Assembly (NCBI GenBank): GCA_964016885.1 | Contig: OZ024742.1 | Coordinates: 34,286,001 to 34,350,000 of the forward strand | Source of the DNA: Eledone cirrhosa | Taxonomy: Eukaryota | Direction: 5' to 3' | Length of the DNA stretch: 64,000 bases | Shown: piece by piece, positions 1 to 64,000 of the stretch | Position numbering within the stretch: position 1 is the stretch's first letter | Layout: each line of letters begins with the position of its first letter | Notes under the pieces: model-generated | Database searches by the model: none | Seen by the model: the letters and a program-made list of their open reading frames with translations, nothing else | What the model was told of the DNA's origin: nothing | Position numbers and translations under genes: made by a program

Positions 1-526
1 CAACCCCACCAAGGTTTCTTGGTGAGGAGGGTGATTTTGACATCCTGCGGGACTAGAAAACAAAACCTGTCAAAGGGCAAAGAAGCTCTTAAGAGTCAAT
101 GGCCATCCAAAATTACCGGGAGAGATGACCCCTTAGCCTTTGTCAAGGCAGAATTCTAGGAGAAGGAAAACTCTGATATAACACCTGCAACCCTGGTGGT
201 ATCCAATGATGTTGACATGTTCTTCTTTTTGGTAAATATCATCTTGGTTAAGAGAGTGGGACTGGCTTTGTGCAGTGCCTTTGCTCACTATAAAAGCTTC
301 ACGGCACAGGCATTGCTTTATATCTGGAGATCTCTCTGCACTTGTCCTCACATGGTACCATGGGCCCAGCACTGTGTGTCAGTAATTGTCACAAGTGTAG
401 TGTTTGTACCAGAGTATTCAAGTCGCTGGCTGGACTAAAAAGTCACACTCGTTCAGGGCATCGGTAGGGGTTCTCCTACATGGATATAAAGTAGTGGCCG
501 TACTCGAAAACGAGTTAGCAGCCACC
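1..526 (+). mobile_element. Non-autonomous RTE-derived retroelement, copy 1 (runs off window start)
   Basis: Homologous to 32348-32789 and 62549-62951. The 3' part reads CSVCTRVFKSLAGLKSHTRSGHR* (RTE-type terminal C2H2 finger), then hairpin gtggc-ctcg-aaaa-cgag-gccac and an ATGT/TA tail. Confidence 0.65.
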
Positions 527-551
527 ATGTATATATATATATATATATGTA

Positions 552-727
552 CGAGGGCAATCCCAAAAGTAAGGTCTCCTTCCGATATTGCAACTTTTCC
601 GTTAAAATCCTGTGGATGGTGCTTCGGGAAACCTCAGGAACCAAAATGCAGAGAACATCCAGACTGATCCGCCGATCTTTACGCATGTTTTCCTCGGAAG
701 GAGACCTTACTTTTGGGATTGCCCTCG
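552..727. mobile_element. Tc1/mariner-type MITE
   Basis: 34-bp perfect TIRs (cgagggcaatcccaaaagtaaggtctccttccga) with TA on both sides. A related orphan right TIR ends at 940. Confidence 0.85.
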
Positions 728-1090
728 TATATAATAACTGCGCGAAATTCGCACTTGGGGGTAGCGTTCAACGGGAGCTCCATTCTCAACGGCTGCCAAG
801 ATTGAGCATCCTATCGAAGCGCGCGCATGCTTGTTTGGGAGTGAAGGAAGCACCAATCACAGCAGTGTTGTCAACGGCCGTACGAACAGTTTCTCTGCGT
901 CCCCATCGCTTTCGAGACCTTACCTTTGAGATTACCCTCGTATGTATATATATATAACAAAAGGTTCAGTTTACATGCCAACACAAGATCAAGAACGAGG
1001 GGCTCATGCTACTGCTTAAAAGAGGCGCTTTGCATAATTGCAAACCAATCGAATATTATTATTAGTATTCAAAAAAACTTAAATTACATT

Positions 1091-1323
<233 letters not shown>

Positions 1324-1624
1324 ATGTAGGGATCGATTGCCTGCTGTAAGGATGAGTACAACATCATGACAGATAAATCTTTCATTATTTTCCAGTGCTT
1401 CAACAACCATTTCTACCCATTTGGAAAACGTAGCACCAGAATATCTATGTAGAGTTCTCTTAGTACATAGAATATGTCGGGAGTTGATAACGAGATCTAC
1501 AATATTCTATTAGGTTAGTATTGCACTTTGGAAGTTTCACTCACTATATACAAAGACATACACAGCGGGTATTCACACACAAACCCAGATAATAATATAT
1601 ATTTGTACATAGGTATGACTTGTT

Positions 1625-1689
<65 letters not shown>

Positions 1690-1692
1690 ACG

Positions 1693-1746
<54 letters not shown>

Positions 1747-1802
1747 TCAAAAGCAAGATGGTGTATGACAGAAGAACAAAAGAGACACAAAATAAAAACC
1801 TA

Positions 1803-1845
1803 GTCACTGAGGATGTCACAGAATGTGTGTCGAAAGAGCTTTGAC
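1803..1845 (+). ncRNA. Type I hammerhead motif in a PLE 3'-end fragment
   Basis: gtca CTGAGGA t gtcaca..tgtgtc GAAA gagc tt tgac. Surrounding 1745-1945 is homologous to the 3' UTR of the PLE at 33827-34250. Confidence 0.7.
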
Positions 1846-2037
1846 AATATATAAACAACCTTCCTGTTATCGAACCAACCAGCCACGCGGAAATTTATAA
1901 TAAATTGAAGTGAAAACCTACAGGTGTTTGTGTTGTTATTGGCAGCGATAATGAGGGACAGAGACCGCTGGAGATAACTCGTCCATGGATCTCGGGAATT
2001 TTACCCACCTTAGATATATATATATATATATATATAT

Positions 2038-2800
2038 AAGTATGTATACGTACATACATATATGTATACAGACGTACAGTAGTATGTATCTATATACATA
2101 CACACATATATATATGTACGTATGGGTTTACCGAACATTTATTGTAATGTTCGGTTTGTTTGTAAACAAGCAGCCCGAATTAAGCCGTACAGTGTTTAGC
2201 AACCATCGTTGCCCTTTTGTTCAACACTGATAAAGGAGCGATGTACTGGTTTCAAGCTTATTAGCTATCGTCAGCAACGTATACCTTCCTGTCAGATGAT
2301 TGAACGTCTGAAAGTATATACTTTCCTTATGCATATTAACGGCTGAGCAGCCTAATTTGCATATCGAGTGAGTTAGTCGGCCGGGCGCACCGAAAACGAT
2401 AAGTGGAAAAAATGAAACGAAATTTCATTTCTCACTCTTAGTACGGCTGTTACTTAAATATAAGTATGTATACGTACATACATATATGTATACAGACGGA
2501 CAGTAGTATGTATATATATACATACATGCCGGCCGACTAACTCACTCGATATGCTGCTCAGCTGTTAATATGCATAAGGAAAGTATATACTTTCAGACGT
2601 TCAATCATCTGGCAGGAAGGTATACGATGCTAAAGATAGCTAATAAGCTTGAAACTAGTACACCGTTCCTTTGTCAGTGTTGAACAAAAGAGGAACGATG
2701 GTTGCTTAACACTGTACGGCTTAATTCGGGCTGTTTGTTTACAAACAAACCGAGCATTATAATAAATGTTCGGTAAACTCATACGTACATATATATATGT
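2038..2800. mobile_element. HHR-bearing non-coding repeat, family A, head-to-head palindromic insertion
   Basis: Left arm 2038-2525 has a 424-bp period (aagtatgtatacg at 2038 and 2462). Inverted arm from 2528. Flanked by (TA)n. HHR at 2239-2279 (-); mutated core at 2625-2665 (+). Confidence 0.85.
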
Positions 2801-2867
2801 GTGCTTGTATGTATATGTGCATGTATGTATGTGTGCATGTATGCATATATATATATATGTGTGTGTG

Positions 2868-2929
<62 letters not shown>

Positions 2930-3014
2930 TTGAAAAAATGAAAACGAAATTTCATTTCTCACTCTTAGTATGGCACTTACTTACGAACGTTCAACTATCT
3001 GGCAGATGGGTAAA

Positions 3015-3055
3015 CGGTGCTGATGATAGCTAACAAGCTTGAAACTAGTACATCG
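3015..3055 (+). ncRNA. Type I hammerhead ribozyme
   Basis: cggtg CTGATGA t agct aaca agct t GAAA ctag TA catcg: intact core, stems I and II, palindromic stem III, GUA site. Confidence 0.85.
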
Positions 3056-3227
3056 TTCCTGTGTCAGTGTTGAACAAAAAGGTTACGTGGTTGCCTTAAC
3101 ACGGTATGGCATAAATTCAGCTGTTCGGTTTGTTGACAAACAAACGAACAAAGCGACGTTATAATAAACGTCCGCTAAACTGATGCGTGCATATATGTAT
3201 GTGTACCTGTATTTATATATGTATATG

Positions 3228-3281
<54 letters not shown>

Positions 3282-3517
3282 TGCTACTGTACGTCTGTAT
3301 ACATATATGTATGTACGTATACATACATACTTACATTTAAGTAGGTGCCATACTAAGAGTGAGAAATGAAATTTCGTTTTCATTTTTTTCAACTTATCGT
3401 TTTCGGTATGCCTGACCAATTTAACTCACTCAATATGCAAATTAGGCTGCTCAGCCGTTAATTTTCATAAGGAAAGTATATACTTTCGAACGTTCAACTA
3501 TCTGGCAGATGGGTAAA

Positions 3518-3558
3518 CGGTGCTGATGATAGCTAACAAGCTTGAAACTAGTACATCG
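3518..3558 (+). ncRNA. Type I hammerhead ribozyme
   Basis: Identical to 3015-3055, one repeat unit downstream. Confidence 0.85.
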
Positions 3559-3731
3559 TTCCTGTGTCAGTGTTGAACAAAAAGGTGACGTGGTTGTCTT
3601 AACACCGTATGGCATAAATTCAGGCTGTTCGGTTTGTTGACAAACAAACGAACAAAGCGACGTTATAATAAACGTCCGCTAAACTGATGCGTGCATATAT
3701 GTATGTGTACCTGTATGTATATATGTATATG

Positions 3732-3793
<62 letters not shown>

Positions 3794-3841
3794 TGCTACT
3801 GTACGTCTGTATACATATATGTATGTACGCATACATACATA

Positions 3842-3917
<76 letters not shown>

Positions 3918-3943
3918 TATATATATATATGTATGTATGCATG

Positions 3944-3988
<45 letters not shown>

Positions 3989-4022
3989 ATGTGTATATAT
4001 ATATGTATATATATATATACGG

Positions 4023-4289
<267 letters not shown>

Positions 4290-5153
4290 TTATATATATG
4301 TGTGTGTGTCCGTGTGTGTATGAACGTGTTTGTGTGAATATGAGTATTTATATCAATGTATGTGCATGTGATAATATTTATCTGTGTGATTATTTAGACA
4401 TATACCTCGGTGATTATGGAAATAAGATTTCGTGTATTTCATATAAATCTGTGTTAATTCTGTTCGCTTGCCAACATATTAATATTTACTGATATTACCA
4501 GAAATATTTACAAAATATTCCATTGGATGCAACAGTCTAAATATATATATGTATATATTAAGACACAAACAAACGTACACACACACATACACACACAGGC
4601 ATATAAATATATATATATATATGTATATATGATATTTACATTATAATGCCTGTTTTATACGAACTAATATTTTCTACATGATGAAACATAGCGTTTTTTA
4701 AATTCTGCCTCGTTTATGTCTGGTTATTTTTCATTTTCTCTTTTTCATTTTCTCTTTTTTCTCTCTATATAACGGCTATTTTCTCTCTTAACTACATACA
4801 TCTCTCTTTACATTAATACTAGAGCTAAATAAATAAATAAATAAATGTATCGACTGATACTCAACTACCTAGTTTCTCTATCTATCTCTATATCTATCTC
4901 TTTCTTTTTTCCTCTCTCTATATATCTCTCTCTGTTCCTTTACATAAAGTTCTTCTCTTTATCTATCTTTATATATCTCTCTATTTAATCACATGCATTT
5001 CTTCTTTTTTTTCGTTTTTCTTTCTTTCTTTCTTTCTCTCTTTCTTTTTACAACTGTCCACAATATTTTTTACTGCCAAATCAACTTCCCAAATGCAAGT
5101 CGATTGAAAGGTATGTCATATCTATTTATTTATAAGACTGTTTATATTGTATT

Positions 5154-5211
5154 TTGTCTGATGAAGGCATAACATATTGTTAATATGATATCGCTGAAAT
5201 ATATATAATGA
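5154..5211 (+). ncRNA. Degenerate hammerhead motif in a PLE-type 3' fragment
   Basis: CTGATGA aggc...gct GAAA tatata TA. The downstream sequence is shared with 31965-32125 and ends in TA repeats. Confidence 0.5.
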
Positions 5212-5498
5212 AATAAATATGGTTTTATAAATATAGTTTCCATTTATTTAATATCATAAATATACTCCAAATACTTGTTGAGTGCTTTTATATCAGTTAT
5301 AAATATTTACTCGTTGTTAATCCAACAATTTAAATATAACTTTCTATGTATATATATATATATATAACGAAGGAAATGTGGTAAGGAACCAGGTGGACCA
5401 TAACGCACCAAAGTACTCAATACTTGAGGTAGTAGAGTGGGTAATAGGAACCAGTAAGACCCCGACAGCTGAGCTCAGCTGTCAGGGTCTTACTGGTT

Positions 5499-5544
<46 letters not shown>

Positions 5545-5646
5545 TGTGTGTGTGTGTGTGTACGTTTGTTTGTGTCTTAGTGTCTTAGTGTCTGTGTATC
5601 TACACACCTGTACTCTCCGTACAAATATATATATATATATAAACAA

Positions 5647-5677
<31 letters not shown>

Positions 5678-6091
5678 GAGAGAGAGAAGGGGAGAGAGAG
5701 AGAGAGGGCGAGAGAGTGACAGAGAGAGAGATTGAGAGTTAGAGAGAGAGAATGAGAGAGACTGTAATGTCCCTACGAATATATCCAGTTTATATGAAAT
5801 TATGCATATACCACATTTCATATACGAAGTAATATTAAGAACAAAACACGTAATACGACTTTTGCAGCCTACCCGTTATTGAAGTAGGTTAGTTATTCAT
5901 ATATTCTGAGTGTCCGGATATCATTTTGAATTGTGTCATTGGTTTTACATTATTTTTTTAGTATTCATTCTGTAGGTTAATTTCAATGTAGTTTTATGAC
6001 CTTTTTTGCTTGGGTTTCTGGAGAGCGTTGATCTATTCAAGTGGAGGTAATTATTAATGGTATAGTTACATAAACTCACCCATACACACAT

Positions 6092-6215
<124 letters not shown>

Positions 6216-6579
6216 ATACATATGTATATATATATATATATATACATTATTGGTGTTGGATGCTTAAAGCGTCTGTATGCGGTAGGCCGTATGAGCACTC
6301 GATGCTCATAAGAAAATATGCTTCGTACAATCAAGACGTATCTGAGGACCTTGCGAATATCAGAGTCAGGTTCGATCACCATATCGATCGTGCCTCGAGC
6401 TAGTCGCCAGAGGAACGATTGTAATATGTCCAACAAATTCCATTCGTCAAAACACTGATTCTCTTTTTTTCTGTGGTATATACATACATATATATATTAT
6501 GTATATATATATATTTATATATATATATATATGTATATATATATAACGAAGGAGATGTGGTAAGAAACCAGATGGACCA

Positions 6580-6685
<106 letters not shown>

Positions 6686-6704
6686 GTATAGATATATATT
6701 TATG

Positions 6705-6737
<33 letters not shown>

Positions 6738-6957
6738 TGTGTCGTCAAGTATGAAATTTGTAGAGATTTGTTTTATTCTACGAAATTCTATAGTTTCCAT
6801 ACTTGACCCAATATATATATATATAAGTGTGTGTGTGTGTGTGTGTGTTTATGTTTGTATGGGTGAGTTTATTACCTCCACTTGAATAGATCAACGCTCT
6901 CCAGAAACCCATATATATATATATATATATATACATATATATTCATATATAAAGAAG

Positions 6958-7027
<70 letters not shown>

Positions 7028-7477
7028 CACAGACATATGAATAATAAAATTACAGTATATACATAATGTACTTCCAAAATTATATCCTGTTTATAGAAAT
7101 ATATTTTCACAGTCATTATTGAAATAATCTGAGAAAATATTACTGCATGATCTTCGGTGCTTACAAGTAAATAAGTGCAAGGTTACAATCTCCTTATAAT
7201 ATATAACCAGCAATTTGTCTGTCTGTCTGTCTGTCCGACAGTGGAAACACGTGCGCGCGTGGTTGCTGTCTCTCTCTCTCTCTCTCCAGCTATCCCTCTC
7301 TTTTAGTCTGTCTGTTTCTCTCACTCTCACTCTTTCTCTTTGTAACACACTAACATTCCTCCCCTCTATCGCTGTGACGAATGGGGAGATGGAGGAGGAG
7401 GAGGAGCGAGTCACTTCGTCACTTCACCTCTGCCTTACTTTCTCTCCCCTCTCACTCCCTCATTACGTACAGGCATT

Positions 7478-7671
7478 AGGGCGGTGGATTGGCAGAATCT
7501 GTAGAGTGTCGGACACCATGCTTAATAGCATGGAGTTACGTCCCTTTACGGTCTGAGTTCAAATACCGCCGAGGTTAACTTTGCCTTTCATCCTCACGGG
7601 GTCGATAAAATAAAGTACCAGTAATGTACTGGGTAATTGCTGGCCTTGTGCCAAAAGTAGAAACAATTATT
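7478..7671 (+). mobile_element. tRNA-derived SINE, family 1
   Basis: A-box-like tggcag..tcggtag, B-box gagttcaaat, central block gcctttcatcct..ggggtcgataaaataaagtaccag, tail ggccttgtgccaaaagtagaaacaattatt. More than 15 full or partial copies in the window. Confidence 0.85.
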
Positions 7672-7790
7672 AGAAACATTGCTTCATTTTTACATATCTA
7701 AGCATTAGTAAAATAACTAATAATTTCAAAAGTAATTTTTCAATTCCAATTGTTATGAACAGCAAAACATTAATAATAATTTTGTTCTAA

Positions 7791-8012
7791 GAAATATATA
7801 TACATTTCTGTGTGTGTAATATATATATATATATACACAGAAATATATATACATTTCTGTGTGTGTAATATATATATATATACACACAGAAATATATATA
7901 CATTTCTGTGTGTGTAATATATATATATATACACACAGAAATATATATACATTTCTGTGTGTGTAATATATATATATATACACACAGAAATATATATACA
8001 TTTCTGTGTGTG

Positions 8013-8095
<83 letters not shown>

Positions 8096-8100
8096 GAAAT
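7791..8100. repeat. 49-bp minisatellite, about 5 units
   Basis: Unit gaaatatatatacatttctgtgtgtgtaatatatatatatatacacaca at 7791, 7840, 7889 and onward. Confidence 0.9.
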
Positions 8101-8354
8101 ATATGGGCATTTCTCTGTTTGTCTGTCTGTCCTTCCCTAAAACTCAAATGTAGGTGCTACAGAAATATTACCTTCCCCTTCCTTTCTTCACTTTGGTACT
8201 ACCAAGAGAAACACTGTCGCTATAGAAACATTACCTTCCCCTCTCCACTGACTGTGGTCACTGAGGCCGAGGGAATCGCTGGTTGCTATAGAGACACCTT
8301 GCACAAGCCAGAAGTAACCAGTTCGAGGCGGTTCTGACTTGACACCATGCCAAG

Positions 8355-8868
8355 TCTACTTATAATATATAATGGGCATTTCTCTGTTTGTTTGTCTGTC
8401 TGTCCGTCTGTAAAAAATGCCAAGGAAACAAATAGACGCGGTTTCAAATCTCTATGCTTTTCAAATTCATTACATTAATCTTTATTTATACGTTTCGCTT
8501 TACGAGTATTTCGACTTACGAGTGTTTCGGCTTACGAGTGTTTCGGCTTATCATTATATATAAACGTTTCTATTTCCATCGTTTTATCGTAAATGTTTAT
8601 ATATTTCCATAGTTATATCATAACGTTTATGTATCATAACGTTTATATTTCCGTCACTAATCTCTTTTTCTCCTTTTTCGTTTTAACATATATTTATTTC
8701 AAAGATTTCACCGTATAGATAACATATATATTTATACATGCATAAAAGACACACCGAGAGACGGTGAACATGTGGTGCCGAAAACATTTCTCATCCAAAT
8801 CTCAACAATATCAGTATATACACTAGATTTGCTAGCAGAAAACCGCCCACCGGGTGGTTTTCTGCTAG
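8355..8868 (+). mobile_element. Non-autonomous Helitron-like element
   Basis: 5' TCtacttataatatataa followed by (GTCT)n; 3' GC-rich hairpin (gaaaaccgcccaccgggtggttttc) ending in CTAG. Confidence 0.6.
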
Positions 8869-9060
8869 TCTATATATATAAAACTGAGGTTGTCTGTCTG
8901 TCTGTCTGTCTGTTTACTAAAACGGTCGGCACACATCTCCTCTTAAACCGTACGTTCAAATTTCGGTGAAATTGCTACACTTATAGATGAAGGTCCAGCG
9001 GAGACAAACGTCAAAACATTTTTCAGATCGACTCACGCCAAGTGCAAAAATAGAATTTGT
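8869..9060 (+). mobile_element. Helitron-like 5' end abutting the previous element
   Basis: TCtatatatataaaactgaggttgtctgtctgtctg directly after the CTAG. Right boundary uncertain. Confidence 0.5.
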
Positions 9061-9844
9061 AATGTATGATTTTTCAGTACAAATGTATAAATAGAGATGA
9101 GAGACGAGTTATTTCCCTTTTATGGCGTCATTTATTTATCTATTTCCGTTACGAACAAACTACGCATACAAAAATACGCGAACAGTTTTTGGGCCAGCAA
9201 AATTTTAACCTGCAAAATTCATGAGTTCGAAGTTTCAACATTAAGCTTCCATTTTGCGTCATTTCCATTAAAAAGTCTTCTAAAACAATATTTCAGCGCA
9301 TCAGCCTCGCATCACCTGAGGCAACGCTGCGAGTGTGCTGGCTTGCCTCAAAATTAGAGAGGTTGACCAGTACTCGCGACGTTGCTGTCTTTTGCTCTGG
9401 TGTTGGATCCGTTGTTCACCCCTTCCTTTACATTTTCTTTAATATTGTAGCATTGAAGGAATATATCTTTCATTGTAGTGTTACCGAGGCATTTATAATG
9501 TTATTTATGTATATATTTAAAATATATTTGTTATGGTATTCTACTGTAAATTTATTTATATGCTCTGTTTATATTTTCATTCTCACTACCCTCAAAAATC
9601 TATGAAACTACATACATGTTGCAACTCTATCTATATATATATATATCACACACACACATATACATACACATCTAAAGAGAGAAAGGGAGATGTAGAGAGA
9701 GAGAGAGATAGGTCGTTATACAGAGAGGGGTACAAGTTAATCAGATAGAGAGAGAGAGAATGGCGACGAACGCTGGTTCTCACATACACACACACAAACA
9801 CATATATATATAAAGAGAGAGAGAGAGGAAGAGAGAGAGAGAGG

Positions 9845-9927
<83 letters not shown>

Positions 9928-10699
9928 AGAGAGAGATGCTCGTTCTTTATTTTTCTCCATTCTGTAGTGGAAGAGAGAGAGGGGGGTATGAGTGAGAGAG
10001 AGAGACAGAAAGTGAGAGAGAGAGAGAGGGTATGAGAAAAAAGGGAGAGGGGTTAAGAAAGAAAGAAAGTTTAAGCAAAGAATCGCTGCTTTCAACATTA
10101 ACGGGATCTTCTTAAACTAATAAATTCAATCTGTGAACGCAGAATTAAATATTTTGAGAAAAGTTGCAACCGAAGGAAAACAGGAAGACGATATTTTGGT
10201 TCGTGAAGACGTTCCCTGGTAATGACCGAAAAAAAAACGAGGATAATACGTCGTTATGTGGACGAGAAGAACAATTTCATGCAAAGACGAGACCAAGTTT
10301 ATCGTGTAAATGGAGTCGTTAAACTAATATTCTATTTAAAATAACCAAATGATTTCTAGCCACGGAGTTTAAGAATGATGTAAATAAAATTGTAAACGAA
10401 AATGACAGAGGTTATTAAAATAGTTGTTTCTACTTTTGGCTCAAGGCCAGCAATTATCCAGTACATTACTGGTACTTTATTTTATCGACCTCATAAGGAT
10501 GAAAGGCAAAGTTAACCTCGACGGGATTTTAACTTTGCCTTAAAATAGTAAAAGTAAATAGTGAAGATTTAGGCCAGTACATATATGTACACATACATAT
10601 ACATAGGCACACACAAATACACACACGTATGTATATGTACACATACATATACATACGCACACACAAATACAAACGCACACACACACGCGCGCGCGCGTG

Positions 10700-11135
10700 T
10701 GTGTAAACCTTATACATTTCTACAATATTTTCACCAAAATTAAGACATAGGTTACTTATGTACTCCGGATGGTCATGGGCACTTTCATTTTTCCAGATAT
10801 TGATTATAGGGCCTCCCGGCAGATAACCCCCTTTGACCACTTCCTTGGAGTCGACTGAAGCACTGCAGTGCAATGCAACAAAACGTCATAACTTCTGGAG
10901 TTCGCAACCGATTTTCACAAAACTTGATACATGGGCTACATGTGTTCTACAGATGAATGTGAGCTCTCAGAATTGGCACATATTGAGTAGGGGACCCCTG
11001 GGGGCAGGAACCCCCTTTTGGAAAACGCCGATGATTTTGTAAAAGTATAGTTTTTCAAGCAGCACTGAAATATTAACATAAATGGTATACATAACTGGTA
11101 TTTAATACCCGAGCAACGCCGGGCACCTCTGCTAG
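10700..11135 (+). mobile_element. Non-autonomous Helitron-like element, 3' part
   Basis: Terminal hairpin cccgagcaacgccggg then gCTAG-t. Left boundary approximate. Confidence 0.6.
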
Positions 11136-11728
11136 TTAAGTAATAAAACATTAGCAGACGTTAAAGTTCGTGCATATACAAAAATCACGTCTGCTTCTCC
11201 GTGTGGCTGTACATCTATGTACATATGATTTTTATATATTTGTTCATGTCTAGCTTTGTTCTTTGAATATATAAATGCAAGTGTTTCTAATAATGCATAA
11301 AGTCTGTATTTTGTTATTTTTATTTTTTATTTACATATCTGTGTTAAATATTAATATATGTCACTGCGAATTTATATGTGTGTGTAAGTGTACTTATAAA
11401 GGTGTGCGTGCGTTTGATTTTTGGAAGAATATTTATCTTTAAAAGTGTGAGAGTGTGTTACTGTAGTTGTGCTTATATCTAGAAAATATGTCTCAATCTG
11501 TATACATGTATGTATGTGTGGATGTAGATACTGTATGTATGTATGTATATTTGTATGTACGTCTGTGTATGTATATATGTATGTATCTCACGTGTGTGTA
11601 TGTATATGTATGTATGCATGTGTCTGTATGTATGTATATTTGTGTACATGTATGCGAGTGTGTGTGTCAATGTCAACCACAGATGATTATCTACTAAAGT
11701 GTTGTCCAGTAGTGAACATTCGTGAACA

Positions 11729-11908
11729 TAATTGTTTCTACTTTTGGCACAAGGCCAGCAATTATCCCAGCGCATTACTGGTACTTTATTTTATCGACTC
11801 CGTAAGGATGAAAGGCAAAGTTAACCTCGGCGAGATTTGAACTCAGAATGGCAAGGGCCGTAATTCTATGCGTCAAAGCATGGCGTCCAACCCTCTACCG
11901 ATACTGTC
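11729..11908 (-). mobile_element. tRNA-derived SINE, family 1
   Basis: Reverse complement of the family 1 consensus. A partial copy also lies at 10421-10534 (-). Confidence 0.85.
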
Positions 11909-12009
11909 GTTCATGAACATAATGAGACTTCTTCACACGAGATAGTCCTGCCAATGAAGCTTGTGAATTCATTAATCATATTAGAATGGAATACGATATA
12001 TATATATAT

Positions 12010-12196
12010 AACGAAGGAAATGTGGTAAGGAACCAGATGGACCATAACGCACAAAAGTACTCAATACTTAGGGTAGTAGAGTGGGTAAAAGGAACGAGTA
12101 GGACCCCGACGGCTGAGCTCAAGCCGTTTCGACGGCTAATTCTGGACCAGAATTAGCCGTCGAAACGGCTTGAACTCAGCCGTCGGGGTCCTACTC

Positions 12197-12200
<4 letters not shown>
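12010..12200. mobile_element. PLE-type palindromic fragment (family E) containing a hammerhead 3' half
   Basis: Inverted arms meet at ctggaccag; gtc GAAA cggct..agccg TC gggg. Other copies at 5367-5500, 6545-6580, 26193-26250, 37728-37845, 45708-45792 and 60082-60287, all in TA arrays. Confidence 0.75.
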
Positions 12201-12286
<86 letters not shown>

Positions 12287-12455
12287 AGAAGGGATAACAA
12301 AATATCGTTATAGGTAATCCAGTTAGTGGCTGTGGATAGTTTTAGCCCACGGCGTTGTTTGACTCAGCAAGAGGTTTCCGTAGGTGGCGAGTTTGTGAGT
12401 TCTCTTGAATTCCTATGTAAATTTATCTTGGACTCAGAAAGGACTCTCTGAGTCC

Positions 12456-12559
12456 TTTCTGATGATCTGCTTAAGCTAACTTCGTATTTAAAATTGAGTA
12501 GGACAGCTTCAATTGTTCAGCAATTTTTAGACAACTTAATCAGTGAAACAATTGTTAAT
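12456..12559 (+). ncRNA. Hammerhead motif with long stem II insertion
   Basis: ttt CTGATGA tctg...cagt GAAA caattg TT aat. Host repeat 12290-12655 is homologous to 25730-26050 (-). Confidence 0.55.
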
Positions 12560-12689
12560 ACTGTAAATAAAACCCTTTTATGTACTGTTGACCATGTTAT
12601 TCTTCACACTTAAACAGCAATAACAACACAATCGGTACGGTATATGGAAGGTATATATTAGGTTAACGCTTGATATAGCAGGAAGAGGG

Positions 12690-12725
12690 TCTTAACGTTT
12701 CGGACGCTAGTCCTTCATCAGAAGA
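12690..12725 (-). ncRNA. Minimal type I hammerhead ribozyme
   Basis: Minus strand: tctt CTGATGA a ggac tagc gtcc GAAA cg TT aaga. Homologue at 52148-52183. Confidence 0.8.
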
Positions 12726-12823
12726 AAGAATGAGAAATAAAATAGATTGAGGTGACGGGCGGGATGGAATTGGAAAACATGTCTTTAGATAAAAATAACA
12801 GGTCCATTCATGTTGATATCTCT

Positions 12824-12873
<50 letters not shown>

Positions 12874-14179
12874 AAGAAATTGATCACCTTGGTGATCGAT
12901 ATCTTAAGTTAATACATGTTTTGTGATTACAAATTTAAGATGATTGGAAATATGCCAACTGGTTTTATCTCTTGAATACCCCTCGCTAATCTGTATATAG
13001 AATAAATATCTGAACGATTTACTGTTGTATTATCAACTTATAGCATTTACTACACACACACACACATATATATATATATACACACACACATACACATAGA
13101 TAGATAGATAGATCAGTGATCAAATCGTTCAACAAGCTCATTCACGTACCGAGTTGGATGTAACTCGTCAAATTAGACCAAGAAAAAACAATGTCTCCAT
13201 TGGTCTTTCTATTGCTGATACTATCTACCAGACGCAACTCCTTGTAGATAGATAAATAAATAAACAGATAGATAGATAGGTAGAAACTGGTACTTTCCTG
13301 TGTTTCTATGACTGCGTACTGGGTTTTCGAACGACAAAGAATTTGCTTGTGAAATTAGCCTGCAAGTATCTGAATATAAACAGACATATGTACTCTTAAG
13401 GTAATTTTCAGGGAGATTCAGCGTGACAGTATATAATAAAGCCGACCATTTGAAATACGAATATACATCTTTGAATCCACCTGAGTAGAACGGAGCAATA
13501 GGAAATAAATGAGACGAAGCACCGTTCTTGAATCAAACTTACGACTTTGTCCTAGTGAGCCGAGCTTGAACCATTAACCACATACGGTCAGAATTCTCTC
13601 ATCTCTTTCAGTTCAAACCATCACAACCGGCTACTCATACTGATGTTAATGTATTGTTCTCAAAATAAATATTATCAAAATCTCATACATTCAATATTAT
13701 GTGAGATATTATGTGAGAGAAAGCCTTTACCGCGAAAATAACATATATAGAATGATGTAAATGCTAAAGGGTTAAGCCACTCACATTCACTACAGAATAT
13801 CTATATATTAAAAGACTTCACTCGTTAGATGAGAATTCTGAATTCAAAATCTTTTGGAATAAATTACTAATTATATTTGGCTTTGAGGTTCATAGAGTTC
13901 TCAACTCTGCCTAACAGCTACCTACAAGAAGAAAATCAATATTGATTTTTGTGTGTGCGAGTGTGTGTGTGTTTGTGTGTGTTTGTGTTTGTGTGTGTTT
14001 GTGTGATTTCTTGGGCAAACGCGGGTTCATATTTTGTTACTTGGGTTTCCTTTCGTCTTTCGGCAAGATACATGACTCTACCTATCTTATTCAACTGAAT
14101 AATGATGTCAATGTTGATGATGCTGATGATGATAATGATGATAGTGATGGTGATGATAATAATAATAATATTTAGAACG

Positions 14180-14930
14180 ATAATGGTTTCTTATATAGGC
14201 ACAAGGCCAGCAATTTTGGGGGAGGGGAAGTCGTTTAAATAGACCCCAGTGCGGGACTGGTACTTTATTTTATCGACCCCGTAAGGATGAAAGGCAAAGT
14301 TAACCTCGGCGGGATTTGAACTCAGATCATAAACGGCCGTAACTCTATGCTGCAAAGCATAGCGTCCGAATGATGGTAATAATAATTGTTTCTACTTTAG
14401 GCACAAGGCCAGCAATTACCTAGTGCATTACTGGTACTTTATTTTATCGACCCCGTAAGGATGAAAGGCAAAGTCAACCTCAGCGGGATTTGAACTCAGA
14501 TCATAAAGAGACGTAACTATGCTGGAAAGCATGGCGTCCGACTCTCTACCGATACTGCCAATCCCCAAAAATGATGGTAATAATAATGGTTTCTTATATA
14601 GGCACAAGGACAGCAACTTTGAGGGAGGGGAAAGTCTATTAAATCGATCCCAGTGCGTGACTGGTACTTTATTTTAACGATAATAGTAATAATTTTAATG
14701 AGTTTATTTCACGTAATTCAAATGTTACAACGTATTAGGACACCCTACAGAGAGTTACGGTCCTTTGCGTTCTGAGTTCAAATCCCGTCGAGATTAGATT
14801 TGCCTCTCATACTAACAGGGTCGATAAAGTAAAGTACCAGTCACGCACTGGGGTCGATTTAATCGGCTCCCCAAAAAATAAGATAAACCCAACAAATTGC
14901 TGGCCTTGTGCCTAAATTAGAAATCATTAT
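14180..14930. mobile_element. Cluster of four family 1 SINE copies (three minus, one plus)
   Basis: 14180-14368, 14378-14565 and 14578-14680 on minus; 14745-14930 on plus. Some carry an extra gtcgatttaatcg/ac hairpin before the tail. Confidence 0.8.
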
Positions 14931-14939
14931 TAGTAGTAG

Positions 14940-16228
14940 TCGTAGGGTAGACAATACGGGACCATTTCGGTGCTGTTTAAGTCAGAGGCCCTCGCTATAA
15001 AACACGCTATAACACCTTGCAAAACCAGCAAGCTCATAATGTATCCCTCCTACATGAGAAAAAGAACGGCCCGTCTCCGCATTCCCGGAAACCCACCAGG
15101 ACTTGACATGTGGTGGCTTCTGGGATGTGTGATTGTGAAGGGGACGGATACCGTCCCGATAGAAGTGACAAGAACATCCAGAGAGGAATGGACCTGGAGA
15201 TACTTCTCCAGATCAGGCCGGAGAATGTGAAGACAATCCCGGACCACATCCACCTTCAGAATGGGACGGTCATTCATATTATGACCGAGGGCAAAAGGCC
15301 GAATTGTTTTGTTTGTGGGGAAAAAACCAATTTGCGAGCCTTCTGCCCTCAACTGCTGAAAGATGCAAGGGGTCGAAGGGCTCCACTGCTGCCGACGCCG
15401 AGGCGAGGACCACAACCAACACCAGAACCGGCAAAACCACCAGCAACAACACCAATAGAAAGACCACCACAAACCCAACATTGACCAACCAAGGGGCAAA
15501 CGAAGAAAGTTGTCACCCCCCCCCCCCCAAAAAAAAAATACACACATCAATAAAAACATAAACACACACACAGACACAGACCCCTCATCTACCAGTAGTG
15601 AATATGAGGGAAAACCAAAATCCCCCGAAATACAAAAAAGGAAACACAAAAAGAAAAAAAAAAACTCAGCAAAGCACAAAAACACCCACAATAAAAAAGC
15701 AGACACCACCCACGCAAACATTCCCCCAACAACACCAACATCAACACCACCATCACCAGAATCCCCCAAACGCAAACAACCTAAACAGACGCAAGAACAA
15801 ACACACAAACAAACATCTGAAACCACAGACACCGCACTCACAACAAACACAGACACAACCGAAACACCACCACCAATACCATCACCAACACAACCACACA
15901 AACAAATAAAATCACACCAACAAAATATACAAAACTTCGTGCTCGTCAGGAGGGCCAACAAAGAACTGACGGCCCTCGTAGCACGAAGTGAAAATATACA
16001 AAAAGAGGGGGAAATTTTTAATCGAGCACATTTCGCGTGCCAGAAGATTTGTTTCTGGTGCGAATGTCGCTCGATTTATACAAAGAGATACGAGACAGCT
16101 TTCCTCGGGACGTGGGAACCCCGAACGTAAAACCCACTTCAAGACTTTTAAAGGGGTTCCCAAATGAAACCCCACCAACTATGGAGGTAGAACCACCCGA
16201 CCTTCACAAGAGCCCGGAAGGTAAGTAA
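14940..16228 (+). pseudogene. LINE ORF1 (gag-like) remnant
   Basis: Fragmented frames with a degenerate zinc knuckle CFVCGEKTNLRAFC and a Pro/Thr/Lys-rich tail, upstream of ORF2. Confidence 0.65.
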
Positions 16229-16260
16229 ACCTTTCCTCTCTCTCTTTCTAACCTGCCAAC

Positions 16261-19200
16261 ATGGCCGTATTAAGAGTAGAAAGTTTAAATGTTCGAGGCC
16301 TGGGATCGTCCTGGAAGCAGGGTCACCTGCTCAACGACCTCAGGTCTCTAGAAATGAATGTAATTGCCGTCAGCGAGACCAGGATTTCCGACACGGGCGC
16401 ACTAACCCCCATTTTCAACGACTATCAGATCTTTGCATCTGTTAGCCGGCCGGGAATGGGAGGCGGGGTGGCAGTGCTGTTTAGGAAAGGCCTCTCGAGA
16501 TAAGGTCGATCTTCTGGGACCCGGACGGGAAGAGGGTGGTCCTGGACGTGAACAATAACGAAGGTGGTGCCTTTAGACTGGTGGCCCTCTATGCCCCTAC
16601 TTGGGCAGGAAGGCCGGACTTCTTTAGACGTCTGGAAGCCTTTCTGGGTACGTCTCGCCCTTTACTGTTAGCGGGGGACTAGAACGGCATCTTAGACGCA
16701 CTCTGGGACTGTGTGGTAGTATCCGATAGGAGCGGAGGGTGCAAAAGCCTCAAGAACCTGATCAGCCAGTTCCAACTGTCTGACAGAAACCACTAGATTT
16801 CCTTAATGCGCCAGACTTGGAATATCCGCATAGGGTCATTTAGATCGTATATAGACAGGATATTCATTAGGAAAATAGACAGAAATAGTGGAAGCTGTCC
16901 ACGTTTTAAAACGGTCGCCTATTCAGATCACAAGTTTGTGATCTGTATGGTCGACCTAGATAAGACGCGTAGGTTAGGACCTGGTTACTGGAAGCTGAAC
17001 ATGTCATTTCCGGCGCGTAAGGCTTACAGAGACCGGGTCAACAATTTAGTTAAGAAAAAGTTGACAGGGGTACTCGTCAACAATAGATGGCGGGGGCTCT
17101 CAAAAGAGAGATTAGAGTAATGTCAGTAGAGTTTAGCAAATAAGTAGCGTTAGAGAAAAATAGAAAAGAGGGGGAGTTGGTAGATAAGTTAGACGAGGCT
17201 ATTGGTAGTGGCATTGCAACTGACGTGCTAGCGTCGAGAATGAAAATAGACCATTTCTTCAATACAAAACCCGAAGGTTGCATTGTCAGAACTAATGTGC
17301 GTACTCTGACAAACGAGGGAACCAAAGCTGTTCGATGGGCCCGCGTGGCAGAGGCGCAGCGTGGTAATAAAACCATGATTCGGTCTTTGACGGACCAAGA
17401 CGGACACGAGCTGAACGATTCCAAGCGGATGTGTGAGGCCTTTCGCCAACATTTTGCTCGGTTGTTCGGGGGAAGTGGCGGGTCAGAGACGGTGGCGGAC
17501 TTCAGGACCTGCCTCGATGGTTTGCCGCAACTCTCGACGGTTGACGCTGGGCGCTGCGAAAGGCCAATTACTTCAGCCGAGATTCAGAATGCCCTTGTCG
17601 GCTTCATGAGGTGCAAGTCACACGGTTTGGATGGTCTTCCCTACGAGCTTTACGTAAATATGCCAGACTTGTTCTCCAATCTCCTCGAAGCCCTCTACTG
17701 CAACTGGCAGCAAAACGGGAGTATTCCCAGTTCTGTGAGCCGGGGCGTAGTGACGCTGATAAGGAAAGACGAGAACAAGAGGGACACATTAGACAATTTC
17801 AGGCCCATATCTCTGCTCAACACAGAGTTTAAGATTTTGGCCAGGGTGTTAGCGAAGAGGTTGGCGCTTGTCGTCGGGGATTTGGTTGGTGAGGCACAAA
17901 CTTGCGCAATCCCAACCAGGTCCATACACGACAATCTCCACCTAATGCGATACATCATAGAGCGGGTGGGTGTAAACCTGGCTTCGGTGGGGCTCTGATC
18001 AATTTAGATCAATCGAAAGCATTCGATAGGGTCGACCATCGGTACCTGGAGGCTGGCCTTAAGGCGGCTGGCCACGGCCACATCTTCAGAAGCTGGATCG
18101 TTGCAATGCACAGCGGCACCTGCTCGATGGTCAAAATTAACGGCCACCTCTCGGAACCGTTTCAGGTCTCCCGATCGGTCCCTCAAGGGTGCCCTCTCTC
18201 CTCCCTTCTGTACGTATTAACTCTCGAGCCTTTACTGCGGAAGCTGGAGCTGTTGCAGGGCATCCCGCTCGAACCGGGACGCGGAAAGGCTGTGTCGGCT
18301 TATGCGGACGACATCACCGTGATGGTGTCGGACACCTCAGAAATCGAGGTGGTCAGCAACTTATTGGAGGAATATGAAAGGTTGACGGGAGCAAAACTTA
18401 ACCTGGAAAAGTCGGTGGGCTTGCAACGCGGCACCTTGAGAGGCAAGTCCATGCCGTCCAACAGCGTCGTTAGGCGCTGGACGGACGGACCGGTAAAGTG
18501 GCTCGGGGTTTGGTTCGGGCCAGACCTCTAGGTGGATAAGAATTGGGATGAGGTGACGGGCAGGGAGGCTAGTCTCACCCAGAAATGGGCTGGGATGAAG
18601 CTATCACTGAAAGGTCGGGCGGAGGTGGCGAACGCGTACATCGCGTCCGTCATCTACTACCGTCTGACCGTCGTCCCTTGCCCCCGTTCGCGCCTCGCCA
18701 TCTTAGAGCGGCTCCTCTTCAAATTCTTGTGGAGGGGTCAGGTGCCGCTGGTGAGTCGGTCCATCTGCTGCCAGCACCCTCTACCTGCAGGGCTGGGCAT
18801 GCCGTGGCTAATGATGCGCAGACACGCGCTGAGGCTGCAGCATCTCCAGATATTCTGCCTAAACGGTGAACAGGTGTGGTCGCCGTTTGTCAGACGGGCC
18901 TTTCCGCAACTCGTTTCTTTGTCTGAGCTGCAGTCCTGGGTCAAGAAGAGACCGAGACTGGGTGACTGGCATCTGGAATGTTGCCAGGCACTCACTGCCC
19001 TCTACCAGGCGAGCAATGCGGTCAGTGGAACTTCCACTCTCGAGTTCTATAGAGGATTAGTGGTTGGCAAGTGCGACGACGCACTCGGAGAGGCTCTAGG
19101 AGTCAACGAAGTCGAACTAACCAGTCTGTACCGAAGGTCTTTCGAGCCGGGGACGATGGATAATTTCCAAAAATCCCTCGCTTGGCAGTGCTACCGGGGG

Positions 19201-19678
19201 GCACTGCCGGTTCGAGATAAACTCTACAGGCACGGAAGTGCTGTCAGACGGACCTGCCCGAGATGCGCGCAGGGCGACGAAACCGTTCTGCACGCACTCC
19301 TCCAGTGTCCGTGCATTACTGACTTGTGGAGTTATGTTGAACAGCTGTTGTCGCGTGTAGAGCGGAGCCGGCTATCGGCCGAGTCCATAGTGAAGATCGA
19401 CCCGCCGCCTTCTTTTGGCCAGGAAGGGCAGGCAATTTTCCTCTGTCTGGTGGCAGTATCGAAAGAGGTTGTATGGTGGACGAGGTTGAAAGGACTGAAG
19501 ACAGACACTTTTCTCTTCGGCCAATCCCTCATCAAATTTTTCAAGTTTCACTTGGAAAGGAAGGTGAAGGTGGAGAGAGAAGTGCTGCCCCCCCCCCCCC
19601 AGTACATTTGCTGAAAGGTGGGTAAATGTGGCGAGAACGGCCCGTGTGAGTGGGTCTACTCTGGTCATGCGGCTGTAG
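16261..19678 (+). pseudogene. LINE ORF2: APE endonuclease, reverse transcriptase, zinc finger (disrupted)
   Basis: SLNVRGL..SETR, YIDRIF..SDHK..GPGYWKLN, FRPISLLNTEFKIL, DQSKAFDRV, QGCPLS, YADD, CPRC..DETVLHALLQC, FAERW. Several stops and frameshifts. Confidence 0.92.
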
Positions 19679-19932
19679 GTAGGTAAATTTGAGGAGGAGA
19701 GGGGTGCCCTTCCAGGGTGTTCTCGAAGCGTCGGGTCGTTCAGGATTGGGGGGATACCTGAGCGAACCCTGGGTGGTCATTCCCCCTATTGGCGAATTTT
19801 TTCTGGTTGTAATTTTATTGTTACTTTGTTATTGTTATTCATATTGTTTACTCGATCTTTCTGTAAAACCCCACTGTCGCAGTCTTTTGTATTGTCCCCT
19901 ATATGTCGGCCCTTGTGGCCAATAAATGAAAT

Positions 19933-19976
19933 CATTATTAGTAGTAATCATAGCAACAACAACAGCAGCAGCAGCT

Positions 19977-20031
<55 letters not shown>

Positions 20032-20065
20032 CATCAGCAGTAGTAGTAGTAGTAGCAGCCGCCGC

Positions 20066-20097
<32 letters not shown>

Positions 20098-20210
20098 CAG
20101 TAGCCGTAGTAGTAGTAGAGCAGCAGGAGCAACAGTAGTTGTAGTAATAACTGGAGCAGTAGTAGCAGCAGCCGCAGCAGCAGTAGTAGTAGTAGTAGTA
20201 ATAGTAGTTT
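19933..20210. repeat. (TAG)n/(CAG)n trinucleotide array
   Basis: Direct reading. Confidence 0.95.
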
Positions 20211-20553
20211 GATTAGATATTTATTTTTCTGTCCTCAGTGACAGCAACTAAACTTTTCAACTACCTTGAAATTGAAACAAATTACTAAATGAGTGGATTA
20301 TATTTCGATGATCGATCGCCAATGGCAATCGTATCTTTTAATAAACGTGAAGGAGAAATGGAGAAAAAGTATTGATATTTTACAATTTTTAATCATAAAC
20401 TTCAGAAGCCCCAAACGATGAAAGATCCAATGGTTACGGGACAAAAGGAAGAATCTATCTTCTGTTTCAGCTAACAGCAAATATGGATTAGATTTCACGG
20501 TAGCTTTAGTATTATATAGACTCTTAGCATTAGAGTTAAATTTCGTACATTAA

Positions 20554-20950
20554 CTCTTTAGCATTTACATTACTTTACTGATATATTTTCATGGTAAAGG
20601 CTTTATCTCACATAATTATCTTACATAATAAGGGCGGTGGATTGGCAGTATCGGTACAGGGTCGGACCCCATGCTTTGACGCATAGAGTTACGGCCCTTG
20701 CAATTCTGAGTTCAAATCCCGCCGAGGTTAACTTTGCTTTTCAATAATGCACTGGGTCATTGCTGGCCTTGTGCCAAAAGTAGAAACAATAATTATCTTA
20801 ATTATATGGAATCTACGAGATTTTGATGATGATATTATTTATTTTGAGAGCAATATCTTAATGTCAGTATGAGTGGCTATTTATGGCCAGTTTCAACAGA
20901 AAGAGGTGAGGGAATTCTGGCCGGATATGGCCGGTTTAAATGCTAAAGGG
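20554..20950. mobile_element. piggyBac-type MITE with a nested SINE (20631-20790)
   Basis: TTAA-ctctttagcattta ... taaatgctaaaggg-TTAA. The same right end recurs near 13757-13774. Confidence 0.7.
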
Positions 20951-22104
20951 TTAACAATACACGTGTGTTTAAACCATATTTAGGATTGTGTACACATTCA
21001 TACAGAGAGAGAGAGAGAGAGGAAGAGAGAGAGTGTGTGTGTGTGTTTTTGTGTGTGTGTGAGAGAGAGATACACTTACATGTTCACATAGAGATACAAA
21101 AACCTATACGTACAAACATACATTCATATATACGTACATACGTACATAAACAACATACGCATACATATACACATACATGTATACATACTCATACATACAT
21201 ACACACATACATACATATATACATACGTATATATCCAAAACCATATATTCGTGGATACATACATCTAACTAACTTCAAAATAACCGCCATATTTAAACAT
21301 AATGCAAACGATATTTAGAAATTACGTACAATCTATTATCCCCAATGTTATGTATTATTGTATGACTAATCTTGTCGCCGAACTAGTACCAGACGTGATA
21401 TCTTCGTCATAGCAATATTTCTAAACCTTTCATATAATTTCTTATATTGAAAATGTGAAGTTACTGAATGATTAAATCTAATCACATCACACAAGGGAAA
21501 TCGCATCAGTAAGCATTCAAAATGGCGTTGCACTTTCAAAGCTTTACATTAGCAACTCAAGTTAGCAAAGTGTCACACCACGGCTATATGTGAAAAGATG
21601 CTTCTCAATCATTAGTTTATCTTATAAGAAACGTGTACAAAATTATCAAAAAACATCGAATGCAGAGTTCGAACTTTCGAAATTACGAAATGCTTAGAAG
21701 ATAAAGTTCATTGAATATGTAGTTTCCTTTGGCGCAGAAAATACTATAAAATGTATAATAAAATACTGTAAATACACTTCCAGATAGAAAAATACATTCT
21801 CCGCGGCCATGACGAGGAATCGTACCTCTAAGAGATACGAGTTCAATCCCTTGTAACGGTCAGTGACTCGATTTCTGTATCTAAGAGTATTTTATAGTAT
21901 TTTGGCACCTGAGCATACTACATGTCCCATACTATATTATATTTATTTTAACAACATATCTGAAATATTGGTAAAGAACAGATGTGATCTCTGTTATATA
22001 TTTGCCGTTTTTTATGTTATGCGGGAGTGAATATACGTATATATGTATACACATACAAAGAGACACACACATACACAAACACACACACAAACACACAAAA
22101 AAAC

Positions 22105-22135
<31 letters not shown>

Positions 22136-22674
22136 TACACACGCACACACACAAACACACACACACACATATACACACACAAACACACACGCAAACACAC
22201 ACACACATACATACATAAACACACACACGCAAACGCACGCAAACACACACACAAACACACACACATACACACACACACATACATACACATATATATATAT
22301 ATATATAGCGATGTCCACATGCAGTTATGTGCCCAGTCCGCTTAGAATTAAAGACACTAATCACCAGTCCCTCGTATCGTAAAACTTTGAAATTGTTTGA
22401 AGTTGTTTATTTAAATACCACCTGCGAGCTTGGGCCGATGATTGCGTAGGAATTGCACTATCTATTCTTCGACCCCAGTGAAGTATTTATCATGGATATA
22501 GAAATAAACTTACACACAACTAATATGGCCTGTGCTGTAGTCAACATTCTATCCTCTGGCTTCTAATATTTATACATGTCATGGAGCGCTTCATTTTATC
22601 TGATCCATTGCTCACCGACTAGAGTGAGGAGTGCACAACCCTATACGGTTTACTCCTTTTAAAATTGATATTTG

Positions 22675-22709
<35 letters not shown>

Positions 22710-22773
22710 ATGTGTGTGATTGTTTATTATGACACAAAACAGAGGGGGACATATCTAATCAGATTATATATAT

Positions 22774-23030
22774 ATAGTTATGTAATAAACGACATAAGTC
22801 AATTATTCCATTTACCAAATGTTTCACGAAGACAGACGAGCTTGACACACAATGTCTGAAATTGTTCGTCAGAATCAAAATTATTCCGACGAACGGTTTC
22901 AGACGTAAGTGTCAAGCTCGTCTGTCTTCGTGAAACATTTGGTAAATGGAATAATTGACTTATGTTGTTTATTACATAACTACATAGAACACTCTCCTTT
23001 CCTTTACCTTTCCTACGGAAACACTTAATG
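22774..23030. mobile_element. PLE-type palindromic fragment with a hammerhead in each arm
   Basis: About 100-bp inverted arms, the right with a ~45-bp extra tail. Minus-strand att CTGACGA ac...gt GAAAC atttg GTA aat at 22810-22875; the right-arm core is mutated to ccgacga. Confidence 0.7.
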
Positions 23031-23035
23031 TATAT

Positions 23036-24273
23036 TATATATATGAAGTCATAAGGACATATATATATATATTTAAACATAGTAACAGACGCATATATGA
23101 GTGTTGGCTACCTTCAACAGTGTGGCTTGATGAGGGAATGAATTAAATAAATAATTATCAATCAGAGCTATATAAATTATAAGTTTGAAAAATAGTCAGT
23201 CTAAATTTATCCAATTTTCTTCTTAATCCGTAGAAATTAACTAGATAAATAATCATTTGAACGGAGTGAAGTTTAAAATGTAACTCTGAAGAAATAACAG
23301 ATAAATGTTATCGATATTCATTTTATGAGGAAGAGTTAGATAAAATTTACCTAATCTTTCCTCTTAGTCCTTAGAGAACTTTTGGTAACGTTTATCTATT
23401 TTTCTTTCCCTTCAAACTTACATTTTAGACTTAGCTCCGTTTAAATGATTATTTGTCTAGTTAATCTTTACGGACTAAGTGGAAAGATTAGGTAAATTTT
23501 ATCTGACTATTCCTCATAAAAGGAATATCGATAACATTTATCTGTTATTTCTTCAAAGTTACATTTTAAACTTAACTCTGTTTAAATGATTATTTATCTA
23601 GTTAATTTCTACGGACTAAAAAAAAATTGAATAAATTTTGACTGACTAATTATATATATATAATTATTTGCTTGTATCTGTGACTATGTCTAAATATATA
23701 CATATATATCCCTATGAATTTATTCTATACTCCCGTTCGATCGAGTAAACCTTAGGCGGTATCTAACTGTTCTTTCTAGCAGCCAGCCTACTTGCCACCT
23801 AGCCACCATTCACAACCTTCTACTTTGACCACTAGCCACGTGATGATTCTTAGCCATTTTGAATTCATTTCTGGCGGCGATCACTGAAGAAATTTTAGTC
23901 CAAACTTGAGGGAGTCTCTTGATAAGCTCGAAACCTCATGGATAATACCAGGATTGTACATATCCACAAAGTACGAGCGAAACTATCGATAGTCGGGACT
24001 AGAGGAATTTTGGTAAAGTTTATATGCATTTTTTCTTCTAACTTACATTTTAGACTTAGCTCCGTTTAATTGATTATTTGTCTAGTTAATTTCTACGGGC
24101 TGAGGAAAGACTGGGTAAATTTTATCTGACTGTTCCTCGCAGGGGATAGTCTGTATCGTTTGCCTATTATTTCTTCATAATTACATTTTAAACTTATAGC
24201 CTCGTTTAAATCATTATTTATCTAGGGAGAAGAAAAATTGGGTATATTTTATCTAACTGTTCTTTAAACTTGC

Positions 24274-24280
<7 letters not shown>
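23036..24280. mobile_element. HHR-bearing family B (subfamily 2): inverted arm plus tandem greater-than-unit copy
   Basis: 23036-23375 is inverted relative to 23470-23725; 23380-23650 recurs at 24010-24270; shares blocks such as ttagccattttgaat..gcgatcact with 29457-30675. Confidence 0.75.
23913..24000 (+). ncRNA. Type I hammerhead ribozyme, U3-A8 core variant
   Basis: agtctc TTGATAA gctcg...cgagc GAAA ctatcgatag TC gggact. Confidence 0.8.
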
Positions 24281-24336
<56 letters not shown>

Positions 24337-25337
24337 GTAGTACGTCACTAATTTCATAAGTAAGATGAGATAAGCTCGATGCACTCTACGACCTGTGTTC
24401 AGTGAAGAGAAACTGGATGAATTAAGGGCAGTTCAGGTAGCAGAGCATTTAAAATTTAAATTTTAAGAAAGCCAAAGATACGAAATTATAATTTATTTGT
24501 ACATCTCTAGGAATGTTTCAACATGACTACAATTTCACATCCATTTGTGGAGAAACTTGAGATTACTAATTAACAATTAACTCCATTATCGGTGTTTTAT
24601 CCTAACCGTATCTCTTCAGGAAATATATAGAACAAAATAACAATAAATTAACACCACAAGACAAATATCAAGAAAAAGAGAGGTTTGAGAGTATGGAGCA
24701 TATAAGTAGGCAGTCAAAATTTTCAGTGCAATTTCAGGATAAGTTTAACAAGGTTTTCAAACATGTAAATTTATACATTTATTAGTGTTTTTTTTTTTCA
24801 GAAAGAATGTTATAACGAGGAATTGATTACAGCAGGGGTTGTGTGCGTTTGTTGGTTCGTTATGTTTGTTGGTAACAGCATGATTCTTTGTTTAGCCCAT
24901 GTTAAGCTGGCTTATCATTAATGGTGTTCCAACCGACGAATATACTTTCATTTTCTCTTACGAATTTCTACCTACGACAACGTTGTGTGTATTTAATAAC
25001 ATCTGCTTTCAAGACGACACAAATTCACACACCTCATCATAAATATGGTTTTTGAGTCTTACTAACACAATATATAATCTACAAATGTTATTATGTATTG
25101 TATTTGTCAGTTTATAAATATTGAAACAATAAATAAATAAAATAACTGAAGTCATATACGTCTCAACACGATGTTTCAAATCAATTTTTTTAAAAATCGA
25201 TAAAACAATTCTTGCTTTCTAAAATTTCAAAATATGTAAACAGTAACTGAGAAAAACGTGTGAAAGCTGTTTCGTATATATATGTCTAAAGAAGTAGACA
25301 TTTATTAATGTTAATTTTGTTTTTTGTTATTTTTATC

Positions 25338-25417
<80 letters not shown>

Positions 25418-26050
25418 ATGTGTGTCTGTGTGTGTGTGTGTGTGTACATATACATACATATATACACAATTTTCTGTTACTTCAACTAAAAAAATATATA
25501 TTTCATTAGTACATTTATATTTAAATCGAACTGGTAACAATAAACCCAGACATATGCATATACATACAAACCAGCTATACAATTGAAACTCATGTATATA
25601 CATGCATATACAAACATACATACACACACACACACATATTTATATATATATATATATATAATATTGATAAAAAAAATAAAAAACAAAATTAACATTAATA
25701 AATATGTCTACTTCTTTATATATATAGTGAAAGAGTAAAGAATAACATGGTCGGCTGTACAAAAAGGGTTTTATTTACAGTATTAACAATTGTTTCATTG
25801 ATCAGGTGAGTCTAAAGGCCGCTGATCACTCGAAGTTGCGTCACTCGACCTTAAATACAGCGTGTGTCTCTGGTCAAATCATCATTTATTCTTCACTCTT
25901 TCACTACTCTTACTCCAAGAATAACCTACATGGGAATTCTCGCAAACTCGCTACCTAACTAAGGAAACCTCTTGTCGTACGTTAAAACTATCCATAGTAC
26001 AGAGTACTCACAACCTCTAACTGGATTACCTGAAACGATAACCTGTTATT

Positions 26051-26131
<81 letters not shown>

Positions 26132-26153
26132 TATATGTATGAATACATTTATT

Positions 26154-26195
<42 letters not shown>

Positions 26196-26273
26196 AAAAG
26201 AGTCAGGACCCCGACGGCTGAACTCCGGCCGTTTCGACAGGTAGATCCGAATTATATATACATATATATATAT

Positions 26274-27216
26274 AAATATGTATACGTACATACATATATG
26301 TATACAGACGTACAGTAGTATGTATATATATATATATATATACATACATGCACACATATATATATGTACGTATGGATTCACCGAACATTTATTATAATGC
26401 TCGGTGTGTTTGTAAACAAACAGCCCGAATTAAGCCGTACAGTGTCTAGCAACCACCGTTGCTCATTTGTTCAACACTGACAAAGGAACGCTGTACTAGT
26501 TTCAAGCTTATTAGCTATCGTCAGCAACGTATACCTTCCTGCCAGATGATTGAACGTCTGAAAGTATATACTTTTCTTATGCATATTAACGGCTGAGCAG
26601 CCTAATTTGCCTATCGAGTGAGTTAATCGGCCGGGCGCACCGAAAACGATAAACGGAAAAAATGAAACGAAATTTCATTTCTCACTCTTAGTACGGCTGT
26701 TACTTAAATATAAGTATGTATACGTACATACATATATGTATACAGACATACAGTTGTATGTATATATCGTTTCATTTTTTCCGTTTATCGTTTTCGGTGC
26801 GCCCGGCCGATTAACTCACTCGATATGCAAATTAGGCTGCTCAGCCGTTAATATGCATAAGGAAAGTATATACTTTCAGACGTTCAATCATCTGGCAGGA
26901 AGGTATACGTTGCTGACGATAGCTAATAAGGTTGAAACTAGTACAGCGTTCCTTTGTCAGTGTTGAACAAATGCGCAACGATGGCTGCTAGACACTGTAC
27001 GGCTTAATTCGGGATGTTTGTTTACAAACACACCGAGCATTATAATAAATGTCCAGTGAATCCATACGTACATATATATATATGTGCATGTATGTATATA
27101 TATATACATACTACTGTACGTCTGTATACATATATGTATGTACGTATACATATTATATTTAAGTAACAGCCGTACTAAGAGTGAGAAATGAAATTTCGTT
27201 TCATTTTTTCCGTTTA
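26274..27216. mobile_element. Family A head-to-head palindrome, each arm longer than one unit
   Basis: Left arm period 438 bp, right arm period 429 bp. HHRs at 26489-26529 (-) and 26908-26948 (+). TA arrays on both sides. Confidence 0.88.
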
Positions 27217-27227
27217 TATATATATAT

Positions 27228-27512
27228 TAGAAAATGAGGGTTTTTTCAAAATGTGAAAATATAAGGAAAAAAGATGAAATCGAAAATGCAACTGGAGTCT
27301 TTTTAAGAATATTTATTTGGTTCCTTTACCGGTTTCGCAGTTCTTATGCTTTTCAAAAGTTGAATTGAGATGGAGGGTTTCTGGTAGAAAAACCACAAAC
27401 CCCCCATCTCAATTCTACTTTTGAAAAGCATAAGAACTGTGAAACCGGTAAAGGAACCAAATAAATATTCTTAAAAAACTCCAGTTGCATTTTCAATTAC
27501 TTCTTTTTTCTC
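27228..27512. mobile_element. PLE-type palindromic fragment (family D) with U3-A8 hammerheads
   Basis: ctt TTGAAAA gca..tgy GAAA ccgg TA aag at 27418-27453 (+) and 27324-27359 (-). Same family at 59808-60055. Confidence 0.75.
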
Positions 27513-27875
27513 TCTCTCTCTATATATATATACAGTATATATATATATATATATATATCGATATTGTTGGGCATCCACTGATGATTTATAAGTGCCCACC
27601 TGCGTATATTCCTATAGACTATGTGTAGGCTTCTACATAACCTGGATATTATTTTCCCAACTTGTAGAAAACTTATAATGAAACGATCGTTTGGAAGGAA
27701 GGATATATTTAATTATGTCTCATATAAAATAATACAACTTGGTATCCGCTACATCCGTATAGTTAGCACCCCAAACATATAATTGGGATTATACTAAGGT
27801 ACATCCTAATGTTTGTTGAGTGAGACGGAAGTCGGCCGGAGTATTGCTTAAAGCTTTCTCTGTTATTGTATTAAA

Positions 27876-27974
<99 letters not shown>

Positions 27975-28589
27975 ATATTCATATATACATGCATGTGTGT
28001 GAATATAACAATGTTTGATATTTTTTCTATTAATTCTTTTGATTGTTTAATTGGTTGATATTAGTTATACTATTATAACTATACTCTGTTTCTGGTGTTC
28101 TTTCCGTTATCATTGAGTAAGATTGTATTTTGCACGGTATTACATTGCCATAGGTACAGAAGCCATCGTGCGGTAGTGTGAGTTCGTAAATACTATACTA
28201 TATTTTACCCCTAATAGTAACTCTAGTGGAGTGTTTATTTAATTTCTTCATGATTGTCTGGCCCAGTATAACACAGGTACATCTGATTTACCCCACCTGG
28301 TTGTACTGGAACAACGTAAAACAAAATGACTCGTTTAATAATACAAATTGTTGCCGGGAATCAAACTCAACACCTTACTATCTCGAACAAGACATCCTAA
28401 CCACTTTGCTATGTATCTTCACTTAGCGTCATCAGATGACAAAATTACATACATGTACTCAATTAAGTGGTCACTTTAGAAAGACTTGTTTTCCCTCATG
28501 TGCAAAACAGCTGACGGATAATTTACATCTATGGCAGTGAGTAGCTTCCGTAGAAACTGGCTCGTAATACTTTGTATGGCTACATAATC

Positions 28590-28781
28590 AATAATTGTTT
28601 CTACTTTTGACACAAGGCCAGCAATTACTCAGTACATTACTGGTACTTTATTTTATCGACCCCGTAAGGATGAAAGGCAAAGTTAAACTCGGCGGGATTT
28701 GAACTCAGACCGTAAAGGGACGTAACTATGCTGGAAAGCATGTCGTCTGACCCTCTACCAATACTGCCAATCCACCGTCCT
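28590..28781 (-). mobile_element. tRNA-derived SINE, family 1
   Basis: Full-length reverse copy; partial plus-strand copy at 28858-28955. Confidence 0.85.
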
Positions 28782-29227
28782 CTTTAATCTTTAATCTGTT
28801 ATTATTAATTATTAATCTGTTATTAATCTAATATTATATATATATAATATTATATATGAGGTTAACTTAGCCTTTCATCCTTATGGGGTCGATAAAATAA
28901 AGTACCAGTAATAAACTGGTAATTGCTGGCCTTGTGCCAAAAGTAGAAACAATTATATATATATAATAACAGATTAAAGTTTAAGCAAAGAATCGCTGCT
29001 TTAATCTGTTATTTTAATAAATATTTGCTCTAGGGTTCTTATATATTTGATATATTTTTATCCTTATCAAGACCTCTTTGGACTTTATATACATATATAT
29101 ATATATATATATACATATACAGCCAAATTTGTATATCAACCTAATGGGAGATTATTATATATATATATGTTGATTTAAAACTGCACTATCCACAAGTGTT
29201 TTTTAACCTTCATATCATGTCTTCCTG

Positions 29228-29294
29228 TTTTATCTGATGAAAACACAAATATTATTGCATGATGATATTTGTTTTTGAAATGCGCATAATAAAA
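29228..29294 (+). ncRNA. Type I hammerhead ribozyme
   Basis: ttttat CTGATGA aaac..aaatatt...gatatttgttttt GAAA tgcgca TA ataaaa. Confidence 0.7.
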
Positions 29295-29419
29295 TATATG
29301 GAACTCTTTTAACCATCTTTTGTTCTTATATATTATATATGCTCCAGTCCTACAAACTGTAGAGTGCTTCTTATCCGATATCTGCACTGCTTTATTGTAC
29401 TACAATAAAACTCACCTCC

Positions 29420-29462
<43 letters not shown>

Positions 29463-29661
29463 TTTTATATGTAATAATCTCCCATTAGGTTGAGATACAA
29501 ATTTGGCTGTATTGTGCTGTGCTTTCTAGCAAAAATGCCACCAGTCGTAAGCAACTACCACACCCTTCCAACCTGACCGCGGCTACGTCACGATTTTTAG
29601 CCATTTTGAATGAATTCTTGGCGCGATCACTTTGGAAAATTTAGTGTCTAGATAAGAGCAA

Positions 29662-29749
29662 ACTTCCTGATGAATCCGGTGCTCGAGTTTATATAATTAT
29701 TACATAATTATTGGAAAACTCAAAATACGGATGAAACCATGGTAGAGGT
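29662..29749 (+). ncRNA. Type I hammerhead ribozyme with extended stem II
   Basis: acttc CTGATGA atccg...cggat GAAA ccatgg TA gaggt. Confidence 0.85.
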
Positions 29750-30318
29750 ATTTAAATGTATTCTATTTTCTCCTAGTTTATTTTACACCTAATTCTGTTT
29801 AGTTGACTGTATCTGGGCGATTACGCGGTCGAAATATTCGATGAATATTCCGTTGTGGCCGACGCGAAGGGCTAGTTTCGGTTATTTGTCGGAGATTTCT
29901 TCATAGAAGCCTCATTCTTATAGCCTGGTCTATACGATTTTTTATATAGTTAATTATGCTAATTGGGAGAGGAAATGGTATATATTTTATCTTGGGATTC
30001 TATACACTTGTTTTATGATATATAGCTCTGATTATTTAATTTATTAATTTTTCATTGAGCCACAAAGTGACCCGTTGCAAAACACGTATATGTATATATA
30101 TGTATATATATATGTAAACTTTTATATGTAATAATCTCCCATTAGGTTGAGATACAAATTTGGCTGTATTGTGCTGTGCTTTCTAGCAAAAATGCCACCA
30201 GTCGTAAGCAACTACCACACCCTTCCAACCTGACCGCGGCTACGTCACTATTTTTAGCCATTTTGAATGAATTCTTGGCGCGATCACTTTGGAAAATTTA
30301 GTGTCTAGATAAGAGCAA

Positions 30319-30406
30319 ACTTCCTGATGAATCCGGTGCTCGAGTTTATATAATTATTACATAATTATTGGAAAACTCAAAATACGGATGAAACCATGGT
30401 AGAGGT
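30319..30406 (+). ncRNA. Type I hammerhead ribozyme, second unit
   Basis: Same sequence as 29662-29749, 657 bp downstream. Confidence 0.85.
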
Positions 30407-30672
30407 ATTTAAATGTATTCTATTTTCTCCTAGTTTATTTTACACCTAATTCTGTTTAGTTGACTGTATCTGGGCGATTACGCTGTCGAAATATTCGATA
30501 AATATTCCGTTGCGGCCGACGCGAAGGGCTAGTTTCGGTTATTTGTCGGAGATTCCTTCATAGAAGCCTCATTCTTATAGCCTGGTCTATTCGATTTTTT
30601 ATATAGTTAATTATGCTAATTGAGAGAGGAAATGGTATATATTTTATCTTTGGATTCTATAGACATGTTTTA

Positions 30673-30766
<94 letters not shown>

Positions 30767-30862
30767 AGAGAGAGATAGATAGAGATAGATATGTAGATAT
30801 ATAGATAGATAGATAAATAGATAGATAGAGATAAGGAGATAGATAGGGAGATAGATAGATAC

Positions 30863-31160
30863 ATTTCTTTATTAGCCACAAGGGCACAAAAGAAGGGGAC
30901 AAATACAAATGGGGAGTTTACATACAGGTATATGAAAATAAAACTATTACTAAAATAACAAATAACAATTGAAATCCGCAATAGGAGGGAGGCGTTACAC
31001 AGGGGTTTTACACACCACGGAAAAAAGTACAACCCTCATCTCCAGGAGCACCAAGAGTGAGTACTACCGTGCTCTCTTCCTCTTTTTCCTAAACCTACAG
31101 GCTTATATAGGGAGATAGATAGATACGGAGATAGATAGAAGGATATAGATAGATAGATAT

Positions 31161-31215
<55 letters not shown>

Positions 31216-31408
31216 TATTTCTTTATTAGCCACAGGGGAACACAAGAAGGGGACAAATACAAAGGGGGAAGTTTAAATACAATAAAAACGTATAAAATAC
31301 TATCACAAATACAATTTAAAAGTTAATCGATTTTCCCCAATAGGGGGAGACATTACATATGGGTAACACATACCCCCGAAAAAAATGTGCAACCCTCATC
31401 TCCAGGAG
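30863..31408 (-). mobile_element. Two 5'-truncated Tx1-like LINE 3' ends inside a (GATA)n array
   Basis: 30863-31090 and 31217-31408 end in ccc(t)tgtggctaataaagaaat plus (ATCT)n, matching the LINE terminus at 19910-19932. Confidence 0.65.
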
Positions 31409-31411
31409 TAC

Positions 31412-31453
<42 letters not shown>

Positions 31454-32230
31454 GGAGATAAATAGAGATAATTCCGTCCACAGAGGGATGCACGCAGAGG
31501 CAGCTACATTCACTCATGCATAGAGAGATTCATGCGTTCATACATAGATAAATATATAGGAATATGCATGGAAAGATACATGTATGGATAAAGAGCTAAA
31601 CAGTTAGATAGATAAAATAAGCAGGGTACATCTAAGTTTCATACAGAAATCTATTTTACAGTCACGATGTTGAAAAGTTGTTGAAAGAAATGGCAATACT
31701 AGTTGCCACGGTAAATGATTGATAAAGTTTGATTCGTTTTATTTATATTTATTCATCTATTTTTGGTTAGTAGAATATTTTTAGCATGAGATCTTTATTT
31801 ATAAAATGTTCTCTTAGATCGAAGCATAAATATATTAATTACCCTTTCACTTGTTCAAGCAGGAGCCATGCTGGGGCATAGGGATATATATATATATATA
31901 ATAATAATAATATAATTGTTTCAACTTTTGGCACATATACTTGTGTATATTGCCTTGGTGGCCCTTGAAATATGTATAATAGAATAAGTGTGGTTTTATA
32001 AATATAGTTTCCATTTGTTAATATATTGTATATTTACTCCACTAAACTGTTGAGTGCTTTATTTCAGTTATAAAAATATTTAAACTTGTTGAATCCCAAC
32101 AAATTAAATATAACCTCTGCATACTTTTTATATTGTTCTGGCATCTCGAATTAGTACCATTGAACCACAAATATTATAAACAAATTGCATATTTCTACAA
32201 GTACATTGTACCTGTTGAGGTATTCATCCA

Positions 32231-32322
<92 letters not shown>

Positions 32323-32347
32323 TGTATGTATGTATGTATGTATGTAT

Positions 32348-32789
32348 GGGCAAAGGAGCTCTTAAGAGTCAATGGCCATCCAAAATCACCGGGAGAGATG
32401 ACCCCTTAGCCTTTGTCAAGGCAGAATTCTAGGAGAAGGAAAACTCTGATATAACACCTGCAACCCTGATGGTATCCAATGATGTTGACTTGTTCTTCTT
32501 TTTGGTAAATATCATCTTGGTCAAGAGAGTGGGACTGGCTTTGTGCAGTGCCTTTACTCACTATAAAAGCTTCACAGCACAGGCATTGCTTTGTATCTGG
32601 AGATCTCTCTTCACTTGTCGTCACATGGTACCATGGGCCTAGCACTATGTGTCAATAATTGTCACAAGTGTAGTGTTTGTACCAGTCGCTGGCTGGACTA
32701 AAAAGTCACACTCGTTCAGCGCCACGGTAGGAGTTCTCCTACATGGATATAAAGTAGTGGCCGTACTCGAAAACGAGTTGGCAGCCACC
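32348..32789 (+). mobile_element. Non-autonomous RTE-derived retroelement, copy 2
   Basis: Highly similar to 75-526; flanked by (TATG)n. Confidence 0.7.
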
Positions 32790-33178
32790 ATATGTATGTA
32801 TATATATATATATAAATATATATATAAAACCACGTATAAGTATATATGTGTATATATATATATTTTTTACATGTGGGAGCAATTGATGGTGCCATTATAT
32901 TTCACGTACATATTATAGTGACAGCAAAACTGATTTATTGAAGATATATTTAATACCTCCATTTTCTTGCGTGTTATAAATCACGTTTCACTACTAGAAA
33001 TAGTAAAAATATCACCGACTAAATATCTCGAGTTGGGAAACATGTGATAACTCGTACGCTATAGCTGAATGTATGTATGTATGTATGTATGTATGTATGT
33101 ATGTATGTATGTATGTATGTATGTATGTATGTATGTATGTATGTATGTATGTATGTATGCACATTTGTGTTTCTGTGT

Positions 33179-33220
<42 letters not shown>

Positions 33221-33793
33221 GTAGGTATAGTATATTTGGCAATATACCGTATGTTTAATTAAAAACATTTAGAAGACCATACGCTATCGGTTTTAAAGTA
33301 CTTCTTTTCGGCGAAAGAAGAGAGAGAAGCTGACCGTCTGTTTCACGCTGGTTGGCATTCATCAGAGCCACGTACTCCCCTGCTATCGCCGAAAATTATA
33401 GAAGCTGTATTCTTATAGAATTCCAGTAATAATCAGTCCAGCAAAATTATACATCGCTATTTCAGAGTACCACTCCTAATGTAATAACTAATTTATATAT
33501 GTATTAGACGCATACATATAATACATATTTATATAACAGTCGTTTCTGGTGTAGGCGCAAGACCGAAAATTTTGCGGAGAGGTGAAAGTCTATTAAATTG
33601 ACCCAGATGCTTTATTTTATCGACCCCATAGCTAAACTAGAAAGGATCTGAACTCTAAATGTAAAGGACCGTAACTCTATACCGTAATGCGTGTTGTCCG
33701 ACGCTCTTGTAATAATATAATATGATATAATTCAAGCACGAACCTAATACTAACACTTTGTACTGCACTCTTCGTTATTGTTTTTTGTTTTAA

Positions 33794-33832
<39 letters not shown>

Positions 33833-33974
33833 ATACTTTGGGAGGGTCATGTTGCCAATAAGAAACACACGCACCAGTTGCTTTCACTTCAATTTATTAT
33901 GTATTTATAAATCCACAAACTTATAAATTTCTGGTTGGTTGGTTGGTTCCACAACCAGATAGTTGTTTATATAT

Positions 33975-34019
33975 AGTCATAGTCCTTTCGTCACACACTC
34001 TGTGACCTCTTCAGTGACT
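33975..34019 (-). ncRNA. Type I hammerhead in the PLE 3' UTR (pseudo-LTR)
   Basis: Minus strand: agtca CTGAAGA g gtcac agagtgt gtgac GAAA ggac TA tgact. Identical copy at 39201-39245. Confidence 0.8.
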
Positions 34020-34249
34020 GGGGATTCCTTTCTTTGTTTCTGTGCCTTTCCTTTCTTCTATCATACGCCATTTTGTTTCTGTGTGTGTGTTGTGTGCTCA
34101 GTTTGCGCATGCGCCACATCCGGGTGTCTGTGTGTGTTTGTGTTCATTTATCTATTTGTTTATTTATTTATTTATTTATTGTTGGTTGGTTGTTTGTTCT
34201 ATGTGTGTGTGTGTTTTCATTTTGTCCTGTGTGTGTTTTCATTTTGTCC

Positions 34250-36364
34250 TTAATTGTAAGTTGTGATGTTGCTGTTCCACTCATATTTTCTATTTAATTT
34301 TGGTTGTAATTCTTTTATGCTTACTGCCTCTGTAATTTGCCCAAACATTGCATCTTTTCTGTGTGTGGATTCTATTTTTATTTCTATTTTCTCTAATCTA
34401 CACCTGTGTTCTATCTTAGCATGTTGCTAGAGCACAGATGATTCTTTATTATCTTGAAGGTCTCGCCAGTGTTCATTTATTCGTTCCCCTATACTACGAG
34501 CTGTCTCACCTATGTACACTATATTTTTGTTTCTACATTGTCCTTCAGTACATCTTATGCTATACACTACATTTCTAGTTTTACAGTTAATATGGGGGCT
34601 TATTTTACAGGTTATACATTTCTTATCTATACATGAGGGTCTTTGGAACGGGTATGTCTTGCTAATAAGTGTTTTTACGGAGGTACCTGGTCTTTCTACT
34701 ATCTTAATATTGAGTTTATGTTTATTTAGGGCCCTTCTAAATTTGTAGGCTAGTTCGCCTCTAGGGGTTGTATTGATGAACATTACACTCTGGTATTTAT
34801 TGCTATCATACCATGAGTTTATTCTATTGGCCTTGTTCCTAGTTCTTTCTATTCTATTCCAAAATTTGCTCCTATACAAGGGGCAGGTCCCATTTATGTC
34901 ATTATTTACCATTTTTTCCCATTTGGTTCTGGCTCCTCTATACACTCTGATTCTATCTCTCTGATTGTAGCCAGAGAACTGCATACGGTGGATGAAGTGT
35001 TGTATGTGTCTCTCTAGTTCTTCGGGGTTGCACATGCGGGACACATTTCTCATCACCCGTACCAAATCCGCAATCAGTATGTTGATTTTGGTATGGTCCG
35101 AAATGGCCGAGTTTCGGTGGATCAGATGTTTGGAAGTCATGGGTTTGGCATAATGGGAATGGAGGATCTGTTTTTGGTTGTTAATGGTATCTAACCAGAG
35201 CTCTGTGTCTAGTACAGGTAATCGATGGTTGGGGTGTCTACTTGGGTAGTCTATAGTAACTCTAATGCTCTGGTGGATGGAGTTTGCTATTTGCTGGATG
35301 CTTTCCATTGTGTTTTTCTCTAGTTCCTGACTGTTCTTTAGTGGGGGTGTCTTAACTACGATGTTTATATCATCTACGTAGCGGGAGTACATTATCAGGG
35401 TTAAGCTGTCTTCTAATTGTTCTTTAAGTTTTTGTTTAAGTCTACTGTCCCACCATACCATGAATAAGTTAGCTATGTCGCCTGCAATGCTAACACCAAT
35501 GGCTGCTCCTTCCTCTTGGGCATATGTTTTACCATTAAATTTGAACATATGTTCCTTAAGGGTTAATTTTATGCTGGCCCCTACCGCATGTGCAATCATT
35601 TTCTTCAGTTCACCGTGGTTTTCGGGTGTCCGTATGGCTCTGGTCCACCCGTTCCATCTATCTGTGTGGGTTTTCTTGGCCATTAAGGTAATGGTAGGTG
35701 GTCTGCCTCTTGCTGGTCTTGTAGGGCACAGGTTGCTAAGGTCATAAGTGTCTATGTAACTATTACTATGGGTAAGCTTAAGTAGAAGTCCCAGCTCACT
35801 GGTATCAATCCCACGGAACTCAACCTTGCTCTCGCTGATCATTTCTACGCATTTCTCCACAGCAAAATCCACGTCAATAGATGGATACAGGGACACAACA
35901 TCCATACTGCCTATTATGCAGTTTGTTAGGTCCCCAGATCGGTTACCCGCGCCGATTCTGCTGAGGAGGTCCTCCGTGCTGTCACATACATCTGGGGACA
36001 TCTCAATGATGGGGCGTATGATCAGGGAGAGGAAGTAGGACAGTCTGTAGTTACTAGCAATGTTAGCTCCACAGACTGGCCGTGTTGGTGGTCCCGCGAC
36101 AGGGTCACAGCCCGTTTTATGGTCTTTCCGAAGCCCATACAACGCCGGCACGTCATTGTTCCAGGCCTGGAAGTTGTTGGCAGTCCTTTTGTTGGGCTGC
36201 ATTATATTCGTCCACATCACCATATGGGCATTGAGGGCTTTTTCTCTATCCTCATGCTCCTGTGGTGTTACCTCTCTTGTGTTAGTGATGTGGGTTTGCA
36301 TTGCCTGGATGTAGTTTGGCAGGCTGTCAACCGACATTCTGCCAGACTTGTCTGTTGGAAAGCA
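34250..36364 (-). pseudogene. PLE reverse transcriptase / GIY-YIG endonuclease with one premature stop
   Basis: PTDKSG, LRKDHK, TRPV, SMDVVSLYPS, QEEGAAIG, YVDD, PVLD, CxxxxCxxC linker, NVVYSIRC..YIGETARSIGERINEH. The frame continues past the TAG at 34427-34429 as QHAKIEH..ITEAVSI..KLNRKYEW. Confidence 0.92.
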
Positions 36365-36646
36365 TATATATATATATATATATATGATTTCTATTTTAGT
36401 CGTTTTGGAAGCCCCAACAATGCAGATGGGTACATCTCCGGGTAACAGAATCCGGTGGTGAAGAGAGAGATGTAAGGGAATGTAGAATGAGATGTATAGT
36501 GTGTAGAGGAACGTAGGAAAGAGCGTAAAAATTAAAAAATAATAACACCAGATAGAGCTACCTTGGGAGAAATTTAATTGTCCCTATATTCGGATTCGAA
36601 TCCGTCAACTGGGGGGCTTTCTGGGAGGGGGGAATTATATATATAT

Positions 36647-36860
36647 ATAATAAATGTAATCTGAGTTTTTCGAATATTAATAATAACATTCGATTCGTTT
36701 GCAATTATGCAAACAAGCCTCAATTTTATAGCCACGTCAGTAGAATGAACACTTCATTCTTGCTCTTGTTCATTCTACTATAAAATTGAGGCTTGTTTGC
36801 ATAATTGCAAACGAATCAAATGTTATTATTAATATTCGAAAAACTCAGATTAAGTTTATT
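36647..36860. repeat. Palindromic TA-embedded cassette (family F)
   Basis: About 85-bp inverted arms. Same family as 960-1091 and 55310-55545. Confidence 0.8.
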
Positions 36861-36881
36861 GTATTCACCCATCAATGTATA

Positions 36882-36948
<67 letters not shown>

Positions 36949-37844
36949 TTACGCATACGAATCAGTTGGGCAAGTTATTATGAATTAATTCCTAGATTGA
37001 TTGATTTGCTTGTCTCATGAAAGCTGCCACAATATATATGAACTATCAAGTAGCCGAATAATTTGAACTCAACACCCAATTATTAACGTGATAGAGCACG
37101 TAGCCCCACACTTACACCTCCACGTACCATCTCACTCACACACAAACACACCCACACACACGTACGCTTACACCTTCACTTATTCTCTCTCTCACACACA
37201 CATAGACCAGTTTTAACATGATATAGCCTATAGCCTCATATTTACATATAAACATGTCCTCTCACACTCACACACACACACAGACACACACGCATGCTTA
37301 CACCATCACGTATTCTCTCACACACACTTAGACATACATGTCCAAACCCTTTTAAAGGGAGACAAGACTTTATCCACCTAACCTTCACCCTTCGACATTA
37401 GAAATAGAATGGAATTTCTTTACTATTTCCGGTCAGCATGACCTGGCAAGCTAATTAGAACACTGGATTAACCCCTTTACTTCCCTCCGTAGAAGAGATA
37501 TTGTCTCGAAAATTAAGGATATTCAAATAAATTTAAGGTAAAAGACTAATTGTCAGCAATATCTTTTGTATTTATATTCTATATCCATACCTGCATTGTT
37601 CTCGCCTTCTAACTCCAAACGTTAATACCTAACTACACAATGCTTCAAGTAAACTACAATTTCCTCCCATATATAAATATATATATATATATATACACAC
37701 ATACACACACACATATATATATATATACGGCTTGAGCTCTGTCGTCAGGGGTCATACTTGTTCCTATTACCCACTCTACTACTCTAAGTATTGAGTATTT
37801 TGGTGCGTTATGGTCCATCTGGTTCCTTACCACATTTCCTTCGT

Positions 37845-38408
<564 letters not shown>

Positions 38409-38409
38409 A

Positions 38410-38487
<78 letters not shown>

Positions 38488-38895
38488 GCTGTGCTAGGGT
38501 GAGAAATAAAATTCTAATTTTCTCTCTATATATATATCTATGTATGGTAATAAATGTTTGAATATGCGCTTAATCTTTTGTATATACACGCGAATTTAAA
38601 ATGGGGACCGAAACGATAATATTCGTACAAAATACATTATAATTTGTATGAACGAATTTCTCTTTTCTTGTGCACTGTTCATTTGTCTGTTTATATAAAA
38701 ATTCATTAGTTGCGTCTTCACCCCTTACGGGGTCGATAAAATAAAGTGCCAGTAATACACTGGGACAATTGCTGGCCTTGTGCCAAAAGTAGAAACAATT
38801 ATTTTCCTTTATAACAGGGTTCATACGTATTTTCTTTAATATTTTGATATTTTCAATTTTTAGCACTATCTATTTATCTATCCATCTCTCGCTCC

Positions 38896-39751
<856 letters not shown>

Positions 39752-40407
39752 CAGTGTGTGTGTGTGTAGGTACACACACGCACACACACACATATATAAT
39801 TATCAGCTATTATTTACGTTAAAGTACCAGTAATGCACTGGATAATTGCTGGCCTTGTGCCTAACGTAGACACAATTATTTACGTTAAATTTGTCGTTCA
39901 TCCTTACGGGGTCGATAAAATAAAGTACCAGTAATATACTGGGTAATTGCTGGCCTTGTGCGAAAAGTAGAAACAATTATTTACGACTGGACAGTTGCTG
40001 GATCAATTCCCAAGAAATGTCTTTTCACAAACAAATCATAACTTCCCCTCAGCTCCACCCAAAACATCCACACCAAAGCACATACCACTAAACAAACAAA
40101 CAATAGCAGTAAATGTCAGTTTGAACAGCAGAGAACATAAATCCATAAAATGTTTTCTAATACAACAGTTTAAGGCTGACCTACATTACAATCCGTTCAC
40201 GTGACACAATCTTCACGAAAGTGTATTCTGTATAAGAACTGAGATTTGCGGCATTTGAGTTGTAAACGATTTATTTTGATTTGGCACAAAAACAACATTG
40301 TCCGTAGAGATGTTGAATATATCGAATGAATTCGATCGATGCCGGTCTATTAATCGATATATTAATGATACTTTCACAACCGAAATAGCATTATTTCAAT
40401 GCTGAAG

Positions 40408-40582
40408 AGGGCGGTGGATTGGCAGTATCGGTAGAGGGTCGGACGCCATACTTTGAAGCATAGAGTAACCTCCCTTTATGATCTGAGTTCAAATTCCGCC
40501 GAGGTTAACTTTGCCTTTCGTCCTTACGGGGTCGATAAAATAAAGTACCAGTAATGCTGGCCTTGTATCAAAAGTAGAAACA
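40408..40582 (+). mobile_element. tRNA-derived SINE, family 1
   Basis: Full length; imperfect TSD attatttcaatgctgaa / attattttaatactgaa. Confidence 0.85.
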
Positions 40583-40797
40583 ATTATTTTAATACTGAAC
40601 ATATTTGTTTTCCCCCTACCCAGCCGCAAGCATAGCTGTTTGGCTAGGAAATTCGCATTACAGCATATCTTTTTCAGTTTTGAAAGTATTAAGCGTCATC
40701 TCGTGCAACTATCTTCTACTGTATGCAAATCGGGTTGACCCAATGCTTTCTGAATGGAATATGGTAGGCAGAATATGTGCAGACTCCCGTCGTTCAG

Positions 40798-41110
40798 GTG
40801 CATGGTTCAGTGGTTAGAGCAACGGGCTTACAAATGTGAGATTGTGAGTTCAATTCTCGGGCCAGGCTTTGTGTTATGTTCTTGAACAAGACACTTTATT
40901 TCAAGTTGCTCCAGTTCACTCAGTTGTAGAAATGAGTTGCAGCCTCATTGGTGTCAAGCTGTATCGGCCTTTGACTTTCTGTGGGACAACATCGGTGGCA
41001 TGCAGAGGGGAGGTTGGTATGCATGGCCGATTGGTGGTCTTCGACCTTGCTTCGACCTGTGCCTCCGAGGGGAATTTTCTAGGTGCAAATCCCATCATCA
41101 TTCGTGCCCC
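40798..41110 (+). mobile_element. tRNA-derived SINE, family 2 (CORE-like body)
   Basis: A-box tggttcagtggttagagc, B-box gagttcaattct, body gttcttgaacaagacacttta..ctccagttcactcag. Related reverse copy at 56830-56990. Confidence 0.6.
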
Positions 41111-41802
41111 AAGGGGATCTTTACGCTCTTTTTTCATATTATATTATACTATATTACGTATATAAACTTAGTATTAACAACAGATCCGGTTTGCGTATGT
41201 CACCTTAACACGAACGCTCTATCACGCAACAAAGCATAGCTCAGAAGTACAAGCTGCTCCGATGTTTGTTCATTTGATAAAAAAAGGCTTTCACATTGAT
41301 GTATTATGAGAAAGCGTGTGGTCAAATAATTAGGATCTTGGGTTCACGATCACACGGTCGTAGATTTGATCCCTGAACCGGGTGGTTTGATGTTTCCTTG
41401 TGACAATTATTTTATTGGACTGGCTTTGCGTCTAAAGGGCAGAACTCAAATATCGTAATGTAGAAACAGATATTGCGAATCTTCTCGAAGACTCTCTACA
41501 GACTGTGAACTGTGGAATCTTCTGGAAGTGGATGGCTTCTGTTAGGTTCGTCATATGGACATTGTTATTTAGCTCCAGTTCAACCCTGCAGTGATTGAGA
41601 AATATATGTTTAAAGGTATTTCAGTAATGACCAACTTTTCTTTATAAGGATATATAAGAAAGGTTGCGTACTCTAATGTGTTATGTTCTTAGAGAGTGAT
41701 TTGAAGGTGTTATGTGTGCTATTTCTTGCATATCAAACGACCATGTACAGGCTCCGCTGCTGCTTGGTGAAAGTATTCTGTCATGATTTTATTGAGTAGT
41801 TT

Positions 41803-41853
<51 letters not shown>

Positions 41854-42128
41854 TGTAAGAGAGTATATACGTTAGATTCACTGCGACTGATATCTGTTCG
41901 ACACGTTTGATTTACGGTTGTCATGATTTCATTTTATCTTTATAACTAATGTTTGTCTCAATGATATCAGCGTCATGACCCCCATTCCTTTTGCTGTCAA
42001 CATCTTACACTACTACATCTAATACTACATCACCTTGTATTACTTGATTTGTCCAAGTCATGTGAGCTTCCATTCGGAACAATTTAATATATAAATATTT
42101 AGACACACACACACACACACACGCACAC

Positions 42129-42324
<196 letters not shown>

Positions 42325-42342
42325 GTAGATATATAGATATAG

Positions 42343-42478
<136 letters not shown>

Positions 42479-42550
42479 TCTCTCTTTCTCGATACGTAAA
42501 TACTATATTACCGTGCTCCTTTTGTAGAGCATCTCACCTTATTTGCCATT

Positions 42551-45283
42551 ATGTTGGAGAACCAACCGTTACCCATGTCTCTCAAGTGTATCCCCTTACA
42601 CAGCAGAAAAACCTACCTTAAACTGCTTATAGACGCTACTAATTCGTTTATACGGAGAGTCAGATGGAAGGCCTACCACCTGGATAAGAACACCCGTAAC
42701 CTTCCTGAACCCAAAGAGAGGTATGGTTTCAAAACATACCGAAACCCACCGCACAACACCTTACTGGACTCCTTTGAAGAGGACCTGCTGAAAATGATCA
42801 AAAACGTTAAGTTCAGAAAGAAACACCAGTGCAGCAATCCATTCTTAACGTCCCTTGATACACTAATAACTAAGATCAAGAATGACCCGCACCTCTTCGT
42901 CACCTCCGACAAAACCAAAAAGCTGTACAAGATGGACGCGAGTGAGTATAAAATATTCATCTATAAGGAACTACACAAAGACTACAAAAAGACACCCTCT
43001 AGTACCCTAAATGACATAAATAGAGTAGGGAAGGATATAGTCACCAGCTTAGAAATAGAAAAGTACACTAACCCGTACGTCTCTCTGACGCCTAAATTCT
43101 CTCTTAAGGATCACAAATATGACTTTAATGAAAGCCCCTCTATTAGACTTATATGCCCCTCTACATCAGATATAGGTAAGATTAGTAAAGTGATCCTTGA
43201 CAGAGTACTACTCGAGCTTAATAGAAAGGCTAAGGTCTGCCTCTGGGGCAACACCGACCAGGTCATGAATTGGTTCACCGAGTTGACGGATAAAGCCACC
43301 CTGAAATTCATCCAGTTTGATATAGATAGCTACTACGCCTCTATCTCCCCCATACTCTTAAATAAGGCACTTATCTTAGCTAGATCTAACACTAGCCTCA
43401 CCAAAAAAGAAATAGACATAATTCTAGCGGCACGTAGAACCATTATCCAGTTCGAAGGCTCCCACTGGACCAGAACCAACCGTCCTGATAACTTCGATGT
43501 CACGATGGGGTCCAGCGACTCAGCGCAAGCAACTGACCTGGTTGGGATATACCTCCTACATAAGCTTAGGGAAGAAATACCGGCCCTACAAGGAGGTGTA
43601 TATAGGGACGACGCCCTGTTTACCGTTAGGAACCATAGCCCCCGTAGGATAGAGAACCTTAACAAACATATACACAGGTTCTTTAAGTCATACGGCCTAT
43701 CCGTAACTATGGACCTCAACCACAGGGTTGTCAACTTCCTGGACGTGACCCTGGAGTTGAGTACGGGCTTATACAAGCCATACCATAAACCTGGAGAGTG
43801 CCTCTCTTATATTAATTATGCCTCCAACCACCCTAGGCAGACTCTCAACTCCATAGTCTATAGTATCTCACATAGAATCTCGAGGCTATCCGCCAATGAG
43901 GATATCTTCAACCAAGCGGCTGATTACTACAATAGGGCCCTGATAAGCGCCGGCTTTAACCGAGGAATTTCCCACATCCCTAACGCTAGCTCTAGAAACC
44001 ACCCCCCTCATAAAACTAACGTTATAGTAAGCCATACCTATAACCGATCACGCGGCGACCTCGTTAAAGTCGGATATAATAGAATAGATAACCGCACCAA
44101 AGATCACGTCCCCGGCGACGGTGAATACTGTAGATTACTCAAACTATTCCCCTATTACAAAACCAACAAAGGCGACGGCCTACTACCAACGCCTTCCAAC
44201 CAACATCTTCGTGTAAACATGGAAGTGGTAGAAAGAGTGCACCCAAGCATAAAGTGAAAGGGGCACCGAACGGGCGACAGCGCATTAACACACATAAGAG
44301 CGATCACTTAGATGGAACCACCCGTAGCAAAAGTACAAGGACACGTAATCGCCACCGTAACGTCCTATGGCTCCACCCCCCCCCCCTACTCTCGAAGTGT
44401 GGCCTCCAACATACCCCGGATATTCTTCGAAGCCTTAGAGAAGAACTTCCCACCCAACCATAGGTATAGAAAAATTCTTAATAGGAACAATATAAAAATA
44501 TCCTTCTCTACTACTCCTAACCTAGCAGACATCATAGGAACAACGAACCACAGTAAGATCACCAAGACACAGCACCTCGACGCAGACGCACCTACACCTG
44601 ACAATAACTGTATCGGCCTTAACAACTCCCTGACAGCATCCAATAGTGTTGGCAACGGGATCCGCAGACGCAACCAGAATGACCGCGAAGTGACTGGGGA
44701 GCATGCAAAACATGGCGTGCGGAATAACAATCGCACCATCCCGCGTGCTGCGGGTTGTAATTGTGCTAACGACAGCTGCGGTAGCGCAGCTTGCAACGTA
44801 GGCAGCAACAATGATAGCCTTATCGTGGGAAATAGACGGAACAGCGACAGAAATTGCAACTGCCGCGACAGAGTACGGTACCCCCTTAGAGGATACTGCT
44901 TGACTGATAGGGTTATATATAGATGCACTATTACTAGCCACAATAGCGTTAAACATTATATAGGGGCCACCTCCGGCCCGTTCAAAATTAGGTTTCGAAC
45001 ACATCTCCACTCTTTCACAAATAGAAAACTAAGGCACTCCACCTCGCTCGCGGACTACATCACATCACTAAAGGACTTAAACATTAGCTTCTCCACGCAC
45101 TGGGAGATTGTCGACAGGGCCGCACCGTACAACTTCAAGAGGAAATGCGATCTTTGCCTCATGGAGCTCTACCACATCATAACTGCACCCCACGAGCTCA
45201 TCAACAGCAGAGCTGAAACAGCGATAAGTTTTACACATCGCTTAAAAATATCCTTCTTTAGATGGGTTAAGAATGAAGAGTGA
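42551..45283 (+). pseudogene. PLE RT / GIY-YIG polyprotein with two frameshifts
   Basis: SDKT, LKDHK, IRLICP, FDIDSYYASI, TMGS, YRDD, NFLDV, SNHP; RNVLW..PP in a shifted frame; CNCR..PLRGYCL..VIY..YIGAT..FKIRFRTH..CDLCLME. Confidence 0.9.
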
Positions 45284-45535
45284 AATAGCACACTGGATCT
45301 CCCTGAAACAAGTCTTAACACCCCGGCGGGCAGGCGCAGCAAAATAACACCCAGAAAACAATCCCTGCATACCAAAAATTATCCGGGAAAGACTGCCCTA
45401 ATACCGGCCAAAGTTACCTCCCTTGACCTGCTGCAAAATCAAAACAAGATATTTTTGTGAACAATGAATCTTGATGTGGATTTAACCCCCAAAACTCTTT
45501 CCGAACTATATAAGGAACACTTGTGATTGTTTATG

Positions 45536-45572
45536 CCCTTGAGAAGCCCAACTGGGCAAAACGTACGTAGGT
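45536..45572 (+). ncRNA. Hammerhead-like motif, U3-A8 variant with G12 mutated
   Basis: cc TTGAGAA gccca ac tgggc aAAA cgtacg TA gg. Confidence 0.55.
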
Positions 45573-45628
45573 GATATTTTAAATAAACATGTTTTAACGG
45601 TCTATTCTCCGATTTTTTACTTTCCCAC

Positions 45629-45694
<66 letters not shown>

Positions 45695-45805
45695 ATATAT
45701 ATATATGTAAGACCCCGACGGCTTTTTTTTTTTTAGTCCAGAATTAGCCGTCGAAACGGTTTGAGATCAACCGTCGGGGTCTTACTGGTTCCTATATATA
45801 TATAT

Positions 45806-45928
<123 letters not shown>

Positions 45929-45931
45929 TAT

Positions 45932-46245
45932 ACAACCATAGGTGAGATACTACAGAAACAATACTGCTCTGTTTTCACCAATCCTGATATGGCTGTTAAT
46001 CCCTAACACTATATCTGACATAACGTTCCACAGATCTGATGTCAGCAGTATTAAACGAAATTAAATACAACTGCTTGTGTCCTGAATATTTGTCAACAAC
46101 AACTTGCATCTGCTGTAGCTAATCTGTGGAGGAACTCCCTGACGCTGTCTATATCCCTGAAAATATTCTGTCGCAGTTTTCAAAACGGGAATCAAGTCCC
46201 TTGCAGTGAATTACCGTTTGATTTCACTCACTTCATATCATTAAG
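45932..46245 (+). pseudogene. CR1-type LINE RT fragment
   Basis: [12 protein letters not shown] ... LWRNSL ... SLAVNYRLISLTS across broken frames. Confidence 0.55.
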
Positions 46246-46430
46246 GTGGTTTGGCAGTATCAGTAGAGGGTCGGACGCCATGCTTTCCAGCATAGTTACG
46301 TCCCTTTACGGGCTGAGTTCAAATCCCGCCGAGGTTGACTTTGCCTTTCATCCTTACGGGGTCGATAAAATAAAGTACCAGTAATACACTGGGGAAAAAT
46401 TGCTGGCTTTGTGCCAAAAGTAGAAACAAT
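46246..46430 (+). mobile_element. tRNA-derived SINE, family 1
   Basis: Matches the family consensus. Confidence 0.85.
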
Positions 46431-46631
46431 TAATGTATATACATATTATTCAATACCGAGTACTTATTTATACATTTATACATATATACATATACTCAAT
46501 ACCGAGTACACACACACACACATATATATATATATGTGTGTGTGTGAGTGGTAAGGATGGTAAGGATAGTATGAAGAGTACATATATATACACACTCACA
46601 CACGCGCGCACACACATATATATATATATAT

Positions 46632-46684
<53 letters not shown>

Positions 46685-46710
46685 CTTCTTACTAACCTTA
46701 CCATCCTTAC

Positions 46711-46747
<37 letters not shown>

Positions 46748-46856
46748 GTGTGTATATATATGTACGCTTCTTACTAACCTTACCATCCTTGCTTTCATAT
46801 TTCTCCTTGCTCCCCTTTCCTCATTGTATTCGTATATAAACAAGTACATAGATACA

Positions 46857-47436
46857 AGGAGAGAGGGAGAGGAAGGAAAACAGGAGAGCAATGAGAAAAG
46901 AAGAGCAATGAGAAAAGAAGAGCAAGGAGAAAAGAAGAGCAATGAGAGGAAGGTGAATAGGAGAGAAAGGAAAGCAAGGATAAAAGGAGGGCAAGGAGAG
47001 TAATGTGAATAGGAGAGCAAGGAGAGGAAGGACAAAAGGAGAGCAAGGAGAGCAAAGAGAAAGGGAGAGCAATGAGAATAAGGAGAGGAGGAGAGCAAGT
47101 AGAGCAATGAGAAAAGGAGAGCAATGCGAAAATGAGAGCAAGGAGAGCAATAACAAAAGTAAAGCAATGAGAGCAAGGATAAAGGGAGAGCAATAAGAAA
47201 ATGAGAGAAAGGAGAGCAAGGAGAGCAATGAGAAAAGGAGAGGAAGGAGAGCAATGCGAAAAGAAGAGGAAGGAGAGCAATGCGAAAAGGAGAGCAAGGA
47301 GAACAATGATAAAAGGAGAGGAAGGAGAGCAATGCGAAAAGGAGACCAAGGAGAGCAATGCGAAAAGGAGAGCAAGGAGAGCAAGGAGAGCAATGAGAGC
47401 AATGAGAAAAGGAGAGCAATGCGAAAAGGAGAGCAA
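46857..47436 (+). repeat. Purine-rich degenerate minisatellite
   Basis: Reiterated aaggagagcaa(tgcgaa/tgagaa) units. Confidence 0.9.
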
Positions 47437-48085
47437 GGAACACTTTACAATATTTTTTCATAGACCTGTCTTACAGCCATGTAAGTTTTGTGTAGTGTAA
47501 GTTTTTTCCTCGCATTTTCCACCATTTTCCGAGCACAGCTCAATAGTTTATAATGAGCTCAATCCAAGCTCCTTGGCGCTGAATCACTGTGGCTATTCGC
47601 ACATTGAAGTATGTGATGTGATGTGATGTGATTTTCTGTCCTGACTGACCGTGGCCGGCCGGCCACTGCGACTTTAATGTTATCCTGTACCCTTCTACCT
47701 GGAAAGTCCCTCCGAAATTGTCATTGAGTTTGGACAACCAGACTCACAATAAAGCTTCTCCTGGACAAATTCAGGGAGAAGGGAAGTGTACAGGATAACA
47801 TTAGAGGTCGCAGTGGCCGGCCACGGTCAGTCAGGACAGAAAATCACATCACATCACAAACTTAAATGTGCGAGTAGCCACAATAATTCAGCGCCAAGGA
47901 GCTTGGATCGAGCACAGTATTAACTATTGAGCTGCGCTCGCAAAATGGTGGTATGCGAGTAAAAAACTTACACTACACAAAACTTACATGTCTGTAAGAC
48001 AGGTCTATGAAAAAATATTGTAAAGTTTTCCTTTCAATAGAAAATGCTACTTTATCAAAAATGGGTACATCTTTTTAGACCACCC

Positions 48086-48087
<2 letters not shown>
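47435..48087. mobile_element. Fold-back Tc1/mariner derivative
   Basis: About 260-bp inverted arms; right end caccctg-TA; arms encode transposase pieces LDKFREKGSVQDNIRGRSGRPRSVRTEN and VATIIQRQGAWIEH. Confidence 0.75.
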
Positions 48088-48131
<44 letters not shown>

Positions 48132-49024
48132 CGCGTGTGTGTGTCTGTGAGTGCGTATATGTGTGTAAATAATTCTTTTTCTACAAATATAGATCCACAA
48201 ACACAAACACTTATGAAGTAAAGGAATCACAGGGCACAATAAACGATCCGTCTATTGTACCTCTCTCTCACTCTCTCTCTCATATTTTTCTCTCTCAAAT
48301 TCGTCATTTGTTTATTTGTTTATTATTATTCATTTCGATTTGTTTCTCACTCCTTTCCTAAAATAGAATTCTTTTACAAGGCTTACTGTATATAAGGTCT
48401 TTATAGACAGCTAAATCGATCCATTTACTTCGATCGTCATTAGTTTGATTGGTTTATAGCTTATTGATAAGTCCTCGTATAAGATGTTAGCTAATTTTTC
48501 CACACATGCAGCTCAGCTCCGTATACTTATTTTTATAGATTATATGTTGATGTGTTCTCTTTATTTTGCTTATTTCTTTCTTTAGTCATATCATTATACT
48601 TGTATGTTGTTACTATATTGTATCAATCTATATTATCTTTGTCTTGTTTGTTATGATTTCGGTGTTGATTTTTTCTATTTTGTTCCTATATAACTATTTG
48701 TTTTTTGTTATGGTTTTTTTTTTGTGTGTGTGTGTGTGGGGGGGGGGGGGGGTTATCGTTCATTGTTAATTGATTTTTGTGTCGAAGTACTGTTTAGTGT
48801 AGAAATCTTCAGGGCCTGTTTCTCTTATTGATTAAAAGATATTCTTTCAGCCGGCTGACTCAGAGTCATCTGAGATAACGTGTTAGAAGCATTAGAGTAA
48901 TAAAGAATCACATAGAGAGAGATTTACAAAGAAAGAAATATAGAGAGATGTTGTGAGACATTAGTGTTTGTGTGTGGAAGGCTGCTATTGCAACAACAGC
49001 AGGTGGAGAAGGGAGGAGGGAAGT

Positions 49025-49440
49025 CATCATCATCATCATCACCGTTTTACATCAATTTTTCCACACTAGTATAGGTTAGACGGGTTTTCTGTTTTGGGCA
49101 ATGCTTGGTCAAGTGACCATGTCTTGCACATACAAAACTGATTTGGGCTTGGTTTTTACAGCTGGATGGCCTTCCTAACAGCAACATCATTTAGAGTGAG
49201 TACTGGGTGCTTTTTGTCGTGTCACCATCACGTTCACGACCGCTTTACAGTGTGGCTGGAGGCTTCACTGGATGCATACTTCTTACTGCCCTCGTAGGAG
49301 ATGTATGCGAGGATAGGGTGGGGTGGTGCATACTGTATATATGCTTCAGTTTCGGCCTGTGTCTGTGGGGAGTCGGGTCTACTGTATCACTCCATAACAC
49401 CAGAGATCTCGGTCCTGTGTCATCACCTTTGAGAGGTTAA
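49025..49440 (-). mobile_element. Old retroelement 3' end with a (GAT)n tail, probably RTE-related
   Basis: (CAT)n followed by gctggatggccttcctaac motif. Family assignment from memory only. Confidence 0.4.
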
Positions 49441-49511
49441 ATTGGGCAAGGTCAGCTTTTACAGTATGTATATATATATGATGGTTGCGTCCTCATTATC
49501 GAGTATGGCCA

Positions 49512-49693
49512 GTGGATTGGCAGTATCGGTAGAGGGTCGGACGCCATTCTTTGACGCATAGAGTTACGGCCCTTGCCATTCTGAGTTCAAATCCCGCCGA
49601 GGTTAACTTTGCTTTTCATCCTTATGGGGTCGATAAAATAAAGTACCAGTAATACACTGGGTAATTGCTGGCCTTGTGCCAAAAGTAGAAACA
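49512..49693 (+). mobile_element. tRNA-derived SINE, family 1, with perfect TSD
   Basis: 17-bp TSD attatcgagtatggcca at 49495-49511 and 49694-49710. Confidence 0.92.
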
Positions 49694-49793
49694 ATTATCG
49701 AGTATGGCCATTGCACGAAAAAAATAATAATAATAATAATAATAACGACAATAATAATAATAATAATAATAATATCAATAAAATTTTTAAAAA

Positions 49794-49832
<39 letters not shown>

Positions 49833-49845
49833 CACATAATAACAA

Positions 49846-50042
49846 TTAACGGTCCTGCGATCGGATGTGGCTTTTTAGCCCAGCCAATGATCTAAAATGT
49901 CTTGCACAGAGTTGGCAACCAAAACATTCACTGGGAATAGCCGGCTGCGGTTGGAGTTTATGTACTTTTGCATGTCGTTTGAGCCCTCCTGCTGATTTAC
50001 ACTCTCTACCACATGTTTGGCAGGCATGATGAGTAGCATCTC
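49846..50042 (-). pseudogene. RTE-type LINE C-terminal double C2H2 finger fragment
   Basis: CQTCGRECKSAGGLKRHAKVH...CQLCARHFRSLAGLKSHIRSQDR*; same motif type as the RTE-derived repeats. Confidence 0.6.
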
Positions 50043-50070
50043 CATATATACATACATACAAACATATATA

Positions 50071-50104
50071 TTCCTGATGAAGAACTTATGTCCGAAACAT
50101 CGAA
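50071..50104 (+). ncRNA. Minimal hammerhead motif, partly mutated
   Basis: ttc CTGATGA a gaac ttat gtcc GAAA ca TC gaa, in a 115-bp cassette between TA repeats. Confidence 0.55.
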
Positions 50105-50183
50105 ACCTCCCCCACTCTCCCCAAATGTGACCCTAATACAATTATGTACAATTGACTCCTGCGTTTGTTTGTTGGTCTTTTTG

Positions 50184-50301
<118 letters not shown>

Positions 50302-50589
50302 GTACATATACATAGTAGAGCTGAAACTTCAAATTTCGTGGCTCTGACTCTGATGTATTTTATGTTCGAACGAAACTTGAGGAATCCATATTGCTTATTG
50401 TAACTCCATGTGCGTATCTGCGTTTTAATATATTTATGTATTCATATACATATGCCTCAGTGGCTCCTCTTGAATATTGATACATATTACATGCTAGATT
50501 TCTGGAATAATCTATATGTTTCACAGTCCCATTAATGGTTAGTAGCTGAATCTCCTTCCTATTTCTATATCTGTTTCGGGCTTGTGAAC

Positions 50590-51150
50590 ACTAATATTTT
50601 CATGACTGGACGTAAGGCAATTAATTACATATTGAAGCGCCCCAATAATTCTAAATCGAAAAGTAGAGATTGGCTTGAGTGTCTGCAAATTTCTTATGAT
50701 TTCAGCAGAGCGGTTTTCTGTTTCATTAATTTTTCACACCGTTAATATCTGCTAAGCAACTGATTTTCACTACTGAACAAATTTGCTCACTTTGTTTCAG
50801 ATCAGTATGTCTGTTCTATAATGTATAATTTTTCCATAGGTTTTGTCAGTATTCTTTTATATCAGTGTAACTTTATATATTTACTCTTCTAGTCTATCAT
50901 TTTTATGTAGTACACTTCAAAATATCTTTACCTGGGAATCATATCTCATCAGTAGGAAAGGTTCTTATGATATTCAGTTTTAATTCCACAGTCAACATTG
51001 GTTGTTAGATGAAGATGTTTTGCTTTTATCCATATTTCGTTTGTGCATCACGTCTTTCTATGCTATTTCATATTCCTAGATTTTAAAAACACGACCTTCA
51101 AGAAGAGAGCTAATATAATGGATGATCCAAGATAGATTAGTTTAAATATC
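50590..51150 (-). pseudogene. Old R4/Dong-like restriction-like endonuclease remnant
   Basis: Broken frames read HYRTDIL...CSVVKISCLADIN...EIIRNLQTLKP. Confidence 0.45.
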
Positions 51151-51285
51151 TGGGTTTCTGATGCTGAATCTTTGTGGTAACATAGCACCGAAGAGAGCGT
51201 AACATAAGTAGTTCACCTGTCTTTGTGATACACCGTCATACACACACACAAACACACACACATATACATATATATATATATATAT

Positions 51286-51912
51286 AAACATGAGAAGAAA
51301 GAAGAACACTGCGTGGTTTGCACATGGGTTACATATGATAAAAATAGTCCTTCGTCAGTGATATTCCAACCATCATTGGTATTTCATCACATTAAAAATC
51401 AGATACCTCAGGTTGGTGTGAGCAATAACTAAAAAAAGTTATTGGGACCAGTAATTCGCGTAAGGCGACGGGGACAAGTAAACAACATAGAAGGATAAAA
51501 GCAAACCGAAGATAGGAAAATAAACAAGCAACATGGTTGTCCGGTCAGCATAAGCTGGGTGGATTCCATGAGCGAGAGAGGTACAGACCGTGTCGATGTG
51601 TGTGAGGTGTGAGCAAGAAGAGACCCACACAAGCCAAACGGGAGGAAGTGAGAAGGCGAGAAACAGAGAGTGAATGAGTATAGATGTGAGGAAGTGGTCA
51701 GTCGAGAGAAAGTGTAACTGACAGAGGGGGCGAAAGAAGGTGAGAGAAACAGAGAGAGCGGGGAAGCAGTAAGAGAGAAACAGACAAACGCAGCCGAGGT
51801 AAATATATATAAAAAAACATGAGAAGAAAGAAGAATACTGCGTGGTTTGCACATAGGTTACATATGATAAAAATAGTCCTTCGTCAGTGATTTTCCAACC
51901 ATCATTGGTATT
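51286..51912 (-). mobile_element. TA-embedded cassette with ~97-bp terminal direct repeats
   Basis: aaacatgagaagaaagaagaa...ccatcattggtatt at 51286 and 51816 (530-bp period). Each repeat has CTGACGAaggac on minus, but no GAAA half. Confidence 0.7.
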
Positions 51913-51968
51913 ATATACACACTATACATATACATACAGACATATATATACACGCACACAGACACATA

Positions 51969-52045
<77 letters not shown>

Positions 52046-52147
52046 ATGCACATGTGTTTTTATCTCCCCATTTTTTTCCTCATTTTCCCCGTTCCTTCCT
52101 CTCATGACTCTTTACTTTCTATTTATCTTCTATTTTTAACTCTATCT

Positions 52148-52183
52148 TCTTCTGATGAAGGACTAGTGTCCGAAACATTAAGA
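52148..52183 (+). ncRNA. Minimal type I hammerhead motif
   Basis: tctt CTGATGA a ggac tagt gtcc GAAA ca TT aaga; homologue of 12690-12725. Confidence 0.7.
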
Positions 52184-52289
52184 CTCTCTTCCTGCTATTT
52201 CAAGCGTTAAACTAATTGATTTCTTCCATGTATTGTGCCGCTTGTTTTGTTATTTTTCGCATTTCTGTTTACCTTTTTCACACACGGCG

Positions 52290-52397
<108 letters not shown>

Positions 52398-52404
52398 GCA
52401 CGCA

Positions 52405-52493
<89 letters not shown>

Positions 52494-52516
52494 GCGCATA
52501 CATACATACATATATA

Positions 52517-53387
52517 CGAGGTGTATCAGAAAAGTTCCAGGACTGATGTCACAAAAGATTTATTTCAAACCCAAACTTCCCACTAAGAGTTTTCTCCTTC
52601 AAAGTAATCCCCCTGGAGTATGTAACTATAATCTTAGCTCTCTGCACCGATCAAACATTTTTCTTCATAACTTTATATACATGTCCTCTGTTTCAGGTCG
52701 TCAAGCAATGAGCACAGAGCAACGAACAAACTTGAAGTTTCTGGTACGGTTGGGGAAAACTCCGTCAGAAGCACTGGGATTGCTGCAGCAAGTGTATTGG
52801 GATGAGACGATGTCACGCCCACATGTTTTTGAGTGGCGCAAGATGCCCCGGGAGCGGAAGGCCCTCAAAAACCAGGACTGAGGTCAACATTGAGCGCATC
52901 AGGTGGATGGTGCGTAGCGATCGTCGGCTGACTGTTCGACTGATGGCAAATGAGCTGGGCATGAATCGGGACAGCGTCTGGAAGATTCTCACTGAAGATT
53001 TGGACATGCGGAAAGTTTGCGCGAAGATGATACCAAAACTGCTGAACGATGACCAGAAGGGTCGACACATGCAAGTGTGCCAGGACATCCTCGAGCGTCT
53101 TGAAACCGAACCAGACTTGCTAGGGACAGTCATCACCGGTGATGAGTCATGGATCTTCGAGTACGACCCGGAGGGGACCCGTTTTGAAGACGTGGACGAC
53201 ATCAAAAAGGTCGTGATGACGGAACTGCGGAGGATCCCGGAAGAATCCTTCCAGGAGTGCATGCAAGCGTGGCAGAAAAGGATGGAAAAGTGCATTAGAC
53301 TCCAGGGGGATTACTTTGAAAGAGAACACTCTTAGTTTGAAATAAATCTTTTGTGACATCAGTCCTGGAACTTTTCTGACACACCTC

Positions 53388-53388
<1 letters not shown>
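52517..53388 (+). mobile_element. Internally deleted mariner transposon
   Basis: About 52-bp TIRs (cgaggtgt.tcagaaaagttccaggactgatgtcacaaaagatttatttcaaac) with TA flanks. Confidence 0.92.
52708..53335 (+). pseudogene. mariner transposase remnant
   Basis: EQRTNLKFLVRLGKT, SGRP, DRRLTVR, KMIPKLL, ITGDESWIFEYDPE joined directly to RFEDVDDIK..GDYFE; the second and third catalytic Asp regions are deleted. Confidence 0.9.
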
Positions 53389-53454
<66 letters not shown>

Positions 53455-53488
53455 CCTGTCTACATGTTTGTATATATATATATATATA

Positions 53489-54021
53489 TTTGCTTTGCAA
53501 GGTTTTTGATATGAAATCGTGTGTCGAAACAAATATTGTTATACTTATGGCGTAAACATTACAATACAACAGGAGGGAACATAATAATAGTACCACTGAT
53601 GATGTAGATGTGCAACGTAAGAACTTTGATAGATAATGTATATATATATATTTATATCTGTATTTTTAACCGTTGGTCAGTCAATGATAAACATTGATTG
53701 CCAAATAAATTAACTATGGAGATATAAAAGATACAGAAGCGAAAACCAACCAAACAGTGAGTGTGTTCTGTTATTATTTCTGGCAAAAGGGCGGTGAATT
53801 GGCAGTATCGGTAGAGGGTCGGATGCCATGCTTTCCAGCATAGTTACGTCCTCTTACAGTTTGGTTCAAATCCCGCCGAGATTAACTTTGCCTTTCATCC
53901 TTACGAGGGTCGATAAAATAAAGTACCTGTAATACACTGGGATAATTACTGGCCTTGTGCCAAAAGTAGAAACAATTATTTCTGGCAATATTATTACAAA
54001 AATATGACCCTCCCCAAGTAT

Positions 54022-54028
<7 letters not shown>
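53489..54028. mobile_element. Head-to-head PLE 3' fragments with a nested SINE (53787-53974)
   Basis: Homologous to 37945-38408. SINE TSD attatttctggcaa at 53773-53786 and 53975-53988. Confidence 0.8.
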
Positions 54029-54090
<62 letters not shown>

Positions 54091-54536
54091 CAGACAGGTA
54101 TACACGTATACAGATATTTACGCAGAGAGAGAGATAGTTAGTTAGAATCGGGATAAACAAAAAGAAAATTAGAAATGAAAAGAAAGACTGTGAAGAAGGA
54201 GAGCCAGTCAGAGAGAAGGGGATGTCAGTATGAAGTTGTCGGACATCTTTCATTCGATACGCACTAAATACAAGTTTTTAATTATGTTGTCAAAATCTGT
54301 TATAGGTGATGAGGAGCTGTCGGCGTTTCTAATCAGAAATTGTTACCTTTAAGAAATATGTTGAAGCCAATGCGCAACAAGGACATAAGAACTTGTTTGC
54401 GAACATATTGGACTAATTAGTTTTAGAAAGACAGATCTGCTAGATAAAGCCTGACTTGCAGCTAAACAGTAACTGTTAGAATTGGGCCATGATATTTATT
54501 AAGTATGAGGTGCTAAGATATACACACGCACGCACA

Positions 54537-54668
<132 letters not shown>

Positions 54669-54923
54669 CACACACACAAGAAGTAAAGTCTGCATTTGTA
54701 AAGTTATATTACACAGAAACGATCGTCTAGGAGGGAGATATTTACATCTATCTCTAACTAAAAACAAAGCCAACTGTCTAGAGTAATCTAAATATGTGGA
54801 CTCTGAACAATTGATTGCTGCAGCATAACTGCAATTCACCAGATTCATTGAGTGAGCTAGCCGCTGGCCGGGGACGCTCTATTTATACCTGCGATCTTCG
54901 TTACTTTGTTTATATATATATAG

Positions 54924-55303
<380 letters not shown>

Positions 55304-55309
55304 TTACAT

Positions 55310-55540
55310 ACAAAAAAATTTCACTCTACATGGCTGAATAAAATAAATGTAATCTGAGCTTTTCGAATATTAATAATAACATTCGATTCGTTTGCAATTA
55401 TGCAAACAAGCCTCATTTTTAAAGCCATGTCAGTAGAATGAAGTGTTCATTCTACTGACATGGCTTTAAAAATGAGGATTGTTTGCATAATTGCAAACGA
55501 ATCGAATGTTTATTATTAATATTCGAAAAACTCAGATTAC

Positions 55541-55545
<5 letters not shown>
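55310..55545. repeat. Palindromic TA-embedded cassette (family F)
   Basis: About 100-bp near-perfect arms centred near 55444; left arm has an extra tail. Confidence 0.85.
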
Positions 55546-55592
<47 letters not shown>

Positions 55593-56257
55593 GTATATAT
55601 ATGTATATATATATGTATGTATATATATGTATATATATATATATAAAGAAAATCATATGATAATTATGATCCACATGAAATATACACAGGCCAGGACGAA
55701 AATCGATATATAAAAACAAATAGTTTCCCATTAACGGCGGTATTTAAAATTGGAATTGTTTTTCACATTCTACATTTCACTAGGACAATACAGCAACAAG
55801 AAAAATTGATTGTATTAAAACGAAATTTTGAAAGCAATAGATAAATAAATACAATAAAGTAGATCATATAAATTAACAGAACAAAACAAAATAAAAAAAA
55901 ATGGCTTAGATTCGATTAATCAATAAAATAAATAAAAAAAAAAAGCTATAATTTGTTTGGCAAATTGGGCGAAATCAGAAATAATTGAAAACAAAAATAA
56001 ACGAATATTAGAGAAATGTAAATAAATATATATATATATATGTGTGTGTGTGTGTATGGAGAAGGAGAGAGAGAGAGAGAGAGAGTGAGAGAGAGAGAGA
56101 GAGAGAGAGTAAAAGAGAGAGAGAAAGAAAAGCGTTAATGTGGAAACAGGGAGGATTAGATAGGGGTGCTTATTGAATCGAGTAAATCATGCTATATATA
56201 TGGGCGTTATGTGCATACACACATACACACACATACACACACACGCACACACACACA

Positions 56258-56314
<57 letters not shown>

Positions 56315-57016
56315 GTAGTAGTAGTAGTGTTTTTAGCACAGATTAAGCAAACCATTTCTGCATTCACCCTAAAGCGTGTTGTTCTGAAAGTGAGATGCAT
56401 TAACTGTGGACGCAGATGTAAATATTTCGAAAAAATTACGAGCAAAATTCTGAATAAATCAATTTTATGATTGTTCATTTCTTTGTTAGCCCTTGTATAA
56501 TCTTTTATTCTTTTCCTCGGTTACATTGATTAAGATAGTAACACCTTGAGGTAAATTTAGTCGAGTAGCGTTATTGACAAAGCACGAAATTTTGTTAGGT
56601 ATATATTTTATTAATCTACCAAGAAAAAAAATAGGCAATGTCGACCCATGTGTAAAGGAATGTGACCGAGATGGGACTAAATAGCAGGAGATATTTTTAT
56701 CGGTTCCGACGATGAGTGCTTCATTTTTACGCTCTACGGGAGAGCCTGCTTCTGAAATTGAAGTACATGTCACCGAGCATTCCACTGATATGTGTAATCT
56801 TAATGTAGTTCTCATGGTAGTTCGGAGTGACACATTATGAGACAAGGCTGGCCTCTTGAATTACAGGTTCAACTCCATATTGCCAGCTGAATGAACTGAA
56901 CCAAGGTGAAATATACTGTCTTGCTCAAGACCGCAATACATCACCGAGAATCGAACTCATGTTGACCACACTAACCACTAAGCCATGCACCTTCACGTTT
57001 TATATATAAGGTAAAA

Positions 57017-57154
57017 GAGTTCGTGAAATCGAGTTTAAGGACGATTCTGTTTATTTATCGAAGTTTCATTTATTATATTTTTTGTTTGTAATGGTAATTC
57101 GATGCCCCTATTTATATCGGTATTCCCAAACAACTACATATTATTCCCCGCCCC

Positions 57155-57188
<34 letters not shown>

Positions 57189-57194
57189 GTATAC

Positions 57195-57230
<36 letters not shown>

Positions 57231-57368
57231 GGGGGGGGGGATAATATGTAGTTGTTTGGGAATACCGATATAAATAGGGGCATCGAATTACCATTACAAA
57301 CAAAAAATATAATAAATGAAACTTCGATAAATAAACAGAATCGTCCTTAAACTCGATTTCACGAACTC
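57017..57368. repeat. Long palindrome centred on (CT)n(TA)n(AG)n
   Basis: About 128 bp of unique sequence is exactly reverse-complemented on the other side of the TA array. Confidence 0.92.
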
Positions 57369-57473
57369 ACATATATGTATATATATTTCCTAATATATCA
57401 ATCATTAAATTAATTCTACCATTTTTAAAGTAGTATGATTATTATTCAGCTGAATACTCGATACTTGGGATAC

Positions 57474-57594
<121 letters not shown>

Positions 57595-57605
57595 ATATAT
57601 ATATA

Positions 57606-57639
<34 letters not shown>

Positions 57640-58124
57640 GATAGTTAGGTCTGATAAACACAAACACAGCTATATAACAACAATAGTCTTATTAGGTTCA
57701 CACTTGATGTCTATCACCAGCCGTCTTCATACACAATTCTCACCAATGTTTTAACAGATGTGAGGCAACCGAGTCTATAGCAGAACACATATTTCCTACT
57801 ATATGCCTTCATTGGCATACATGTTTATTTATTAATAAAAGATACAGATCAACTTAAATATTTTACGCCGTATGGTCTGAGAAATTCAAAACAAACAAAT
57901 CAAAACAGAAAAAAAAACTTTGATAATAAAGTGAGGCATATTGTAAGGTAAGGTACGGACGAGGAATATAAGGAGGTTCCATTCACTACGAAATCTTTGA
58001 CTGCTTAATGAACACAACCACAAGGATATGGTCCGAACGTGGAAAAGCCGAACTCCCACTGTCATGGCCTCCATCCCTCTCGCCCTCCCCATCTCTCCGT
58101 ATGGTGAGCAAATGGGGTCCCACA

Positions 58125-58390
58125 GCCTCGGCGGACAGAATGGAGAGGGTGTTTCCCCGGAGGATGGTAAGGGAGATGCGTTAGAAGAGCCATTGCAACT
58201 CGTGAGGCTCACACCTGCAGCTGGCCAGCTCAGCGCCTATGGTGGTGAATAGGGAGGTAACCCTAGGGCCGAGGACACCAGAAGTCTCCACTGCCAAGGG
58301 CACGACCGCGAACCTGTCGGAGAGCAACCGGTACTTGGAGAGTTTGGCCTCCTCAGCCAGACGTGCTGCAGACCCTGGGTTAGGTGGGCC
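58125..58390 (-). pseudogene. CRE-type non-LTR retrotransposon RLE C-terminus
   Basis: AARLAEEAKLSKY..VVPLAVETSGVLG..ELQWLF*RISLTILRGNTLSIL. Confidence 0.7.
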
Positions 58391-58946
58391 GGTTGATAAA
58401 AGCAATAAAGTAAGAGGTCTGAATATAAATAGAGGAAACGAAATCACACATACCTTTATAAGAGGAAGATTTCATAATTGACTACAGCGCACTATATTCG
58501 AAACTGCAAGTAAAGGTAAAGATAATCATTTAAAACTTTAGAAATATTAATCCGAATTGAGTTTAAATGACTCTTTATACAGAGAACTACTAATATTGTT
58601 GATTTCTTTAAATTGAAAACATAACTCTATGTACTTATACTTTCGATTGCATCAATATAAGTATTATATAACGGAAATGTAATACATTGTTATTTTTTTA
58701 ATATAAATATCCAATCAGTTTATTTAGGTGTATTGAGGAAATTACAACATAGTATTGGGAGGTGGACAACAAAGGGAAAGATCTGACTGCGTTAAAGGTT
58801 TATAAGGCTGGAAATGTGGAAAAAATAACTTAATGGGAAAATGTAAACGTTTCTGAATCTACTCTTTCCTTTACTCTGCCAACTCACCGCCATTGCATAT
58901 ACATAGGTACGTATATGTATGTAACTCGGTTGACTGGTACACTATC

Positions 58947-58988
<42 letters not shown>

Positions 58989-59197
58989 TCTTAGTTTGAC
59001 ATTGCCGGGGCGGTTGTGGGCCTGAGAATCTACTTTCTACGAAAATGCCCCATATGGCTTGTGTCCTAAAAAAACGAAGTCCAGCTCTATATTTACAGAG
59101 ATGTTGGCCAAATGTAGCCGGATACCTACTTTCATCATATGGTGTTGGACAGAAATAGATATATAAAAAGTACATCATAAAATGACAAGTCAGTCAA

Positions 59198-59445
59198 TCA
59201 TATTGATGACCTCCCCACAGCCCTGGCGGACAGAATGAAGAAAGCGTTTCCCCGGAAGGGGGCGAGGGAGACGCCTTCTTCATTCTTTGCATACCGGAGA
59301 TATTTAGAATTGACAAGGAGAAGGAGTAAAGGCGAGTTACTGGCGCCTAAAAAACAGTCGCTTTGGTAGGCAGTCCTTGACTGCCTTGAGCGGCACTCTA
59401 TAAGGAGAAGGGTCCCTCTGATTTGAAAGTGGAAAGATGGCATTC
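59198..59445 (-). pseudogene. Second, more degraded CRE-type C-terminus
   Basis: VSLAPFRGNAFFILSARAVG aligns to ISLTILRGNTLSILSAEAVG of the previous fragment. Confidence 0.45.
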
Positions 59446-59728
59446 CTTAGACAATTTTAGGACAAACTAGCTACCCCTGGCTGGTGTGTCAGAGGTTGCA
59501 GTCAGAGCACTGAGAGAGAAGTCTCTAACTATTGCTACAGAATATTTTTCTTTAGAGGAAGACTCTAAAGTGAAATATTAACGTGATTACTGGTCACCTT
59601 GCTTAAGGCTGTAATCGGATAATAATCGCTCGGACTTAGAGACTGGTACTCGTTATGTACAAGCGTTTGACACTATAATCCAATATAGATATGTTTCTTT
59701 TACGATATACACTTTTGTCATTCTATAT

Positions 59729-59807
<79 letters not shown>

Positions 59808-59811
<4 letters not shown>

Positions 59812-60047
59812 AAAAAGAGATGAAATCGAAAATGCAACTGGAGTCTTATTTTTTTTAAAAATATATATATTTATTTGGTTCCTTTACCGGTTTCGCAGTT
59901 CTTCTGCGGTAAAGGAACCAAATAAATATATATATTTAAAAAAAAAAATAAGACTCCAGTTGCATTTTCGATTTCATCTCTTTTTCTTTATGCTTTCACT
60001 CGTGTAGGACACCTCGGTTATTTTTCATTTTGTAAAAAAACCCACAC

Positions 60048-60055
<8 letters not shown>
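59808..60055. mobile_element. Family D palindromic fragment
   Basis: Inverted arms homologous to 27228-27512; right arm with a longer tail; TA flanks. Confidence 0.75.
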
Positions 60056-60084
<29 letters not shown>

Positions 60085-60282
60085 AACGAGTAGGACCCCG
60101 ACGGCCGAGCTCAAGCCGTTTCGACGGCTAATTCTGGACTGATTTTTAGTCCAGAATTAGCCGTCGAAACGGCTTGAGCTCGGCCGTCGGGGTCCTACTC
60201 GTTCCTATTACCCACTCTACTACCCTAAGTATTGAGTGCTTTGGTGCTTTATGGTCCATCTGGTTCCCTACCACATTTCCTT

Positions 60283-60320
<38 letters not shown>

Positions 60321-60323
<3 letters not shown>

Positions 60324-60508
60324 ATTGTTTCTACTTTAGGCACAAGGCCATCAATTTCCCAGTGCATTACTGGTACTTTATTTTATCGACCCCGTAAGAA
60401 AGAAAGGCAAAGTCAACCTCGGCGGGATTTGAACTCAGATCGTAAAGGGACGTAACTATGGTGGAAACGATGGCGTCCGACCCTCTACCGATACTGCCAA
60501 TCCACCCT
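60321..60508 (-). mobile_element. tRNA-derived SINE, family 1
   Basis: Reverse full-length copy; a degenerate copy lies at 63700-63845. Confidence 0.85.
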
Positions 60509-60525
60509 ATATATATAATGACGTG

Positions 60526-60560
<35 letters not shown>

Positions 60561-60597
60561 GTATATAAGTATATATATAAATATATATGTATACATA

Positions 60598-60676
<79 letters not shown>

Positions 60677-61040
60677 TTTGGCGCAGATGCTAATATTTAG
60701 TTTTGTTACTGCTGCATTATTATATTTACATTTATAAAGAGTAGGATGTGAATATATAATCTCTGTGTATATATCTTTATTGCTGTGTAAACCTTGTTGC
60801 TAAAGCTAAGCGTTACAAAAGTAATCTTAATAGCTTGATTTCCAGTTTAATTGCTCCCGTGGATTTAGTTGTAACACGAATATAAATGATTAAGATATCG
60901 CCTTTGACAGACGCTCTTAAGACAGATTTAGTGAGAAAATAATCTAGTTACTTTAAACGAAGTATATTGCTAGAAATAAATTAAATGGCCATTGATGCTA
61001 GAATATATGCATATATTACTTGTAGTAGTAGTGGTGGTAC

Positions 61041-61107
<67 letters not shown>

Positions 61108-61405
61108 GAGGGGTAGTAGTAGTAGTAGTAGTAGTACAGGAACTATAACGGAAGGAAAATGCAATCGTAATGATTTAATGTGACTGTCGGTCGTTAAACG
61201 TTATAATAATATTTACGTTCTACTTTTGTTAACTTTGGCGTGCTACTTTGAATGTATATATATATATTTATTTATTTAGGTTTGTTGGTTCACCACTAGA
61301 TTGAACTGGTCATTCCGTATGGTCAACCTCGATGTAATATTATGGAGAGCACTCAACTCACCCGTCTTCGTTTGTGTAGTTGGTAGTGCGAGTACGGAGT
61401 TAATT

Positions 61406-61631
61406 ATTATAAAATAACAGGAGGCTGGACTGGTGTAAATCCTTGAAAGCTTCTATCTCAGCCGGCCGCCCTCAAGGTGCTGAATAGTCGGTCGTCCTTT
61501 TGTCTCTGATTTTCAGCCCCATGGATTTTATCTGTTATATTCCTTTGTTATATTTTGAATACCTGATGATTGAAATGATCATAGTATAATAAACCTTTCA
61601 TGGATTTACACCAGTCCAGCATCCTGTTATT

Positions 61632-61638
<7 letters not shown>
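61406..61638. repeat. Inverted repeat ending in (TA)n, PLE-type
   Basis: 44-bp arms at 61406-61449 and 61595-61638; isolated CTGATGA at 61563. Confidence 0.6.
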
Positions 61639-61714
<76 letters not shown>

Positions 61715-62249
61715 TATATATACATATATGTATTGCAAACTCGACTGTCACCACATATCATGAACCTGAAGATTGCGAAAGCATGAAAGTACTTGTTCAA
61801 TTAACACTTAGAATTTAATATTCTATCATACTATTTCATTATAATACCATTATATATATTTTAAAGGATTGTAAATAAAACGAGTAAATCAGACAAAGTT
61901 GGAATTCCTCTTATTAATATAATCTTCTATACACAATCATACACACCCGTGTATATTTACCTATCTATATCTATATACATATATGTATATATGTATATAC
62001 TGAAGATCGACTCCAACCGTGACTAACCCCACTGAACAGTTTCGTGAAATAGTCTTTTAAGACTATATAGTGCATTTGTAGTTTTCCCCAAATTGACGGT
62101 TAAGTATTACTTCTTGATTTTATTTTGAATTAAGATTGTATTTCTTTTTCCCAAACTTACTACACAAAGTTTGATGACAAAGTTTCTCATCTTGATTTGT
62201 TTAGAATTAAGATTGTATTACTTTTTCCCCTCATCTTACATTAAAAAAA

Positions 62250-62470
62250 TGTAATCACTTATATACCTGATCGTTTGCTGAAACATACCATGCATGATCT
62301 TTTGCTGATAGGCATGCAGTTTTTCATCCATGGATTCACTGCGATACTGCTGAGCGACATCCCTGGGTGTGAGTTTTTGATTATCACACAGGGAATATCT
62401 CTCGAGAAGTTCCTTCCCAACTCTCATGATCTTATCTGTTTCATGCAGATAGACTTGCTCGAGAAGCGGG
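62250..62470 (-). pseudogene. R4/Dong-like LINE fragment
   Basis: LEQVYLHETDKIMRVGKELL...YQQKIMHGMF, resembling the K-x-HG-x-F block of R4-clade ORFs. Confidence 0.4.
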
Positions 62471-62548
62471 CTCCTACGCTTCGAGGTTCGTATGTATGTA
62501 TGTATGTATGTATGTATGTATGTATGTATGTATGTATGTATGTATTTC

Positions 62549-62951
62549 GATGGCCATTGACTCTTAAGAGGAGAGATGGCCCGTTAACCTTTGTCAAGGC
62601 AGAATTCTAGGAGAAGGAAAACTCTGATATAAAACCTGCAACTCTGATGGTCTCCAATGATGTTGACTTATTCTTCTTTTTGGTAAATATCATCTTGGTT
62701 AAGAGAGTGGGACTGGAAAAGCTTCACGGCACAGGCATTGCTTTATATATGGAGATCTCTCTGTACTTGTCGTCACATGGTACCATGGGCCCAGCACTAT
62801 GTGTCAATAATTATCACAAGTGTAGTGTTTGTACCAGAGCTTTCAAGTCGCTGGTTGGACTAAAAAGTCACACTCGTTCATCGCATCGGTAAGGGTTCTC
62901 CTACATGGATATAAAGTAGTGGCCGTACTCGAAAACGAGTTGGCAGCCACC
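62549..62951 (+). mobile_element. Non-autonomous RTE-derived retroelement, copy 3, with 5' inversion
   Basis: 62549-62570 is the reverse complement of the corresponding segment in copies 1 and 2; (TATG)n on both sides. Confidence 0.7.
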
Positions 62952-63358
62952 ATGTATGTATGTATGCATGTATGTATGTATGGGAGCTTATAGATAGGAC
63001 AACACACGCTGTCTCTTCGTGGGGTGAGTTTTTAATTAATTTTTGTATTCTGAAACATCAAAATACAACAATTTGTTGCTCGCTGGACTCGGGAATATCA
63101 TGACAGAAGTTTGTGGAAGTTACACAAATATTTCCGTATATTTTGCCAGAGCAATCCTTATTTATATTTTACATTTTACATTTACTTACATCTCAATATA
63201 ACATGGCTAAAATTTAAATTTTGCAAAGACACCACAAAAACGTCTACACTCTCATCCCACCACCATATTTACATTTACACATGTCATTACCCTATCTAGT
63301 CTAAAGTCACCGACCTGTTGTCAAACCCTCTACTCTGTGTTGAATGTGTATGTGTATA

Positions 63359-63398
<40 letters not shown>

Positions 63399-64000
63399 TA
63401 TGTATATATATACATCACTCAGTCAAACATCCAGATTTCAACCCCAACATCTACCACAACAACAACACCGGCACTACTGTTTACAGCAACAACTGCTTCA
63501 GAATGAAATGAAATGAACATTTACATCAACAACAGCGGCATCAAACGATAAAAAAAAAAAAACACAAAATAACAAAACACACACACAATCACACACAACA
63601 CAACAACAAGATCAACTGACACCACCACCACCATCACCACCATCCTCCGCCGCCATCACCATCACCAGCGATCGGGCCTTAAGAAAACAACAACTTTAAT
63701 AATATTTTTCTGCTTTTGGCACGGAGCCAGTAATTGTTCCAGCTCATTACTGGTACTCTCTTTTGTTGACTCCATGGGGATGAAAGGCAAGGTTGACCTT
63801 GGCGGGATTTGAGCTCGGAGCGTGGAGGGCCATAGCTCTATGATGTAAAACAATTATAATAATACTGAACGGTAACACGAACGGCTTCAACTATACGAAC
63901 TCTTTTGAAAGTCTACAGTTGACATAATCAGTAATGACGGTAATATATATGCATATATGTGTGTGTGTGTGAGTAGCGTGTGTGTGTTTGTTTGTATGTA

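Follow-up and report, generated by a model that had tools for sequence, protein, structure and literature searches.

A superfamily of non-coding hammerhead repeats with PLE-type junctions in the genome of Eledone cirrhosa

The window analysed here, a stretch of 64,000 nucleotides of the Eledone cirrhosa genome (contig OZ024742.1, positions 34,286,001 to 34,350,000 of assembly GCA_964016885.1), holds two insertions, A and B, of a non-coding repeat with a hammerhead motif. We consider it probable that the unit is copied in trans by the reverse transcriptase (RT)/GIY-YIG protein of a Penelope-like element (PLE), and that it is a PLE-dependent non-LTR retrozyme. The superfamily adds one member to the non-LTR retrozymes and non-autonomous PLEs, an element class already known. 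It comprises at least five subfamilies (A, B, D, E, and F), where a sequence-only reading of the window had seen two; these are 60–76% identical, and their non-coding units of 657–718 nt are dispersed over many chromosomes as 0.3–2.5-mer insertions.

Elements in the window

Element B (29457–30675) is the near-identical 1.85-mer, with a hammerhead in each unit, that the sequence-only reading had described: the period is 657 nt, and the second unit is 98.2% identical over 568 nt. The two B units differ at 10 positions, and the dimer is taken as real because of these internal differences and because similar dimers occur at other loci; none of the pieces listed from three runs (contigs, one sample) spans it, so those runs neither confirm nor refute it. 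Element A (23036–24280) had been presented as a diverged homologue. The homology stands, with one hammerhead and 62% identity to B over 532 aligned columns (blastn detects 23685–23899 only, at 69%), but A is no B-like tandem, being built from one unit, a truncated direct piece, and an inverted arm. The 5 kb separating A from B is unrelated DNA, and the two are separate insertions of one superfamily rather than one element. As first read, neither element is coding: no ATG-initiated ORF of at least 45 aa lies inside A or B (the longest has 44 aa), and two longer ORFs merely touch the TA flanks. The 11-nt block upstream of the B hammerhead may belong to an internal promoter, possibly of YY1-like type. 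The features are collected in Table 1.

Table 1. Positions of the A, B, and family C features within the window
Feature	Position	Strand	Remarks
Inverted 5'-truncated A arm with tail	about 23036..23375	-	blast match to unit position 692 of 718; L end assigned by eye
5'-truncated direct A piece	23372..23725	+	begins 6 nt past the predicted-cut position; tail partly deleted
A-subfamily unit	23726..24280	+	S end lies in (TA)n; hairpin of L type at 23730
Hammerhead motif of A	23913..24000	+	core 23919, of U3-A8 type, with GUC triplet; cut predicted after 23994
Inverted fragment of B unit start	29117..29163	-	sequence match
3' pseudo-LTR (pLTR) of coding PLE, family C (not B)	29165..29422	+	hammerhead core 29234, cut predicted after 29288; bulged hairpin 29342
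Tail end of a further 5'-truncated B unit	29457..29470	+	joined to (TA)n
B unit 1	29471..30127	+	657 nt, 35% GC; starts one base past a long (L) 3' end and reaches as far as the following L end
11-nt block	29597..29607	+	upstream of hammerhead; invariant in five subfamily representatives
Hammerhead motif, B unit 1	29662..29749	+	type I; core 29667; stem II long and stem III a palindrome; cut predicted after 29744
Optional 'tail' between S and L ends, B	30018..30127	+	about 103 nt
Bulged hairpin (CUC..UU-GAG) 3' of S end, B	30025..30060	+	candidate RT-positioning signal
B unit 2	30128..30681	+	terminates at short (S) 3' end, into (TA)n; last bases overlap TA tract
Bulged hairpin 3' of L end, B	30134..30153	+	second copy; first copy 29477-29496
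Hammerhead motif, B unit 2	30319..30406	+	type I; core 30324; predicted cut after 30401

Hammerhead motif and covariation

A descriptor scan gave four hammerhead motif hits in the window against one in 20 shuffles combined. Rfam gave no hammerhead among 83 matches in 22900–31000, and simple-repeat noise only among the matches listed across the window (150 of 257); the motif call therefore rests on our own descriptor and on covariation. Stems, cores, and predicted cut positions are exactly as the sequence-only reading gave them. A further hammerhead inside the span it covered, at 29234, had been overlooked and belongs to the coding PLE of family C.

Across the five subfamilies, 8 of 13 pairs have changed on both sides and 96% of cells remain paired, in an alignment of 12 hand-picked intact copies whose relatedness the shuffles ignore. 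The catalytic core is kept, including a C3-G8 to U3-A8 double change. The earlier claim that helices change while pairing persists is confirmed, except that the fifth pair it gave for stem II of A occurs in just 8 of 28 in-register A copies. Selection on the hammerhead is supported by this pattern, as had been proposed for a non-coding retroelement of more than unit length. Weighing against our preferred explanation are a D hammerhead whose first stem II pair is a U-U mismatch, monomer folds of six hammerheads that mostly fail to surpass their shuffles (z between -0.1 and -2.6), and conservation that extends beyond the ribozyme (invariant positions make up 44% of ungapped columns).

The compensatory changes also argue against a satellite or a LINE-mobilised SINE-like repeat in which a hammerhead-like motif is incidental. 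That reading, to which we give hardly any credence, can draw on the missing Rfam hammerhead and on B pieces that sit within a larger tandem duplication at one locus; against it, copies occur on many chromosomes and have two internal 3' ends, AATAAA is absent from the sense strand, and no tRNA was found.

Insertion pattern, 3' ends, and bulged hairpins

Insertions are partial tandems, often two-armed. An inverted 5'-truncated arm is present at 45 of 79 B and D loci, and such arms occur likewise in A, E, and F; (TA)n adjoins 109 of 124 arm ends at the B and D loci. L1-type twin priming, in which the direct arm would begin at the position of the inverted arm's 3' end, was not evident when the layout of these arms was inspected by eye. 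On C1, three matches to B that lie inside 7 kb form part of a larger tandem duplication with no ORF. A D/F chimera was found and fits a template switch. A metagenome pattern scan returned nine matches, none of them homologous.

In all five subfamilies the 3' ends fall at two fixed sites, S and L, 90–144 nt apart depending on the subfamily. Two-armed insertions pair one S with one L end at 55 of 57 loci, and at 36 of 38 in an earlier, partly overlapping set; ten and seven loci with non-standard ends were excluded, respectively, and one end (L022) of the earlier set was assigned by hand. Having a pair of neighbouring RT start sites inside the element, with a 'tail' between them, is described as a peculiarity of PLEs (PMC11167929). 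A bulged hairpin, CUC-..-U(U/A)-GAG, is found at both the S and the L site in 5/5 subfamilies, against a chance rate of 0.03 per shuffled unit, and a script search recovered it in the leaders of four coding PLE families. A distance of 8 nt between end and hairpin is compatible with 10 of 13 site-family pairs, and 7–10 nt with all. The tail hairpin aside, RNAalifold gave weak structure in the 3' half of the unit (31 pairs, of which 3 show double changes). The bulged hairpin is likely to be the RT-positioning signal.

5' ends at the predicted cut

5' ends fall just after the predicted cut in 37/191 against a background of 76/1089 (p = 4e-7; 190 loci kept, L404 and duplicates removed). The excess recurs in a replication set (19/105 versus 44/591, p = 0.001), persists with one arm per locus (p = 1e-5), and retains an odds ratio of 2.3 after a TA-microhomology covariate. 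It is absent from subfamily A (1/25) and borderline in subfamily F alone (p = 0.054). This pile-up is an indirect sign that likely reflects hammerhead cleavage in vivo.

The same PLE-dependent element could also carry a hammerhead that stays uncut in vivo, its templates being read-through transcripts on which the RT stalls at the folded motif. We regard this as rather unlikely. Stops are most frequent at +5 to +9, where stem I has its edge, and may thus mark a stall at the folded ribozyme, and about 80% of arms read through the predicted cut; moreover, minimal PLE hammerheads cleave poorly, PLE insertion in vitro did not need the hammerhead, and RNA-seq gave no reads with an end at its cut (PMC11167929), which, together with cleavage of only one of nine frog retrozyme dimers (Li, Clavereau & Pollet 2026, 10.64898/2026.07.22.740005), weighs against our preferred explanation. 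Against stalling, the stop rate is not raised in that part of the structured motif which precedes the cut, where the adjacent bin stays at background (9/154), several junctions lie at +1 (L268 and L431; L280 via a fold-back; and, with an ambiguity due to TA, L297 and L300), and the catalytic core is retained, double change included.

Tandem units and circular templates

Some arms (13/124) span two or three cut sites. Units inside one locus share private variants (34 in L159) and diverge by 2.6–3.3%, against 4.2–4.5% between loci; tandem units are no more diverged from each other than opposite arms are. Each of these patterns would suit the classical retrozyme cycle, in which RNA cut at two hammerheads is ligated to a 657-nt circle and reverse transcribed by rolling circle; such circles have been demonstrated for other animal retrozymes (PMC7229834). 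Linear multimers or template jumping would yield identical patterns, the circular fold of the unit reaches a z of only about -1.6 against 25 shuffles, and one variant in L018 is present in two of three units. A cycle of this kind is a sub-case of trans copying by a PLE, with the circle as main template, and we hold it to be a real but somewhat doubtful possibility.

Relation to coding PLEs

Family C, the neighbour of B in the window, has an ORF between two pLTRs in a layout that matches the non-coding units, with S and L ends at 9 of 19 loci; the U3-A8 core also occurs in a coding PLE within the window. The genome holds tens of thousands of PLE endonuclease candidates. As names for the PLE clade, 'Nematis-like' and 'Neptune-like' are motif labels. 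No PDB match to the PLE ORF was found.

A unit that was simply the solo pLTR or UTR of a coding PLE would resemble family C, which is exactly that, with the same end structure, in a genome rich in PLE endonuclease candidates. The sequence-only reading had itself raised a UTR origin. We judge it quite improbable: 146 loci (90 single-armed) show no in-register shared extension upstream of the unit and, over the 600 nt before it, no PLE ORF on the same strand, and 0/90 single-armed loci are contiguous with an RT/GIY-YIG ORF. Beyond the unit start, arms run instead into the tail of the same unit, in contrast to family C, where 5 of 19 copies extend into a longer 3' UTR. One F copy (L171), 876 nt before a PLE ORF, was considered as an ORF-linked copy and rejected, as unrelated repeats intervene.

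A partner was sought with nhmmer in 60 loci covering few families (30 GIY-YIG loci and 30 loci of the window's second PLE), and none showed homology of the unit to coding-PLE pLTRs, so the link between units and coding PLEs is structural only, through the bulged hairpin that both have at a matching distance; the sole strong match was a separate insertion. Trans copying would likely depend on a clade of coding PLEs with the same hairpin in their leaders.

Comparison with known systems

The non-LTR retrozymes of animals (PMC7229834; Li, Clavereau & Pollet 2026) likewise consist of tandem units that are non-coding, poor in GC, and equipped with one type I hammerhead each, and PLE mobilisation has been proposed there too. 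The B unit, at 35% GC, stays under the 45% that bounds such retrozymes. The units described here fall outside the 170–400 nt given for them in 2020 (Cervera & de la Pena, PMC7229834) but within the 51–972 bp of the 2026 preprint (mean 650 bp in ray-finned fish), which reads these families as non-autonomous PLE derivatives and whose 35 genomes, by stated sampling, excluded molluscs. Unit size is therefore not exceptional, nor is the U3-A8 core, described in Schistosoma PLE hammerheads (PMC4209133); the unusually large, separate second lineage envisaged by the sequence-only reading is not supported by this comparison. Where animal retrozymes form long arrays, the present copies are dispersed insertions with mapped PLE-type junctions, and in place of the canonical short retrozyme hammerhead they carry the PLE variant, with a long stem II containing an internal loop and a palindromic stem III.

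Hammerhead-pLTR PLEs (PMC4209133; Poseidon PAc, PMC11167929; rotifer Penelope, PMC3846280) share the partial tandems, inverted 5'-truncated arm, one-end tail, AT-rich target, palindromic stem III, and U3-A8 variant, but here there is no ORF, and the tail measures 90–144 nt rather than 30–40. The non-autonomous PLEs of the Chlamys clade, such as MRC1 (PMC8557442), are similar in their non-coding head-to-tail units and pLTR-like partial tandems, and the clade has microsatellite targets. As a rule their 3' sequence is also found in an autonomous family, whereas only a structural motif is shared here, and most Chlamys elements lack the hammerhead that the present element has.

Proposed cycle and significance

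Under trans copying by a PLE, transcription of copies with more than one unit would probably start at a promoter that precedes the hammerhead, and the hammerhead would cleave part of the RNA only, probably as a dimer through the palindromic stem III or with help from protein. The PLE protein would bind both hairpins, nick (TA)n, and begin reverse transcription about 8 nt 5' of the hairpin; where both strands are primed, one would use S and the other L, giving a tails-out inverted structure. cDNA on cut RNA would run off at the cut, while on uncut, religated, or circular RNA it would pass the cut and rebuild copies of more than unit length. A more specific version joins these steps: the CUC/GAG hairpin pair, common to coding PLEs and their retrozyme parasites, would set both RT starts ~8 nt upstream, a dimeric PLE protein would take one hairpin per DNA strand, and the hammerhead would cut germline RNA, marking about a fifth of cDNA arms. 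We put this joint claim forward tentatively, at slightly less than an even chance.

To the known class the superfamily adds the excess of 5' ends at the cut site, the pairing of S with L ends, and the hairpin beyond both ends. It bears, by sequence evidence, on the role of the hammerhead in the PLE cycle, on how the PLE RT selects its two internal start sites, and on which enzyme moves animal retrozymes, previously argued from co-occurrence and pLTR similarity. It also supplies short non-coding templates and a specific hairpin for mutation. If the joint reading of hairpin and cleavage is true, these elements would reveal the cis code of PLE retrotransposition.

Window elements and their hammerhead ribozymes

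Judged from sequence, the element is probably a retrozyme that depends on Penelope-like elements (PLEs). The sequence-only reading had described a 1.85-mer tandem in family B, and the dimer is real, with a 657-nt period and 98.2% identity across 568 nt. The hammerhead motifs, stems and predicted cuts of A and B match its description, and neither element holds an ORF of note. A, which that reading saw as a diverged homologue, is 62% identical to B; it is a separate insertion 5 kb off and not tandem like B. Besides a single unit with one hammerhead, it contains a truncated piece in direct orientation and an inverted arm. Diverged internal repeats of ~140 nt make up the 3' half of the unit.

A motif scan found four hammerheads in the window versus one in total across 20 shuffles. 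Across five subfamilies, 12 intact copies were picked by hand; in these, 96% of cells are paired, against 34-44% in a slid-structure control, and both sides have changed in 8 of 13 pairs, C3-G8 to U3-A8 among them; the rows are related, so the pairing figures are not a probability. The self-complementary stem III does not fold into a hairpin on its own in B/D and A; in subfamily A its palindrome is kept through a double change. Dimer-type PLE hammerheads are described with a stem III that behaves alike, and with the U3-A8 core (PMC4209133). Counting against the ribozyme reading, the monomer folds are mostly unremarkable, the D hammerhead carries a U-U mismatch, and invariant positions make up 44% of all ungapped columns.

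Features of the window and of sampled loci
Feature	Location	Strand	Remarks
Subfamily A, internal repeats	window 24000-24280 and equivalents		
Family C, coding PLE pLTR (pseudo-LTR)	window 29165-29422; L081 2977-6772		hammerhead at 29234
5'-truncated PLE ORF	window 34427-36583	-	weak RT and GIY-YIG Pfam matches
Young coding PLE	window 42551-45630		copies 94-99% identical over C-terminal 147 aa; bulged hairpin at 42516, ahead of the ORF; pLTR hammerhead at 45539
Fragments resembling LINE RT and mariner transposase (by eye)	window 15100-19600 and 52700-53340		
D/F chimera	L099 745-1400	-	junction at a short common word

Superfamily and insertion pattern

In the 3.0-Gb genome, first-look searches returned 3433 (B), 2643 (A), 3964 (D), 4811 (E) and 3499 (F) candidates, which may overlap and are not copy numbers; 40 were scored per search. 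The five subfamilies share 60-76% identity, with units of 657-718 nt, and B copies match the window copy at 95-98% identity. The D/F chimera suggests a template switch between two RNAs. Upstream of 90 single-armed loci (from 146) we found neither a same-strand PLE ORF nor an in-register shared extension, so the unit as a coding PLE's UTR is ruled out as far as sampled.

In 79 B and D loci, an inverted 5'-truncated arm is present in 45 (43 called tails-out by script, two by inspection), (TA)n adjoins 109/124 arm ends, and almost every 3' end lies at S or L, the short and long fixed ends bounding an optional tail. The same pattern is seen in subfamilies A, E and F and in the coding family C. Among two-armed loci whose ends are both standard, 36/38 pair an S end on one arm with an L end on the opposite arm (p=3e-9, against a 50% maximum). 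This pairing recurs in 10/12 two-armed A/E/F loci, and in 55/57 of a set chosen from the 3' part only, which partially overlaps the 36/38 set. A tail on one of two inverted pLTRs is known qualitatively (PMC3846280; PMC8557442); two internal RT start sites bound the tail, and a protein dimer is predicted for PLE (PMC11167929). Units within one locus have private variants in common, and tandem similarity equals similarity across arms, a pattern compatible with a circle or with template jumping but proof of neither.

5' ends at the predicted cut

Loci were re-picked with sequence downstream of the ribozyme alone. Arms stop at -5 to +25 of the cut in 37 of the 191 reaching this region, versus 76 of 1089 arm-bins elsewhere (p=4e-7). 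This interval was set from an initial 86 arms (18 stops); the later arms replicate the excess (19/105 vs 44/591, p=0.001). It persists when each locus contributes a single arm (30/170) and when TA enters the model as a covariate (odds ratio 2.3, z=4). By subfamily, the stops number 9/68 in B, 11/31 in D, 9/35 in E, 7/32 in F and 1/25 in A. The bin immediately upstream is at background level, and 4 of the 16 arms reaching a second cut site end there. The stop distribution has its peak at +5 to +9 and includes some stops at +1; they probably reflect cleavage, and a structural stall is the less likely alternative. About 80% of arms run past the cut; therefore most templates would be uncut, religated or circular.

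Putative start-site hairpin

The tail hairpin is nearly invariant (RNAalifold). Each of the five subfamilies has a match to its descriptor (CUC, inner stem, loop, U-U/A bulge, GAG) at both sites, and the scanned stretches contain no other, against 0.03 per shuffled unit. Among these hairpins, outer and inner pairs show compensated variation. Because the descriptor derives from the superfamily's own sequences, coding PLEs provide the independent test. Eight ORF starts were found (two duplicates of a family, two 5'-truncated). The script matched four family leaders (family C, the window's second PLE, L142 and L205), against a background of 0.03 per 390 nt, and a fifth (L171) was recognized by eye. 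Family C carries the hairpin at both ends, the L copy lacking the outer pair; in the window's second PLE, the S-end tail gave no descriptor match. In 10/13 site-family pairs the insertion ends fit a spacing of 8 nt before CUC, and every pair fits 7-10 nt. We infer that the hairpin positions the RT. An abundant short TA-flanked repeat, in the L171 flank and many loci, also has a CUC..UU-GAG bulged hairpin and is possibly a further non-autonomous PLE.

Neighboring coding PLEs

The window's fourth hammerhead belongs to the family C pLTR, two copies of which flank an RT/GIY-YIG ORF in L081. About 12 of 19 sampled family C copies, a count biased by query choice, begin, often in both arms, at one fixed point ~70 nt upstream of the uncut hammerhead; unlike in family B, this looks like a transcription start. 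The young PLE's hammerhead has a U3-A8 core and is intact in 25/27 copies, the window copy carrying a core change. The 5'-truncated PLE is of a different clade from the window's second PLE, and no bulged hairpin was seen in its 3' 470 nt. The sole named protein match for the window's PLE ORF was from Argonauta (37%). Locus flanks (L008, L010, L013, L014, L022, L034, L045, L064, L072, L074) also yielded, by chance, five or more additional hammerhead families whose stem III is palindromic.

Relation to known retrozymes

Non-LTR retrozymes are described with units of 170-400 nt and PLEs as candidates (PMC7229834). A 2026 preprint reports sizes of 51-972 bp, favours a PLE origin and records cleavage in 1/9 dimers (10.64898/2026.07.22.740005). 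Since that size range and a proposed PLE origin are already published, the element joins a known class. For the cut-site excess, the hairpin and the octopus case, we found no earlier account in the literature covered, mostly outside subscription journals and Repbase. As a class the element is ordinary; it offers three testable mechanistic leads.
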